This document shows, piece by piece, positions 1 through 64,000 of a DNA stretch of 64,000 bases (its first letter is position 1; every line of letters begins with the position of its first letter). The stretch lies in contig JAJZDA010000001.1 of assembly GCA_021851525.1 (NCBI GenBank), positions 3,493 through 67,492 of the forward strand. The letters run 5' to 3'. Under the pieces are notes generated by a model that saw nothing but the letters and a program-made list of their open reading frames with translations, did no database searches and was not told where the DNA came from. The translations under genes were made by a program, and so were the position numbers. The stretch comes from Actinomycetes bacterium (GTDB taxonomy: Bacteria > Actinomycetota > Thermoleophilia > Solirubrobacterales > Solirubrobacteraceae).

Positions 1-148
1 GGCCGCTCCGGGAGCCCCGGCCGCCCCGGGAGCTCCCGCCGCTCCCGCCCCCGGTCGCTCCCGCCGCCCGTCGCTCCCGCCGTCCGCCGCTCCGGCCGGC
101 CGTCGCTCCAACAATTCCGACTGGGTTGATTGACTACACTTTCTGTTC

Positions 149-643
149 ATGCGTGAGTTCTTCTCATTCCCCAACCCGGTGAATGACAAGGCCGCACGGA
201 CCGTTGCCGCCGTGGTCCTGGCGCTTGTGATCCTGACGCTGGCCAGCGGCTGGTACTGGCTGCTTGTGCCGATCACCTACGGCTTCTGGGCGCGGCTTCT
301 GACAGGCCCGCGGCTCAGCCCGCTGGGCTGGGTGGCGATGCGCGTGATTGCCCCGCGGCTGGGCGCCAAGCGCTACGTGCCGGGTCCGCCCAAGCGCTTC
401 GCCCAGGGCATCGGCGCGGCGATCTCCACGCTGGCGCTGAGCTTCGGGCTGGTGCTGGGGGATCACGGCGTGGCTGACGCGCTGCTGGCGCTCTTCATCC
501 CCGCCGCCGGCCTGGAGGCGTGCTTCGGCTACTGCCTGGGCTGCCGCGGCTTCGCGATCCTGATGCGCCTGGGCGTGATCCCGGACTCCGTCTGCCTGGA
601 GTGCGCCGACATCAGCGCGCGCCTGGGCGTCGCGCGCGGCTGA
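149..643 (+). CDS. DUF4395 family membrane protein
   Basis: FSFPNPVNDKAAR start, hydrophobic helices, P(P)KRFAQ motif and LEA-x-FGYCLGC motif typical of DUF4395. Confidence 0.85.
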   Translation: MREFFSFPNPVNDKAARTVAAVVLALVILTLASGWYWLLVPITYGFWARLLTGPRLSPLGWVAMRVIAPRLGAKRYVPGPPKRFAQGIGAAISTLALSFGLVLGDHGVADALLALFIPAAGLEACFGYCLGCRGFAILMRLGVIPDSVCLECADISARLGVARG

Positions 644-705
644 GCTGAGCGCATAGCGCCCTCGCCCTGAGCCGCTCAACCGTGAGCGGCTCAACGCCGA
701 GCCGC

Positions 706-1629
706 TCAGCCGTGACCGTAGGCGAGCGCAGCGCCGCGCAGGATGTCGTGCTCTGAGACCTCGATCTCCTGGAGCCCGAAGAGCTCCATCACCGCCTCGA
801 GGATCACCATCCCGGGGAGGATCACGTCGGCACGGTCGGGGTGCATTCCCGGCACCCGCTGGCGTTGCGCGTGGTCCATGGTGCGCAGCTGCGCGAAGAT
901 CGCGTCGCGGGTGCTCGCCTGCAGGCGGTAACCGTGAACCCGCGCGGGGTCGTAGGGGACCAGGCGCTGTGCCAGCGCCGCCAGCTGCGTGGGGGTGCCG
1001 GCCACCCCGATGGCCCGCCCCACGCCCTCACGCCAGCGTTGCGGCACCGCCGCGGCGAAGGTCGCGCGCACGTCCTGGGAGATCGCCTCGAGCTCCCGCG
1101 CGCTGGGGGGGTCGTGGCTGACGTGACGGTCGGCCTGGCGCACGACTCCGACCTGGGTTGAGACGTGGAAGTCAAGCTGCTCACCGTGCCCGATCACCAG
1201 CTCCGTGGAGCCGCCGCCGATGTCACAGACGAGCGTCGTCAGCGGCTGCTGCTCTGCGGCGTGCCCGCTGGTCGCGCCCAGGTAGGTGAGCCGCGCCTCC
1301 TCCTCGCCGCTGAGGATCCGCGCCTCGAAGCCCAGCGCGCGAACGTCCTGCGCGAAGCGCTCACCGTTGGCGGCGTCGCGCACGGCGCTGGTCATGACCG
1401 CAACGGTGCGCTGCACATCGTGCTCGCTCAGCAGTTCACGGTACTCCTCGAGCACCGTGAACTCGCGCCTGAGCGCGTCCGGCGCCAGACGCCCGCTGGC
1501 GTCGACGCCGGCCCCCAGCCGGGTGACGCGGCTGAGGCGCAGCGACTCCTCGCCGATCGCGCCGTCGCGCAGCTGCGCGACATACAGCCGCGTGGTGTTG
1601 CTGCCCACGTCGATGACGGCGATGCGCAC
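706..1629 (-). CDS. ppx: Ppx/GppA family exopolyphosphatase
   Basis: IAVIDVGSNTTRL, EEEARLTYLG, DIGGGSTE and ILRG motifs; start trimmed to GTG at 1629 (ORF track extends to 1746). Confidence 0.9.
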   Translation of the reverse strand: MRIAVIDVGSNTTRLYVAQLRDGAIGEESLRLSRVTRLGAGVDASGRLAPDALRREFTVLEEYRELLSEHDVQRTVAVMTSAVRDAANGERFAQDVRALGFEARILSGEEEARLTYLGATSGHAAEQQPLTTLVCDIGGGSTELVIGHGEQLDFHVSTQVGVVRQADRHVSHDPPSARELEAISQDVRATFAAAVPQRWREGVGRAIGVAGTPTQLAALAQRLVPYDPARVHGYRLQASTRDAIFAQLRTMDHAQRQRVPGMHPDRADVILPGMVILEAVMELFGLQEIEVSEHDILRGAALAYGHG

Positions 1630-1640
1630 CGCGTGCTGGC

Positions 1641-2579
1641 TCAGCTGCCGGCCTGTGTGGGCACCTGGTAGGGCAGCGGCGCGCCCTCCAGCCCGGCCAG
1701 CACGTTGGCCACCGCAATCTCCGCCATGCGCTCCCGCGCGGTCCACGTGGCGGAGCCGATGTGCGGCACCACCAGCAGGTTCGGTGCCTGCCAGAGCGGG
1801 TCTGAGGGCGGCAGCGGCTCAGGGTCGGTGACGTCCAGCGCGGCGCCGCCGATCTGCCCGGTGCTGAGCGCGCGGGCCAACGCCACCTGATCCACGACGC
1901 CCCCGCGGGAGGTGTTGATCAGGATCGCGGTGGGCTTCATCAGCGCCAGCTCGCGCTCACCGATGAGGTGGTGCGTGCCGGGCGTCAGCGGCAGGTGCAG
2001 GGAGACGAAGTCGGCCCGGCTGAGCAGGTGCTCGAGGTTGCTTGAGTCCCGCGTCTCGGTGGTCAGCAGCTCCATGCCGAAGCCCTGCCCGCGCCTGGCC
2101 ATCGCCTGGCCGATGCGCCCCAGGCCGATGATCCCGAGCGTCGCGCCGTAGACGTCGGCGCCGAGGAAGCCGGTCGGCTCCCAGGTCTTCCACAGCCCCT
2201 GGCGCGCGCTCTGCGCCGCCTCGGTGATCCGGCGGGCGGCGCTCATCAGCAGCGCGAACGCGAGGTCCGCTGTCGCCTCGGTGAGCGCGTCGGGCGTGTT
2301 GCCCACGGCGATCCCGCGGGCCGTCGCGGCGTCCACGTCGATGTTGTCGAAGCCGACGGCGTAGTTGGCGATCACCTTCAGCCGTGGTGCCGCGGCGATC
2401 AGCGCCGCGTCGACGCGGTCGCTGAGCAGCGTCAGCAGTGCGTCGGAGTCAGCCGCCTGGTTGCGGAGCTGCTCATACGTGGGGGGCAGCGACTCGGGCC
2501 AGACGGTCGTCTCGTGCGTCTGGCTGAGACGCTCGAGCGCCGGGCCGGGCAGCTGCCTGGTTACAAATACGCGCGCCAT
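1641..2579 (-). CDS. D-isomer-specific 2-hydroxyacid dehydrogenase (glyoxylate/hydroxypyruvate reductase-like)
   Basis: AVGFDNID, GIIGLGRIG Rossmann motif, INTSRG, ALDVTDPEP, PHIGSAT. Confidence 0.92.
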   Translation of the reverse strand: MARVFVTRQLPGPALERLSQTHETTVWPESLPPTYEQLRNQAADSDALLTLLSDRVDAALIAAAPRLKVIANYAVGFDNIDVDAATARGIAVGNTPDALTEATADLAFALLMSAARRITEAAQSARQGLWKTWEPTGFLGADVYGATLGIIGLGRIGQAMARRGQGFGMELLTTETRDSSNLEHLLSRADFVSLHLPLTPGTHHLIGERELALMKPTAILINTSRGGVVDQVALARALSTGQIGGAALDVTDPEPLPPSDPLWQAPNLLVVPHIGSATWTARERMAEIAVANVLAGLEGAPLPYQVPTQAGS

Positions 2580-2612
2580 GACCGCATTGTGGCGGCTGGC
2601 GGGCGTGCGTGC

Positions 2613-4094
2613 TCACACTTCGACGGCCACCGCCGGCTGCGGCTGGCCGGCGGGTGCCGGCGCCATCCGCGGGATCCCCAGGGCCGCCACCAGCACGCCC
2701 ACGCCGGCGATCACCGCGGCGATCACGAACGCCAGGTCAAAGCCGCTGACCAGCGCCTGGTTGACGGTGTGGATCGCGGCGGTCGGGTGCGCCAGCTCGG
2801 ACTTGGAGTGGGAGCTTGCGAGCGTCGCCAGCACCGCGAGCCCCAGCGCGCCGCCGAAGAGCCGCGCGGTGTTGGCCACTGCGGAGGCGAGCCCGGCCTC
2901 CTGGGGCTTGACCCCGGAGGTCGCGGCGATCGTTCCCGGGATGAACGCGAACGGCATCCCCAGCGAGGCGAGCAGCCCCGCGGGCAGCATCACGCCCACG
3001 TAATCAGCGTGGACGCTCAGCTGTGTGAACCAGGCGAGCCCGGCTGTCAGCACGAGCATCCCGGAGATCATCAGGCGCTTGATCCCGACGCGCAGCGTGA
3101 TCCGCGAGGCGACCGTCGAGCCGACCACGATCGCGATGGTCATCGGCAGGAATATGAAGCCGGTCTTCAGCGGTGAGTAGCCGAGCACCTGCTGCAGGTA
3201 GAGGGAGAAGAAGAACCACATCCCGAACGTCGCGGCACCGACCAGCAGGATGATCGTGTTGGCCGCCGAGAGCCGCCTGGAGCGGAACAGCCGCAGCGGC
3301 ATCAGCGGCGCCTTGGCGATGCGCCCCTCGATCAGCAGGAAGACCGCCAGCAGCGCCACGCCGATGAAGATCGTCAGCAGTGTTGTCGAGTCGCCCCAGC
3401 CGGAGGTGTCGGTGCGCACGATCCCGAAGACCAGCAGGGAGAGCCCGACGGTGGCGCTGAGCGCGCCCAGCAGGTCGAAGTTGCGGGTCGCGTGCTCGTT
3501 GCGGCCCTCCAGCAGCATCCGCTGCGCCGCGAACGCGGCGATCAGCCCGATCGGCACGTTGATGAAGAGGATCCAGCGCCAGCTGAGCGTGTCCGTGATG
3601 ATTCCGCCCAGCAGCACGCCCGCGGCCCCGCCGGCGCCGCCCATCGCGCCCCAGATCCCGATCGCGCGGTGGCGCTCCTTGGGCTCGGTGAAGGTGCTGG
3701 TCAGGATCGAGAGGGAGGCGGGGGCGATGATCGCGCCGCCCAGCCCCTGCACCAGCCGCGCGACGATCAGCAGCGTGCGGTCGTTGGCCATACCGCCGGC
3801 CAGCGAGGCGAGCGCGAACAGCACCAGCCCGGTGACGAACACCAGTCGCCGGCCGATAAGGTCGGCCGCGCGCCCGCCCAGCAGCAGGAACCCGGCGAAG
3901 GTCACCGTGTAGGCGTTGACGACCCACTGCAGCCCGCTCTCCGAGAAGCCCAGCGCGTGCTTGATCGAAGGCAGCGCCACGTTCACGACGGAGACGTCGA
4001 GGATCACCATGAACTGCGCCAGGCAGCCGAGCACGAGCGTGGCCGTGAGGTGCGGGTGTTGGGGCTGGTGCGGGTGGTGATGCTCGCTTGTCAT
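2613..4094 (-). CDS. DHA2 family (EmrB/QacA-like) MFS transporter
   Basis: FMVILDVSVVNVALP, WVVNAYT, GGRAADLIGRR motif A, about 14 hydrophobic segments. Confidence 0.92.
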   Translation of the reverse strand: MTSEHHHPHQPQHPHLTATLVLGCLAQFMVILDVSVVNVALPSIKHALGFSESGLQWVVNAYTVTFAGFLLLGGRAADLIGRRLVFVTGLVLFALASLAGGMANDRTLLIVARLVQGLGGAIIAPASLSILTSTFTEPKERHRAIGIWGAMGGAGGAAGVLLGGIITDTLSWRWILFINVPIGLIAAFAAQRMLLEGRNEHATRNFDLLGALSATVGLSLLVFGIVRTDTSGWGDSTTLLTIFIGVALLAVFLLIEGRIAKAPLMPLRLFRSRRLSAANTIILLVGAATFGMWFFFSLYLQQVLGYSPLKTGFIFLPMTIAIVVGSTVASRITLRVGIKRLMISGMLVLTAGLAWFTQLSVHADYVGVMLPAGLLASLGMPFAFIPGTIAATSGVKPQEAGLASAVANTARLFGGALGLAVLATLASSHSKSELAHPTAAIHTVNQALVSGFDLAFVIAAVIAGVGVLVAALGIPRMAPAPAGQPQPAVAVEV

Positions 4095-4104
4095 CGAGGC
4101 GTGT

Positions 4105-4207
4105 CTCCGTCTGTTGGGTGGCTTGTCTGCTGCCTGTGATTAACGGGCCTGTGCGCGTCCCTGTGAGAGCCGGCTGACTCCGTCTGTCGGGTGGCTTGTC
4201 TGCTGCC
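4105..4207. repeat. 30-bp direct repeat (4105-4134 / 4178-4207, 1 mismatch) in MFS upstream region
   Basis: ctccgtctgtYgggtggcttgtctgctgcc occurs twice, 73 bp apart. Confidence 0.9.
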
Positions 4208-4312
4208 CGCCTCCTCGAGGCCGGCGGGGTCCGTCGCCCCGCCTCAGCCGGGCTGCGCGGCCGCTTGACGCTCGGCGCGCGGCCCGGGGGCCTGCACTGC
4301 TTGCTGATCTCA

Positions 4313-4359
4313 GTACGACGAGTATCGAACCTTACCAAACTGTTCGATCCTTCTCGTAC
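4313..4359. promoter_or_regulatory. Two palindromic GTWCGA-N6-TCGWAC boxes, probable ArsR operator
   Basis: gtacga-cgagta-tcgaac (4313-4330) and gttcga-tccttc-tcgtac (4342-4359), between divergent MFS and ArsR genes and just before the ArsR ATG. Confidence 0.65.
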
Positions 4360-4360
4360 A

Positions 4361-4834
4361 ATGACCCCCCACATGGAGGTGTTGTACGAAGGAGCCGAGA
4401 CCGCTGAGCTGGACGCGCTCAGCGCCGCCGGTGAGGAGCTTGACCTCGCGACGGTGCTGCACGCGCTGAGCGATCCGATCCGCCTCTCGATCGTGGCGCA
4501 GCTGGCGGATGGCGTCGAGATGAGCTGCGGCGCGTTCGGCCTGCCTGTCGCCAAGTCCACCTGCTCACACCACTTCCGGGTGCTGCGTGAGGCGGGCGTC
4601 GTGAACACGCGCGTTGAGGGCAAGAGCCGCTTGAACACGCTCGCGCGCGAGGCGCTCGACGAGCGCTTTCCCGGCCTGATCGACGCCGTGCTGGGCGCGC
4701 AGCGTGCGCAGAGCCACTCCGCCGCGCCCGTCCTGAGCGCGGCCCCGCTGGGCGCTTCCGCACTGTTGCCCGAGCTGCTCGGCGCCGGCGCCGGTGCCGC
4801 TCGCGCGCCGAAGCTGAGGGCCGCGCAGCCGTGA
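4361..4834 (+). CDS. ArsR/SmtB family transcriptional regulator
   Basis: VLHALSDPIRLSIV, KSTCSHHFRVLREAGVV wHTH; start at ATG 4361 or 4373. Confidence 0.9.
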   Translation: MTPHMEVLYEGAETAELDALSAAGEELDLATVLHALSDPIRLSIVAQLADGVEMSCGAFGLPVAKSTCSHHFRVLREAGVVNTRVEGKSRLNTLAREALDERFPGLIDAVLGAQRAQSHSAAPVLSAAPLGASALLPELLGAGAGAARAPKLRAAQP

Positions 4835-5664
4835 GCGCCGGTCCGCTGCCGGCCGTCGCGCGCCAGGACGCCGTGCGCCTCACCGCGCTGGCCGAGCGGA
4901 TCGAGTCCCATTGCGTGCGCGCCTGGCCGGCTGAGGTCGTGCAGAGGGAGCCTGACGGCTGGATCTTTCGTGCCACCCCCGGGCTTCCGGGCCGCGGGCG
5001 CTCCAACCATGCGCTCACACCCGTGCGCCCGCTGCACCCCTCTGAGATCGACCCCGCGATCCAGCGCGTCACTGACTTCGCCGCGCAGCACGGCGTTGAG
5101 TGCGGCATCCAGGTCGGCCCGATCGACTTCCACATCCCGCTGCTCAACGAGCTTGACGCGCGCGGCTGGGAGGTGCAGCAGGCGGTGCTTGTGATGACCG
5201 CCCAGAGCGCCGCCCTGGCGGCCGGCGCCGACCCGACCTTCGGGCTCGAGATCACAGACCACGCCACCCCGGAGTGGGTGGCTGCCTGGCAGCTCTGTGA
5301 GCCCGGTCGCTCCGGCGTGCAGGCCCACGTGGAGACGGTCTTCAAGCTGATGGCCGGGAACGCCCGCTTCGCGCGTCTGGGGCAGCTGGCCGTCGGGATC
5401 ATCGTGGAGCTTGACGGGCTCGCCGGGCTCTACTGCCTGGCAGTCAACCCTGCGCACCGCCGCCAGGGCCTGGGCGTCAAGCTCGTGCGCGGGCTGCTGC
5501 GTGATTCCGCCAGCGAGCTCACCTACCTGCAGGTTTTCAGCGCCAACGAGGCCGGCGTCGGCCTCTACAACAGCCTCGGCTTCACCGAGGCCTACCGCTA
5601 CTGCCACGTGCTCGCCCCGGCCGCCTCGCCAGAGACGACCGAGCGCGCCGACGGCGGCTGCTGA
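4831..5664 (+). CDS. GNAT family N-acetyltransferase
   Basis: LAVNPAHRRQGLG acetyl-CoA motif, YLQVFSANEAGVGLYNSLGF; GTGA overlap with ArsR stop. Confidence 0.88.
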   Translation: MSAGPLPAVARQDAVRLTALAERIESHCVRAWPAEVVQREPDGWIFRATPGLPGRGRSNHALTPVRPLHPSEIDPAIQRVTDFAAQHGVECGIQVGPIDFHIPLLNELDARGWEVQQAVLVMTAQSAALAAGADPTFGLEITDHATPEWVAAWQLCEPGRSGVQAHVETVFKLMAGNARFARLGQLAVGIIVELDGLAGLYCLAVNPAHRRQGLGVKLVRGLLRDSASELTYLQVFSANEAGVGLYNSLGFTEAYRYCHVLAPAASPETTERADGGC

Positions 5665-5765
5665 GCTCCCCGGCGGCGGCCGGCGACGAGCCTGAGGCTC
5701 GGCCGGCTCCCACCGGGCCGGCCGAGCCTCCCCCTTCGTGTGTCCGAGGCGGCGATGGCGCATCG

Positions 5766-5984
5766 CTATGCGGCGATTCCCTCCCGGCTGAAGCCACCGT
5801 TGGCCTCGGCATCCTCGAAGTCCTCGAGCTCCACGATCACCGCGACCTTGCGGTCCGTCCACAGAAAGAGCACCTCCGCCTCACCGTGGTCCAGATCAAC
5901 CTCATCCGGCAGCGGCAACCCGCTGTCCTCGAGCAGTCGCATCATCCGCCGCTCACAGAGCTCCTTGCGATCCCTGTTCTGCAT
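5766..5984 (-). CDS. Small hypothetical protein upstream of tRNA
   Basis: Compact acidic 72-aa ORF from ATG 5984 (MQNRDRKELCERRMMRLLEDSGLPLPDEV...); the ORF-track N-terminal extension lies in low-complexity DNA. Confidence 0.65.
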   Translation of the reverse strand: MQNRDRKELCERRMMRLLEDSGLPLPDEVDLDHGEAEVLFLWTDRKVAVIVELEDFEDAEANGGFSREGIAA

Positions 5985-6352
5985 GCCCGGATCATCGGTC
6001 CGCCACCTGTGACCAAACAAGGCACCTTCGTGCCAACTCTGTAAAACCGGGCCTGGGGCCCGTCCCGTGCCTGCCCGGACTTGTCGCGAGCCCACTCCGG
6101 GGCCCGCCTTGGGCTGCTCAGGCCCGCTGCGGGCCTGCCCTGAGCCCGCTGCTCTGGCCTGCCTCATGCCGGTCCCGGACTCACATCGGGGCCTGTCCTC
6201 GGCCGTCCGGGCCCGCCCCAGGTCTGTCCTGAGCGCGTCCCCGAGCCTCTCCTGAGCCCGCCCGGCCGCCGCCGGAGCCCTTCCAGTCCGCGCTCACAAC
6301 CCCCGTCGCGCCGCCGCCAAGCGCCCCGAGTCTGCTATTACTAGGTGCACGG

Positions 6353-6428
<76 letters not shown>

Positions 6429-6429
6429 C

Positions 6430-6457
6430 AAAAAGGTCCGCTTTTGCGGGCCTTTTT
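6430..6457. terminator. Intrinsic (likely bidirectional) terminator after tRNA
   Basis: aaaaaggtccgc-tttt-gcgggccttttt hairpin with A and T tracts on either side. Confidence 0.85.
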
Positions 6458-6495
6458 GCGTTTATTAGCCACAACTTCGGTTGACAATGGCGATT

Positions 6496-6581
6496 TGGCT
6501 ACCACATTTGGCTACCAAGTGAATTGGTGGAGATTCACGCAGAAATCCGGTTTATTGGGTCCATAACCCGAAGGTTGTAGG
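6496..6581 (+). repeat. TGGCTACCA x2 followed by a degenerate att core copy (relic attR-like junction)
   Basis: TGGCTACCA at 6496-6504 and 6509-6517; cataacccgaaggttgtagg (6562-6581) matches the tRNA core at 18/20. Confidence 0.75.
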
Positions 6582-6684
6582 CCTCTCGCCGTCCTGGGCG
6601 CTCGGCTGAGGAAGCGCGCCTCCCGCGTCGGTGAACCGTCCGCCTCGGATACAGGATCGGCGGGCAGCTGTCGATGTAGACGCG

Positions 6685-7506
6685 ATGAGCACCTACGCCC
6701 CGGCAAAGCGTTTGCGGCTGCGGCGCGCCGATGTCTGTGCTGTGTGCGGCCGCGGCTTGGATGTCGGGGTAGAGGCGCTCTGGCATCGGGGGCCGCGTGT
6801 CGTGACCTGCGTGGGATGCGACCTTGACGGCGCGACAGTCGTCGTCGCCGGCGAGCCGGGCGCCAGCGCCCTGCGGGAGTACGGGCGCCGTCAGATGCGC
6901 CGCGAGGACGATGCGCGCGAGAAGCTCGGCCGTGTCGGCGTGACGCTCGCGCGGGTGATCGCGCCGCCAGCGACCACGCAGGCGTGGAAGCGTGGTGGGG
7001 AGGGCGAGCGTCGCGTCGGTGCGCGGCTTGAGAAGCTGCTCGCCGGAACCGAGGTCAGGCTGCTGCATGATCGTCTCGTGCCAAGTGCTGGGCGGCAAAA
7101 CATCGACCACATCGCTGTCGGCCCCGGCGGCGTGACCGTGATCGACACCAAGAACTACCGCGGCAAAGTGCGGGTGCAGCGCGTCGGTGGCCTGTTCGCG
7201 CCGCAGCGCACGATCCTGTCGATCAAGGGCCGTGACCAGACGAAGCTCGTCACCAGCGTGCAGAATCAGGTCGAGCTGCTGCGCAGCGCGCTGGCCGCTG
7301 CGGGAGAGCGGGACGTCGATGTGCGTGGCGTGCTCTGCTTCGCGAACGTCGACGGACTGCCGCTGCTTGGGCACCCCACCCTGAACGGGATCCTGATTGA
7401 CGGTGCGCGGGCTACGGCAAAGCTCGCTCGGCGGCCTGGACCGCTGAGTGGCGAGCGCGTGCAGCAACACTGGGCGCTCATCGGTAAGACGTTTCCGCCG
7501 GCTTGA
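6685..7506 (+). CDS. NERD domain nuclease with N-terminal CxxC...CxxC zinc finger
   Basis: CAVCG...CVGC, GGEGERRVG, LLHD, NIDHIAVGPGGVTVIDTKNYRG NERD motifs; start trimmed to ATG 6685. Confidence 0.85.
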   Translation: MSTYAPAKRLRLRRADVCAVCGRGLDVGVEALWHRGPRVVTCVGCDLDGATVVVAGEPGASALREYGRRQMRREDDAREKLGRVGVTLARVIAPPATTQAWKRGGEGERRVGARLEKLLAGTEVRLLHDRLVPSAGRQNIDHIAVGPGGVTVIDTKNYRGKVRVQRVGGLFAPQRTILSIKGRDQTKLVTSVQNQVELLRSALAAAGERDVDVRGVLCFANVDGLPLLGHPTLNGILIDGARATAKLARRPGPLSGERVQQHWALIGKTFPPA

Positions 7507-7560
7507 CCCTGCGATTGATCGCGTGTCGAGATCTTCCAACCTACCGGGAGGACGTGTGTG

Positions 7561-8076
7561 ATGAGGACTTTGGCGGCAGTCGCGGGTGTCACACTCGCCG
7601 CCTTGGCTGGAAGCGTCGGCGTGGCCGCCGCGGGCATGGGAGGTGCCGGACACGGCCAGGCGCCGGGCATCATCAGCACTGCTCACGCGCGCTCCAGGGC
7701 TCACGAAGCCAGGGCAAGGACGCTTGTTTCGGTGCGGCTGGCCGCGATCGGCGCCAACGTGACCTCGCCCCGTGGCCCATTCCGCACACGACCGGCAAAG
7801 CTCGTGTTCGGCTCCGGCCTATGGATCGATCATCTGAAATGGGCTGATTGGGGCCAGTCGGTCGCCTTCGCAAGCGGCATGGTGCACGCGCGCGTTTGGC
7901 CTGGTCACAGCTACGTCACCAGGGCGGGCGGGCTCATGCTCGACCAGCTGCGCACCTGCGGTACCAAGCCCACCTCCTACTACACGTCCGTGTCCATGGA
8001 CGTCCCCGACGGGTTTCCGGAAAACACCGAATCGACAGCGACCGGAATCGGCGAGCAAGCGCTCACGCCGTGCTGA
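7561..8076 (+). CDS. Secreted hypothetical protein
   Basis: SD gggagga upstream; signal-peptide-like MRTLAAVAGVTLAALAGSVGVAAA; LKWADWG motif; two Cys. Confidence 0.65.
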   Translation: MRTLAAVAGVTLAALAGSVGVAAAGMGGAGHGQAPGIISTAHARSRAHEARARTLVSVRLAAIGANVTSPRGPFRTRPAKLVFGSGLWIDHLKWADWGQSVAFASGMVHARVWPGHSYVTRAGGLMLDQLRTCGTKPTSYYTSVSMDVPDGFPENTESTATGIGEQALTPC

Positions 8077-8098
8077 CGGCCAGCAGGTTTCGCGCCCT

Positions 8099-8917
8099 AT
8101 GTCGTTACCCGGCAACTCTCTGCATCCTGGCCTGCTCGCGGTTGCTCAGCGCGCCGGCTTGACGAAACGCCTGATGGACCGGTGGTCGTCGGCGCGGCCG
8201 AGTAACTTTGACGCAATGGCCGCGACGCTCGACATCGGTCCTCTTGACGAAGCTACCGGTCTTCTGAGCCACCATCCGATCGGCGTCTCCACGGGCATCT
8301 TTGCCGGAGACCGGGGCAGGTGGCCTCGGTTGGTCGATGATGCTTGCGGCATCTCGAGTTACGTCGTTGAGCTATCGGCGCTCTCCGGGGGCGAGCTTCC
8401 CGGACTCCTGTCGTACCTCGGCTCCGGGCCGGCGCTTCCGTTCCGCTACCTGAGCGTCCACGCTCCAGCGAAGAACTTCGATGAGCGGGTCGCAGTCGAC
8501 CAGCTATGTGAACTGCCGCTTGCGGTGCGTTCTGTGGTTCTCCACCCAGATGTCATCGTCGATGTCGCCCTCTGGAAGCGCCTCAAAACACGAGCTGTGA
8601 TCGAGAACATGGACGACCGCAAGAAAGGTGGCCGTACCGTCGACGAGCTCAAGCCGATTTTCAAGGCGCTTCCCGAAGCGGGTTTTTGCTTTGACGTGGC
8701 TCACGCTTGGTCGCTGGACCCAACGATGGAGCTCGCGCACTCGCTGCTTGACCAATTCAGGGCGAGTCTTCGACAAGTGCATCTCAGCTCGCTCGATAGC
8801 GCCGGTCACCACATTCCGCTTCGGCGGGAAGACGCGCAGCTTTTCACCGATGTGCTGAGCCGCTGCACGGACGTTCCGTGGATTCTTGAGGCGATGCCGC
8901 CCGCCGGTTGGGTGTAG
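8099..8917 (+). CDS. Xylose-isomerase-like / AP endonuclease 2 TIM-barrel metalloenzyme
   Basis: SVHAP, VVLHP, IENMD, FDVAHA, VHLS and GHH metal-ligand pattern; true start may be ATG 8216. Confidence 0.78.
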   Translation: MSLPGNSLHPGLLAVAQRAGLTKRLMDRWSSARPSNFDAMAATLDIGPLDEATGLLSHHPIGVSTGIFAGDRGRWPRLVDDACGISSYVVELSALSGGELPGLLSYLGSGPALPFRYLSVHAPAKNFDERVAVDQLCELPLAVRSVVLHPDVIVDVALWKRLKTRAVIENMDDRKKGGRTVDELKPIFKALPEAGFCFDVAHAWSLDPTMELAHSLLDQFRASLRQVHLSSLDSAGHHIPLRREDAQLFTDVLSRCTDVPWILEAMPPAGWV

Positions 8918-8966
8918 CGCCGGAGCACCGGGTGCTTCCCGCAGCCATTCCAAGCGCGAGCTCGGC

Positions 8967-9956
8967 GTGACCGAAGCGACCGGCGTCGCTGGCCTCGAGG
9001 TTGTCTCGGGAATCAGGTTCGCGAACGTCGAAGAATGCAGGGCCCGAACAGAGGAACGCCTTCAGCAACGTCGGCTGCGCTTCGCCTCGGAGCTGTTCGA
9101 ACCGGATTCGGCCGTTGTTTTGACCGGCTCATGGGGCCGCCGAGAGGTGACCAGCGACAGCGACGACGACTACATGGTGCTGTTCGCCGGCAAACGGCGC
9201 CGCGACGCGCGACCGACCGTGAGCGAAGCAGCGGACATCCTCGAAGCGAAAGCACCGGGGCGGGAGGCCATCTTCGGAAAGCAGGTCTGGCTTCAGGACC
9301 TTCTCCGCAAGATCGGCCGCGATCGGGACACCAACGCCAACCTGACTCGACGGATGCTGCTGCTCCTTGAATCTGTCTCTGTCAGCGGGATCGACGTACA
9401 CCAGGCGGCAAGGAGAGCGGTGCTCGAGGAATATCTGAGGGCGCACAAGGACTACCGCCCACCCCGGTTCCTGCTCAACGACCTGGTCCGCTATTGGCGC
9501 ACAATCGCGGTGGACTTCGAGAGCAAGATGCGAGACCGCAAAGGGCAAGGCTGGGGGCTGCGGAACGCGAAGCTGCGGCTGTCTCGCAAGGCTCTGTTCG
9601 CAGGCGGCCTGCTTCCGGTACTGGAGTGCTATCGCGTCCCGGCGGACGCGATGCTCGAGCACCTCGACACTGCGCTCGTCGCGCCACCGCTGGACAGAAT
9701 TGCCGACGCGTTCATGACACACCGTGCGATCGATCCGGCCGTCCGTACGATAGCCGCGTACGACGAGTTCCTCGGGATCCTCAACGACCCGGACAAGCGC
9801 AGAGAGCTGGACATGCTGGAGATAGAGCGCAGCGATTCGTCGCAGCTGTTCGCACGGGTCGCGGAACTGGGTGAGGACTTCGAAGCAGGTCTCCTTGCCC
9901 TCCTGTTCAACGACTCGGACCTGCAGCGGTGGGTCCGCGACTACCTGATCTTCTGA
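8967..9956 (+). CDS. Pol-beta superfamily nucleotidyltransferase (DUF294/GlnD-like fold)
   Basis: VVLTGSWGRREVTSDSDDDYMVL (GS...DxD), followed by helical RFLLNDLVRYWRT and WGLRNAKL; start set at GTG 8967. Confidence 0.8.
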   Translation: MTEATGVAGLEVVSGIRFANVEECRARTEERLQQRRLRFASELFEPDSAVVLTGSWGRREVTSDSDDDYMVLFAGKRRRDARPTVSEAADILEAKAPGREAIFGKQVWLQDLLRKIGRDRDTNANLTRRMLLLLESVSVSGIDVHQAARRAVLEEYLRAHKDYRPPRFLLNDLVRYWRTIAVDFESKMRDRKGQGWGLRNAKLRLSRKALFAGGLLPVLECYRVPADAMLEHLDTALVAPPLDRIADAFMTHRAIDPAVRTIAAYDEFLGILNDPDKRRELDMLEIERSDSSQLFARVAELGEDFEAGLLALLFNDSDLQRWVRDYLIF

Positions 9957-10084
9957 TCCGGCGACGTCGCTCGAAGGCGCTCCGGCATTCGACGACGGCA
10001 TCGAGTTCGCGAGGTGGTGGGCGGAGCAAGCACGCCCTGCGATTGTCGGTATGCGTCGCGGTTGGAAAGTTGTCCATACCCGAG

Positions 10085-10112
10085 TTTCATCGCCGCCGGG
10101 GCGACGATGAAA
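10085..10112. terminator. Hairpin between the NTase and xseA
   Basis: tttcatcgccgcc / ggcgacgatgaaa inverted repeat, one mismatch. Confidence 0.4.
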
Positions 10113-10324
10113 AGTCGCCAATGCACTTGTGCGCTCGCTGGTCATCAGGATGGCAAAAGGAATGGTCGACCTAGTGCGTTCTACCGCGCGAGTGGCTAGC
10201 CCGGAAGGAGGGCCGACAAGACGACCGGGGACCACGGCACGAGTGGAACGCGTAACCGTAGGTGACCCAGCTCGAGCCACCCCCGAGTCTGTCCGGCGCG
10301 CGTTCTAGCCTTCCGAAACCCCTA

Positions 10325-11869
10325 ATGAGCGCGACCACAACAGGCGAGGTCATTTCGGTCGGCACATATGCCGAGCGACTCAACACCGCCCTGAGCCATG
10401 CCGGCACAGCGGTGGTCGAGGGCGAGGTGCAGGAGGTAAAGACATTCGGTAAGGGCGTCTTGTCGTTCACCTTGACGGACGGGGAGGCGCGCCTGCCATG
10501 TAAGTGGCTTCCGTGGGAGAACGGCAGGCGCCCGTTGACCCACCGGCCCCGCGACGGAGACCAGGTCCGGGTGCGCATCAGCCACGCGAGCTGGTATGCC
10601 GCAGGCGGGCGCGCTGAGGTCGTCATCAGCGACGTTCGATTGACCGGCGAAGGCGAATTGCTGGCGGCTCGCGCCCAACTGCTCGCGCGCCTCAGTGCCG
10701 AGGGTTTGACCAACCCTGCCGATTTGCCGCCCTTGCCGCCCTTTCCCCGCGCCGTTGGACTCATCGCAGGGGTCGAATCCGAGGCCTACAACGACGTTAT
10801 CCGCGGACTCCGCGACCGGTTCCCAGCTGTGCCAGTCGTCTCCTGCTGCTGCCGGATCCAGGGCGCCGGCGCGCCCCAGGCGATGATCGCAGCGCTGGGT
10901 GCGCTCAGTCGACAGGCCGAGGTCGATGTCATCGTTATCGCGCGCGGCGGCGGGTCGGTCCAGGACCTGGCCGCCTTCGACGACGAGTCGCTGTGCCGAG
11001 CTATACGCGCTGTAGATATCCCGGTCGTAACCGCGGTTGGGCATACCGCCAACAACCCGGTCTGCAACCACATCACCCATCACGCGTTTGTGCCCCGCCA
11101 CGCCGCAGACATTGTGGTCCGGGACCGCCGCGACCTGCTGCGCGATGTCGGAGACGCCTCGGACGCGATGACGCGCGCGGTCGCCGATATCCAGCAGCGC
11201 GCCAGCGCGTTAGCGGTGGCGCCGGGGCTAAACGTCTTGGGACGGTTGGCGGCTTTCAGGACGACAGTTCTTCAGAGCGCGAGCATCATCTCCGCGTCAG
11301 CCGACGTTCACGTGCGAGACGGCGAGGTTCTGATTAAGCGGTTCGACGCTGGCGCTGCTCAACGCGCCGCGTCTCTACGAGCAGACGTTCACAGAGCGCA
11401 GCGGGACTTAGACGCGTTCGCGTCCGCGACATCGGCAGCGCGGAGGCTCGCAACCCGCCCCGTCGAGGATCTGGGTCGGCTCGCCGAAGCTCTGGCTTCG
11501 TCCTCCGCTCGAATGTTGAAGAGCCGCCGTGACAACCTGACCCGCGCCATCGAGAGAATGACCGCTGAGCGCGTGCGCGCCGCCAACCGTCACATCGCTG
11601 TCGCGAGAGCAAACGTCAATGCCTCGGCGACGGCCATCGGCCGAAGCGTCGGGCGGCATGAGCAGCAGGCCAAGAACGACGCAGACGCGCTATCAGCTGT
11701 TCTCGCCGCCGCCGACTTTCGCCGGCGCGGCTGGCTGCTGGCAACGGATGCAAGCGGACACGGGATCACACGCATCGACGACGTCCAAGCCGGCGACCCT
11801 GTGCACCTGCACTTAGAGGGCGGCGAGGCCTCAGCCGTCATATCGGAAACTCAAACCGACCGAAAGTGA
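10325..11869 (+). CDS. xseA: Exodeoxyribonuclease VII large subunit-like protein (variant)
   Basis: N-terminal OB fold (VEGEVQE...FTLTD), FPRAVGLI, IQGAGA, VIVIARGGGSVQDLAAFDDE, PVVTAVGH, long helical C-terminal region; start ATG 10325 (or GTG 10262). Confidence 0.88.
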   Translation: MSATTTGEVISVGTYAERLNTALSHAGTAVVEGEVQEVKTFGKGVLSFTLTDGEARLPCKWLPWENGRRPLTHRPRDGDQVRVRISHASWYAAGGRAEVVISDVRLTGEGELLAARAQLLARLSAEGLTNPADLPPLPPFPRAVGLIAGVESEAYNDVIRGLRDRFPAVPVVSCCCRIQGAGAPQAMIAALGALSRQAEVDVIVIARGGGSVQDLAAFDDESLCRAIRAVDIPVVTAVGHTANNPVCNHITHHAFVPRHAADIVVRDRRDLLRDVGDASDAMTRAVADIQQRASALAVAPGLNVLGRLAAFRTTVLQSASIISASADVHVRDGEVLIKRFDAGAAQRAASLRADVHRAQRDLDAFASATSAARRLATRPVEDLGRLAEALASSSARMLKSRRDNLTRAIERMTAERVRAANRHIAVARANVNASATAIGRSVGRHEQQAKNDADALSAVLAAADFRRRGWLLATDASGHGITRIDDVQAGDPVHLHLEGGEASAVISETQTDRK

Positions 11870-11875
11870 GACCTG

Positions 11876-12262
11876 ATGGAAGGCTCAACCCCTACTGACA
11901 TCACCTTCAGCGACGCGTATGACGAGCTGAAATCGATCACCGAAGAACTGAACGGCTCAGATACCGTTCCTCCGGAGCGCCTGCTCGAGCTGCTCAGGCG
12001 CGGGAAAGGGCTTGAGCAGGTTCTTCGCCAGCATCTTGATGATGTTGAGCAACAGGTCCGCAGTATTGAAGCCGGAGATGGTCTGGTGCGGTATCGGATC
12101 GTCACCGGCGCGACGAGGACGAACGACGACCTCCTGGTTTCGAATGACGAGGAACCGAGTTCGGCCACGGCGCCATCGCTCGCTCAGACGATCCCCGTCG
12201 ATGCGAGCGACTTCGTTCCCTCTTCTGCCCGCGACCTCAAAGGCGACGACATTCCTTTCTGA
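11876..12262 (+). CDS. xseB: Exodeoxyribonuclease VII small subunit-like protein with extended acidic tail ending DDIPF
   Basis: TFSDAYDELKSITEELN...LLELLRRGKGL...LDDVEQQV coiled-coil pattern; 6 bp after xseA. Confidence 0.8.
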   Translation: MEGSTPTDITFSDAYDELKSITEELNGSDTVPPERLLELLRRGKGLEQVLRQHLDDVEQQVRSIEAGDGLVRYRIVTGATRTNDDLLVSNDEEPSSATAPSLAQTIPVDASDFVPSSARDLKGDDIPF

Positions 12263-12433
12263 CAGCCCGAGCAACACAGGCCGTATAGCTCGACGCGCGT
12301 TAGCGGCGACCGCGCCATTGGGTCCGCCCAGAGTCATCCATCGGGATGTTCCCGAGAGCTGTAAGCCCCCGACGACGGTGGGGCTGTCACCCAATCGCCC
12401 TAGGCGTGCGGCGGCGCATCCGCTTGGGTGGGC

Positions 12434-14806
12434 CTATACGCGAGCGCGAATTGGAGCAGCGAGAGGGGTGAGGACCGCAAAACGAGCGTCGGCACGAACA
12501 CGGTCGTACAGGTCCGGGACATTCTTGGCTTCGATCGTCATGATCAGCGTGAAGTCGAGTTCGCCTGCGGTCGCCTTGGGAATAAGCTGGCCTTCCGCTC
12601 GCTCGTAGTAGGTCAACCAGATCGACGGCAGGTGAAGCGTCGTGGCATTGACGCCGTCCTCATGTCGCGTCACCGTCTCCCACTTCCCCTCGTCGCGCAG
12701 CGTGTGTTCGCTGCGGATGGCCTTGCCTGAACGGGTCTTCGGATTAAGGCTGAGCTCCCAGCCTTGGTTGGCGAGGTTTTGGATGAGCGCTCCGTCGGTA
12801 CGAAGGTCAACGTCGACGGGCTTCTGCCCGCTGTTCTTCAGGCTCATGGTGTAGGCGGCGGCATTGGGTCGCATGACGACCTCGAGCCCGGCCTGTGTGT
12901 ACTCGACCGCATCTTGCGGATCGGTGGGTGAGATGAACGAGACGGTCCAGCGGGCCTTCACCCGTCCGGAGATGCCCGCGAGTGGATAGGGCATCGGGTA
13001 GGCACGAGTCATGCCGCGCTCGATTGTGTCCTGCACGACGACAGTGATGGCGCCCGGCTCGCACTCGAGGAGCGGCCGGTAGTCAATGCGGAGTCGTCCG
13101 TATCCCACGGCCGGGAGATCATGTTTCTTGGGCCGGACTGCGAAGTGGGCAGCCATCCCGCGTGCGAGATTGGGCGAGAACGCGACAGTTGCGAGCAGCG
13201 TCGCCACGCCACGCGCCGCGGTTGGGGAGGCAAAACTCGTTCCCATGTTGACCTGGTAGCCCCCGCCGACGTCTGCACCGACGAAGTGCAGGGCGTCGCT
13301 GCCACCGAATGCGACACCGAGCGGGGCGACCCGAAGCCCGGGTCGCCCGGGACCCACACAGGAGTAAGCGGCGCGTGTGGGCTCGTCGGGGGTGATGTCA
13401 TCACACGCTCCGACCGCCAGCACGTTCACGCCGTCAGACGGCGCCATGACGCGATCGAGGCCAAGCGGGGAGATCGTCGGTTCGCCCTCGTTGCCGACCG
13501 CCACGGTGACGGTGAGCCCGAGGTCTACTACCAGTTGGTCGATCTCGGCGGTGAACCGGTCGATGTCGGCGTCGTCATCGATGGCGGAATCCTCCGGGCC
13601 GAGACTGAGGTTGACTATCTGCCAGCGGTTGGGATCGGCACGGAGGGTCGCGATGATCTGGTCCAGCACCCAATACGGCTCGTCATCGGCGTCCACGTGT
13701 GCCGGCGCAGGCAAGACGCGGAAGTGATCTACGTAGGCCGGCGGCGGCGACAGCGGCCGTCCCGCCTCAATGTGGCCGTAGAGCAAAGCGCTTGAGACAA
13801 GCGTGCCGTGTGCCACGAGCTCGTCATCGCGTGGGGCGCTTGTGAGATCGCCCTCGCTGACAAAAGGGGCGAGCAACGGATGGCTCGAGTCGACGCCGCC
13901 GTCGAAAACGGCTATGCGATGTTCTGGCGGTGGCAGGTCGGCGGGCGGCTCAGGATCCGCGCCACCGAAATCGACGCTGCGGATCCGCTTCTCAGGGATA
14001 CGTCGCATTTGTGGCATTGGACGCAGTCCACGAAGTGGGTTGAAGCGCTCCAAAGCATCGAGGTGACGCCGCTGCAAGCGGATTGGGACGAACATCAGCG
14101 GTCCGACCTGTCGCAGGTAGTTGCGACGGAATTCGCCGCCGAGGCGCTCGACGAGCTGTTCGAGCTTGGCCGTCACGCGTTCGGCGGCAGCGGCAGATGC
14201 CACACCGTTGGCGTCGATCGCCGGATGCAGAACAGCCTCCCAGACCAGCTCTGCGTCGGGATCCTCCTCCCCGTTCTTCTGCTTAGCGTCGCGGCTGCGT
14301 CGACGCTTGACGATCCGCTCCGCTCCGGGCAACAGGAAGCTCTCGAAGCGGACGAACTCGTCGGCGATTGGAGTGGGCGGGGTGATGTCACCCAGCAGCG
14401 CGCTCATGCGATTGAGCGAATCATCGGTTGCGGAGAGCAGCAGCGTCTTGGTGGGTACGTCTTCCTCGTCGGCGCCGCTGCGTCGGCGCAATGTCCCGCG
14501 AGATGGAAGCGTGCCGACCATGACCAGGTCTGCATCAGCCCGCAACACTCGCGGATGGTGTGTCGCGGCAAGGTAATTGGGGTGCAGCTTTGCTTGGATG
14601 ACGACGCGGTCACCGCGCAAGGCGTCCGGGAGGTGAGCAACGTCACTGCGGATGCCTTGGATCTGCTCTGCGAGCCGCGGTCGCACCTCGGAATAGCTGA
14701 ACGGATGGTATTTGTCACCGTGCCCTTGCGCACGGGTCTGGTCATCGCCGAACGAGGCGCCGGCGTTGAGGATCGGGCGCGAAGGAGGTGTGTCGGGGTT
14801 TGCCAT
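12434..14806 (-). CDS. ietS: S8 (subtilase) family serine protease, IetS-like
   Basis: IAVFDGG (Asp), HGTLVSS (His), AVGNEG (oxyanion Asn), MGTSFASP (Ser); 12 bp downstream of the AAA ATPase. Confidence 0.9.
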   Translation of the reverse strand: MANPDTPPSRPILNAGASFGDDQTRAQGHGDKYHPFSYSEVRPRLAEQIQGIRSDVAHLPDALRGDRVVIQAKLHPNYLAATHHPRVLRADADLVMVGTLPSRGTLRRRSGADEEDVPTKTLLLSATDDSLNRMSALLGDITPPTPIADEFVRFESFLLPGAERIVKRRRSRDAKQKNGEEDPDAELVWEAVLHPAIDANGVASAAAAERVTAKLEQLVERLGGEFRRNYLRQVGPLMFVPIRLQRRHLDALERFNPLRGLRPMPQMRRIPEKRIRSVDFGGADPEPPADLPPPEHRIAVFDGGVDSSHPLLAPFVSEGDLTSAPRDDELVAHGTLVSSALLYGHIEAGRPLSPPPAYVDHFRVLPAPAHVDADDEPYWVLDQIIATLRADPNRWQIVNLSLGPEDSAIDDDADIDRFTAEIDQLVVDLGLTVTVAVGNEGEPTISPLGLDRVMAPSDGVNVLAVGACDDITPDEPTRAAYSCVGPGRPGLRVAPLGVAFGGSDALHFVGADVGGGYQVNMGTSFASPTAARGVATLLATVAFSPNLARGMAAHFAVRPKKHDLPAVGYGRLRIDYRPLLECEPGAITVVVQDTIERGMTRAYPMPYPLAGISGRVKARWTVSFISPTDPQDAVEYTQAGLEVVMRPNAAAYTMSLKNSGQKPVDVDLRTDGALIQNLANQGWELSLNPKTRSGKAIRSEHTLRDEGKWETVTRHEDGVNATTLHLPSIWLTYYERAEGQLIPKATAGELDFTLIMTIEAKNVPDLYDRVRADARFAVLTPLAAPIRARV

Positions 14807-14818
14807 CAGATGCCTCCG

Positions 14819-15958
14819 CTACACGCTCGCGGCGCCAGCCTCGGCCAGGCGTCGCGCCGCCGTGTGTGAGCAATCCAACAGCTCGCCGATCGCTCGCGTG
14901 GTGAGGCCCCCGTTGTCGCGCGCGGCCGCCGCGAAGCGTGCGCGCGCGCGACGATCAGGCTGCGCGCCGTTCGGCGCGGCGGCGGTGAGTAGTGCACGAT
15001 CGAGCGGCAGATCGTCGAGCACAGCCCGACGCGCTCCGCGATGGACCAAGCCGGTCAGGCTCGCTCCGGTGGCGCCCTCGGTGACCGCGACTATTGCATC
15101 GATAGTTCCCGAGGACGGCGCTAGCGATAGGTCTGAGAGCAGCTGCCGCAGGATCCGGACGCGGGCTTCCTCGTCGGGCAGCCCCAGCCGCACGTGAACC
15201 TCAAATCGCCGCTCAAGGGCAGGGTCAAGCAAATCCAGATGGTTGGTTGCGGCGATCAGCGGTGCCTGGTCGGGCCACCGGTCGAGCTCGACGAGCAACG
15301 TGCTAACGAAGCGCTTGAACTCGCCGACGTCGTAGACGTCGTCGCGTCTCTTGGCGAGGGCGTCGATCTCGTCCAACCCGAGGACGGCGCCTTGTTCACG
15401 GGCCGCCGTGAACGCCGCCGAGAGGCTGCGTGCACTCTCACCGAGCAGGCTGCCGATGACGTCGGTGGGCTCGATGAGAATGAGTGGTCGCCCTACCCGT
15501 GCTGCTATCGACCGCATGGTCATCGACTTGCCGACACCCGGCGGGCCGGACAGCAGCACAGTGCGCGTGGGATGTAACCCCGATGCCAGCAGTCGCTCAC
15601 GTTGGTCGTACTCGCGGACGATGCCGTCGATGACTGTGCGATCGGTTGCCGTCAGGACGGGTGAAGGTGCGTCAGCCGAATCGCTTGGAGCGGATGCCGT
15701 CGTCGCGCTGCGCGTCATCGAGCTGTGTCCACGACCTGGAACAGGACGTGCAGCCTCCTCGGCAAACAAGAGCGAAAGAGCCGCGCGACCGCCTTCACTG
15801 AGGCGTACGTTGCGCCGACCGGCCTGGGTCGTGACGAGTTTCCGTATGCGGCCAGGGACCTCGTCCGCCCGGTCGCGCAGAATCATTCTCACCACGTCGA
15901 CGAGGATCGCCTCAGCTGGCTGAAGTTCTACCGGCTTGGAAACTTTGGTGACGGGCAT
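14819..15958 (-). CDS. ietA: AAA+ ATPase, IetA-like, with C-terminal HTH
   Basis: LLSGPPGVGKS Walker A, LGLDEID Walker B, AATNHLDLLDPALERRF SRH; start trimmed to ATG 15958. Confidence 0.9.
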   Translation of the reverse strand: MPVTKVSKPVELQPAEAILVDVVRMILRDRADEVPGRIRKLVTTQAGRRNVRLSEGGRAALSLLFAEEAARPVPGRGHSSMTRSATTASAPSDSADAPSPVLTATDRTVIDGIVREYDQRERLLASGLHPTRTVLLSGPPGVGKSMTMRSIAARVGRPLILIEPTDVIGSLLGESARSLSAAFTAAREQGAVLGLDEIDALAKRRDDVYDVGEFKRFVSTLLVELDRWPDQAPLIAATNHLDLLDPALERRFEVHVRLGLPDEEARVRILRQLLSDLSLAPSSGTIDAIVAVTEGATGASLTGLVHRGARRAVLDDLPLDRALLTAAAPNGAQPDRRARARFAAAARDNGGLTTRAIGELLDCSHTAARRLAEAGAASV

Positions 15959-16182
15959 CCGAGAAACGTACCACGAGTAGCGGCCGGAAGCACGCGCGAT
16001 TCTGCGACTGTTGGAAGGAGAGTCGTAGACCATGAGCAGACCGTTCCAGATGGGGTGTGTCCAGCAGAAGTTTGGGCGCCTAGCGGAGGGCGCGGCCGAG
16101 CCGAGTATCGCTTTTGCGTCTTCCGGGGCCACCCCGCCCGCGAGTGCAATGGCGACGACGCATCTCGGCGACCGGCGCGCCG

Positions 16183-17586
16183 TCAGCCTGTGTTGCTGCT
16201 CGCCAGCTCGTCCTCTTGTTGCACGGACTCGTCTTGCCATGGAGGAGTGATGGGACCGTTGGTCGCGTCGGGTGATGCAGTTTCAGGTTCGACGTGAAGC
16301 TTCGGTGCAGGCGCTTGCCAGGCTTTGAGATTCTGGACGATGTCTCGGTAGAAGCCGATGGTCTGGGCTGCTGTCTCGCGGACGAACGAGCCTTCATCCC
16401 GCCCGCGTTTCTGACCCATTGGCTTGGTCAGCGTGATCACGAACGCTCGTGGCTCTCGCTTCGGATCGCTGACGTGGTAGAGAGCGGCAGGGTTGTCGCG
16501 CACGTCGCCGAGCTTGGCGACGGTCGTGGTTCTGGCGTTGGGGAACGCAGCTTCGATACGCAGGTCGTCCGACGCGTCCCGTAGCTGCCGCAGCAGCCAG
16601 TTGAAGCGTGCTTTCGCGCGGCCCTCCCGCGGAGCATCGACAGCGACTGATGTCGACGTCTGTCGAGTCTTGAGGTTGGTACGGATCTCGACCGGGCCGG
16701 CCGCATCAGGGATTCTGAGGCTCGAGAACAACTCGCCGGTGTCGACAAGCGATTTCACGAGCTCGTCGAGACGGGCTGGCGTGGTCTGGGTCCTTGGCCG
16801 CAGCACCGTGACCTTGGCGCCGAGCTCTTGCGCCAAGCTGAGCGAGAGGTAGTTCGTGAACTGCTCCCATCGCTCAGCAACGTCGCGAACCGGAGCATCA
16901 CCAACTCGCAGGGTTGCCTCGCGTGCAGCCTTGCGGACACCGACCCAATTCTCGCCCATGTCCTCGAAGCCGACAGCACCGGCAGCTTCGCTGCTGAGGT
17001 AGTGGATCAGCTCCCGCAGCACCCACTCCTGGTCAGGGTCGGAGATGCCGTGATAGCGCTGCTGAACCACTGCCTCTGTTAGGACCTTCCACCATGAGAA
17101 GTGCCACAGGTTCAGCCCTCTAAGCTTGCGTCGATCGATCGCGACCGGTGACTCAGAAGAGTCAGTGGTTATCTGTGTGGAGATCGTGAGGACGCCATCG
17201 AAGCCGTTCGCGCGCGCGATGTCGAGATAGCTCGTCACCTGGTCGTCCTTCAAACGCGCCGCACCGGTCTTGACCTCGACAAGACATGTCCAGCTCTTAT
17301 TCCCGCGCCGGCACACGATCGCGCCGTCGGGGATCACCGTCTTACCGGCAGCATCCTTGAATCGGACTTCCGCGAAGGTCTCGATCACGGGAGCTTTCGG
17401 CGCCCCGAGCTCCTTCAGCAGCGCATAGCCGAACTCGGGAACGCCATGCATGACAGCCAGTAAACAGGAGGTGGCTCGCTTCTCCTGCTCGAGCTGGCTT
17501 CGCACGCCGAACGTCGGAATCAGCCGCGCGTGACGCCACCCGTCCGGCGCCGCCCCAGCCGCACCATTGGTCGCTCCCGTCGCCAT
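16183..17586 (-). CDS. PD-(D/E)XK restriction-endonuclease-like protein
   Basis: IPDGAIV...CLVEVKTG motif in the N-terminal third; WRHARLIP...EKRATS start. Confidence 0.7.
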   Translation of the reverse strand: MATGATNGAAGAAPDGWRHARLIPTFGVRSQLEQEKRATSCLLAVMHGVPEFGYALLKELGAPKAPVIETFAEVRFKDAAGKTVIPDGAIVCRRGNKSWTCLVEVKTGAARLKDDQVTSYLDIARANGFDGVLTISTQITTDSSESPVAIDRRKLRGLNLWHFSWWKVLTEAVVQQRYHGISDPDQEWVLRELIHYLSSEAAGAVGFEDMGENWVGVRKAAREATLRVGDAPVRDVAERWEQFTNYLSLSLAQELGAKVTVLRPRTQTTPARLDELVKSLVDTGELFSSLRIPDAAGPVEIRTNLKTRQTSTSVAVDAPREGRAKARFNWLLRQLRDASDDLRIEAAFPNARTTTVAKLGDVRDNPAALYHVSDPKREPRAFVITLTKPMGQKRGRDEGSFVRETAAQTIGFYRDIVQNLKAWQAPAPKLHVEPETASPDATNGPITPPWQDESVQQEDELASSNTG

Positions 17587-18242
17587 AGGGCGACCAGCCT
17601 ACCCGGCGCTGCGGCACGTGTTCAAGATCCCGCCCAGCGACGGCGCGCGATCGCTTCCATGATGGGCGCTGCCTCGCGCGCGCGATTGGAATGGCGACGA
17701 CAAGTAGATGCGAACCTTGGTCGCCAGACTGAGCCGTCGGGTCTAGAACCTGAAGGTTGTAGTCGTTGGACTGCTCTTCTGATACCGCCCCAGTAATGCC
17801 GAAATGTCGTGCCCGGGCGAGGATGTCGCTTGCCGTGCTGACTCCCTCGGCTTCCTTACCGCTGGGGTGGTGAGCTGCTGGCGCACCGTCCCGCGCGGTT
17901 CAAGCCGTTGTTGACTACCGGCGCCGGCAGTCGGGCCGGTGTGGCGGGCCTGACCATCGGCCCACCCGCCGCCAACGGCCTCGCCGCACTTGATCTCAAC
18001 CGAGACGATCGTCGAAGGGGCTGATGACGGCAGCCGCACGAACGTCTTCGGTGCGGCAAGGCGTTCATTTGGAGCCGGCACGCGCGAATATATCTCCGCG
18101 TATGCGTATCGCACCGAGCGTCGCTGCCTGCCCGCGCCGTTCGATTCACAGGGTGTCCGCCCGACACACGGGGACGAGGTCGAAGATTAAGTCTGGAACT
18201 ATCAGGATACGGCTGGCACTATCTGTTATATTCTGATCCCGT

Positions 18243-19043
18243 ATGGAAGAGTCTGTTGCACGAGCCCAAGCTGCCGAGCTGCTCGCCGAATCATCGGAGC
18301 TGACCCGCCAGGCAGCCGACGCTCTCGCTGCCGGAGACCTCGCCGCCACTGAGGCGCTTGAGGTGCGGGCCAACGAGCTTCGCCGGCGGGCCCAGCTCAC
18401 GATCGCTCGCATCGTCAAGCGCTCGCGCCCGGCCGGCGGCGGCCGACTGACCGCCCGGGAGCAGGCTATTACTGCCCTGGCAGAGATGGGCGTACCATCG
18501 CCCCCGCGCGAAATCGCCGAGTTCCACGAGGCGCGGTTCTCGAGCACGCTGGATGCGCGGGCGCTCGCGAGCGTGCGCCGCGACGAGGCGGCGGCCTGGG
18601 AGCGCGATCCGCTGTCACGCGCGGCGTTCTTGGTCCCGGCGCTGGACATACGCTTCTTCCGCCCTGTCCGCGGCCCACTGACCCTCAGCTCGTGGGAACT
18701 CGAGCAGCGCCTGCTCGGCGCATCGTCACCGCGCGTGGATCACCTGCGCCTCACGGTACGGCTGGCCGAGCTGGCTGGGCGCTTGGAGGGCGAGCCCGGG
18801 CAAGCGCTGGCCGCCATGGCGACTCGCTACGCGCGCACGGTTCCCGGAGCTGTTGACACTGCGGAAGATGCCGACACGACGCGTATTGCAGACGCTGCCC
18901 GTCGCGAGCTTGAGATCCTCGCCCCTCAGGACGACGAGGAGCGCACAGGCGCTGCCGCGCGGGCCCGCGAACAGCTTCAGGAGGCCGAGCTCATGTGGGG
19001 TCGCGACCCAGAGGGTCGAGGCCTGAAGGTGGTTGGGGACTGA
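18243..19043 (+). CDS. Hypothetical protein, possible winged HTH (HARE-HTH-like) domain
   Basis: Clean ORF heading the operon; LTAREQAITALAEMGVPSPPREIAEFHEARF fits a wHTH helix pattern (inference). Confidence 0.75.
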   Translation: MEESVARAQAAELLAESSELTRQAADALAAGDLAATEALEVRANELRRRAQLTIARIVKRSRPAGGGRLTAREQAITALAEMGVPSPPREIAEFHEARFSSTLDARALASVRRDEAAAWERDPLSRAAFLVPALDIRFFRPVRGPLTLSSWELEQRLLGASSPRVDHLRLTVRLAELAGRLEGEPGQALAAMATRYARTVPGAVDTAEDADTTRIADAARRELEILAPQDDEERTGAAARAREQLQEAELMWGRDPEGRGLKVVGD

Positions 19044-19103
19044 TGGCCGCTGGCGATGGAGGACACGGCAGCAATCTGTTGTTCGGGGTGAAGGGGTGAG
19101 CCG

Positions 19104-20228
19104 GTGAGTGCATCACGATCGGTAGCGGCGTTGGCGGCTTTCACCGAGGTCGCTGGATGTCCGACGGCCCGCGCGGCGTTCACGCAGGGCGTCGATCTCG
19201 ATCGCCTTCTTGTCGGGACGGGCTATGACGTCGCCTTCGGCCAGTCGGAGTACGCCTTCGCGCGCGGGACTCGCTTCGAGGCCGTCGTGAAGGGCGACCG
19301 CGGCAACGGCGTCTGCTCGTACGGTCCGATGCTCGAGCTGCTGAGAGACGAGCTCGGCTTCGATATCAGCCAGGCCCGAACGGCGAACCTGCGCGCGCTT
19401 CACCCGCCGCCACCTCCGCATCTGCTGGCCACGGATAAGCGTCACCTCGCGGCGCGCGCCGCCGACACAAGGCGGTTGGTTGGGGAGATCGCGCGTGAGG
19501 TGCCCGGCTGCGTCAACTTCATCGACGGCGCAGTCTTATCGGCAACGGTCGGCGGCCAGACGGCCTTCTACGAGACCGACGGTCTCGCCTTTCGTCTCGG
19601 CGGGCAACTGCGGATCGTTGAAATCAAGTCGTTCCCAAAGGTTGACGGTCAGGTCGATCCGGCCGCACTGGCGTCTGCGCTCGACCAGGGCGCGCTCTAC
19701 ACGTTGCTCGTCGAGCGGCTGCTCGTCGAGCTCGGCCTAGAGCCGAGCCTGGTGTCGCGCCGCCTCGTGCTGATCTGCCCGCGCAACGTCGCCATGACCC
19801 CGTGCCTCAGCGAGCGGGACGTCACCGCCCGCATACGGCGAATCGAGCGGTTGCTCGACAGTGTTCCGGACGCCGGAAGCCAGCCGGTCGCGCCGTTCGC
19901 GGACGCCGCGCGGGCCGCGGGCCGGACGGTGTCCGACCGGGTCGCCGCGCTGGAAGCCATCTGCGACCAGGTCGGCACCTGCTACGGCGACGCGTGCCAG
20001 TCCTGCGGGCTCCTGCGGCTCTGTCGTGAGCGCGCGCACGCATCCGGCGACGTGCGCAGCCTCGGCGAGCGACGTGCGCGCCAGCTGGCAGGCATTCCTA
20101 CGCTCCAGCGCGCGGTGGCCATTGCCGGTGGCTCCGCGCCGTCTCCGGCGGAGACCGGCGCTGCGACGGTGCTGCGGGCCGCCGCCGTACTGCGTGACCA
20201 AGCGCTCACGAGGATGGTGCCGTCGTGA
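19104..20228 (+). CDS. PD-(D/E)XK nuclease with Cas4/AddB/Dna2-type Fe-S cysteine staple
   Basis: N-terminal GCP, FEAVVK, ETDGL...IVEIKS, C-terminal CQSCGLLRLC (C-x2-C-x5-C). Confidence 0.75.
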   Translation: MSASRSVAALAAFTEVAGCPTARAAFTQGVDLDRLLVGTGYDVAFGQSEYAFARGTRFEAVVKGDRGNGVCSYGPMLELLRDELGFDISQARTANLRALHPPPPPHLLATDKRHLAARAADTRRLVGEIAREVPGCVNFIDGAVLSATVGGQTAFYETDGLAFRLGGQLRIVEIKSFPKVDGQVDPAALASALDQGALYTLLVERLLVELGLEPSLVSRRLVLICPRNVAMTPCLSERDVTARIRRIERLLDSVPDAGSQPVAPFADAARAAGRTVSDRVAALEAICDQVGTCYGDACQSCGLLRLCRERAHASGDVRSLGERRARQLAGIPTLQRAVAIAGGSAPSPAETGAATVLRAAAVLRDQALTRMVPS

Positions 20229-21670
20229 GCGCCCTTGAGACGCTCCAGAGCGCGGAGGCGTTCGTCGCGGGTCGGGCCAAGCCCGCGGCGATGGCATGCC
20301 ATCGCCGCCTTGTTGAATCGCCGATGGCCGTCTGCCTGTTCTCCCTCGGCGCAGAGCCCTTCTCGGTGGCCGCGGTCCAGTGGGGGACCGATCCCGACGA
20401 ACTACGGCGCGCCGTCGCCGGCGATCCGCGCAACCGCGACCTGCTGTTCGCCTCGCTCCTCGACTTCGCTGCCGAGTTCAACGCTTTCTTCGAGGCCGCG
20501 TGGGCGACGCACACGGTCCGTGTCAATCGCAACGGTCGCGAGATCGCCGAGGTCGCGCAGCCGCCCCAGATCCTTGTTCCGAACCGCGAGTCGATCATGC
20601 TGCTCGGCCGTCTCGGCCGCCGGCTCCGCTTCGTCGAGAACGCTCCCGACGATCTGCTTCGGCTCGGTGCGCATCTTGCGTTCTTGCGTGAGCACGCGGT
20701 GATCGCCGGCCAGCAGCTGATCGTTGCCGCCACCGAGCTCAACGACCTGCACTTCCACATGGCGCTGAACGACTGGGAGCGTGGGTCTCTCGCAGCGCAG
20801 GATGCGGCGATCGAGCCGCCGGCGGGCACGTCAGGTCACGCCGCCGCGGCCGACGTGGACATCACGCCAATCGGCCCACGTCCGGACGCCGTCCAAGACG
20901 ATCGGCTCCGTCCGCTGCTCGAGCGCTTCAACCGGGATCGCGCTGGTGCCACAGACTCGGCGACTGTCGCGCCGCTACTGGGCGCGATCGATGCGCACTA
21001 CGAGGGCCTGCTTGCCGACGCGTGGCGGCTTACGTGGCGGACCCGACAACGGCTCCTTGATTCGTTGCCGGAGGCGCGCATGGTCGGGCAGCGCGTTGCA
21101 ACCGACGCGGAGGGCTACGTCAGCCATATGCAGCTGATGGACCAGGGTATTCGCCGCCGCACACGCCAGACCGTCGCTCAGGCAATCGCGTTGCGCGCCC
21201 GTTGGGAGGACAGCAGCACGCGTCTCGCCGCGGAGCAAGCCTATGACGACCCGCTCCAGATGGTCGATGTCCTCCTGTCCGGCCAGGCGATGATCGGCGC
21301 CGTCCAAGCTATCGATACCGACCACCGCATCCAGGGACCAACGAATATGGTCCGTCGTCCGCGCATCGAGCTCGAACTCGAGGGCTCATGTCCGTTCCTG
21401 CCCGGCGAGACCGTCCACTGGGACGCCGACCCCGGCCGCAGATATCAGATTGAGACCATCAACCCGCGCCCGGGCAGTGGCGACCGCGTGACGCTGCTGC
21501 TGCTGAACCCCGGGGCGCCGATGCTGCCGGCACGGGGGCAGCTGATGTGTGTCGCGACATTAAACGTTGAGAAGAGGTTCCGGGGCGGAAGTCCGGCTAA
21601 TATCCCGTGGCCGTACGCCGCGCCGCCAGTACCCACCGACGGCGACATCGATGCTCAGGATGCAGCATGA
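20225..21670 (+). CDS. Hypothetical protein coupled between nuclease and helicase
   Basis: GTGA overlap upstream and ATGA overlap downstream; helical middle and beta-rich C-terminus. Confidence 0.8.
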   Translation: MSALETLQSAEAFVAGRAKPAAMACHRRLVESPMAVCLFSLGAEPFSVAAVQWGTDPDELRRAVAGDPRNRDLLFASLLDFAAEFNAFFEAAWATHTVRVNRNGREIAEVAQPPQILVPNRESIMLLGRLGRRLRFVENAPDDLLRLGAHLAFLREHAVIAGQQLIVAATELNDLHFHMALNDWERGSLAAQDAAIEPPAGTSGHAAAADVDITPIGPRPDAVQDDRLRPLLERFNRDRAGATDSATVAPLLGAIDAHYEGLLADAWRLTWRTRQRLLDSLPEARMVGQRVATDAEGYVSHMQLMDQGIRRRTRQTVAQAIALRARWEDSSTRLAAEQAYDDPLQMVDVLLSGQAMIGAVQAIDTDHRIQGPTNMVRRPRIELELEGSCPFLPGETVHWDADPGRRYQIETINPRPGSGDRVTLLLLNPGAPMLPARGQLMCVATLNVEKRFRGGSPANIPWPYAAPPVPTDGDIDAQDAA

Positions 21671-23043
21671 GCACGACTACTGACCCGACGGTTGAGCAAC
21701 GCGCCGAGGCAGTTGCCGATGCCTGCCGCAACGACGTGCGCCAGATGATCGCCGCGTCACGGCAGGGAGCGGTGATCCTCAAGGCCATCGCCGGCGGCGG
21801 CAAGTCCACGTTCATCACCCAGACCGTGGGTCATGTCGCCGGGGAGGCACGCGTGATGGTCGCCGCCCCGACCAACGAGCAGGTGTTCGCACTCGTCGGG
21901 TCCATCGCGCGAGCTCACCCTGCGTTGGTCCTCCACTATGTCCCTGCCAAGGACGTGGAGCTGCCAGCGGTGCATTTGTTGCCCAACGTCCGCGTGGTCA
22001 ACGCGCAACGGGCTCGTGGCCAGCGGCTCATCGTCGGCACGCTCGACAAGCTCGGCGACGCTTTCAGCCGCAACGATCTCGGCCCCACCGACTGCCTCAT
22101 CGTCGATGAGGCGTATCAGGCCGACTCGAGTCGCTATCACCGCGCCGCCGATCTGGCCAACGTGCACCTGCTTGTCGGGGATGCCGGGCAGATCGCCCCA
22201 TTCACGACCGTGACCGAAGCCCTCCGCTGGCGAGGCCTGCCCGAGGACCCTGTGCGAACCGCCGTCAATGTCGTACTCGACAACCCGGCCGTCCACACGC
22301 GCGTACACCACTTTCCGATCACCCGTCGCCTGGACGCCCGCTCGGCAGAAGCCGCACGTTCGTTCTACGAGCGGGACCACGACTTCGAGGCGGTCGTGCC
22401 GAGAGGCGTGCGCTCGCTGACGTGGTCGGGCCCGCGGCCTCTTGGTGCCCGCGAGCGACAGCTCGACGACGCGTTGAGCGTCGCTGGTCGCGAGGGCTTC
22501 TGTCTCCTGGAGCTGCCCGCCGCCGTCACGCCCCCCGTCGACCCGGAGATCGTCCAGCTCGTCGCCGACCTCGTATGCCGCGCCCTCCATCCGAGCCGTC
22601 CGGCGGACGCCGTATGCGAGCGTCATCAATCGGGAATCCGTTTGGCGGCGCACCGCGTCGCTGTTGGCGCAAGCCACAACGACCAAGTCCGCGCGCTGCG
22701 CCGAGAGCTAGCTACGCGCGGCCAGCACGACGTGACCGTCGAGACCGCCAACCGCCTGCAGGGTCTCGAGTTCGACCTGGTTATCGCATGGCATCCACTT
22801 TCCGGTCTGCACGCACTGGACAGCTTCCACCTGGAGTCGGGCCGCCTATGCGTCATGGCGACGCGTCACCGTCACGCGTGTGTGGTTGTCGGGCGAGCTG
22901 GCGACCGCGAGCTGCTCGAAGGTGTGCCGCCCTCGGGTGATGCGTGGCTGGGACGGGACGACGAACCGATGCTTGACGGTTGGGACGCTCACCGCGCCTT
23001 CTACGAATCGTTGGCGCCTGTCCGCCGTCCGTTTGACGCGTAG
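21667..23043 (+). CDS. SF1B (Upf1/Dna2-like) helicase core
   Basis: AIAGGGKS, IVDEAYQ, VGDAGQI, TRRL, ETANRLQGLEFD, RLCVMATRHR; start ATG 21667. Confidence 0.88.
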   Translation: MSTTTDPTVEQRAEAVADACRNDVRQMIAASRQGAVILKAIAGGGKSTFITQTVGHVAGEARVMVAAPTNEQVFALVGSIARAHPALVLHYVPAKDVELPAVHLLPNVRVVNAQRARGQRLIVGTLDKLGDAFSRNDLGPTDCLIVDEAYQADSSRYHRAADLANVHLLVGDAGQIAPFTTVTEALRWRGLPEDPVRTAVNVVLDNPAVHTRVHHFPITRRLDARSAEAARSFYERDHDFEAVVPRGVRSLTWSGPRPLGARERQLDDALSVAGREGFCLLELPAAVTPPVDPEIVQLVADLVCRALHPSRPADAVCERHQSGIRLAAHRVAVGASHNDQVRALRRELATRGQHDVTVETANRLQGLEFDLVIAWHPLSGLHALDSFHLESGRLCVMATRHRHACVVVGRAGDRELLEGVPPSGDAWLGRDDEPMLDGWDAHRAFYESLAPVRRPFDA

Positions 23044-23066
23044 GTCCAGATAAGGCCCGAGATCCG

Positions 23067-26000
23067 ATGACCGCGCTTGGTACCGCACGCACAACGACGA
23101 GAAGCCGCGAGGACGACCACATCGGCCTGATGAGCCGGACCCTGCGTGAGCTCACCGGCTTCACGACGATGGTCTTCGAGCTCATCCAGAATGCAGACGA
23201 CACTCAGGCCGCTACGTGCCTGCGATTCGACGTGCGTGACGAGGCGCTCGTGGTCGAGGATGACGGTGGTTTCACCGACTGCGGCCAGCAGGAGCTCGGC
23301 GTCCATTCTTGTCCCTTCTTGGCCGAGCGCGGACACCGTTGCGATTTCCACTCCTTCCGCCTTTTCTCGAGCGCGGATAAGCGGCGACGGCAGAACACGA
23401 CCGGTGCGATGGGGATCGGATTCACGTCGGTCTACCAGGTGACGGACCGCCCTGAGCTCATCTCGGGTCGGCTGCACTGGGTGATCGACGAGACCAAGGA
23501 TCAGAACGAACGCATCCTCGAGACAGAGCTTGGCGTTCCGCACGTCGGCACTCGGTTCGTCCTCCCTTGGGCAACCGACCCCAAGAGCGAATTTCGAGTT
23601 CGGGCAGAGGTTGCCGCCGCGCCCGCCGACGTCCAGGAGCAGCTGCTCGCTGCGCTCGACGAGGCCGTCGCCCCCGCGATGCTGTTCCTCAGAAATCTCG
23701 ATCGGATAGAGATTCTCCGAAACGGCAAGCGGCTCCGCTACGTGACGCGCGTGTCGGACGGTGACCATATCCTCGTAGATGACAATGGTCGCGTCGAGGA
23801 GTGGCGCCTACTGCGTGGAGATTTCGATCGGGATGCGAACGAACTCCGATCGCGGTATCCCGGCCAGATCGAGGATGTGCGATCCGCCGCCGTGGAGGTT
23901 GCGGTACCGAATGGGTTCGACGTCGATGGCCGGCTCTGCGCGACCCTGCCGACGGCGTCAGTCACCAGGTTGCCACTGCATATCAACGCCGAGCTGATCC
24001 TCACCTCAGACCGGCGTCAGCCCTTGATGAGTACGCCCGCGGCTGCACAGTGGAACGCGGAGGCGATCGTCTGCGCGGGTCGACTCCTGGCAGACAACCT
24101 CGAGGCGCTCGCCGAGCTTCTGGGTCCCGGACGCCTGTGGGCCGCCTTGGACCACGCGTGGGCACTTCACCGCAACGAGAGCAGCGATCCCGTGGCGGAC
24201 ACGCTCAAATCGATTTGGGAGCAGGTCTCGCCAGAGCTTGAGGGCAGCGAGATCGTGTGGACCAGCCGTGGGAAGTGGGCCACGATCGACGGAACCCGCC
24301 TCGTGCTTTCGCAGGACGAAGAGGTCGCGCTCGAAGTTCTAGAGGCCGTGGGGATCGCGATTGTCCATCCCGAGCTGCGCCCCCGGTTCAACGTCCTTCA
24401 GCACGTCGGCGTTGCCGTGCTCACCGTAGTCGACATCGCCGATGCAGTTTCGGACCTCGACATCTCTCCGGGAACTCCGCTCGATGAACTACCGACGCCA
24501 CTCGACACCGAGTCAGCACGCAGCATTCTCTGGGCGCAGCTCGGGCGCGTTCTGAAGCGCCTGACTGAGTCACAGCGGCAGGCTGTCGTCGAGCAGATGT
24601 CCGGTGTGCCGCTCGTCCCCACCCGCCATCAGACATTGGCCCCCGTCGACACCACTCGCCGAGCGGACAAACCGACCGCGACTCTCTTCGACGCCTTCCT
24701 CATCACGGATCCGCTTCTCAACGATGGCCTCCTTACTGGTGACGCCGAGCCGTGCGTCTCGATCTGCCGCTTGCTGAGCGTCGATGACGCGCTGGAGGCG
24801 CTTGGCAATCTCGACCGCAATGTGACGGCCGATGAGGGCTTCGCGCTCGTCGATTGGTTTTCGAAGCAGGATGAGTTCACACCAGCGCAGGCGGAGGCGC
24901 TCGGTGGTCTGGCGATCTTCCCCGCGAGCGACCGGGAGACGTGCGTGCTGGCGGAACTCGCGTTGCCCGGCGACTTCCAGGATGTCCTCTCGCTTGCCCG
25001 ACTCGTGCATGAGGACGCGGCGAAGCGATTTGGGGTGTTTCTCGAAAGCCTTGGCGCTCGCACACTCAGCCTGAAGGTCTACGTCGAAGATCACGCGCTT
25101 CCCGCGCTTGAGGATGCCCATCTTCCTGTCGACAAGCGCCGCGCAGTCGTCGCCTTGCTTGCCCAGCGCTGGGGGGAGATGAGCGATGACCTGCGAATCC
25201 GCCAGCTGGTATCCGATACCGCGATCGTCGAATGCGTGGATGGATCCTGGGTGCCCCCGGGTCAGGCCTACTTCTGGACCGAACAGGTCAGCGAAGTGCT
25301 CGGTCGGGCGGCACCAGCTGCGGTGTTGTCGGGCGAGCACCGTCACGCACTCGAGCAGTTCTTGGCTGATGTCGGGGTGAGCCGCCAACCACGCCGGCCT
25401 GATGTTCTCGCTCGGATCAAAGAACTGACCGACGATGACCCGAACAGAACGTCGAGGAACGCAATCGAGCGAATTGTCGAGTGGCTCGGGACACGCTGGC
25501 CGGATGCTTCCGCGGCCGAGCAGGCAGGCTGGTCGCTGTTACGAACACGCGCGTGGCTGCCGCGCCGCGGGTCAAGTAAGTGGCATCCACCTGGCGAGCT
25601 GGATCTGGTCTTCCAGGAAGCTGCCTTCCGCTCGCAGGGTGCGTTTCTCGACTTCCGACGGACGCTGCAGCAGCGCCACACCCTGTTACTCACATGGCTG
25701 GGCCTAAAGAGCGCACCAACGGTCAGGAAGGTTGTCGATCACCTCCTCCACTGTGCTCGCTGCGATGAACAGCCGAGCGATGCCGTCTACACCGAGCTGA
25801 ACAATCGTTCCGACGCACCAGAGATCGACGCTCTCGTCGGTGCCAGATGCCTTCGGCTCGATGGAAGGTGGCGGCGGGCGGACGAGGTCTTCTGGGGAGA
25901 GCACCCCTTCGGCCGCTGGCGCGTAACGCTCGGATCCAATTTCACTAATGCCCAGAAGCTTCTCGACCGACTGGGCGTGCGACCAGCTCCGACCCCTGCT

Positions 26001-27665
26001 GATGCGATCGCCGTCCTGAAGGACATCGCCGCCGAACTCGGACCGGGGCACGACGTAATCGACGACGAGGACCTGATGGTCGTCCTGAAGTGCTGGCAGA
26101 TCTGCGAACGGGCGCTGAGCGACGGGGAACTCGAGCCGGAAGACCTCGCAGCTCTTCGCGGACACGAGACCGTCGCCGACGAGCGCGGCATCCTCGTCAA
26201 GCCGGGGCTTCTGTTCTTCGAGGATTTTCCGGGCCTCGCGGATGAGTTCCCGATGCTCAGCCAGAGTGTCATCAGGCGCCCAGACGGCGGCGCCCGGGCG
26301 ATGACTGCTGCCGGTGTTCGTGACCTGAGTCGTGTTGCCGCAGCGCGGATCGTCGACGTCGGGGACCGAATCGATCCGGGACTCTTGACGGCGCCCCTTC
26401 AGGAGCGTGCTGAAGAGCTCGCGCGTGTCGTCTCCCACGCAACAAACGAATCGTGGAAGGACATTGCAGCACGACTTGAACATCTGGAATGGTCAGCGGT
26501 GACCAAGTTGGTAATCGCCTGGGAGCTCGAACTGTGGGGCCAACGCGAAGCGGGCGCGCCCCGAGATGCTGCTGCGCTGTGGGCTTACGAGGAGGAGACG
26601 ATCTACGTAACGTCTGGTGACTCCGGTCCGTCATGGAACGCCGTGGCGCGCGAACTCGTCCGAGCGGTCTGGCCCGATGCTGCTCCCGCGAACGTCGCCC
26701 TCGCGATCGCGGCCGTGCTTCGGGCGCCGGACCGCGAAACGGCCCGGCGCGACCTGAATGACGCCGGTATCCCCACGCTCGCGCCGGATGTGCAGGCCGA
26801 GGTTTCCGGTGCAACGGCGACCGAATTCGACACCGCCGCCGAGGAGTTCGACGACGCGGAGGATGAATCACCGGCAGACTCCACTGAGCGGGAGGAAGGT
26901 CCGAGGTCCGAGGACGACGGCCCGCATAACGAATCCGAGGACGCGGGCGATCCGACGTCGGGCGCCGAAACGGCTCGCCAAGATGACGACGGCGACGCAG
27001 ACCGCATCGAGATCAGCAGCGGCGGTGACGCGGACGATGGCGATGATCACCGCAACGATGGCCGTGATTCCAGTGATGCCGGTCAGAGCGGTCAGGACGC
27101 TGACGCCGGTGATGCCGGGTGGGGCGGCGAACCGTCGACGAAGGACCGAGCGAAGAAGCCGGCCTCATCCAAGAGCCGGCTGAGGTCATACGTCGTTCCG
27201 CCTTCAGGTGACGAAGGATCGAGTGACGCCAGCAGCGAACACGACAGTCAGATCTCGGCCGTCGACGCTGCCGGCATCGAGGAAGTGCTGCGCTACGAAC
27301 GCGCACAGGGACGTACCCCGGAGGACATGAATGAGACGAACCCAGGGAATGAGGGCTACGACATCCGATCGTTCTACGAGGACGGCGAGATCGCACGGTG
27401 GATTGAAGTGAAGTCGACAGCTGGCCCGTGGGACCGAGTGGGGGTCGGGCTATCACCTCCCCAGTTCCGGTTCACGCAGCGTGACGGCGCCGAGCAAAGC
27501 TGGCTCTACGTTGTCGAGTACGCCCTGGACCCGGAGAGGCGCCGGCTCTGGTGCATCCAGGATCCCGCCGAGCGCGTAACGGACTTCATGTTCGACGACG
27601 GCTGGAAGGGTCTGGCCGACCCTCCGGGTGGGTTCGCTTGCGCCGATAGCGTGGAGACTGCGTGA
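23067..27665 (+). CDS. Sacsin-like GHKL ATPase + DUF3883 (NOV-C) nuclease domain protein
   Basis: FELIQNADD, EDDGGF, TGAMGIGFTSVY; acidic low-complexity linker; GYDIRS...WIEVKST...WLYVVE C-terminus. Confidence 0.85.
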   Translation: MTALGTARTTTRSREDDHIGLMSRTLRELTGFTTMVFELIQNADDTQAATCLRFDVRDEALVVEDDGGFTDCGQQELGVHSCPFLAERGHRCDFHSFRLFSSADKRRRQNTTGAMGIGFTSVYQVTDRPELISGRLHWVIDETKDQNERILETELGVPHVGTRFVLPWATDPKSEFRVRAEVAAAPADVQEQLLAALDEAVAPAMLFLRNLDRIEILRNGKRLRYVTRVSDGDHILVDDNGRVEEWRLLRGDFDRDANELRSRYPGQIEDVRSAAVEVAVPNGFDVDGRLCATLPTASVTRLPLHINAELILTSDRRQPLMSTPAAAQWNAEAIVCAGRLLADNLEALAELLGPGRLWAALDHAWALHRNESSDPVADTLKSIWEQVSPELEGSEIVWTSRGKWATIDGTRLVLSQDEEVALEVLEAVGIAIVHPELRPRFNVLQHVGVAVLTVVDIADAVSDLDISPGTPLDELPTPLDTESARSILWAQLGRVLKRLTESQRQAVVEQMSGVPLVPTRHQTLAPVDTTRRADKPTATLFDAFLITDPLLNDGLLTGDAEPCVSICRLLSVDDALEALGNLDRNVTADEGFALVDWFSKQDEFTPAQAEALGGLAIFPASDRETCVLAELALPGDFQDVLSLARLVHEDAAKRFGVFLESLGARTLSLKVYVEDHALPALEDAHLPVDKRRAVVALLAQRWGEMSDDLRIRQLVSDTAIVECVDGSWVPPGQAYFWTEQVSEVLGRAAPAAVLSGEHRHALEQFLADVGVSRQPRRPDVLARIKELTDDDPNRTSRNAIERIVEWLGTRWPDASAAEQAGWSLLRTRAWLPRRGSSKWHPPGELDLVFQEAAFRSQGAFLDFRRTLQQRHTLLLTWLGLKSAPTVRKVVDHLLHCARCDEQPSDAVYTELNNRSDAPEIDALVGARCLRLDGRWRRADEVFWGEHPFGRWRVTLGSNFTNAQKLLDRLGVRPAPTPADAIAVLKDIAAELGPGHDVIDDEDLMVVLKCWQICERALSDGELEPEDLAALRGHETVADERGILVKPGLLFFEDFPGLADEFPMLSQSVIRRPDGGARAMTAAGVRDLSRVAAARIVDVGDRIDPGLLTAPLQERAEELARVVSHATNESWKDIAARLEHLEWSAVTKLVIAWELELWGQREAGAPRDAAALWAYEEETIYVTSGDSGPSWNAVARELVRAVWPDAAPANVALAIAAVLRAPDRETARRDLNDAGIPTLAPDVQAEVSGATATEFDTAAEEFDDAEDESPADSTEREEGPRSEDDGPHNESEDAGDPTSGAETARQDDDGDADRIEISSGGDADDGDDHRNDGRDSSDAGQSGQDADAGDAGWGGEPSTKDRAKKPASSKSRLRSYVVPPSGDEGSSDASSEHDSQISAVDAAGIEEVLRYERAQGRTPEDMNETNPGNEGYDIRSFYEDGEIARWIEVKSTAGPWDRVGVGLSPPQFRFTQRDGAEQSWLYVVEYALDPERRRLWCIQDPAERVTDFMFDDGWKGLADPPGGFACADSVETA

Positions 27666-30600
27666 TGTCGCACGACCTCAGCAACCCGATTCTCAACTCG
27701 CCCTACCACCCACCGGAGGCGCATTTCGAACTGGGCGAGCACGGCCCCACGGGGAACGTGCTGCCAGGGCGCCGGCCGAGCGAGTCGTTCATTCCGATTC
27801 CTGTCAGCCGGAAGGGCGGCAAGGCTAGTGCCGACGCCCTGACGCTGGACTTCGACGTAACGGGCGAGCGGCGCGAGCAGAACACGCTCATCAACGACAT
27901 CCGTCGCGAGGTCGAGAGGTGGCGGGCGAACAACTGGAATGGCGTGACGCCGTACACCAGGAAGCTATTGCTGTACTGGAGCGATCGCGAGGAGCCGGTG
28001 CTGTTCTGCCAGCGTGAAGCCGTCGAGACGGCGATCTTCCTGACAGAGGTCGCCGGACGCCACGGCACCGCCGACTACCGCCGGCGGATCGAGCCAGAGA
28101 ACGCGCTGCACAACGACGGCCTCCCTCGTGTGGGCATGAAGATGGCGACCGGAACCGGAAAGACCGTGGTCATGGCGATGCTGATCGCCTGGCTGACCGT
28201 CAACAAGGTGCACGCCCCTCGTGACGCCCGCTTCGCAAAGCGCTTCCTGGTCGTCGCGCCCGGCATCACGATTCGCGATCGGCTCGGCGTTCTGCGGCCG
28301 GAGCGAGAGGACAGCTACTACCGCGAACGCGACCTTGTCCCGCACGATCTCTGGGAGGCAGTGCTGCAAGCACGGGTCGAGATCGTGAATTACCACACGT
28401 TCCTGCCCAAGGACGCGAAGGAGATCAAGGGCGTCGCTAAGACGACCCGTGCGCTCCTGCGGGGGAATAAGTCCGACGATGCCGACGCGTTCAAGGAGAC
28501 GCCGGAGCTCGTGTCGGCACGCATTCTGAAGCGGTTCGGCACCGGCAAGGGCGAGATCGTCGTTCTGAACGACGAGGCGCACCACTGCTACCAGGACAAG
28601 CTTCTTGAGCATCCGGACGAGAGCGCCGAGAAGGAAGACGAAGAGCGCAACCGCGAGGCCCGAGTCTGGTTCCGCGGCATCGCCGACCTCCACAAGCAGG
28701 TGGGCATCAAGACCATCTACGACCTCTCGGCGACGCCGTACTATCTCAAGGGCTCCGGCTACAACGAGGGCTTCATCTTCCCCTGGGTGATCAGCGACTT
28801 CTCGCTCATGGACGCCATCGAGTCGGGGATCGTCAAGGTCCCGCGGATTCCGGTCGATGACGACGCGCCCGAGAAAGGGCTCGCCTACCGCGACCTCTGG
28901 GACAAGATCGACCCGCCGCTCCCGAAGAAAATCAAGAAGGACGTCGACGTTGGCGCGGCCGGCTGGGCGCCCCCGCTCGTTCTCGAGGGTGCCCTGCGCA
29001 GCCTCTACAAGAGCTACGAGCAGAACCACGTCGCGTTCGAGGCTGAGCTTGCCGCTCTCGGCGAACCGCCTCCCGTGATGATCATCGTCTGCCCAAACAC
29101 GGTCGTGTCGAAGCTCGTCTTCGATTGGGTCGCGGGACGCGAGTTCGAGAAGGACGATGGGACCACGCAGCTTGTGCCGGGCAACCTCGCGCTGCTAAGC
29201 AACGTCGTGGAAGGTGCCTGGACGACGAGGCAGCGAACGCTGCTCATCGACTCGGCGCAGCTTGAATCGGGTGAACCACTTACGGCGGACTTCAAGCAGG
29301 CTGCGGCCCTCGAGATCGTCGCGTTCAAGCGTGCGTACATGGCCCGAAATCCCGGCGCCGACCCGGAGAAGCTGACCGACGCCGACCTTCTGCGCGAGGC
29401 GATGAACACCATCGGCAAGAAGGGCAAGCTCGGCGAGCACATCCGCTGTGTGGTGTCAGTCTCGATGCTCACCGAGGGGTGGGACGCGAACACGGTCACC
29501 CACATCCTCGGCGTCCGGCCATTCCGCAGCCAGCTCCTTTGCGAGCAGGTCGTGGGTCGCGGTCTGCGGCGCCGCAGCTACGCGATCGATGAGTCGACGG
29601 GCCACCTTTCACCCGAGTACGCCGAGGTCTACGGTGTCCCGTTCACGTTTCTCCCCGGCGACAAGACGGTGCCGAAGGGACCCGAACCGCGACCGGCGGT
29701 CGAGGTTCGTGCCCTATTTGATCGAGCGGATCTTCGGATCGCGTTCCCGAAGCTCGACGGCTACCGCGTGGAGCTCCCCGACGAGGACCTCGAGCCAGGA
29801 TTCGACGAGGATTCGCGGCTTGAACTGACACCCGAGTCGGTCGCGCTGTGGGTCAAGAGTCGCGGCATCGTCGGCGCTGATGCTGAAATCGACCTCGAAG
29901 AAGTGAGGCACGCACGCCCCCAGCAAGTCGCCTACGCCATCGCGAAGGAGCTGGTCACCCGCGAGCAGTATTTCGCCGCGATGGATGCCGTTGAGAAGCC
30001 GTGGTTGTTTCCACGGCTCGTTGCGATCACACGCGAGTGGCTTGAAGACTGGGTACAACCTGCGGATGGCGCAACGGTTGGGTTCCTCCTTCTCGCGCAG
30101 GCGCGTGCGCAGGCCGCCGAGAAAGTCTTCGGATCGATCGTGCGTCGGCCCGGAAGCCGCGCACCCCTCGTCATGCCGATCATCCGTCGCTTTGACCCAG
30201 AGGGAAGCACAGACGAGGTGCGGTTTCTGACGCGCAAGGTCGTGATGGATCCACCACCGACCAAGTCCCCTCTGAACCACGTCGTGCTGGATGGGGTTCG
30301 GGGCAACTCATGGGAGGAGGCCCTCGCATTCTTGCTCGAGCGCGACGCCCGCGTCTCGTCGTATGTCAAGAACGAGCGGCTCGGCTTCACGATCCCATAT
30401 GTCCATCAAGGCTCGACGCATGAGTATGTTCCAGACTTCTTGGTTCGGCTCCAGCCCGACGACGACGACGTTCAGCGCACCTTGATCATCGAGGTCTCGG
30501 GCACTCTCAAGTCGAAGAAGGCAGCCGCCGCCAAGGCCACGACCGCTCGCGACCAGTGGTGCGCCGCGGTCAACAACTGGGGACAGTTCGGCGTGTGGGG

Positions 30601-30709
30601 GTACGTCGAGATCGGCGACCCAACAAAGGCCGATCAGGCCTACGCCGTCGATGCGGCGATCCAGAAGCTGTACACGAACGACCGCGACCTCCTAGGCGTG
30701 GCGAGGTAG
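27665..30709 (+). CDS. res: Type III restriction enzyme Res subunit (DEAH helicase + nuclease)
   Basis: KMATGTGKT, LNDEAHH, VSMLTEGWD, QVVGRGLRR, YVPDFLV...IIEVSG; TGATG overlap with the upstream stop. Confidence 0.9.
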   Translation: MSHDLSNPILNSPYHPPEAHFELGEHGPTGNVLPGRRPSESFIPIPVSRKGGKASADALTLDFDVTGERREQNTLINDIRREVERWRANNWNGVTPYTRKLLLYWSDREEPVLFCQREAVETAIFLTEVAGRHGTADYRRRIEPENALHNDGLPRVGMKMATGTGKTVVMAMLIAWLTVNKVHAPRDARFAKRFLVVAPGITIRDRLGVLRPEREDSYYRERDLVPHDLWEAVLQARVEIVNYHTFLPKDAKEIKGVAKTTRALLRGNKSDDADAFKETPELVSARILKRFGTGKGEIVVLNDEAHHCYQDKLLEHPDESAEKEDEERNREARVWFRGIADLHKQVGIKTIYDLSATPYYLKGSGYNEGFIFPWVISDFSLMDAIESGIVKVPRIPVDDDAPEKGLAYRDLWDKIDPPLPKKIKKDVDVGAAGWAPPLVLEGALRSLYKSYEQNHVAFEAELAALGEPPPVMIIVCPNTVVSKLVFDWVAGREFEKDDGTTQLVPGNLALLSNVVEGAWTTRQRTLLIDSAQLESGEPLTADFKQAAALEIVAFKRAYMARNPGADPEKLTDADLLREAMNTIGKKGKLGEHIRCVVSVSMLTEGWDANTVTHILGVRPFRSQLLCEQVVGRGLRRRSYAIDESTGHLSPEYAEVYGVPFTFLPGDKTVPKGPEPRPAVEVRALFDRADLRIAFPKLDGYRVELPDEDLEPGFDEDSRLELTPESVALWVKSRGIVGADAEIDLEEVRHARPQQVAYAIAKELVTREQYFAAMDAVEKPWLFPRLVAITREWLEDWVQPADGATVGFLLLAQARAQAAEKVFGSIVRRPGSRAPLVMPIIRRFDPEGSTDEVRFLTRKVVMDPPPTKSPLNHVVLDGVRGNSWEEALAFLLERDARVSSYVKNERLGFTIPYVHQGSTHEYVPDFLVRLQPDDDDVQRTLIIEVSGTLKSKKAAAAKATTARDQWCAAVNNWGQFGVWGYVEIGDPTKADQAYAVDAAIQKLYTNDRDLLGVAR

Positions 30710-30719
30710 GAAGAGAGGC

Positions 30720-33404
30720 ATGGCGAGAACGAAAGCAACTGGGCCAACTCCGGTGGACGCAATCACCCACGCCGACAAGCGAGCAAATATTCCGACGGCG
30801 GACGCCCACGAATTCGTCGCACCAGAGGTCGAGCAGCCCCGGCCGGTCCGTTACAAACGCGACCCGACGCTCGACCCACAGCTCGTCTGGAAGGGTAAAG
30901 ACGAGCTGGACAGCGAGGACCTCGTGGCCGACGCGCCACCGATCTACATCCAGGAGAAGATCGACCCGCGCGTCCTGATCGAGAACCTTCGCAGGACTGC
31001 CGAGCGCCCGGAGGACGAGCCCGAGCTGACGTTGTTCGAGTCGTTCGATGGACTCGGCGAGATGGATCTTGTCGACTTCTACCGCCACGAGGCCAACTGG
31101 TCGAATCGAATGATCCTCGGCGACTCGTTGAACGTCATGGCGAGTCTTGCCGAGCGGGAGGCACTTCGCGGCAAGGTCCAAATGATCTACATCGACCCGC
31201 CGTACGGCATCAAATTCGGATCGAACTGGCAGTCGTCGGCGCGCAAGCGCGATGTCAAGGACGGCAGACTGGCTGACGCTACGCGAGAGGTCGAGCAGAT
31301 TAAGGCGTTCCGCGACACCTGGGAACTTGGAATCCACTCCTATCTCAGCTATCTACGCGACAGGCTCTTCGCAGCACGCGAACTCCTCACGGAGAGCGGT
31401 TCCGCGTTCGTCCAGATCGGCGACGAAAACGTCCATCTAGTTCGTTCTCTGATGGATGAGGTGTTCGGGAGCGAGAACGCTGTCGCCTTAATCCCATTTG
31501 CCAAGACGAGCGGACAGTCGGGCGGCGCTGTCAGCGGCGTTGTCGATTACCTCGTTTGGTACGCGCGTTCGATTGAAGCCATGAAGTCGCGGAGTCTGTT
31601 CATGCCTCGTGAACCAATCGAGGAGCCGACCGAACGCTACGTGTGTGTGGAAACGCCTGACGGTGAGATCATCGACCTTTCGTATGCGCAGAAGGCCGGA
31701 ACAGCCCCGCTTCCGGAGGGCCGCATCCTCCGCCTGCTCGACGTGACTTCGCAGACTGGAAGCGAGAACAGTCGTTGGCCCATCGAGTTCGACGGAATGA
31801 CCTTTCGGCCAACCGGAACCCGTGGCTGGTCCTTTAGTCAGGAGGGGTTCAAGCGCCTTGTCGCCGGCGGGTTGGTGCACCGGGTTGGTAAGACACTCAC
31901 TTGGAAGTACTTCCGCGACTGGTTTCCTTTCCGACCGCTCACCAACGTATGGACAGACCTTCGACCGTCCGGGTTTGGCCAGAAGCGGACATATGTAGTT
32001 GAAACGGCGCCAGATGTCGTCGCACGGTGCATGTTGTTGACGACTGATCCCGGTGACCTAGTGCTCGATCCAACATGCGGCTCAGGAACCACCGCCACCG
32101 TTGCTGAGCATTGGGGTCGCCGATGGATCACGATCGACACTTCGCGCGTTGCGCTTGCGCTGGCTCGCGAACGGCTCATGAGCGCCCGCTATCCCTACTA
32201 CCTCCTCAGCGACTCGCCTGAAGGCCGGGCCAAAGAAAGCGAGGTTGCTGACACGCCGCTGCCGCCCGCGTCGACGACTGGTGATGTTCGGCAGGGGTTC
32301 GTCTATGAGCGCGCCCGGCGAGTGAGTTTGAAATCGATCGTCAACAACCCCGACCTTATGGACGGCATGACGAGGGAAGAAGTGGATGAGGTGATTCGGC
32401 GGCATGCTGACTCTGAACTCTTGTACGACCGACCCTACGAGGACAAGAGGAAGATCCGCGTTGCGGGCCCGTTCACCGTGGAGAGCCTGTCGCCTCATCG
32501 ATCGCTCGGGTTCGCTGGCAGCGCGGTCGACGAGTCTGGCGCAGTAAATGTGGACGCCGTTCCGGATGCTGGCCACGGCGATTCGGGCTTTGAACAGTCG
32601 ATCATGGCCAATCTTCAGGCGGCTGGGATTCAGAACGGTCGCAAGAACGAACGCCTTGACCTTGACAGCGTCGAGCCATACGCGGGCACGTACATCCAGG
32701 CGGTGGGCGCGCGCGAAAGCGCTTCCGAGGGGATACCGAGGCGCATCGGTATTACGATCGGTCCTCAGTATGGGACGGTGGGTCCCGCCTTCGTGAAGGC
32801 CGCAGCCCGCGAGGCGATTCAGGACACAAGTCTCGACCTTCTCTGCATTCTTGCCTTTGCATTCGACCCACAGGTCGTCGGAGTACAGGACGACTATGCG
32901 GCATCACCTGACGGCTTTGCGGAGGTCGCAGCTGAACGCAAGCTGGGTCGGATTCCGGTTCTGCTCGTACGCATGAATGCGGACCTCGTAATGGGTGAGG
33001 CGCTCAAGAAGACAGGTGCCGGCAATCTGTTCACCGTGTTCGGCGAGCCAGACATTGAGCTTCGGACGGACGGTGACGAGGTGCGGGTCGAGCTGAAGGG
33101 CGTTGACGTCTATGACCCGAACACGGGCGAACTGCGGAGCGGCGACACAAGCCAGATCGCTCTCTGGATGATCGACTCGGATTACGATGGGGAGTCGTTC
33201 TTCGTGCGGCATTGCTACTTCACGGGCACGCAGAAACCCTACGAGAAGCTCAAGAAGGCGCTCAAGGCGGAGATCGATGAGAATGCGTGGGCCGAGCTCT
33301 ACGGCACCGTTTCACGACCGTTCGCGAGACCCAACACAGAGCGGATTGCTGTGAAGGTCATTAACGACTACGGCGACGAGGTTCTCAAGGTCTTCAACCT
33401 GTGA
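30720..33404 (+). CDS. mod: Type III Mod / N6-adenine DNA methyltransferase
   Basis: YIDPPYG (motif IV) before VLDPTCGSGTT (motif I), beta-class order; 10 bp after res. Confidence 0.92.
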   Translation: MARTKATGPTPVDAITHADKRANIPTADAHEFVAPEVEQPRPVRYKRDPTLDPQLVWKGKDELDSEDLVADAPPIYIQEKIDPRVLIENLRRTAERPEDEPELTLFESFDGLGEMDLVDFYRHEANWSNRMILGDSLNVMASLAEREALRGKVQMIYIDPPYGIKFGSNWQSSARKRDVKDGRLADATREVEQIKAFRDTWELGIHSYLSYLRDRLFAARELLTESGSAFVQIGDENVHLVRSLMDEVFGSENAVALIPFAKTSGQSGGAVSGVVDYLVWYARSIEAMKSRSLFMPREPIEEPTERYVCVETPDGEIIDLSYAQKAGTAPLPEGRILRLLDVTSQTGSENSRWPIEFDGMTFRPTGTRGWSFSQEGFKRLVAGGLVHRVGKTLTWKYFRDWFPFRPLTNVWTDLRPSGFGQKRTYVVETAPDVVARCMLLTTDPGDLVLDPTCGSGTTATVAEHWGRRWITIDTSRVALALARERLMSARYPYYLLSDSPEGRAKESEVADTPLPPASTTGDVRQGFVYERARRVSLKSIVNNPDLMDGMTREEVDEVIRRHADSELLYDRPYEDKRKIRVAGPFTVESLSPHRSLGFAGSAVDESGAVNVDAVPDAGHGDSGFEQSIMANLQAAGIQNGRKNERLDLDSVEPYAGTYIQAVGARESASEGIPRRIGITIGPQYGTVGPAFVKAAAREAIQDTSLDLLCILAFAFDPQVVGVQDDYAASPDGFAEVAAERKLGRIPVLLVRMNADLVMGEALKKTGAGNLFTVFGEPDIELRTDGDEVRVELKGVDVYDPNTGELRSGDTSQIALWMIDSDYDGESFFVRHCYFTGTQKPYEKLKKALKAEIDENAWAELYGTVSRPFARPNTERIAVKVINDYGDEVLKVFNL

Positions 33405-33430
33405 CGTGGCAGCGCCCGGCTTGTGCCGCG

Positions 33431-36169
33431 CTACCGCTTCGCATGTCGGCAAATGGTCCTCACCTCACACCGCACGCAGGCGGCGCCGGGGTTCGGCGCG
33501 TAGTCGCGAGCCTTGATCCGATCCGCGGCAGCGGTCACGGTGGCTTCGGCGCTGGCGATGTCGACACTTGTGACGCCGATCGGATCACGAGCTGCCTTCT
33601 TAAGATCGTGGACGAACGCGGCGCGGACATCGAGCCCCTCCCGTAGACCAGCGTTCGCATAGACCTGCAGCTGGAGCGCGTGATCGAGCGCCGAGCCTCT
33701 AACTGACGTCTTGTAGTCCACCAGCGCCAGCGCAGTCGGTACGCCGCCCTCGTGATCGAGGATCACGTCAGCGCGGCCGCTCACTGTGACGCCATCAAGA
33801 TGAAGCTCGAACGGACGCTCGGTTTCCCAGATGCGATGCAGATCGGCCTCGTGCTTCGTCGCGTAGGTCGTGATCAGTCGCCTCGCTGCGTCCTTGAGCT
33901 GGCGATGCGCGACCTTGTTCGCCGTCGGCAGAAAGAAGCTCGAGTCCAAGATGGCGTCGATCTCTGGCGGGGTGGGGATCTTGCCGGTAGTGCGCGTCGT
34001 CTCGGCGATAGATCGGAGCACGTGGTGGACCGCCTTGCCGTAGCCGAGTTCCGGCGCAAGACGCGGTTGGAAGCCGATGAGGTTGCGCAGCCGGTAGGCC
34101 ATCCCGCACTCGAGGAACGCCGCCAACTCGCTGAACGTGATGTCGAGGCTGGCGTCGTTGTCTGAGTCCGTCGCTTCGATCGTCGGAAAGGCTATGGCGT
34201 TGACGTCAACCGCGTGCGCCGACAGCTCTGCGTGGTAGGGGCTCTGAGCGACTCGTTGCGTCGTGACGCGTTCGTGGCGGGACACAGACAGCCAGTCGCG
34301 CGCTCGCGTTATGGCCACGTAGAACAGGCGACGCTCGTCCGTGTCGGTTCCCTCGTAGCGGGGGGCATCGAACATGCTCCTAGGCACCAGCCAGTCTTGG
34401 ACCTCGCCGGTGCGGGAGGATGGGAAGCGCTTGGCCGTCATCGCAGGCACGACGACGACTGGCCATTCGAGACCCTTGGCGCGGTGAACCGTGGTGAGGT
34501 CAATCGCGTTGAGTGCGAAGTCGTCCTCGCCGTCGAAGCCTTCGTAGGCGCCTTGGGCGTAGTTGATGATGTGAAGCGCCAGGTTGCGGTAGTACCACGT
34601 ACCACGGGTCTCGCCCCCGACCTGCTCGCCGTCGGCGTCGGCGTCGGGGCGAGCCCGCCGGCGCACCGACTCGTAGTCCGCGAGGAGGGCGGAGAATCGA
34701 GCGAGCGTGCCCAGCCGGTTGACGGCGAGCACGTCCGTCAGATCCCAGTCACGGACGGCGAGCACATCGAGCAGCTCGTACAGCTCGCCGACGAGATCGG
34801 CGTTCCGATCCGTGCGCGGGACCGCTGCCTTCCAATCGCGAAGTGCCTCCCGGACTCGCTTTCGACGCGCCCCGTCGAGTGAGAAGATGGCTTGATAGCC
34901 GTCGAGGATGTCTCGCTCGGAAAGCCGAACTCCGCGTTGGTATGGCTCGCGCCACTCGACGTCGCTCAGCCAGGCCATGGTCTGGCCGAGGAGTCGGCCC
35001 TCTGGCTGATCGAAAAGACCGGTGCGCCCGCCAGGCTGAACGGGAATCCCGAAAGTGGCGAACTGCTCGGTCAGCTTTGCGTAGGAGGCTCGTCCCCGGA
35101 CAAGGACGGCGATGTCCTTCGGTGGAACCCCGTCCTCGATCAGACGGTCGATGAGCCACGCGATTTGGCCGGCCTCATCGGTTGAGGTGTTCTCCGTCCA
35201 TACGACGACGCTTGGCTTCGCGCCCCCGGAAGGTCGGAAAGGCAGCATGGCTTTCGGAAGCCGGCCGAGGATGGTCTCGGCGAATTGGTTGGCGGTTTCG
35301 ATGATCCCCGGGCGTGATCGGCGGTTCATGGTGATCTCGAACGTCGCAACGGCGTCGTAGCGAGTCGAAAACGTCACGATGTTGCTGACGTCGGACCCGC
35401 GCCACTGGTAGATCGCCTGCTGGTCATCGCCTACGACGCAGAGCTCGACCGTCGGTCCTGTTAGGTGTTCGATCAGCCGCTCCTGCGCCGGGTTGACGTC
35501 CTGGTACTCGTCGACGATCAGATGGCGGAGCGTGGCGTGGATCTGCGCCGCGAGGGAAGAGTCCTCCAGCTCGCGCACGGCGCGGACGACCTGCTGCCCG
35601 TACGTGAGGAGCCGGTAACGCTCGAGTGTCTTGTAGTAGTCGCGGAGCACCGCTCCGAATGGCGGAGGCATAGCAGCGGGATCAAGCAGCTCGTTCTCGA
35701 CTACATCGACACCAGAGAGAAACGCGTCGATCGAGGCATACAGCCGGTCGCCCGGGTCGAGTTGCCGCATCTCGAGTCGGCGTGCCTCTCGGGACAGGAA
35801 GGCAGTCAGCTGGTTGTCATCGAGGACGTCATACGTCTCATAGCGAGGCACATGCTGTTGCAGTAGCCGGAAGCAGTAGGAATGGATCGTGCCAACGAAG
35901 AGGCCGTTTAGCCGGTCGAGTGCGCCTCGGCCAAGCCGTCCCTCGACACGGTCGATGATCCGGTCCTTCAATTCGGCGGCGGCGCGCTCGGTGAACGTGA
36001 ACGCGACGACTGCTTCGGGTGGTAAGCCCTCTGCCAGGAGGTCGACCACGCGCTGGGACACGACCTCGGTCTTGCCGGCTCCGGCCGAGGCGATGATCTG
36101 CATGTGGCTGCCCCGGTGGCGAACGGCCTCAAGCGCCGCCCCGCTGAGAATCGGCGCTTCGCGCGGCAT
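33431..36169 (-). CDS. UvrD/Rep helicase fused to C-terminal PD-(D/E)XK Fe-S nuclease
   Basis: ASAGAGKT, IVDEYQD, VGDDQQAIYQWRG, TVHRAKGLEW, FYVAITRAR; then ECG...GRADVI...VDYKT...CVRCEVRTIC. Confidence 0.9.
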   Translation of the reverse strand: MPREAPILSGAALEAVRHRGSHMQIIASAGAGKTEVVSQRVVDLLAEGLPPEAVVAFTFTERAAAELKDRIIDRVEGRLGRGALDRLNGLFVGTIHSYCFRLLQQHVPRYETYDVLDDNQLTAFLSREARRLEMRQLDPGDRLYASIDAFLSGVDVVENELLDPAAMPPPFGAVLRDYYKTLERYRLLTYGQQVVRAVRELEDSSLAAQIHATLRHLIVDEYQDVNPAQERLIEHLTGPTVELCVVGDDQQAIYQWRGSDVSNIVTFSTRYDAVATFEITMNRRSRPGIIETANQFAETILGRLPKAMLPFRPSGGAKPSVVVWTENTSTDEAGQIAWLIDRLIEDGVPPKDIAVLVRGRASYAKLTEQFATFGIPVQPGGRTGLFDQPEGRLLGQTMAWLSDVEWREPYQRGVRLSERDILDGYQAIFSLDGARRKRVREALRDWKAAVPRTDRNADLVGELYELLDVLAVRDWDLTDVLAVNRLGTLARFSALLADYESVRRRARPDADADGEQVGGETRGTWYYRNLALHIINYAQGAYEGFDGEDDFALNAIDLTTVHRAKGLEWPVVVVPAMTAKRFPSSRTGEVQDWLVPRSMFDAPRYEGTDTDERRLFYVAITRARDWLSVSRHERVTTQRVAQSPYHAELSAHAVDVNAIAFPTIEATDSDNDASLDITFSELAAFLECGMAYRLRNLIGFQPRLAPELGYGKAVHHVLRSIAETTRTTGKIPTPPEIDAILDSSFFLPTANKVAHRQLKDAARRLITTYATKHEADLHRIWETERPFELHLDGVTVSGRADVILDHEGGVPTALALVDYKTSVRGSALDHALQLQVYANAGLREGLDVRAAFVHDLKKAARDPIGVTSVDIASAEATVTAAADRIKARDYAPNPGAACVRCEVRTICRHAKR

Positions 36170-36295
36170 GGGACAAGCATGACGCCTCTACGAGCAACGC
36201 GTAGGGGTGGGCGGGCGATTGCCCCGACGCGTCACGTGCACTGACATTCCGACGACGGCGTTGCGCGACGCCGCCTGATCCGCGAGGCTCTGCGG

Positions 36296-37213
36296 ATAAC
36301 CGATCAGGATCACCTCATCCGCCGGGCTGCACTCGAGCACGTCAGGGCGCTCGCTCGGCACTACGACGACCTGGTGCCGCGCACGGCGCTACTTCAGGGC
36401 TTCACCTTCGCCGGCGAGCGCTGGAGCCTCGGCTCGCTCCAGAACGGGATCTACCGCCCGCGGCGCTTCGCCGGGCCTGCCGCGTTCACGCTGCTCACCG
36501 CCGCTCATGCGCCCGGTCAGCCGGCGCCGTACGACGACGACATCGATCCGGCGAGCGGCACGATCCTCTACCACTACCGCTCCGGCTCGATCGACCAGGC
36601 CGACAACCGTGCGCTGCGCGCCGCCTTCGTCGAGCAGGTGCCGCTGATCTACTTCATGGGCGTCGCGCCGGGCCAGCTCGTCGTGGTCGCTCCCGTGTAC
36701 GTGACGAGCGATGATCCGGCCGCCCGTGTGGTCACGCTCGAAGTCGGCCTCCCGCTCGCCGACACGACGCCGGCGGGGCTCGTCTCGCCTCCGGACGCAC
36801 GCGCTTATGCGCTGCGCGACGTGCGCATCCGGCTGCATCAGCAGCGCTTCCGAATCAACGTATTGCGGGCTTACCGCGAGCGCTGCGCGATCTGCACCCT
36901 GAAGGAGCCGGCGCTCGTCCAGGCCGCCCATATCATCGACGACCGCAGCCCCGAAGGGATCGCGGCGGTGATCAACGGGATTGCGCTATGCGCGATCCAC
37001 CACCTCGCGTACGACCGAAATCTGCTCGGCATCGACCCGGCCGGAGTCGTGCACATCGCCGGAAGGCTGTTGAACGAGGTCGACGGTCCCATGCTGAAGA
37101 CGGGCCTTCAGGGCTTCCACGGCCAGCCGATCGTTGTCCCGCGCCGCCTGGGGGACAGACCCGACCCGGTTCGACTTCAGACGCGATTCGATCTGTTCGT
37201 CGCGGCGGCGTAG
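36296..37213 (+). CDS. HNH endonuclease (restriction-type, HNH_2)
   Basis: CAIC...AAHII...NGIALCAIHHLAYD; frame is open upstream of GTG 36374, likely start ATA 36296 with GAGG 8 nt upstream. Confidence 0.85.
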   Translation: MTDQDHLIRRAALEHVRALARHYDDLVPRTALLQGFTFAGERWSLGSLQNGIYRPRRFAGPAAFTLLTAAHAPGQPAPYDDDIDPASGTILYHYRSGSIDQADNRALRAAFVEQVPLIYFMGVAPGQLVVVAPVYVTSDDPAARVVTLEVGLPLADTTPAGLVSPPDARAYALRDVRIRLHQQRFRINVLRAYRERCAICTLKEPALVQAAHIIDDRSPEGIAAVINGIALCAIHHLAYDRNLLGIDPAGVVHIAGRLLNEVDGPMLKTGLQGFHGQPIVVPRRLGDRPDPVRLQTRFDLFVAAA

Positions 37214-37427
37214 GGAAGCGCACTCGCCGGTGAGTCGGGCTTGCACGCGATGCTGCGCCGGTGCCTGGGATCGACTGTCTATCTGCCACCTCGCTACGGT
37301 GGGCGATCGCCTGGCAGTTGTTCGAGTCGGCTTGTAGCCGGTCGGCGGTGCGGACTGCGGCGAAGGGAGCACCTCGTCAATCTGATCCACGGCTTCCTGT
37401 GGGCAGACAGCCAACAGACGCTCGCGC

Positions 37428-40037
37428 TTAGCGCTCCCAGCCGGGCGAGCGATCGTGTTCTTCTCTGAGACCCAAGTCGCGGTCTGCGTGGCTGGCTATC
37501 TCACGTCGTGCCGCAAGCGGCACTGCAATCGACGGCAGGTCCGGCTCACCCCGCCCAACCCGCTCAGCGAGTCGCTCCATCGGCTCGAGCTCGCCGTCCT
37601 GCAGCACCTCCTCGCTGACATGGATGTCGGTGCGCTCGCGGGCGCGGGTGAGCGCGACGTAGGTTCCCTCGGCGGTGGCGTGGTCGGCGACGATCAGGTG
37701 CGTGGTGTCCGTGGTCACGCCTTGCGCGGGCACGGGGTGTTGCACGTAGGCGAGGCGCAGGTGGGCCCGTTCGGCCTGCTGGCGGTCCATCGCGATGGTG
37801 CGCCCGTCGGCGAGGTTCATTGACAGCCGTCCGGCACGCGGGTCGATCTCGGTGATCGTGGCGGTGGTGCCGTTCCTGACCGGGCCGTGGGGGAGGGTGA
37901 CGGTGTGGCGGATCTGGACCTCGTCGCCGGGGCGCAACTGGTAGGGGCGCCCGGGGAGCTTGAGCGTGTTGTAGCCGAGCTGCCGGTCCCTAGCTCGCAG
38001 CGCTTGCGCGTGGGCGTTGAGCTCATCCAGATGCTCGTTGGAGGTCTGGGTGATCACGAGCGTGCGCTTGCCGTAGGTGCGGTCGCGGTGGGCGGCCTCG
38101 AGCGCGGCGCGCTCCGCCGACGCCTGGTCGGGTGCTTGGTGCAGCCGCCCGCGGGCGGCGTAGCCCTCGAGTGCCTGTTGGTGCTCTCCGTCGCGGCAGC
38201 GGCGCTGGTCACGCCGGTCGTCGGGATCGCGCGCTCTGAGGTTCGTGGTGAGCTCGGCCCGTGACTCCTGGCGGTCGGCCAGCTGCTCGAGCCGTGACCA
38301 CAGGCCAGCGGCGCCGATCGGCTTTGACTGCTGCGGGTCGCCGACGATCAGCAGGTGCGCCCAGTTCTCCTCGACCGTGTCGAGCAGGTTCTGCTGCTCG
38401 CGGGTCGAAGCGAGCGCGGCCTCGTCATGGATCACGGTCGTACGGGAATCGATGTCGAGTTGGCCGGTCGCGATCGCGTGCTGTAGCGCGACGGTCGAGT
38501 AGGCGGGGGTCTCGACGCCAACGGCGGCGAGGTCGGCGGCGAGCCGCTCGGCGGCGACGGCGGCGGTGCTGGTGACGATCACGCGCCGCCCGTCGGTCTG
38601 GTGAGCGAGGGCGACCGCCTGCAGCAGCGTGCTCTTGCCGGTGCCGGCCTGCCCCTCGATCATCACCACCTGGCGGTCGCCGCAGGCGAGCTCGAGCGCC
38701 TCGCGCTGCTCCCCTGAGAGCCTGCCGCCCTGTCGCTTGAGCCGTTCGTCGATGGTCGTGGCGGCCTGGTCGATGAGGTGGCCGGGGATCGGATGCAGTC
38801 GCTCGCGGGTCAGCGACTCGAAGGTCCCGACGGTCAGGCGCTCGAGCGCGCGGTGCCAGCCGGTGGTGTTGCTGCCGTCGGCCAGCCGGATGATCGCGCG
38901 CTCGTCGCGCGCCTGGGCGAGCGCGCCGAGCGCCCGCTCGATCGGCGCCCCCGCCGCCAGCTCGAGCGCGACCGCCCGCGCCTCGCGGTCGCTGAAGGTC
39001 GCGTCGAACTCCGTCAGCCCACGCAGCAGCTCCCGCCGCTCCGGCGGCTCGGGAGCGGCTCTGCTGAGGTTGCGCAGGCTGTTGAGCTCGTGGGTCGTGA
39101 AGCCGGCGCCGGTGGCGGCGGAGTGCCACTCGCGATCGAGGTCGGCGTTAGTGGCAGGCTGTTTGCCCCGCCGGGTGGCGAGCGCCGCGCGGCGCTCGGC
39201 GGCGGCGCCGATTCGCTCGCCACCGGTCTGCTTAAGGCTCTGCCGGATCGCCTCCTGCACCTGATGGTGGCGGCTTGACCACGCGTCGATCAGCTCCTGC
39301 GGCACCCCGGCGATCTCGAAGTAGCGCCCGCCGCGTCCAGTTCCGCGCGTGATCTCGAAACCCAGTGCCGTCAGCTCCCGCGCCAGTTCGGTGCGGTAGG
39401 CGGCGCCCAGCTCGCGCCGGTGAACGAGCCAGGAGCGCGAGTCGATTGCTACGACCCGCTGGTCGTCGCGCACTGCACCGTGCAGCAGCACGTGCGAGTG
39501 CAGCTGCGGATCGGGCACACGCTCACCCACCGCCCGTGCCGTGGTGTGCCGCCAGCTCGTGGCGATGAGCTCCTTGGCCTTGGCGTGGACGACGGTCCCG
39601 CCGTCCGCCCGGTGGCGGACCATCGGCACCTGGCCTGTGGAGTAGCGCAGTGCGCGGTCGATCGCCTGCTCGTGCGCCGCCTCGATCCTGATCCGCAGCT
39701 CGGTGTCGGCGACCGCCCAGATCGCGCTAACAGACTTGGGCGCCGAGAACGTCGCGTCGATCGCCGCCACCGCCTCGCCGGTGGCACCTGTGCGACGCAG
39801 CTGCTCGCCGGTCATTGGATGGCGCACGGCCATCAGTTCGCGCAGCGCCTTGCCGCCGACCGGCCTGAGCGGATCGCAGCCTAGTTGCTGCGCGCCGCTG
39901 ACCCACCGGCCCGGTGCCTCGACCCGCTCCCCGTCCTTGAGGTAGTAGTCGCCGAGCTCCGCCGCCGTAGTCTTGCCCTCGAGGTAGTCGGCATAGCCGG
40001 CTGCCATCCGTCCGGTGACCTTCGCGACGGTCAGCAT
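37428..40037 (-). CDS. mobF: MobF (TrwC-like) relaxase-helicase
   Basis: MLTVAKV...YADY...GDYY, TFSAPKSVS, DPQLHSH (HUH), EGQAGTGKS, YVALTRAR; start ATG 40037. Confidence 0.93.
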   Translation of the reverse strand: MLTVAKVTGRMAAGYADYLEGKTTAAELGDYYLKDGERVEAPGRWVSGAQQLGCDPLRPVGGKALRELMAVRHPMTGEQLRRTGATGEAVAAIDATFSAPKSVSAIWAVADTELRIRIEAAHEQAIDRALRYSTGQVPMVRHRADGGTVVHAKAKELIATSWRHTTARAVGERVPDPQLHSHVLLHGAVRDDQRVVAIDSRSWLVHRRELGAAYRTELARELTALGFEITRGTGRGGRYFEIAGVPQELIDAWSSRHHQVQEAIRQSLKQTGGERIGAAAERRAALATRRGKQPATNADLDREWHSAATGAGFTTHELNSLRNLSRAAPEPPERRELLRGLTEFDATFSDREARAVALELAAGAPIERALGALAQARDERAIIRLADGSNTTGWHRALERLTVGTFESLTRERLHPIPGHLIDQAATTIDERLKRQGGRLSGEQREALELACGDRQVVMIEGQAGTGKSTLLQAVALAHQTDGRRVIVTSTAAVAAERLAADLAAVGVETPAYSTVALQHAIATGQLDIDSRTTVIHDEAALASTREQQNLLDTVEENWAHLLIVGDPQQSKPIGAAGLWSRLEQLADRQESRAELTTNLRARDPDDRRDQRRCRDGEHQQALEGYAARGRLHQAPDQASAERAALEAAHRDRTYGKRTLVITQTSNEHLDELNAHAQALRARDRQLGYNTLKLPGRPYQLRPGDEVQIRHTVTLPHGPVRNGTTATITEIDPRAGRLSMNLADGRTIAMDRQQAERAHLRLAYVQHPVPAQGVTTDTTHLIVADHATAEGTYVALTRARERTDIHVSEEVLQDGELEPMERLAERVGRGEPDLPSIAVPLAARREIASHADRDLGLREEHDRSPGWER

Positions 40038-40202
40038 GCCCTGGCCTCGCCGTCCGAAGCCGTCCGCCGGTTGCCTGCGCTGACCAGTCCGAAGGTCGCC
40101 TGAGCCGGACAACTCTCGAGCCGTCCCAGCCCCCTGCCCAAGAGGACCACACTGTACGCACAGGGAGTGCTTGCCCCAGAGCGTCCCCAAGCGTCCCGCC
40201 GC

Positions 40203-41732
40203 TCAGTGGGCATGAACGACCGCCTCGAAGGGGGATTCACGCGCGTGGATGGGCGTGAGCGTCACCAGCTCCCAGCGGACGCCATCGAGGTGCAGGGCGC
40301 GCCCGACGGGGATGTTGGCGACCTCACCGGGGGAGAGGACGCGGGTGCGTTGGGTCGAGTGGCTGTAGGAGCGCTGTGAGCCGAACCAGTGGTCCGGGAT
40401 CTGCGCCTTGGTCTCGGTGACGACCCTTCGGTCGTACTCGCCGAGCGCGGTCGAGATCGTCTCGAGCGTCCGCTGGTCGGCGACGCCGGGAAGGACCAGC
40501 TTGGTGCCGAACAGGGTCAGAAAGCCGTCGGCGGCCGCGCCCCATCGGCCGCGGGCCTGGCTGAGGTCCTGGAGCACCGCGAGCAGCAGCAGGCCCTGCC
40601 CGCCGCCTTCGGACGCGATCTGGGGGAGCTCGGCGATGGGGGCGACGTTGGCGACCTCGTCGAGCGCGAACAGCACCCGGTGGCCGACAAGGTCGCCTGC
40701 GGCGTGGGCCTGGTAGGTCGCGCGGCGGATCTCGGCGAGCAGCCCGCACACCAGCGGCGCAGCCATGCGCTGGCTCTCCGCCGGCGCATGGATGTAGACG
40801 GTGTCGCCAGAGGCGACGAACTGCCGCGCATCGAAGTTCTGATCCTCGGCGGCATCGAGCGCCGCCTGCGAGGTGTAGGCCTCGAGCGCGTCGGCAGTGG
40901 CGGAGAAGATCGACGAGCGCTCCCGCGCCTCGGTGTTCGCGATGCCGCTGAGCACATCCAGCGCGAGCGGCGTCGTCCCGTGATCGCGCAGCCGGTTGAG
41001 CGGGCCATCGATGTCATGGCTGGTGACCCAGCCGATCACGATGCGCATCGGCGCCTCCGTGACCGCGGCCGCGTGCAGGACCGAGGCAAGCAGTGCCTGC
41101 GCTCGCTTGGCCCAATGGTTGGCCTCGGTGACGCCGGCACCGACGGCGGCGCCGTCGACCATCGCGCGTGCCATCAGCAGCGCACCGTCCCAGTCCTTGG
41201 AACAGGAGAGGGGAGACCAGCGGAGTGTCGCGACCCCCGCCATCTCCTGCGCGTGACCGGTCGGATCGAACTGCCACACGCGCCCGTACGCTGCCCGCGA
41301 GCTCATCGTCGCGCGCAGCACGTCCGGCTTGGTCGAGGTCGAGACGACGGGCCCGGGGTAGTCGAGCAGCGTCGGGATGATCACGCTCGTGGTCTTGCCG
41401 GACTGCGACGGGCCGACCACCAGCACCGCCCGCCCCGGCCGGGACCAGCGCGACCGCCCGGCCTCGCCGCGACCGAGGTAGACGGCGGACGGGGGCAAGG
41501 CCGGCGAGTCGTCCGGCGGGCCAGCGGGCCCGCCCGACAGGAATGCGCGCAGCCGGGGCAGGAGATGGAAGCGGCGGTTGAGCCGCACACACCCGTAGAA
41601 CAGCCCCGCCCAAAGCAGCAGGTGAAAGACGGTAGATGAGACCATCGCGGCAGCGAACAGGACCCCACCGACCGTCTTCTTGGGACCCAGTCCGGGAGCG
41701 GGTTGTTGGTGTGAGGGACCCCAGTCGTTCAT
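40203..41732 (-). CDS. Type IV coupling protein (VirD4/TraG-like)
   Basis: N-terminal TM helix, VVGPSQSGKT Walker A, STSTKPD, FALDEVAN Walker B, VLQDLSQ. Confidence 0.88.
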   Translation of the reverse strand: MNDWGPSHQQPAPGLGPKKTVGGVLFAAAMVSSTVFHLLLWAGLFYGCVRLNRRFHLLPRLRAFLSGGPAGPPDDSPALPPSAVYLGRGEAGRSRWSRPGRAVLVVGPSQSGKTTSVIIPTLLDYPGPVVSTSTKPDVLRATMSSRAAYGRVWQFDPTGHAQEMAGVATLRWSPLSCSKDWDGALLMARAMVDGAAVGAGVTEANHWAKRAQALLASVLHAAAVTEAPMRIVIGWVTSHDIDGPLNRLRDHGTTPLALDVLSGIANTEARERSSIFSATADALEAYTSQAALDAAEDQNFDARQFVASGDTVYIHAPAESQRMAAPLVCGLLAEIRRATYQAHAAGDLVGHRVLFALDEVANVAPIAELPQIASEGGGQGLLLLAVLQDLSQARGRWGAAADGFLTLFGTKLVLPGVADQRTLETISTALGEYDRRVVTETKAQIPDHWFGSQRSYSHSTQRTRVLSPGEVANIPVGRALHLDGVRWELVTLTPIHARESPFEAVVHAH

Positions 41733-41953
41733 CGCTCGCTCCCATCGAGCAACGCCTCGAGCTGTGGGCGCAGGAACCTGTAGGTGCGTCCGACGCGCGA
41801 GTGGGGGAGCCGCCCCTGGCGCGCGAGGTAGTAGACGGTGGAGACCGGGATCGCGAGCAGGTCGGCGACCTCGCTGACGGTCATCACCTCAGCTCGGGTG
41901 AGTCCATGGTGAACGCCGGCCCGCGTTGGTGGGGGTACATGTGTGGTTTGCAT
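41729..41953 (-). CDS. Excisionase-like HTH DNA-binding protein
   Basis: VMTVSEVADLLAIPVSTVYYLARQGRLPHSRVGRTYRF (HTH_17/Xis pattern); ATGA overlap with the T4CP gene. Confidence 0.85.
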   Translation of the reverse strand: MQTTHVPPPTRAGVHHGLTRAEVMTVSEVADLLAIPVSTVYYLARQGRLPHSRVGRTYRFLRPQLEALLDGSER

Positions 41954-41967
41954 GCCCACACCGTGAA

Positions 41968-42066
41968 GGGACGCGTGGGACGTCTCTACCACGCTTGGGG
42001 ACGCTTGCCGGGACTCTTGGGGACGCTCGGGGACGGCCCGGGACGTCTCGGGGACGGAAGGGGACG
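41968..42066. promoter_or_regulatory. Phased GGGAC(G/T) array between divergent xis and XRE genes
   Basis: Nine copies, at 41968, 41977, 41998, 42010, 42020, 42030, 42040, 42051 and 42061. Confidence 0.8.
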
Positions 42067-42125
42067 CTCCGCCGACTTCTTTAGAGTTTCAGCCGCAAAC
42101 GCGTCGATTGCGGGGAGACGTCCAC

Positions 42126-42866
42126 GTGGGGAACGAGCAGCTCAGGCAAGCCCTCAGAAACGCCGGCCTCGAGGTCGACGATCTCGCCGTCAAGGCAGAG
42201 GTCGACGTCAAGACTGTGCGCAGATGGGTCGCTGGGCGCACGCCTCGCGCGCGCTACCGGCGTCGCGTCGCCGACGCGCTCGGCGTCTCCGAGCGGGTGC
42301 TCTGGCCGGACGAGGTACCCGATGAGGAGCAGGTCGACGACGCGACGTCCGAGGCGTTCGAGCTGCTTGCGGCACGGGACGCACCCGACTGGAGAGAGCT
42401 TCTGGCAGAGGCCCATGAGCGTGCCTGGCTGCTCGACCTCACGCTCGGCGACGTTCTCACTGACGGGGATGATCAGCTGCTCGCCGATGCCGCCAGCCTC
42501 GGCTGCAGCGTGCGGGTGCTGATCAGCGACCCCGACTCGGTACACCTCGCGATCGCCGAGCAGGACGCTGGCCGCCATGTGAACCTTGCCGACAGGCCCG
42601 CGTCCGTGCGTGAGCTTGACCGTGTCGTCGAGCTGCTCGCGCCGCACGCCGAGCAGGGCGAGGTCGAGCTTCGCAAGTTCGTCGACGCGGGGGCATACCG
42701 AGTCCTCATCTTCGACGACCAGGCGCTTGTGCGCCTGCGTCTCTCGGGTGTAGCCGCCGACGCGAACCCGGTCCTGTACCTCGCACGCGACGGCAACGGT
42801 GAGATCTTCGAGAGCTTCAGCCAGCACTTCCAGACGGTCTGGCAGCGCAGCGAGCCGCTGCGCTGA
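42126..42866 (+). CDS. XRE family regulator with C-terminal DUF5919/PLD-like domain
   Basis: NEQLRQAL...VDVKTVRRWVAGRTP HTH; VRVLISDP and YRVLIFDD in the C-terminal part; start GTG 42126. Confidence 0.82.
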   Translation: MGNEQLRQALRNAGLEVDDLAVKAEVDVKTVRRWVAGRTPRARYRRRVADALGVSERVLWPDEVPDEEQVDDATSEAFELLAARDAPDWRELLAEAHERAWLLDLTLGDVLTDGDDQLLADAASLGCSVRVLISDPDSVHLAIAEQDAGRHVNLADRPASVRELDRVVELLAPHAEQGEVELRKFVDAGAYRVLIFDDQALVRLRLSGVAADANPVLYLARDGNGEIFESFSQHFQTVWQRSEPLR

Positions 42867-42867
42867 G

Positions 42868-44040
42868 TCACCGCTCGGCGACGGCCACGAGCTGCCGATA
42901 GCCCGCGAGGTCGATTGTCGGTGACGGCGCCGGAGCGCCGCCGACTCGCCCGGATCCCTGCTCGGTGATCAGGTAGGCGGTTGGCGAGTCGACGTGCAAC
43001 CGGATCCGCGAGACCAGGCCCCGCTCGCGCAGCCGCTCGAGCTGCTCGGTCGCCTCCGCCTCGCTCGCCCCGAGCAGCCGTGCGGCATGCTCCGCGACCA
43101 CGAGCTCGCGAGTGGCCATGAACGCAAGCAGATCCGGACGCGGCGCGCCGCTCACCGGCTCGCCGCCCGCGAGGGGGAACTCTGCCGGTGAGGCAGCGCG
43201 TGCCTCGGGCAAAGGGGCCACCGCCCTGACGTCGGCCAACGCTGGATGCTCGCGAAGCCCGTCGGCCCCGTACAGCGCCCACACGATGATCACCATGATC
43301 TGCGTGCTCACTGGCCCGGCCAGACAGAGCGGCGCGGTGCCCGGGTACTCCACGATTAACTCGCGTCTATTCGGGCCCGTCTGGATAGAGGTCGCCTCCG
43401 CATGGGCGAAGTTGACCCAGCTCTTCGATTGCGGCTGACAAAGCAGCCGCCGGTCGGTGACCACGACGCGACACTGCTGCTGATCTCGCCAGCGCGCCGC
43501 CGCCGCCACTGCCGGGCTCTGCGCGCGTCCGCGGGTGCCGGAATGCGTGATCTGCTGGTTGAGCATTGCCTCGCGAGAGCCGTCGTTGCCGGCACGCGGC
43601 CCGAGACCGTAGTAGCGGGAGTAGCCGGCCGTGCCCTCAAACAGGACCTGCTCGCCTGGCTGGAGCACGGCATCCCATACGCGTCCGACTGCCGGTGGCT
43701 CACCGGCCAGCAGCTGCACTGCCAGTCGCCTTGCCTTCGTCACGTCCTCGGCTGCAAGGCGTCGACCGGTCTCCTGCCGGTGGTCGAACTCGCCCCTGCG
43801 GCGAGCCTTGTTGAAGCTGCGGATCGCGAACATCAGCAACATGACGGCGATTGCCCACAAGCCGAGTGCTATGCCGCCCCAGAGGAGCACCGTGTGCTTG
43901 GGGAGCTTCGACGGGTTGCCCGACTTGTTGATCACCTCGCCCACCGTGCCGCATACGAGTGCGGCGATGAGCAGCACCCATGCGGCCCGGTAGGACCCCT
44001 GCCTCGCGTTGCGCCCTTCGCTCACCGAACTCACCGGCAT
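42868..44040 (-). CDS. Membrane protein with cytoplasmic PH-like region and C-terminal wHTH
   Basis: Two TM helices, LQPGEQVLF...VVVTDRRLL segment, ARLLG...QLERLRERGLVSR wHTH; start ATG 44040. Confidence 0.65.
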   Translation of the reverse strand: MPVSSVSEGRNARQGSYRAAWVLLIAALVCGTVGEVINKSGNPSKLPKHTVLLWGGIALGLWAIAVMLLMFAIRSFNKARRRGEFDHRQETGRRLAAEDVTKARRLAVQLLAGEPPAVGRVWDAVLQPGEQVLFEGTAGYSRYYGLGPRAGNDGSREAMLNQQITHSGTRGRAQSPAVAAAARWRDQQQCRVVVTDRRLLCQPQSKSWVNFAHAEATSIQTGPNRRELIVEYPGTAPLCLAGPVSTQIMVIIVWALYGADGLREHPALADVRAVAPLPEARAASPAEFPLAGGEPVSGAPRPDLLAFMATRELVVAEHAARLLGASEAEATEQLERLRERGLVSRIRLHVDSPTAYLITEQGSGRVGGAPAPSPTIDLAGYRQLVAVAER

Positions 44041-44235
44041 CACCCGCCGCTCCGCCCGATTGACAGCTGCCGCAAGCCTACGGGAGTCGACGCTCTCAGA
44101 ACCGGCTCGGGGGCCACAGATTGCTGCGGCGAGTGACCGATGTCGTCGAATGAGTCGGGTCCGCTCCGGAAAGTAGGATCGCGCGAACAGTCGCGCCAGC
44201 GGCGGTGCGGCGCTGCCCACAGGAGACGGAGACTC

Positions 44236-44583
44236 ATGGAGTCCAAGGGGTTTTTCGGGTCGCTCTTCGACATGTCGTTCAGCTCGCTGGTGACGCCCAA
44301 GATCATCAAGGTCATCTACGTGCTGACACTGATCGCCATCGCGCTGCTGGCGATCCTCTTCACCATCAGCGCGTTCAGCACCAGCTCCGGCCTTGGCGCG
44401 GTGACTCTGCTGATCATCGCCCCGATCCTCTCGCTCTTCTACATCGTTTACGCCCGTGTGTTTCTCGAGTTCTTTATCGCCATCTTCCGTGTCGCGGAGA
44501 CCAACGCCGAGCTCGTCTCGCTCAAGCGCATCGAGATGGGGTTGGACGTGCCGCCGCCGGCAGAGCCGGTGGCCGAGGCATGA
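44236..44583 (+). CDS. DUF4282 family membrane protein
   Basis: FFGSLFDMSFSSLVTPKIIKVIY...RVFLEFFIAIFRVAE pattern. Confidence 0.85.
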   Translation: MESKGFFGSLFDMSFSSLVTPKIIKVIYVLTLIAIALLAILFTISAFSTSSGLGAVTLLIIAPILSLFYIVYARVFLEFFIAIFRVAETNAELVSLKRIEMGLDVPPPAEPVAEA

Positions 44584-44775
44584 GCTAGAGGCTCGCTGAC
44601 CAAAACCCTCCAGACGGCCAGCTGCATGGAACCCCTACCGTTGCAAGTTGTTCAGATGGCTGGAAGACCCGGGCGCTCGAAGATGCGCGGCCCGAGCGCC
44701 CGGGTGCGGCGGGCGCTCTGAGCCATATGCACTCGGTGGCCGCGTCCTGACCACATGTCGGGTTAGGCTGAACCC

Positions 44776-45120
44776 GTGGTACGAGTTCTATATGCCGATC
44801 AGGCCGACACGGCCAAGCCGGTACTCGACATCGCACTTAGCGAGCGCAACCTCCTCGTCCTGCTCACAAAGCTGTACACGCCGGGCTCCGCGTGCACCAT
44901 CCAGTCCGGTGATGTGCCTGACGACTTCGGTTATGCGCAGATCCGCGTAGAGCCGGACGACTACCACTACCAGTTCCCGACTCGCGACGGTGCTGCCGCC
45001 GGAGCGATGCACCCCTTTTCCGAGGCCGTTGCTGCGGCAATCAAGATGGCTCTTCAGCAGGACGCCAGCGTTCTAACCGAAGACGAAGGTTCGCGTTCGT
45101 CCAGCGCCGCCGAGGATTAG
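44776..45120 (+). CDS. Hypothetical protein (114 aa)
   Basis: Globular-looking composition, no overlap with neighbouring genes. Confidence 0.55.
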   Translation: MVRVLYADQADTAKPVLDIALSERNLLVLLTKLYTPGSACTIQSGDVPDDFGYAQIRVEPDDYHYQFPTRDGAAAGAMHPFSEAVAAAIKMALQQDASVLTEDEGSRSSSAAED

Positions 45121-45154
45121 CAGCGTCCCCGGCACGCTGAGAGGCTGCCCGTGC

Positions 45155-45230
45155 GCATCGTGCTAATCATGCAATAATCGTGCTAATCGCATACGGTTTT
45201 AGCACGATATTTACGGGATTAGCACGATGC
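45155..45230. promoter_or_regulatory. Four-box operator (ATCGTGCTAAT x2 forward, x2 reverse) overlapping the fic start
   Basis: Boxes at 45157, 45177 (forward) and 45198, 45218 (reverse); outer 14-bp perfect inverted repeat gcatcgtgctaatc / gattagcacgatgc. Confidence 0.8.
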
Positions 45231-46270
45231 GGAGCTTCAGCAATCTGGACGCCACTTTTGCAGGCCAGCCCCGGGAGCTAGGACCGCTGCTCGCGCGGAT
45301 CGATACCGGCCGCGGGCGAGAGCAGTTGTTCCGGGACCAGATCCCTGAGGTTCTACGCAACCTGTCCGAGAGCGCGAGGATCGCGTCGATTACGGCATCG
45401 AACGCGATCGAAGGAGTGATCGTTGACAGCGAGCGAGCAATCAAGATCGCCGAGGGCGCGCCTCGGTTCCGGAATCGCAACGAGAAGGAATTCGCCGGCT
45501 ATCGGGATGCCATCGACAACCTCATGCGGCTCGATCGGTATGAGCCGGTCAGCATTCCGTTCGTGCTGCATCTCCATCGGCAGCTTTTTCAACATGCAGG
45601 TGGGCGTGGGGGCTACCTGAAAGCAGATCCCAACTACATCGTGTCCTACGAGAGCGGGCAGCGCGAGGTTGTCTTCGCACCTCCTCCGCCTGAGGAGACT
45701 GAGTTTCTCCTGAGGGAACTCTTCGAGCGCTACAGCGCTGCGCAAAGGGACGAGCTCGCGCACCCCCTGGTGCTCATCGCCGCCCTAATCCTCGACTTCC
45801 TCGCGATCCACCCTGTGGCTGATGGCAACGGGCGTCTCGCGCGCCTCCTCACGACGTATGAACTTCTCGCGCACGGATACGGCGTTGCGAAGTACGTGAG
45901 CCTGGAACAACGGATCTACGACTCGAAGAACACGTATTACCAGCGTCTGTTCGAGTCTCAACAGGGGTGGCACAGCAGCGAGCACACGATCTGGCCATGG
46001 GTTTCATACCTTGCCAGCATCCTGTCGGTTGCATACGACGACTTCGAAGCAAGTGTTGCCGCCGCACGCGACACCGTCGGGAACAAGCAGCAGCGGGTCC
46101 GCAAATACATTCTTGAACAGGCGCCACCTGAGTTTCGTCGCCGCGACATCGAGCGAGCGCTCGCCGGGGTGAGCGCCGCCACCATCCGGCTAGTACTCAA
46201 TGAGCTGCGCGATGAAGGGCGAATCTCTGTGGACGGTGGTGGTGCGGGTGCCCGTTGGCGCCGCAACTAG
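45227..46270 (+). CDS. Fic family protein (class II-like) with C-terminal HTH
   Basis: HPVADGNGRLAR Fic motif; N-terminal SNAIEG inhibitory motif; RRRDIERAL...TIRLVLNELRDEG wHTH. Confidence 0.92.
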   Translation: MRSFSNLDATFAGQPRELGPLLARIDTGRGREQLFRDQIPEVLRNLSESARIASITASNAIEGVIVDSERAIKIAEGAPRFRNRNEKEFAGYRDAIDNLMRLDRYEPVSIPFVLHLHRQLFQHAGGRGGYLKADPNYIVSYESGQREVVFAPPPPEETEFLLRELFERYSAAQRDELAHPLVLIAALILDFLAIHPVADGNGRLARLLTTYELLAHGYGVAKYVSLEQRIYDSKNTYYQRLFESQQGWHSSEHTIWPWVSYLASILSVAYDDFEASVAAARDTVGNKQQRVRKYILEQAPPEFRRRDIERALAGVSAATIRLVLNELRDEGRISVDGGGAGARWRRN

Positions 46271-46413
46271 CCAGGCCCGGCGGTCGCAACGCTCACCAAG
46301 GCCGAGCCGCCACCAACCCGACGACGAGCCGGGAACGGTTACACCACGACAGACGACTTGACTCGACACGGCGCTCGTCCGCTCGGGCTCGTCTAGTAGA
46401 ACGGACGGATCGC

Positions 46414-46638
46414 TCAGCCGCTCTCGAGGGTGCTCTGCGATGCAAGCGCGCGCTCGACCCTGCTCCAGTGCTCGAGTGAGACGACCACGGCACGCATGCG
46501 ATTGCGCTGGGTGAGCACGAGCTTTTCCACTTCCCCGTCCTCGAGCTCCGTGAGCAGGGAGCCGAGGTCGCGCATCGCCTCGCGGACCGTGCGCAGTTCG
46601 TCGGGGCGGATGCGGATCGAAGGGCTCTCATCAGTCAT
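46414..46638 (-). CDS. Small Phd/YefM-like antitoxin-fold protein
   Basis: VREAMRDLGSLL...GEVEKLVLTQRNRMRAVVVSLEHW resembles the Phd pattern; ATG 46638. Confidence 0.6.
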   Translation of the reverse strand: MTDESPSIRIRPDELRTVREAMRDLGSLLTELEDGEVEKLVLTQRNRMRAVVVSLEHWSRVERALASQSTLESG

Positions 46639-46737
46639 GGCGGCAAAACGTAGACGAGAGTTCGGACAGCTGGCGACGGAATGTCGACAGTTCCGCGACG
46701 TTGGTCCGTCCGCCGGCTTTGCCACCGTGTGCACAGG

Positions 46738-48276
46738 ATGGAGGAATCCGCCCGGTTCAAACCGTTCTCGTACCTGACGGCGCAGAACGCCGATCTGTAC
46801 CGCTGCGTGATGCTCGCGTTCGTCGGCGCCAAGCGCCGGTTCGTCGTGCACCTGCGCACCGAGGACATCGCCGAGGCGTTGCCCGGTGAGGATCTGCAGG
46901 CAATCGCTGACGCGATGAAGCAGCTGGTGCTCTGGGGCAACCTGCGCGCCGATCCCGATACCAGCCGGGTCACGAGCGTTGAGGACTTCCACCGCGCACG
47001 CTTCCTCTATCAGCTCACCCAAGCGGGTGAGGCGGCCGAGCGGTCGCTGGCGGTGTTTGACGAGCAGCTCGGTCGTCGCGGTGCGCTCCAAGCAGTTGCG
47101 CTCCGTGACATCGCCGACCGGCTCCGTACGTTGCAGGCGCTCGCGGGTGAGTCTGAACCCGATGTGGGCCGGACCGGGCTGGTTCTGCGCGACCTCGTCG
47201 GGCGCTGTGCGGATCTTGCTGAGAACGCCCAGGCGTTCATGGGGTCGCTGCAGCGCACGATCGAGCTCTATGAGCTCGAGGTCGAGGCGTTCCTCGCTTA
47301 CAAGGACCGGCTGATCGACTATCTGGAGCGGTTCATCAAGGACCTCACAGGAACCGGGGCCGAGATCGCGGAGCTGCTCGGTGGCATTGGCGAGGCGGAT
47401 ATCGAGCGGCTGCTCAGGCTGGTGGCCGAGCGAGATGCCGAGGATGTCGCTCCGGCTGCCGCCGCCTCACGGGAGGAGGGCGCCGCCGCCGAGCTGGACG
47501 GATGGCGCGAGCGGTGGCTCGGACTCCGGCAGTGGTTCATCTCCGCGCCGGGGCACCCCAGCCAGGCCAAGCTGCTGCGCGCAAGCGCGCTGAAGGCGAT
47601 CCCTGACCTGCTCGGCGTCGTCACGATGCTCAATCAGCGCCGCGCGGGCCGCTCCGACCGCAACGCCGACTTCCAGGAGCTGGCTGTGTGGTTCGCGCAG
47701 GCGCCCGACGAGCCGGCGATGCACAGCCTGTGGCAGGCCAGCTTCGGTCTGAACAGCGCGCGGCACCTGACGATCGACGCGGATACTGCGCAGGCGCGCG
47801 AGAGCAGTCCGGTCAAGCCTTCAACGCCGTGGCGTGAGGCGCCGAGACTGATGATCAGCCCGCGCTTGCGGAGGACCGGCAGCTACGAGCGGCGAGGCAA
47901 GCCGAGCCGCGTGATCGACCGCCGGCGCGAACGGCAGTTCCTCGCAGAGCGGGCCGCTGCAGAGGCTGAGCAGACTGCCGCCGCGCGCGCACGGCTCGTC
48001 ACCGAGCATCCCGTTCGGCTGAGCGAGCTCGGCGAGCTGGATGCGGATGCGTTTTCGCTCTTCCTGGCGCTGCTCGGGCATGCGCTCTCAGCGCGGCGGC
48101 CGGATGAGCCCCAGACCCGCACGGCCACGGGCGATGGGTCGCTGGAGATCCTCCTGACTCCGATCACCGGTGCCGGCTGGGTCGAGATTCGGACCGAGCA
48201 GGGCATCTTCCGCGGGCCCGATCATCTCCTGCACATAGTCGACCTCAACAGTTACACACAGAGGCTCGTCGCATGA
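46738..48276 (+). CDS. jetA: Wadjet JetA (TIGR02677/DUF2397 type)
   Basis: PFSYLTAQNADLYR, LVLWGNL, FLYQLT motifs; first of four coupled genes. Confidence 0.88.
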   Translation: MEESARFKPFSYLTAQNADLYRCVMLAFVGAKRRFVVHLRTEDIAEALPGEDLQAIADAMKQLVLWGNLRADPDTSRVTSVEDFHRARFLYQLTQAGEAAERSLAVFDEQLGRRGALQAVALRDIADRLRTLQALAGESEPDVGRTGLVLRDLVGRCADLAENAQAFMGSLQRTIELYELEVEAFLAYKDRLIDYLERFIKDLTGTGAEIAELLGGIGEADIERLLRLVAERDAEDVAPAAAASREEGAAAELDGWRERWLGLRQWFISAPGHPSQAKLLRASALKAIPDLLGVVTMLNQRRAGRSDRNADFQELAVWFAQAPDEPAMHSLWQASFGLNSARHLTIDADTAQARESSPVKPSTPWREAPRLMISPRLRRTGSYERRGKPSRVIDRRRERQFLAERAAAEAEQTAAARARLVTEHPVRLSELGELDADAFSLFLALLGHALSARRPDEPQTRTATGDGSLEILLTPITGAGWVEIRTEQGIFRGPDHLLHIVDLNSYTQRLVA

Positions 48277-49475
48277 GCGACCAGCTGACCACAGCGCTTC
48301 TAGAGGCCGATCAACGCGACCTTCGGCGTGCCGCACGGGCGCTCCTGCGGCGGCCTCTGCTTCTGGCTCGCGACGACCCCGAGACGTTTCGCGTCGTGCG
48401 CCAGCAGGCAACCCCGCTGCGCGACTGGTTTGAGCAGAACTCGGGCTGGCGTTTGCACATCGACGCTGAGGTGGCCCGTCTGTTCAAGCGCGTCGGGATG
48501 GCGCCTGACGGGACGCATCCTGCGCGCGAGCCACGCTCCGAGCTGCCGTTCGGCAGGCGACGGTATGTGCTGATATGTCTGGCGCTCTCCGTGCTCGAGC
48601 GGGCCGATCAGCAGATCACTTTGGGCCGCCTCGCGGAGGGCATCATCGTCGCGGCATCTGACCAGCGGCTGGCTGCTGCCGGGGTCACGTTCGAGCTGAG
48701 CGGACGGGGGGAGAGGGCCGACCTCGTGGCCGTGGTGCGGTTCCTGCTCGAGCTTGGCGTGCTCGCGCGCGTCGCCGGTGATGAGGACGCGTTCATGCGT
48801 GAAACAGGTGATGTCCTCTATGACATCGAGCGGCGCGTGATGGCGGTCCTGATCAGCGCCGCGCGAGGCCCCTCAACGATCACCGCGGAGAGCTTCGCCG
48901 AGCGCCTGGACGCGCTCGTCGCCGAGACCGAGCCCGCCTCGGCCGAGCTGCGCAACCGGGCGACACGTCATCGTCTGATGCGGTCGCTGCTCGACGAGCC
49001 CGTCATCTATTACGACGAGCTTTCCGATGCGGAGCGCGCGTATCTGACCGCCCAGCGCGCGTTGCTCACGGCTCGAGCCGGTGAGCTCACCGGCCTGTTG
49101 CCAGAGATCCGCGCCGAGGGGATCGCGATGGTCGACCGCCGTGATGAGCTCACCGATGTGCGGATGCCGGAGATCGGCACCGACGGGCATGTCGCGCTGC
49201 TGATCGGCGAGGAGCTGGCCGCGCATGATCGTGATGTCGGCGTCGAGGAGCTCCGCGCGCTCGTGCGGCGCCTGGCGCAGGAGCACCGCTCGTACTGGCG
49301 GCGCAGCACGCGTGAACCGGGTGCCGAGATCGCCCTGGTCGAGCACGCCCTCGAGCGTCTGGGCGCGCTGCGGCTGGTGCGCCGTGACGGTGATCGCGTG
49401 CACCCGCTTCCGGCGCTCGGCCGCTTTGGCCTGGACACTCCGACGATCGCGCAGTTCGCGGAGACGTTGGCATGA
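48273..49475 (+). CDS. jetB: Wadjet JetB (TIGR02678/DUF2398 type)
   Basis: ALLRRPLL, PFGRRRYVLICLAL, RSLLDEPVIYY; ATGA overlaps on both sides. Confidence 0.88.
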   Translation: MSDQLTTALLEADQRDLRRAARALLRRPLLLARDDPETFRVVRQQATPLRDWFEQNSGWRLHIDAEVARLFKRVGMAPDGTHPAREPRSELPFGRRRYVLICLALSVLERADQQITLGRLAEGIIVAASDQRLAAAGVTFELSGRGERADLVAVVRFLLELGVLARVAGDEDAFMRETGDVLYDIERRVMAVLISAARGPSTITAESFAERLDALVAETEPASAELRNRATRHRLMRSLLDEPVIYYDELSDAERAYLTAQRALLTARAGELTGLLPEIRAEGIAMVDRRDELTDVRMPEIGTDGHVALLIGEELAAHDRDVGVEELRALVRRLAQEHRSYWRRSTREPGAEIALVEHALERLGALRLVRRDGDRVHPLPALGRFGLDTPTIAQFAETLA

Positions 49476-52400
49476 GCCTGCCGGAGCCAACTCGGGAGCG
49501 GTGGCAGCCGCTGCGCGTCGGCCTCGACGACATCTTCTACTACGACCACCAGGAGTTCGCCTTCCGTGATGGCCGGCTGCTGCTGCGAGGCAACAACGGG
49601 ACCGGGAAGTCGAAGGTGCTGGCACTCACGCTTCCGTTCCTGCTCGACGGCGAGCTCTCGCCTCACCGCGTCGAGCCCGACGCCGACCCGAACAAGAGGA
49701 TGGAGTGGAACCTGCTGCTCGGTGGAGAGCACCCCAACCCGGACCGGCTCGGCTACACCTGGATGGAGTTCGGCCGCCGCGACGACCAGGGGGCCGAGTT
49801 CTGCACCATCGGCTGCGGGATGAAGGCCTCATCCGGACGCGGAATCACGGGACACTGGTTTTTCATCACCGACCTTCGCGTCGGCCAGCAGCTGTCGCTG
49901 GTGGACCACACCGGCGTTGCGCTCGGCGCCGACCGACTGGGCGAGGCACTCGGAGCCCGGGGCACCGTCCACCGCCGCAAACGTGACTATCGCCGCGCCA
50001 TCGACGAGCGGCTGTTCGGGCTCGGCGAGCAGCGCTACGGCGCGCTCGTCGACCTGCTGGTCAAGGTCCGCCAGCCGCAGCTCTCCAAGCGGCCCGACGA
50101 GCGCAGCCTCTCAAACGCGCTGACCGATGCGCTGCCGCCGCTTGACCAGGCGCTTCTGCACAACGTTGCTGAGGCATTCCGCGCACTCGAGGATGACGCC
50201 GCCGAGCTGCAGGCGATGATCGAGACCCGCGAGGCCTCCGAGCGCTACCTCACGACCTACCGTGCGTACGCGCGGATGGCGACGCGCCGCGGGGCCGCGC
50301 CGCTGCGCCGGACGCAGTCGGTTGTCGACCGCCTCAGCCGCGAGCTGTCCGACGCTGAGCAGTTACATCGTGACGCCGTCAACGAACTGACCGCCGCGCG
50401 CGATCAGCTCGCCACGCTGCGGACCGACCAGGCCAGGCTGAACGGACGCCAGGAAGCTCTGCGCGCAGATCCGCTGACCCGCAGCGCGCACGAGCTGCGC
50501 CGAGCCGGCGAGGGCGCCCACGCGGCCGAGCGCCAGCTGCAAGAGGTGCGATCCGCAATTCAGCGCCTCACCGACCGGATCGCCGCGAAGCAGGACCGGG
50601 TCACGGAGGCCAGCGCTGAGCTCTCGGAGGCCACCGCCGCGCGCGAGGCGATTAGCCAACGGGCGGCCGCGCACGCCAACGACGCCGCGATCGGCGGCGA
50701 ATTCGCTGAAGCGGTCAATAGCCGCGAGGTAGACGAGCTTCCCAAGGTCGTATCCGAGCTCACCGAACGCCAACACATCGGCATCCGCCGCGTCGAGACT
50801 TTGGTGCGCCGCTGCGAGGAGGCCCAGCGGACGCTTGTCTTCGCACGCCAGGGCACTGAGGAGCGAGCGGGTGAGTTCGCCGTCGCGACCGAGCGCCGCG
50901 ACGAAGCTCAGCTTCGCCTGCGCGGACTCAGTGACGCCTATGCCGGCGCCGTTCGTGCGCACCTGCGGGACGCCACCGAACTCGAGCTCGCTGATCCGGG
51001 TGCCACCTTCGCGGCACTGGAGGAGTGGCTCGAGACGCTCGGCGGCGCCAATCCGATGGACCAGGCAATCCTCGATGCAGGTCATGCGGCCGTACGCCGA
51101 CTCGAGCGAGCACACGCTGAACTTGATAGGCAGGCCGCGAAGACAAGGGCGGAGATCTCGGAGCTGGAGCGCGAACGCGTCGAGCTGGAGTCAGGTGTCC
51201 ATCCCGTTCCGCCGGCTCCGCCGACCCGTGCGGCCGACGCACGCGCAGGCAGGACCGGGGCGCCACTGTGGCAGCTTGTCGACTTCCGCGAAGGTCTCGA
51301 TGCCGGCCAGCGGGCCGGCATCGAAGCGGCCCTCGAGGCAAGCGGCATCCTCGATGGTTGGGTGACCCCAGACGGGGAGCTGGTCGACCCGCACACCGAG
51401 GACACGCTGCTTTCCGCAGCGGACCTCAGACGCGACGGCCCCCGCCTGCGCGATGTGCTCAGCTGCACGATCGACGGGAGCGCCTCGGTGGGCGCTCGCG
51501 AGGTCGAGCGGCTGCTCGAGGCGATCGGCCTGGGCGAGAGCGACGCCACGGTGTGGGTGGCCGACGATGGCCGCTACCGCAACGGTGCACTGCGCGGAGC
51601 CTGGCACAAGTCGGCGGCGCGGTTCGTCGGGCATGGTGCGCGAGAGGCTGCCCGCCGCGCAAGGATCGATGAGCTGCAGGAGGCCCTCACTGAAGCAGGA
51701 GCACGCCTGGCGGAGCTCGAGCGCGAGCTGACGGTCCTGGCGGGCCGCCGCGAGCGCCTCGGCAGCGAAATATCTGCGCGGCCCGCAGATACCGAAGTGC
51801 GGGATGCACACGCGAGGCTCGCTGCCGCGGGAGCTGCGGTGACGGACGGGGAGCGGGCGCTGGAATCGGCACGCGCAGCTGAGGCGAGCGCATTGGCCGC
51901 GGCTGAAGAGATGCAGACAACGCTCGTGGCCGACGCTGCTGACCTTGGGCTGCCTGCCGGCGGGGAAGCGCTGGACGCGGTCTCGGCTGCGCTCAGCCAA
52001 TTTGAGCTCGCTGCCGCGACCCTTTGGCCGGCCTACACGCGCGCCGGCAGAGCTGAGCGCGCGCTCGCTCAGGCACAAGATGACTTGCGCGACTCTGAGC
52101 AGGAGCGGGCCGGCGCGGAGAGCAGGCTGACCGACATCGAGCGACAGCTCGCCGCGGCGGTCGAGCGGCGTGACACCCTGCAGGCCACAGCCGGCGCGGC
52201 AATCGCGGAGCTTGAGCGGCAGATGCGCGAGGTGAACGATGCGCTGCGCGAAAACGAGGAGGCGCAGGGCGCGGCCGAGACCTGCCTCGGTGACGCCCAG
52301 CGCGCAGAAGGCGCAGCGGATGCGCGGCAGAGCGAGTTGCGCGAGCAGCTCACCCATGCCACACAGGAACGGCTCGACGCGGTCGACAGACTGCGCCACT

Positions 52401-53557
52401 TCACCGAGACTGGCCTGATCGATGTTGCCCTCGGGGCTGTCGAGTCACCGGATGAGTGGAACGTCACGCAGGCACTGCGACTGGCCCGGGAGATCGAGCA
52501 GGCGCTTGCCGATGAGCCCGACGAGGAGGGGCGCTGGGCGCGGCTCCAGCGACAGGTGAGTGACGAACTCGGTCACCTGTCTGACGCGTTGCGTCGCCAC
52601 GGCAACGACGCTGCGATGTTCCCGCGCGAAGAAGGGATCGTGATCGAGGTGAGCTTCCAAGGCCAGACGAAGTCACTACCGGGGCTTGTGAGCGGGCTGG
52701 CCGCGGAGGTGGAGGAGCGTCGCCGGCTGCTCGACTCGCGCGAGCGCGAGATCCTGGAGAACCACCTCGTCGGCGAGGTGGCAAGCGCGCTGCAGGAGCT
52801 GATCGTCGCGGCCGAGCAGCGGGTGCGCGATACCAATGCCGAGTTGGCCGCGCGGCCGACGAGCACCGGCATGCAGCTGCGCTTGCGCTGGGTCACCGAC
52901 CCTGACGCCCCGGACGGGCTCAGCGACGCGCGCACACGGCTCCTGCGCCAGAGCACCGACGCGTGGTCCGAGGATGATCGAGCAGCCGTCGGCGGCTTTC
53001 TCCAGCATCAGATCCGCGCGGCCCGTGCCGGAGACGAGGCAGGCACCTGGATCGAGCTGCTCACGCGCGCGTTCGACTACCGCCACTGGCATCGCTTCAG
53101 CGTCGAACGGCGACAGGCCGGTGGCTGGCAGCCCGCAAGCGGCCCGTCCTCGGGCGGGGAGCGCGTGCTTGCCGCAAGCGTGCCGCTGTTCGCCGCCGCC
53201 TCTTCCTACTACAGCTCGGCCGGGAACCCGCACGCGCCACGGCTCGTGATGCTCGACGAGGCGTTCGCAGGCGTCGATGACCGAGCGCGCGCCAAGTGTC
53301 TCGGATTGCTTGCCGCCTTCGACCTCGACGTGGTGATGACGAGCGAGCGCGAATGGGGCTGCTACGCGGAGGTACCGGGACTGGCGATCGCGCAGCTGTC
53401 TCGCCTCGACGGGGTCGCGGCAGTGCTCGTGAGCGCATGGGAGTGGGACGGGTTCGAACGCACACCGGTGCCAGATGTGCCCGAGCGCCAGGCGGTGGCG
53501 GCGATCGCCTCGGCAGAAGGGGCGCAACTGTGGAACACGTCGACCACGAGCGACTGA
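49472..53557 (+). CDS. jetC: Wadjet JetC SMC-like ATPase (TIGR02680 type)
   Basis: LRGNNGTGKS Walker A, long coiled coil with hinge, SSGGE signature, MLDEAFAGVD Walker B/D-loop. Confidence 0.93.
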   Translation: MSLPEPTRERWQPLRVGLDDIFYYDHQEFAFRDGRLLLRGNNGTGKSKVLALTLPFLLDGELSPHRVEPDADPNKRMEWNLLLGGEHPNPDRLGYTWMEFGRRDDQGAEFCTIGCGMKASSGRGITGHWFFITDLRVGQQLSLVDHTGVALGADRLGEALGARGTVHRRKRDYRRAIDERLFGLGEQRYGALVDLLVKVRQPQLSKRPDERSLSNALTDALPPLDQALLHNVAEAFRALEDDAAELQAMIETREASERYLTTYRAYARMATRRGAAPLRRTQSVVDRLSRELSDAEQLHRDAVNELTAARDQLATLRTDQARLNGRQEALRADPLTRSAHELRRAGEGAHAAERQLQEVRSAIQRLTDRIAAKQDRVTEASAELSEATAAREAISQRAAAHANDAAIGGEFAEAVNSREVDELPKVVSELTERQHIGIRRVETLVRRCEEAQRTLVFARQGTEERAGEFAVATERRDEAQLRLRGLSDAYAGAVRAHLRDATELELADPGATFAALEEWLETLGGANPMDQAILDAGHAAVRRLERAHAELDRQAAKTRAEISELERERVELESGVHPVPPAPPTRAADARAGRTGAPLWQLVDFREGLDAGQRAGIEAALEASGILDGWVTPDGELVDPHTEDTLLSAADLRRDGPRLRDVLSCTIDGSASVGAREVERLLEAIGLGESDATVWVADDGRYRNGALRGAWHKSAARFVGHGAREAARRARIDELQEALTEAGARLAELERELTVLAGRRERLGSEISARPADTEVRDAHARLAAAGAAVTDGERALESARAAEASALAAAEEMQTTLVADAADLGLPAGGEALDAVSAALSQFELAAATLWPAYTRAGRAERALAQAQDDLRDSEQERAGAESRLTDIERQLAAAVERRDTLQATAGAAIAELERQMREVNDALRENEEAQGAAETCLGDAQRAEGAADARQSELREQLTHATQERLDAVDRLRHFTETGLIDVALGAVESPDEWNVTQALRLAREIEQALADEPDEEGRWARLQRQVSDELGHLSDALRRHGNDAAMFPREEGIVIEVSFQGQTKSLPGLVSGLAAEVEERRRLLDSREREILENHLVGEVASALQELIVAAEQRVRDTNAELAARPTSTGMQLRLRWVTDPDAPDGLSDARTRLLRQSTDAWSEDDRAAVGGFLQHQIRAARAGDEAGTWIELLTRAFDYRHWHRFSVERRQAGGWQPASGPSSGGERVLAASVPLFAAASSYYSSAGNPHAPRLVMLDEAFAGVDDRARAKCLGLLAAFDLDVVMTSEREWGCYAEVPGLAIAQLSRLDGVAAVLVSAWEWDGFERTPVPDVPERQAVAAIASAEGAQLWNTSTTSD

Positions 53558-54816
53558 ACCGCCTGCTCGGCGCCCCCGAGCTTGAGTGGATACTGAACCG
53601 CGCCCGTCGACGCATGGAGCGCGGGGAGTCGCTTGATGCGACGGTCACGCTATCGCGCGCCACCGCCGGTGAGCGCGACGCAATTGCGCGGCTGCTCGGC
53701 CGCCAGCCGCGTCACGCCCGCGGACTCTCGGTGCCGCTCGTCGAGATCGACGCGCTCCTGTGTCGCGCCGGCGTTCACGACGGTGGGCTCGCCGGGGCGG
53801 TGATCACGCTCACCGGTCCGGTCACGGTCCGGGCCGACGCGGTGTCCGCGGAGGCTCAGGCGTGGGCGCGGGCATTCGCGCCGCTCGAGCAGGTCATCGC
53901 GAGAAGGGCCGCGGGCGCCCGCCGGGCGGAGATGGAAAGCTGGGTCCGGCGCATGCGGTCGAGCGGAGTCGTGAAGCGCCTCGCCGGGGGATCCCCGACC
54001 ACGGGCGCCGAGCTGCTCGCGGGAGTGTCGCTGGTGTTGAGCGTCCTACCGTGTGAGCCGCCTGAATCGCTGGCCGCATTCGCCGCGCGCGTTCTCGGGC
54101 GCGCGCACGCACTCGATGACGGGGCACCGCTAAGCACACTGGCACTCGGTGCCGCCCGTGCGCTGGCGGGTATCGCGCCACCAGAGCCCGGAGAGTCACT
54201 CTCCGAGGCACGGCGCGAGGCCTGGGCCGCTGTCGGGGTGCTGTGCGATGAGCTCTCGAGCGCCGTGCTCACGCTCGGGCTCCCGAGTGATGGGACAGCG
54301 AGCGATGGGACAGTGAGCGCCGGCATGCTGTCCGCCGCGCGCAGCCCGGGTGAGCCGATCTGGCTGACCCTGCGCCAGCTCGTGCGCACACCGCCCGCGT
54401 GGCAGGACGTCGAGCGCGTGCTGGTCGTCGAGAACCCCTCGGTGGTGGCAATCGCCGCCGATCGGCTCGGCCCTGGAGCTCCTCCGCTCGTATGCACCAA
54501 CGGGCAGCCACGCGCCGCCACGATGGTCCTGCTTCGCTCACTGTCAGCCGCAGGAGCGCGACTGCAACACCACGGGGACTTTGACTGGCCGGGTATCACG
54601 ATCGGAAACCTTCTACATCGACGACTGGTGGTGGAGCCTTGGCGATTCGGGGCCGAGGCCTACCGGCAAGCGACAGCGGCCCACAGGCACACGGCGAACC
54701 TGGTCGGAGCGCCGGTCGTGGCGAGCTGGGACCACGGTTTGACCGAGACGATGGCTGCCATTGGGCGCCAGGTCGAAGAGGAGCTCGTGGCGGAGGATCT
54801 GGTCGACGGCCTGTAG
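53530..54816 (+). CDS. jetD: Wadjet JetD Toprim nuclease (TIGR02679/DUF2399 type)
   Basis: VVENPSV, CTNGQP, HHGDFDWPG Toprim motifs; start GTG 53530. Confidence 0.9.
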   Translation: MEHVDHERLNRLLGAPELEWILNRARRRMERGESLDATVTLSRATAGERDAIARLLGRQPRHARGLSVPLVEIDALLCRAGVHDGGLAGAVITLTGPVTVRADAVSAEAQAWARAFAPLEQVIARRAAGARRAEMESWVRRMRSSGVVKRLAGGSPTTGAELLAGVSLVLSVLPCEPPESLAAFAARVLGRAHALDDGAPLSTLALGAARALAGIAPPEPGESLSEARREAWAAVGVLCDELSSAVLTLGLPSDGTASDGTVSAGMLSAARSPGEPIWLTLRQLVRTPPAWQDVERVLVVENPSVVAIAADRLGPGAPPLVCTNGQPRAATMVLLRSLSAAGARLQHHGDFDWPGITIGNLLHRRLVVEPWRFGAEAYRQATAAHRHTANLVGAPVVASWDHGLTETMAAIGRQVEEELVAEDLVDGL

Positions 54817-54976
54817 GTCACGGCCGCTCGGCTCCTATACGGCGAGCGTCGGAGGTAATGTTCGGATCGTGCAGCTGTGGCGCATCGTCAGGGGGTCGTT
54901 CGGGCGCTCCGGGCTACCAAAGCCCTAGCCCGCGCCGATCGTGGCGTGGGCGGGGCCGAGTCAAGGAGCCCGAGCC

Positions 54977-55207
54977 ATGCGCACCCGCGCGTATCGTCGT
55001 CATCAACGCGCCCGCATCCGCGCGCGCCACCTGCGCGACTTCGCGCTGTACACGTCGTCGGCGTCGCCGCGCGGAGATATCGCGATCAGGCATCCGTTGG
55101 ACTGCGGCCGTCGCTGCCTGCTGTGCCACTGGAGCAAGTTCCTTGAACCGCGCCGTGCGCGCGAGCGGCGCGAGTGGCTGAAGGATCACGTGCGCGGCGA
55201 TAGCTGA
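54977..55207 (+). CDS. Small Arg-rich protein with CxxxCxxCH cluster
   Basis: SD aaggag 8 nt before ATG; MRTRAYRRHQRARIRARH...DCGRRCLLCHW. Confidence 0.6.
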   Translation: MRTRAYRRHQRARIRARHLRDFALYTSSASPRGDIAIRHPLDCGRRCLLCHWSKFLEPRRARERREWLKDHVRGDS

Positions 55208-55339
55208 TAGGTCGTCGTCAGGCGTCGCGTTCACGCCGCGGGCGAGAGCTCCGGCGATCCCACCGTTCACGTCCGCTACAGCGTCTCAGTCGTATGTCGT
55301 GTTGTCGGTGCGGGTGCAGCACCGAGCCCGGATCGGTCG

Positions 55340-55615
55340 TCAGGGGGCGACGAGCGCGGAGCGTGTTGCGTCCTCGACGTCGAGCTGGTGGGGGAGGGTG
55401 ATCGGCAGATGGCCCTCTTGCTCGATCCAGTGCCGTGGGCTGACCAGCGTGATGCCCACGAGTTCGCCCTCGGCATTGAAGCGCAGCGCGTGTCCCTCGC
55501 GCGTCGAGTCGAAGTCGACAGCGGTGCTCGGCTCGCCCTTGTGGAGGTAGAGCACGTCGCGATCCGCGTCATAGCGGACGCGGTCGAAGGTGTGGTTGTC
55601 GATCGTCACGCTCAT
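55340..55615 (-). CDS. DUF2283 family protein (antitoxin-like)
   Basis: VRYDADRDVLYL...GELVGITL motif. Confidence 0.8.
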   Translation of the reverse strand: MSVTIDNHTFDRVRYDADRDVLYLHKGEPSTAVDFDSTREGHALRFNAEGELVGITLVSPRHWIEQEGHLPITLPHQLDVEDATRSALVAP

Positions 55616-55756
55616 CGGTTCGATCCTGGAGGGTGCTTTGCGCTCCGGAAACGCCGTCACGACTTCGGCCGGCTATTCACAGAAGCCTACGACCACCCGC
55701 AACGAGCGCGACGGCTCTAGATCCCGTAGCCAGTACTGCTCAGTCGGGGTGGCGGG
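55616..55756 (-). pseudogene. Remnant of a RelE/DUF4258-like toxin C-terminus
   Basis: Translates EQYWLRDLEPSRSLRVVVGFCE*PAEVVTAFPERK with an internal TAG at 55673-55675 and no start codon; lies directly upstream of DUF2283. Confidence 0.45.
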
Positions 55757-56143
55757 CTAGTGACGCAGGTCCTCGATAGTGCAGGGAGGATCCGGAAGCT
55801 CGATGAGTTCAGGATCGCCCGTGAGCAGGATGACGTCGTGCGCCGCGGCCGTCACGGCAGCGAAGCAATCTGCGAGTGCGATCGGTGCGCGCGCTTTCAG
55901 TCGCGCGGCCTCGATCATGCGGGCGGTGCCCGGGAGGTCAGGAGAGAGCGTGCGCCTGAGCGCCGCAAGTGTTTCGTCCGCCGCGGCGCGGCCGTGGTCA
56001 CGCTCGACCCGGTAGTACACCTCGACGAGGTTGATCCAGCTAACTACCGGACGGGTCTCGATTAGCTCGTCGATACGCTGGAGCGCGGGCTGCTCGCCAT
56101 CAAGCCACGCGAGGATAGCCCAGGAGTCCAGGCAGACGCTCAC
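55757..56143 (-). CDS. vapC: VapC PIN-domain toxin
   Basis: VCLDSWAILAW, NLVEVYY, ALADCFA, LLTGDPE acidic tetrad. Confidence 0.9.
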   Translation of the reverse strand: MSVCLDSWAILAWLDGEQPALQRIDELIETRPVVSWINLVEVYYRVERDHGRAAADETLAALRRTLSPDLPGTARMIEAARLKARAPIALADCFAAVTAAAHDVILLTGDPELIELPDPPCTIEDLRH

Positions 56144-56355
56144 CGCGGCTCGCCGGCGCGATCCTCGAGCAACCGAGCTGCCATGCCACTGCGCGCAAAC
56201 TTGCCGCCGAGCCGTTGGCCGACGCGGTTGGCAGTAATGATGATGTGGTTGTCCTGTACCGCGACCTCGACCTCATCGCCAGGATGTAGTTGCACGCGAT
56301 CACGGATCGCTTTCGGGATCACGACCTGGCCTTTCTGGCCGATCTTGCTGGTCAT
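56140..56355 (-). CDS. vapB: AbrB/MazE/SpoVT-type VapB antitoxin
   Basis: SKIGQKGQVVIPKAIRDRVQLHPGDEVEV; TATACT 8 nt upstream suggests a leaderless start at ATG 56355. Confidence 0.9.
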   Translation of the reverse strand: MTSKIGQKGQVVIPKAIRDRVQLHPGDEVEVAVQDNHIIITANRVGQRLGGKFARSGMAARLLEDRAGEPR

Positions 56356-56482
56356 ACCTGGCAAGTATAACTAGAGCCTCCGGCGCCTGGCACGATCCCC
56401 ATTCGCATCTCCAAGTCGACGGGAGGGGATCGGTTCGGCAACGATCACCAGTTCCTGGCCGAGCCACGGGGCGCCCCCAAGA

Positions 56483-57826
56483 TCACGGGTCCGATTCGTC
56501 GTCTGCGAGGAGTGCGCTCGTAGCGCCGGTCGATCGCAGCGCATCCGTGAACTTGGCGGCCAGCTCGGTTGCGGGCCGGGCGTGCAGGTAGCGGCTGGTT
56601 GTCGTGAGCTGCGCATGGCCCATCGCTTCCTTGACGCTCACTAGGTCGATGCCACCAGCGACCAGCATGGAGCCGTAGCTGTGACGGAGGTCGTGCCAGC
56701 GCAGCGGCCGCAGGTCGGCGGCGTCACGAGCACGCTTGAAGCGGCGGCGCAGCGCTGAAGCGTCGAGTCGTCGGCCGACGAGGTTGCAGAAGACGAGATC
56801 CTCCGGGTGGGTGAAGTGGCGTCGCTGCGTGAGGCGCTCGAGCGCGGCGGCGGCGTCGTCCCCCATGGGGACTCGGCGAATCTGGCCTGACTTGGTGGTG
56901 GTCTCGAGTCCGTCTGAGATAGCGCGGCTGATCGTCAACGCCGAGCCCTCCCAGTCGACGTCGACCCAGCGCAGCGCCAAGAGTTCGCCCATGCGAACCC
57001 CCGCATATGCCGAAACGCGTACAGCTTCGGCATCGCGCTCGTCCTCCTCCACCTCAGCGTCGAGTCGTTCGTACCCATACGGCCTGTGGAGCCCGCGTGC
57101 GAGCGCGCGCGCGAGGATCTCGATCTCGTCGTAGGTGTAGAACACAAGAACACCCGGCGCCGCTGCGCGACGTCGATCGGCGAACTTCGCTGGATTCGTC
57201 GGAAGGCTGAAAGCGCCAGGGCGCATCCCGTAGTTGAAGACAGCGCAGATGATCTCGCGATAGTGGTTGACGGTGCGAGGTGTGACTCCGGCCTTTGCGA
57301 CGGTGCGGAGCACCTGCTCGATCTCGGCTGTGGTCACCTTGGTGGCGGGTTTGTCTCCGAGCGCGCCCATGATGTAGCCCGCAGTCTTGCGGCGGCCGCG
57401 GCCGTGAGGAGTTCCAGGTTCGGCGAGCAGAGAGCGGTGGGAACGCATGGTGGTCGGCTTTGCGCCCTTCACGGTCTCAAGCCAGTGCAGATACGCGTGT
57501 GCGACTTCGCGAAAAGTCGCGCCGTTGATTCGCCGTTCTTCGGCAACGCGTTCGGCATCTTGTTTCTCAGCCACGTAGCCGGCGATGATCTCCGCCGCCC
57601 GGACGTGCGCAGCACGCGAGTCGAAGTACCCAGGCTGGACCCGACCACTCCGGGCTTTGAATGATCCGGTCTCGGCATCGGGCTCGAGCCAGGCGCGGCC
57701 AACCCGTCGCATGACCTGGCGTCCCGCGTAGCGGAACTTGACCTCATAGAAGACGCGACCGTTCTGCTCACGGGGGATGAGATTGAACACCGGAAGTGTC
57801 ATATGAGATGTCATTGCGGTCACCAT
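56483..57826 (-). CDS. Tyrosine recombinase / integrase
   Basis: GVRMGELLALRW (R), TKSG (K), HDLRH (HxxR), MGH...TSRY (H, Y); start ATG 57826 or 57802. Confidence 0.95.
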   Translation of the reverse strand: MVTAMTSHMTLPVFNLIPREQNGRVFYEVKFRYAGRQVMRRVGRAWLEPDAETGSFKARSGRVQPGYFDSRAAHVRAAEIIAGYVAEKQDAERVAEERRINGATFREVAHAYLHWLETVKGAKPTTMRSHRSLLAEPGTPHGRGRRKTAGYIMGALGDKPATKVTTAEIEQVLRTVAKAGVTPRTVNHYREIICAVFNYGMRPGAFSLPTNPAKFADRRRAAAPGVLVFYTYDEIEILARALARGLHRPYGYERLDAEVEEDERDAEAVRVSAYAGVRMGELLALRWVDVDWEGSALTISRAISDGLETTTKSGQIRRVPMGDDAAAALERLTQRRHFTHPEDLVFCNLVGRRLDASALRRRFKRARDAADLRPLRWHDLRHSYGSMLVAGGIDLVSVKEAMGHAQLTTTSRYLHARPATELAAKFTDALRSTGATSALLADDESDP

Positions 57827-57857
57827 ACCAGCCTCACTTGACACTTTGCCCCGAAGA

Positions 57858-57897
57858 TGGCTACCAACTCCGAGTTTGGCTACCAGATTGGCTACCA
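57858..57897 (+). repeat. TGGCTACCA x3, probable integrase arm-type binding sites
   Basis: Direct copies at 57858, 57877 and 57889, between the integrase start and the right att. Confidence 0.75.
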
Positions 57898-57979
57898 AAC
57901 AGGCATGAAATGGCCGCAATACCAGGTCATAACTCGACGAAACTTCACGCAAATTGCGGGAACTAGAAACCGGTGTTTC

Positions 57980-58025
57980 GGCTCATAACCCGAAGGTCGC
58001 AGGTTCGAATCCTGCCCCCGCTACT
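57980..58025 (+). repeat. Right att core (duplicated 3-prime half of tRNA-fMet)
   Basis: 46-bp identity to 6383-6428; tRNA 5-prime half absent. Confidence 0.95.
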
Positions 58026-58310
58026 GAGGAAATCGGGGTCTCCTGACGTTTCCGTCGGTCGTTCACCGGTGTGGGAGTGGCGGGCAGAGCCCGGCCAGGG
58101 TGAGCATCGCGAGCGCGATCAGCGCTTGGGGTGACTGCTCGCCACGCGGGCCTCGCACGCTTGATACGGCGTGCGCAAGGGACTTCACTGGCGCCTGCGG
58201 GGCGAACGACATGCGGCCAGCTGGGTGGGGCCCCGCCGCCCCCACCCAACCGCCGCCCACGGCGCCGCGGCGATCCTCAGATGACCGTCAGGTGCACGTC
58301 AGGACCCTGC

Positions 58311-59264
58311 TCAGCGGGACTGCAGCGCTCCCGCGGGAGCGGGGCTCTGGGCGAGAGCGTCGGTCGTCGCGGGCCAGCTCTTGTCGTCCACCTCGAGTGC
58401 CGTGCGCAGATACGCGGTCGTCATGCGCTGGACCAGCGCCAGTTGCGCCAGGCGCTCGGGCTGCACGTGCGGGCCGGCGCTGGGAGCGTCGATGCCGCCG
58501 AGTGCGTGGTCGGCGCCGAACACCGTGAGCAGGGTCTTCTCGCCCGGGCTGAGCGTGTAGCCGTCGGTCCACCAGTCGGGGCCGCGTGAGGAGAGCTGTG
58601 ACTGGTCCTGATCTCCGTAGACCAGCAGTGAAGCGGTCCGCATCGTCGCAAAGCTCGGGTTCATGAACGGAAAGGCCTCGGCCGCGAACGCGGTCAGGTT
58701 CTCACCGCCGGTGCCGGCGAGGCAGAGCAGGACACCCGCTCTGACCCGGGAGTCAGACATGTCCTCGCCCGGAGCGCCGTCGGGGCCGAGCACGCGCGCT
58801 CCGAGCAGCGCACTCGCGCTGGTCGCGCCGTAGGAGTGCCCGGCGGCCGCGACGCGCGCACGGTCGAGCCGGTCGGTGAGTGCGGGGACAGCCGCCTCGA
58901 CGCGGTCGAGCTGATCGAGCACGCGGCGCAGGTCATCGATCCGGTGGCGCCAGACCAGCGGCGCGCGCGGGTCATCGGCCATCAGGCCGATCGTCGCCGA
59001 ATCGAGGTGGGTCGGCTGGATGACGACGAGGCCGTGCGCCGCCCAGTGGTCGGCGAGAGGGCCATAACCGTCCATCGACGAGCCGTAGCCGTGGGAGAAG
59101 ATGACCAGCGGGAGCTCCTCGCCGCTGATCGGCATCGAGACCCGCAGCTGCAGGTCCGCACCGCGCTCGGGCGCGGGCAGCGTGACCGGCCGTTGCGAGA
59201 TGACGGGGACGGGGTTGCCGAGCTGCGTCTCGGCGTCAATCGGCTCTGTCTGAATCTGACTCAT
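58311..59264 (-). CDS. Alpha/beta hydrolase (chlorophyllase/PAF-acetylhydrolase-like)
   Basis: VIFSHGYGSS, AGHSYGA nucleophile elbow, GDQD, GADHALGG; start ATG 59264. Confidence 0.87.
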   Translation of the reverse strand: MSQIQTEPIDAETQLGNPVPVISQRPVTLPAPERGADLQLRVSMPISGEELPLVIFSHGYGSSMDGYGPLADHWAAHGLVVIQPTHLDSATIGLMADDPRAPLVWRHRIDDLRRVLDQLDRVEAAVPALTDRLDRARVAAAGHSYGATSASALLGARVLGPDGAPGEDMSDSRVRAGVLLCLAGTGGENLTAFAAEAFPFMNPSFATMRTASLLVYGDQDQSQLSSRGPDWWTDGYTLSPGEKTLLTVFGADHALGGIDAPSAGPHVQPERLAQLALVQRMTTAYLRTALEVDDKSWPATTDALAQSPAPAGALQSR

Positions 59265-59387
59265 CGGGTGGCTCCGTGGTTGCTGTTGGCTCCGGTTGGC
59301 TAGACTGGAGCCATAACCGGAGAGGGTGTCCACATAGCGTAGCGGAGACCCTCCCCACTTACGCCATGACCGTCCCCCACTCATGCG

Positions 59388-59963
59388 ATGACCGGCCACA
59401 CACCAACACCACCCGCCCCTCGCCGCGTGGATGCCGAGCGCAACCGCGCGCGCATCCTCGACGCCGCGCGCGCGGCCTTCGCCGAGCCGGAGGCGGATGC
59501 CTCGATGGCCGAGATAGCGCGCCGAGCGGGGATCGGCTCGGCCACGCTCTACCGCAACTTCCCCCATCGCCGCGCCCTGCTCGAGGCGCTCTACGTCGAT
59601 GAGCTCGACGCCGTCTGCGCGGCCGCGAACGCCGGCGCTGATCGCGGCCCGGGGCCGGCGCTGATCGCCTGGCTGCGCAGCTTCTACGCCTACTTCACGA
59701 GCAAGCGCCCGGTCGCCGCTGAGCTGCTCGAGCACACCGGTGGTGACGACCCCGTGTTCGGAGCCGGCTACGCACGGGTGATCGCCGCCGGAGGCCCGCT
59801 GCTGGAGGCGGCGCAGGGCGCGGGTGAGGTGCGCGGCGACCTCTCGCTCGAGCAGATCCTCGACATGATCGGCGCGATCGCGAAGATCCCGGGGGAGGGC
59901 GCCTATCGCGAGCCGATCCTCGACGCGGCGCTGCAGGCGCTGGCGTCCGTCCCCGGCGACTGA
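59388..59963 (+). CDS. TetR/AcrR family regulator
   Basis: DAERNRARILDAA...AEIARRAGIGSATLYRNFP. Confidence 0.92.
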   Translation: MTGHTPTPPAPRRVDAERNRARILDAARAAFAEPEADASMAEIARRAGIGSATLYRNFPHRRALLEALYVDELDAVCAAANAGADRGPGPALIAWLRSFYAYFTSKRPVAAELLEHTGGDDPVFGAGYARVIAAGGPLLEAAQGAGEVRGDLSLEQILDMIGAIAKIPGEGAYREPILDAALQALASVPGD

Positions 59964-60005
59964 CGACCGGGCGCGCCACGCAGCGCCCGGCGCAGGGTTC
60001 GACGC

Positions 60006-61184
60006 TCACAGGAACTGCGCCGCCGCATGCCCTGACGCCCAGGCCCACTGGAAGTTGAAGCCGCCGAGGTGGCCCTGCACGTCCAGCACCTCACCGATGA
60101 AGTAGAGCCCCGGGCGCTTCAGCGACTCCATCGTCTTTGAGGAGACCTCGCGGGTGTCGACGCCGCCGAGGGTGACCTCGGCGGTGCGGTAGCCCTCGGT
60201 GCCGGCCGGCACCAGGCGCCAGTCGCGCAGCTGCTCGGCGATGTCGCTGAGCGCCGCCGCGGTGTACTGGCGCATGCGCTTGGACGCGATCCACCGCGCG
60301 GTGATGAGGCCGGCCATCTTCCTGGTGAACACCTCGCCGAGCACGGTCTTCAGCTCGCTGTCGGGGCGGGCGGCCTGCTCACCGGCCAGCCACGCCCGCG
60401 GATCGCGGTCCGGGAGCAGGTTGATGCTCAGCGTCTCACCGGGCGCCCAGAAGGACGAGATCTGCAGGATCGCGGGGCCGCTGAGGCCGCGGTGGGTGAA
60501 GAGGATGTTCTCCCGGAAGCTCTGGTCCCCGCAGCTGACAAGCGCGTCAAGCGACGTGCCTGAGAGCTCGCCGCAGAGGGCCTTGAGCTCGTCATTGACC
60601 GTGAAGGGGACGAGGCCGGCGCGGGTCGGCACGACGCTGTGACCGAACTGGCGGGCGACCTCATAGCCGAAGCCGGTGGCGCCCATCGTCGGGATCGACA
60701 GGCCGCCGGTGGCGATCACCAGTGACGGCGCCCGCACCGGCCCCATGTCAGTGCTGAGCAGGTACCCGGCGTCCGTCGCCTCGATCCGGTGCACTGACGT
60801 GTTCAGGCGCAGGTCGACGCGGGACCGGCGGCATTCGGCCAGCAGCAGCTCGAGGATGTCCTTGGAGCGGTTGTCGCAGAACAGCTGGCCGAGCTTCTTC
60901 TCGTGGTAGGGGACGCCGTGCCCGTGCACCAGCGCGAGGAAGTCCCACGGCGTGTAACGGGCCAGCGCGGACTTGACGAAGTGCGGGTTCCGGGAGGTGT
61001 AGTTGGCCGGCTCCGCGTGCAGGTTGGTGAAGTTGCAGCGCCCCCCGCCGGACATCAGGATCTTCTTGCCCGCCTTGTTGGCGTGCTCCAGCAGCAGCAC
61101 CTCACGCCCGCGGGCACCGGCGCTCAGGGCACACATCAGGCCGGCGGCACCTGCGCCGATGATCACAACGTCGGTGGAGCGCAC
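60006..61184 (-). CDS. HI0933/YhiN family flavoprotein oxidoreductase
   Basis: IIGAGAAG, KILMSGGGRCNFTN, ATGGLSIP, LFTHRGLSGPAIL, GEVLDV...GGFNFQWAWASG. Confidence 0.93.
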   Translation of the reverse strand: MRSTDVVIIGAGAAGLMCALSAGARGREVLLLEHANKAGKKILMSGGGRCNFTNLHAEPANYTSRNPHFVKSALARYTPWDFLALVHGHGVPYHEKKLGQLFCDNRSKDILELLLAECRRSRVDLRLNTSVHRIEATDAGYLLSTDMGPVRAPSLVIATGGLSIPTMGATGFGYEVARQFGHSVVPTRAGLVPFTVNDELKALCGELSGTSLDALVSCGDQSFRENILFTHRGLSGPAILQISSFWAPGETLSINLLPDRDPRAWLAGEQAARPDSELKTVLGEVFTRKMAGLITARWIASKRMRQYTAAALSDIAEQLRDWRLVPAGTEGYRTAEVTLGGVDTREVSSKTMESLKRPGLYFIGEVLDVQGHLGGFNFQWAWASGHAAAQFL

Positions 61185-61216
61185 ATCAGGTCCTCGGGCA
61201 ACGAGCAGGGGTTGTC

Positions 61217-61687
61217 CTATGCCGAGCGCTCGGCGGGGAGACCCAGCCCGGCAGCAATCTCGCTGGGGCGTCGGCCCGGGCCGGCGGTGGGCAGAGTGCT
61301 GTCGAGCGTCGCGAGCGTCGCGAGCGTCGCGAGCGTCGCGCCGTGGTCCTGGGCGGTGGCGGCGTAGGCGGCGTCGTGGAGCGTGAGGCCGTGGCGCTCA
61401 GCCAGCGCGGCTGCCAGTCGCAGCTGTGCGGGGCTGGGGGAGAGCGTCGGGCAGATCTCGCGCAGTGATTCGAGCACGGTGGTGACCTGCTCGGCTCTCG
61501 CCTTCGCGCGGCCGCGCAGCAGCGCGCTCCCGAGCTCATAGGGAGTGAGATCGAGGACCGCCAGCGCGATCCTGAGCGTCCCGTGCGCGTCGAGCAGGGC
61601 TCGCGAGGCCTCGACCTCCTCCTCGCCCTCGGCGTGGAACCACTTCAGCGTGACGGTCGCGTCGCTAACGACGTCGGTCGCGTGCAT
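61217..61687 (-). CDS. PIN-domain (VapC-like) protein with internal (ATL)n expansion
   Basis: VVSDATVTLKWF, PYELGSAL, LTLHDAAYAATA, then GATLATLATLATLD. Confidence 0.75.
   Translation of the reverse strand: MHATDVVSDATVTLKWFHAEGEEEVEASRALLDAHGTLRIALAVLDLTPYELGSALLRGRAKARAEQVTTVLESLREICPTLSPSPAQLRLAAALAERHGLTLHDAAYAATAQDHGATLATLATLATLDSTLPTAGPGRRPSEIAAGLGLPAERSA
61304..61339. repeat. 9-bp tandem repeat (gagcgtcgc x4)
   Basis: Four exact copies inside the PIN gene. Confidence 0.9.
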
Positions 61688-61748
61688 CCGCCTCGCGATC
61701 GATTCGTTCGAGCAGCTCGTCTGAGATCGAGATCATCACCTTTGCCAT
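61665..61748 (-). pseudogene. Truncated ribbon-helix-helix antitoxin
   Basis: MAKVMISISDELLERIDREADARDRRR* (27 aa): RHH strand and first helix only, overlapping the PIN gene start. Confidence 0.65.
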
Positions 61749-61838
61749 GGCGAGAGTACCGCCGCTGGCAACTGGCAACGCGCTGCGCCAGGTGATCGAC
61801 TTCACCCGCAGCGCTGACCTCACGACAAAGGATTAGAG

Positions 61839-62705
61839 ATGGCAGACAGACAGCACCTGAACACGCTGCTCACCGACACACAACAGCCGCTGGTGGTGCC
61901 CGGCGGCGGGACACCGCTCGAGGCGATCGCTGCCGAGGCGATCGGCGCGCCCGCCTTCTAGCTGAGCGGATACGCCGTTGCGGCCTGGCGCCACGGTCTG
62001 CCGGACATCGGCCTGCTGGGCGCCGCGGAGACCGCGGAGGCGCTGCGGGCCGTGGTGCGGGTCTGCTCACTGCCGGTGATCACAGACGCGGATACCGGTT
62101 ACGGCGACGCGACCTCCGTGCACGCCAACGTCCGGCTGCTGGAGGCGGCGGGCGCCGCGGCGATCCAGATCGAGGATCAGGTCTGGCCCAAGCGCTGCGG
62201 TCACATGGTCGGCAAGGAGGTGATCGACGCTGACGCGGCGGTCCGCAAGATCGCCTCGGCGGTGGCCGCGCGCCGCCACCCGGAGACGCTGATCATCGCG
62301 CGCACCGATGCCCTCCATCCGCTCGGTCTGGAGGAGGCGCTGACCCGGGCTCGCCGCTTCCACGATGTGGGTGCTGACGTGGTCTTTGTCGACGCCCCGG
62401 AGTCGGTCGATCACCTGCGGAGGATCGGCTCGACCGTGCCCGGAACGCTGATGGCGAACATGAGCGAGGGTGGACGCACACCGCTGCTGGGCGCCGAGGA
62501 GCTCGGGGCGCTCGGGTTCAAGATCATCATCTATCCGACCGCGGCGCTGCGGGTCGCCTCACAGCACATCCAGCAGTTCTTCGCCGACCTGCGCGAGGCC
62601 GGCAACTCCGACCTCTGGCACGCCCGTATGGACTCGCTGGACGAGCTCAACGCCCTGGTCGGGCTCGACCGCTACCTGGCACTCGACGCCGCCTTCGCAG
62701 GATGA
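61839..62705 (+). pseudogene. Isocitrate lyase/PEP mutase family enzyme with in-frame stop
   Basis: MADRQHL...PLVVPGG...APAF*LSGY (TAG at 61959-61961), then DADTGYG, IQIEDQVWPKRCGH, IIARTDA, LMANMSEGGRTP. Confidence 0.8.
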
Positions 62706-62712
62706 TCTGGCC

Positions 62713-63450
62713 GTGAAACCAACCGGCAACACGATTCTGATCGCGGGCGGCACCTCCGGGATCGGCCTCGGGATGGCCCTGAGGCTCGAGCGCGCCGGTA
62801 ACCGCGTGATCATCGCGGGCCGTCGTGAGGAGCTGCTGGCTGAGATTGCCGCGCAGCATCCGACGATCGCGACGATCACGCTCGACGTCGCCGATCCGGC
62901 ATCGATCACAGCGCTCAGGGAGCGGGTTGAGCGTGAGCACCCCGACACCAACGTGCTGATCGCAATGGCCGGGATCATGCTCGCTGAGGACCTCACCGCC
63001 CCGGCCTTCCTGGCGACCGCGGAGCGGCACGTCGAGATCAACCTGCTGGGGACTATCCGCCTGATTGCCGCGTTCACGCCGATGCTGCTCGGGCGGCGCG
63101 ACGCGACGATCATGACCGTCTCCTCGGGGCTGGCGTTCGTGCCGCTGCCGATGGCTGCGACCTACAGCGCGACCAAGGCGGCGATCCACTCGTTCACCCA
63201 GAGCCTGCGGGTGCAGCTCCGCCCCCACGGGGTCGAGGTGATCGAACTGATCCCACCGGGCGTGCGCACCTCGCTCTTTGGTCAGGATGAGGCCGGCAGC
63301 GGCATGCCGCTCGAGGACTTCCTCGACGAGGTGATGACGCTGCTGGCGGTGACGCCCGCGCTCGAGGAGCTGTGCGTCCAGAACGTCCATCACTTCCGTT
63401 ACGCCGAGCGGCGAGGCGATTACCGCGAGGTCCTTGATCAGCTGAGCTAG
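62713..63450 (+). CDS. Short-chain dehydrogenase/reductase (DltE-like)
   Basis: ILIAGGTSGIG, NLLG, TVSSGLA, YSATK; start GTG 62713. Confidence 0.9.
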   Translation: MKPTGNTILIAGGTSGIGLGMALRLERAGNRVIIAGRREELLAEIAAQHPTIATITLDVADPASITALRERVEREHPDTNVLIAMAGIMLAEDLTAPAFLATAERHVEINLLGTIRLIAAFTPMLLGRRDATIMTVSSGLAFVPLPMAATYSATKAAIHSFTQSLRVQLRPHGVEVIELIPPGVRTSLFGQDEAGSGMPLEDFLDEVMTLLAVTPALEELCVQNVHHFRYAERRGDYREVLDQLS

Positions 63451-63663
63451 TGGTCTGTCTCCGAAATATCTGTCGATTCGAGCCGCCCCTGGCGGCGCCG
63501 GGCGGCGTCCTCGTCGCCTCGCGTGGCGCTGCCACGCCACGGCTCCTGCGTTCTTGCCCGCCATCCGCCAGTGACGCCTCTCGGTCGCCAGCCATTTGCG
63601 GGACAGACCACTCGGCTGCGGCTCAAGCGCGCGCCGCGGCGCGCGCTTGCAGGTCTGACGGGC

Positions 63664-64000
63664 ATGGAACAGCGCACAATCGAACGTCTCGGCCGCAGCG
63701 TCAGCGTGATCGGCCTGGGAACCTCGCAGCTGGGGGCCCCGGTTGGGGCAGCGTCGATGCTGATCAGGCCGCGGACACGCTGAACGCCGCCGCCGACGCG
63801 GGCGTCGCGCTTCCTTGACACCGCCGACGTCCACGGCGGCGGGCGCGGTGAGCATCTCTGCGGCCAGCTGCACGGGGCGCAACCTGAGCTGTTCATCCGG
63901 CGCGAGCTGCGGCGCGCCCAGCGCACGCGTACCAACCCCGGCGTGGATTGGGCAGGGGAGTTGCGACCGGCTCACGCACACCGCGACCGTTGCGCCAGTG
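63664..64000 (+). pseudogene. Frameshifted aldo/keto reductase 5-prime portion
   Basis: MEQRTIERLGRSVSVIGLGTSQLG, then WGSVDADQAADTLNAAADAGVA and LDTADVHGGG in different frames. Confidence 0.7.

Follow-up and report, generated by a model that had tools for sequence, protein, structure and literature searches.

Why does a mobile element carry a two-gene ExoVII in which the large subunit, XseA, has lost aspartates described as invariant across its family, and in which the small subunit, XseB, ends like an SSB? The original prediction for this pair, which lies in a stretch of 64 kb that we analysed as a whole (the window), was that it is borne on an island and, given its substitutions and its tail, is no spare housekeeping ExoVII but perhaps a repurposed ssDNA sensor or scaffold, an altered-chemistry nuclease or a decoy.

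The xseAB pair and the element that carries it

XseA scored 169.4 bits against PF02601 (cutoff 35.9), 248.9 bits against the NCBIfam equivalog TIGR00237 (cutoff 180) and 33.4 bits against the OB-fold family PF13742, the last match spanning residues 11-104. Its best PDB match by phmmer was E. coli ExoVII (8TXR, E 1.4e-39), and the same structure was the top Foldseek match (E 6e-29) of an AF2 model with a mean pLDDT of 78.9 and values of 85-95 in the catalytic domain. The protein has the full ExoVII architecture of OB fold, catalytic domain, long stalk and C-terminal domain (Table 1), and by analogy with the E. coli enzyme the stalk presumably binds XseB (PMC3439923; PMC10835039). The xseB gene starts 6 nt downstream of xseA on the same strand, and its product reached 25.3 bits against PF02609 (cutoff 24), with the Pfam domain at residues 11-62, and 33.9 bits against TIGR01280, just under the cutoff of 35. 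A scan for promoters and terminators around the pair found none, and PADLOC-DB 2.0 assigned neither XseA nor XseB to any defence family.

The predicted island location was borne out. The pair sits in a 51.6-kb integrative element at tRNA-Met that is bounded by an exact 46-nt repeat and has the att repeats at a tRNA gene, the integrase, the relaxase and the coupling protein that mark an integrative mobilizable or conjugative element. It is placed between the PDC-M70 and IetAS genes, and the NCBIfam matches of the latter (the IetS/IetA-like genes) fall below cutoffs. The left arm of the element holds a NERD nuclease, PDC-M70B/A, xseAB, IetS/IetA and TmtA (Tiamat), together with a type III-like methylase and helicase, a UvrD-PD-(D/E)XK protein and an HNH protein. 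The GC3 of xseAB (0.67-0.76) is below that of the host flanks (0.88-0.95), and the cargo genes of the element have values of 0.67-0.83. A 467-aa gene at 16183-17586 was considered as a second integrase and the mark of a nested island, and was rejected, because it lacks any integrase signal and does not resemble the actual integrase of the element; a degenerate att-like copy lies next to this gene, at 17737-17763.

Table 1. Positions of the xseAB pair, its sequence features and the neighbouring element genes in the window
Feature	Position	Strand	Evidence
attL, 46-nt repeat over the 3' part of tRNA-Met (6353-6427)	6383..6428	+	repeat search
PDC-M70B / PDC-M70A candidate defence pair, immediately upstream of xseA	8099..9956	+	PADLOC E 2.9e-57, 6.5e-76
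Alternative in-frame GTG start for xseA	10262	+	database gene call (P0001) starts at 10325
xseA-like gene, N/N clade, 514 aa	10325..11869	+	PF02601 and TIGR00237 above cutoffs; 8TXR match; AF2 model
XseA N-terminal OB-fold, residues 1-106	10325..10642	+	PF13742; modelled beta strands 29-106, pLDDT about 90
XseA catalytic alpha/beta domain, about residues 140-265	10742..11119	+	8TXR alignment; invariant columns; pLDDT 85-95
D157 of XseA (E. coli D155)	10793-10795	+	8TXR alignment
RGGGS motif, R207 = E. coli R205	10943..10957	+	8TXR alignment
GHTANNPVCNH motif: H240 = E. coli H238, N243 = D241, N248 = D246	11039..11071	+	8TXR and clade alignments
Long helical stalk, residues 268-463, presumed XseB-binding	11126..11713	+	model helices 268-297 and 304-463; stalk of ~200 residues
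XseA C-terminal beta domain	11732..11866	+	second segment aligned to 8TXR 382-444; model strands 472-505
xseB-like gene, 128 aa	11876..12262	+	PF02609; 1VP7 E 0.005; homologues P0122-P0125
52-aa acidic XseB tail, presumed disordered	12104..12259	+	10 D/E, 3 K/R; beyond the Pfam domain; after the coiled coil (RYRIV)
IPVDASDF upstream tail motif, common to host SSB (IPIDTDDF)	12191..12214	+	tail comparison
DDIPF tip, then stop; same as the last five residues of host SSB	12245..12259	+	sequence
IetS-like S8 peptidase and IetA-like AAA ATPase, convergent with xseB	12434..16240	-	PADLOC IetS E 3e-32, IetA E 6e-56
TrwC relaxase (37428-40190) and type IV coupling protein (40203-41732)	37428..41732	-	TrwC and T4SS-DNA_transf matches
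Tyrosine integrase of the element	56483..57952	-	PF00589 E 8e-31
attR, exact second 46-nt copy	57980..58025	+	repeat search

A conserved but altered active site

The motif RGGG(x)nGHxxDxxxxD has been described as conserved or invariant across all XseA, and T. maritima ExoVII loses its activity when it carries a double D-to-A substitution (PMC2566859). In E. coli, the D155A, R205A, H238A and D241A substitutions abolish cleavage and leave DNA binding intact (PMC3439923). Alignment of the window XseA to 8TXR showed that D155, R205 and H238 are kept as D157, R207 and H240, and that D241 is replaced by N243, D246 by N248 and D250 by His; this confirmed the exchange of three aspartates for N, N and H, with RGGGS and the upstream Asp and His retained, as originally predicted. 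XseA therefore lacks both the D241 and the D246 of GHxxDxxxxD, and it retains three of the four residues that are essential in E. coli, the fourth, D241, being invariantly Asn in the clade. The accompanying claim that the Asp residues of this segment are needed for activity holds for D241 and, in E. coli, not for the other two: because D246A and D250A retain 60-80% activity there (PMC3439923), D241N is the sole change at a proven essential position.

Among 25 aligned, diverse XseA with a mean column identity of 46%, no substitution occurs at D157, Q179, R207-G210 (RGGG), H240, N243, P245 or V246, and conservation is at least 90% at C247 and N248; no other part of the protein is as well conserved as the former active-site segment. 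Cys247 is conserved in the clade and new relative to E. coli. The position two residues after the motif His (H+2) is acidic in most clade members, Ala in the window XseA and variable elsewhere, so that no obvious substitute carboxylate is apparent. A D/E at H+2 as a stand-in for D241 was accordingly not supported, since many members, the window XseA included, have A, Q, N, K, T or S there; the AF2 model places this segment in a loop or bridge, so a geometric argument is not possible.

The same motif recurs well beyond the window, in Patulibacter, Conexibacter and many MAGs of the Solirubrobacterales. A word-indexed protein search returned 667 relatives, and nearly all of the best 120, in which the motif was read, have GHTxNxPVCNH. 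More than 100 homologues share it and, together with the 25-sequence alignment, they show that the variant residues are conserved, as the original prediction required of anything other than decay. A scan of one genome per species gave 129 loci, nearly all labelled Solirubrobacterales, Patulibacter, Conexibacter or Thermoleophilaceae. Three XseA types occur in the order: (a) canonical, reading GHHTDRTLIDD; (b) N/N, with Asn at both the D241 and D246 positions; and (c) a sister type, GHTKDRPNCDH, with both Asp. One change suffices to explain the N/N state on a maximum-likelihood tree (SH-aLRT 81), and types (b) and (c) group apart from the canonical clade, with the deep fork not resolved. Within the tailed clade D241 was replaced at least twice, by N in clade (b) and by Q in two further loci (L070 and L074).

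Conexibacter sp. DBS9H8, which has a complete chromosome, Patulibacter minatonensis and three further genomes have type (b) as their sole XseA, while six genomes have type (c) alone, with strongly conserved synteny. We tallied the 201 genomes of the order with a completeness of at least 90%: the canonical form occurs alone in 112 and type (b) or (c) alone in 8, none has both and 81 have neither; in a locus-derived set, the two forms are co-resident in 3 of 16 genomes. The gene order around N/N xseA is conserved within Patulibacter and other groups; in some genomes the gene adjoins the neighbours that canonical xseA has elsewhere, and in two (G134 and G080) its GC3 is native. N/N XseA with tailed XseB is an order-wide lineage that is neither decaying nor island-specific, and the view that the substitutions and the tail are special to the island copy had to be given up: they are features of a lineage that is often the sole ExoVII, in conserved or orthologous synteny. 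From the near-exclusive distribution, the shared neighbours and the native codon composition, we infer that one ExoVII form has been replaced by the other, although the exclusivity could reflect lineage history and not functional equivalence, ExoVII being missing from 81 of the 201 genomes.

Replacement may also describe the host itself. Besides the window pair, no other XseA or XseB was found in the source genome, which is 90% complete, so that the remaining 10% could hold a canonical copy. Most relatives of the same genus carry canonical, tail-less xseAB; the conserved downstream neighbour of that pair is present in the source genome on contig C184 with no xseAB beside it, and another genome of the genus (G130) has the variant copy only. 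The element-borne copy has thus probably replaced a canonical xseAB that the host lost. It had been put forward that a host core XseA with the same substitutions and tail would count against a special role, and this is half the case: the core gene of the genus is canonical and tail-less, while in sister lineages the core gene is of the N/N, tailed form. A decoy poisoning host ExoVII, another role suggested for the pair, is unlikely, because the genome has no second ExoVII as a target and 0 of the 201 order genomes have both forms.

An SSB-like C-terminus on XseB

The tail of XseB is acidic and ends in DDIPF as predicted, and is shorter, at 52 aa, than the stated length of about 60. The final residues, KGDDIPF followed directly by the stop codon, form the terminal acidic run and I-P-F by which an SSB-Ct is recognized. 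Of all the open frames in the genome that reach 60 aa, 32,318 in number, only two, SSB and the window XseB, finish with an acidic-[IVL]PF tip. At the DNA level, a DDIPF-stop pattern occurs at 24 sites in 15 Solirubrobacterales genomes and the reversed control pattern at none; all 12 sites that could be checked by coordinates are the end of an SSB or XseB gene, and the remaining sites are inferred to be SSB. The DDIPF tip is confined to SSB and XseB and is not due to chance. An acidic-[IVL]PF tip ends XseB in 35 of 42 partners of N/N XseA, in 14 of 27 partners from the sister clade, in both D241Q variants (2/2) and in none of 14 canonical XseB, which are only 72-100 aa long; a full-library phmmer search gave 66 XseB-like clusters, 37 of them with the tip. 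Since the tail also accompanies the Asp-retaining type (c), the tail and the loss of Asp are independent innovations.

The likeness to SSB extends beyond the tip. The XseB tail resembles about 25 residues of the C-terminus of host SSB, in the pattern [IV]P.D..DF ... DD[DE]IPF (host SSB ...IPIDTDDFVSAPVAAGAADDDIPF versus window XseB ...IPVDASDFVPSSARDLKGDDIPF); the corresponding ends are ...SDIPIDTDDFVSAPVAAGAADDDIPF for the host SSB, encoded on contig C124, and ...QTIPVDASDFVPSSARDLKGDDIPF for the window XseB. Corresponding pairs were seen in other genomes, with VPVDNGDFQPAPVSGATGDDDIPF in SSB and RRVDNRDFQAAPISGGAKLGDDDIPF in XseB of genome G043, and GRFTPQ...RGPDDDIPF common to both proteins in genome G063. 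When the last six residues were left out, XseB tails from 15 genomes were still closer to the SSB tail encoded in the same genome than to those from other genomes (permutation p=0.0035), a within-genome similarity to which shared ancestry and composition may contribute. No PF00436 match to an SSB OB-fold protein was found within the 64-kb window; the carrier of the tail there is XseB. Our literature search found no report of an XseB fused to an SSB-Ct or to DDIPF, nor of any cellular protein other than SSB that bears the SSB C-terminal tail.

Possible functions and relation to known systems

Based on these findings, we propose that the element carries a mobile copy of a working ExoVII that is specific to Solirubrobacterales, with a remodelled active site and with tails that would link it to the SSB interaction network, a reading of the sequences to which we give about an even chance. 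The XseA-XseB complex would still perform the ExoVII job of binding and processing ssDNA ends, through a site that is probably metal-independent and centred on His240, where Asn243 would stand in for the Asp partner. The XseB tails, several to a complex, could mimic SSB C-termini and dock into the SSB-binding pockets of genome-maintenance proteins, which would bring the enzyme to SSB-organised ssDNA, and the element-borne copy would supply the host with its sole ExoVII. Given the loss of activity in D241A and the reported invariance of the motif, Asn at the D241 position may instead mean that nuclease activity is absent. The complex would then be a catalytically dead scaffold that binds ssDNA or its ends via the OB fold and presents SSB tails as a multivalent recruiting hub or sensor, which we hold to be possible but rather unlikely. 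The inactive E. coli D241A protein still binds DNA (PMC3439923), D241 has been lost at least twice in the tailed clade (to N, and to Q in L070 and L074), the acidic residue at H+2 is not conserved, and the stoichiometry of E. coli ExoVII, six XseB per XseA (PMC10835039), would make the tails highly multivalent; ExoVII is moreover dispensable in 40% of the order. However, the invariance of D157, Q179, RGGG, H240, N243, P245 and V246 is difficult to reconcile with a pure scaffold, the occurrence of the tail with Asp-keeping XseA of the sister clade separates it from the Asp loss, and the rarity of genomes with both this form and canonical ExoVII points to a shared cellular role.

The genomic setting of the closest relatives raises a further reading. 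The window XseA belongs to a five-member sub-clade (with P0002, P0003, P0004 and P0005) that is well supported (SH-aLRT 98), sister to and apart from the core Patulibacter genes. Three of its four usable contexts place the pair between differing defence systems or mobility genes: that of the window; that of P0002, between an RmuC-like gene and type III Wadjet JetA/C/D, with a transposase; and that of P0003, which adjoins SIR2-HerA, a PIN-Phd toxin-antitoxin pair and an integrase. The XseB proteins of the sub-clade are all tailed, with tails closer to Conexibacter-type SSB tails than to those of Patulibacter. This recurrent setting hints at a role beyond housekeeping, and the sub-clade could have been recruited as a two-gene anti-phage or element-protecting system, which would attack or shield SSB-coated ssDNA intermediates or compete for the docking sites of SSB tails with factors of the phage or the host. 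Such a defence or counter-defence module, which can overlap with a working ExoVII, seems unlikely to us: PADLOC matches neither protein, the contexts number only three or four and the fourth (P0006) is ambiguous and not clearly defensive, every distinguishing feature is also present in chromosomal core copies, ordinary repair genes also travel as island cargo, and a host with no other ExoVII fits simple replacement. A decaying spare copy with a chance C-terminal extension is extremely improbable. The foreign composition and mobile context of the pair would suit it, as would a related second copy with an in-frame TAG elsewhere (L023/G056), but both frames are intact, the tip occurs in just two of the genome's frames, and simple decay is excluded by the conservation of the motif and the tail, seen in over 100 XseA and in dozens of XseB clusters. 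We would go further only with considerable doubt, in suggesting that the N/N complex is no conventional nuclease but displays SSB tails multivalently on a stalk that binds ssDNA ends, being inactive or having a new His/Asn/Cys chemistry, and that its mobile copies are selected in defence islands and conjugative elements for intercepting or protecting SSB-coated phage or transfer ssDNA; if true, this would make it a new class of immunity or transfer factor that targets the SSB network.

These results challenge the published claims that the aspartates of GHxxDxxxxD are invariant in all XseA and that D241 is essential. The order keeps an XseA with Asn at both positions under clear constraint, often as the only ExoVII, and the N/N clade thereby offers a natural experiment on metal-independent ExoVII chemistry. 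An SSB tail that sits on a nuclease subunit and tracks the host SSB would imply a direct link of ExoVII to the SSB interaction hub, and the repeated defence-island setting of the sub-clade points to a link with phage or plasmid biology.

Compared with canonical ExoVII (E. coli XseA4-XseB24, 8TXR; T. maritima TM1768/TM1769), the window pair resembles it in the two-gene operon, the four-domain XseA with RGGG, GH and a long stalk, the kept D155, R205 and H238, and the helical hairpin core of XseB. It differs in the Asn at D241 and D246, the His at D250 and the new conserved Cys, in an XseA of 514 versus 456 aa with a longer stalk, and in an XseB of 128 versus about 80 aa, the excess coming from the SSB-like tail. 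Plasmid- and ICE-borne SSB genes may offer a parallel, as a lead only, in that a mobile transfer element here also carries a protein complex with an SSB-type tail, whereas the window encodes no SSB OB-fold protein. With the bacterial SSB tail itself, a disordered linker with an acidic tip (...DDDIPF), the XseB tail shares its acidic, low-complexity character, the free C-terminal DDIPF and the upstream [IV]P.D..DF, and it tracks the SSB of the same organisms; however, it is carried by a coiled-coil nuclease subunit and not by an SSB OB-fold tetramer, and up to six tails per XseA are expected versus four per SSB tetramer. Another close system is the sister clade GHTKDRPNCDH, which has the same Cys-containing motif frame, a tailed XseB in half its members and the position of sole ExoVII in several complete genomes, but which retains both Asp and is presumably an ordinary nuclease.

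Element boundaries and the neighbourhood of xseAB

The window carries a 51.6-kb integrative element, whose genes include an integrase, a TrwC relaxase and a T4CP, enclosed by the two tRNA-derived repeats listed in the table below, and defence cargo makes up the majority of its left arm. Two degenerate copies of the tRNA/att core also occur, which may be scars of previous or tandem integrations, and which may set off an 11-kb sub-island comprising PDC-M70, xseAB and the Iet genes. In the PDC-M70 match, the gene order is B then A, with PADLOC E-values of 3e-57 and 7e-76, respectively. The 467-aa protein adjoining IetA matches no Pfam family; its sole signals are faint PD-(D/E)XK-like similarities to VRR_NUC and Tox-REase-7, at E ~0.1.

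Features of the integrative element and the xseAB neighbourhood (window positions)
Feature	Position	Strand	Remark
Direct repeat, first copy	6383-6428		46 nt, exact; 3′ part of tRNA-Met; element boundary
Direct repeat, second copy	57980-58025		as first copy
Degenerate tRNA/att core, first copy	6555-6581		81% over 27 nt
Degenerate tRNA/att core, second copy	17737-17763		81% over 27 nt
PDC-M70 match	8099-9956		TIM-barrel and nucleotidyltransferase pair, upstream of xseAB; PADLOC candidate system
Codon of the XseA Cys	11063-11065		aligned to E. coli A245
467-aa protein	16183-17586	-	adjoins IetA

A second motif shared by SSB and XseB tails

The SSB tails of Solirubrobacterales, e.g. those of the host SSB (G000:C124, L129) and of loci L133 and L134, share, besides the DDDIPF tip, a further conserved motif some 15 residues upstream of it, [DS][IV]P[VAI]D..D[FY], and many XseB tails repeat this motif; to our knowledge, no function has been described for this motif. 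On contig C188 (L130), the host genome encodes another SSB-like OB domain, scoring 59 bits, within a 609-aa open frame whose product has no acidic IPF tip.

Unusual XseA relatives and active-site variation

The closest genome-collection locus to the window XseA, at 60% identity, is L023 on G056:C237. This second N/N copy contains an in-frame TAG, the mark of a pseudogene or else of a sequencing error. A metagenomic protein of 464 aa, P0176, combines PF02601 and PF02609 on a single chain with the C-terminus ...VPADTSDFEEAGVGQGKEDDIPF, and is an apparent XseA-XseB fusion, which could be real or an artefact of read-through or assembly.

The basal type-c XseA proteins L070 and L074 have the motif GHT[PK]QRPNCDH, in which D241 is swapped for Gln while D246 is retained; the 'essential' Asp has been lost here for a second time, independently, within the tailed lineage. 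The genome harbouring L070 (G049) additionally carries a canonical XseA copy. At the position aligned to E. coli A245, a Cys is near-invariant in the N/N and sister clades, being common to their respective motifs PVCNH and PNCDH, and could contribute to an altered active site, whereas canonical XseA lacks a Cys there.
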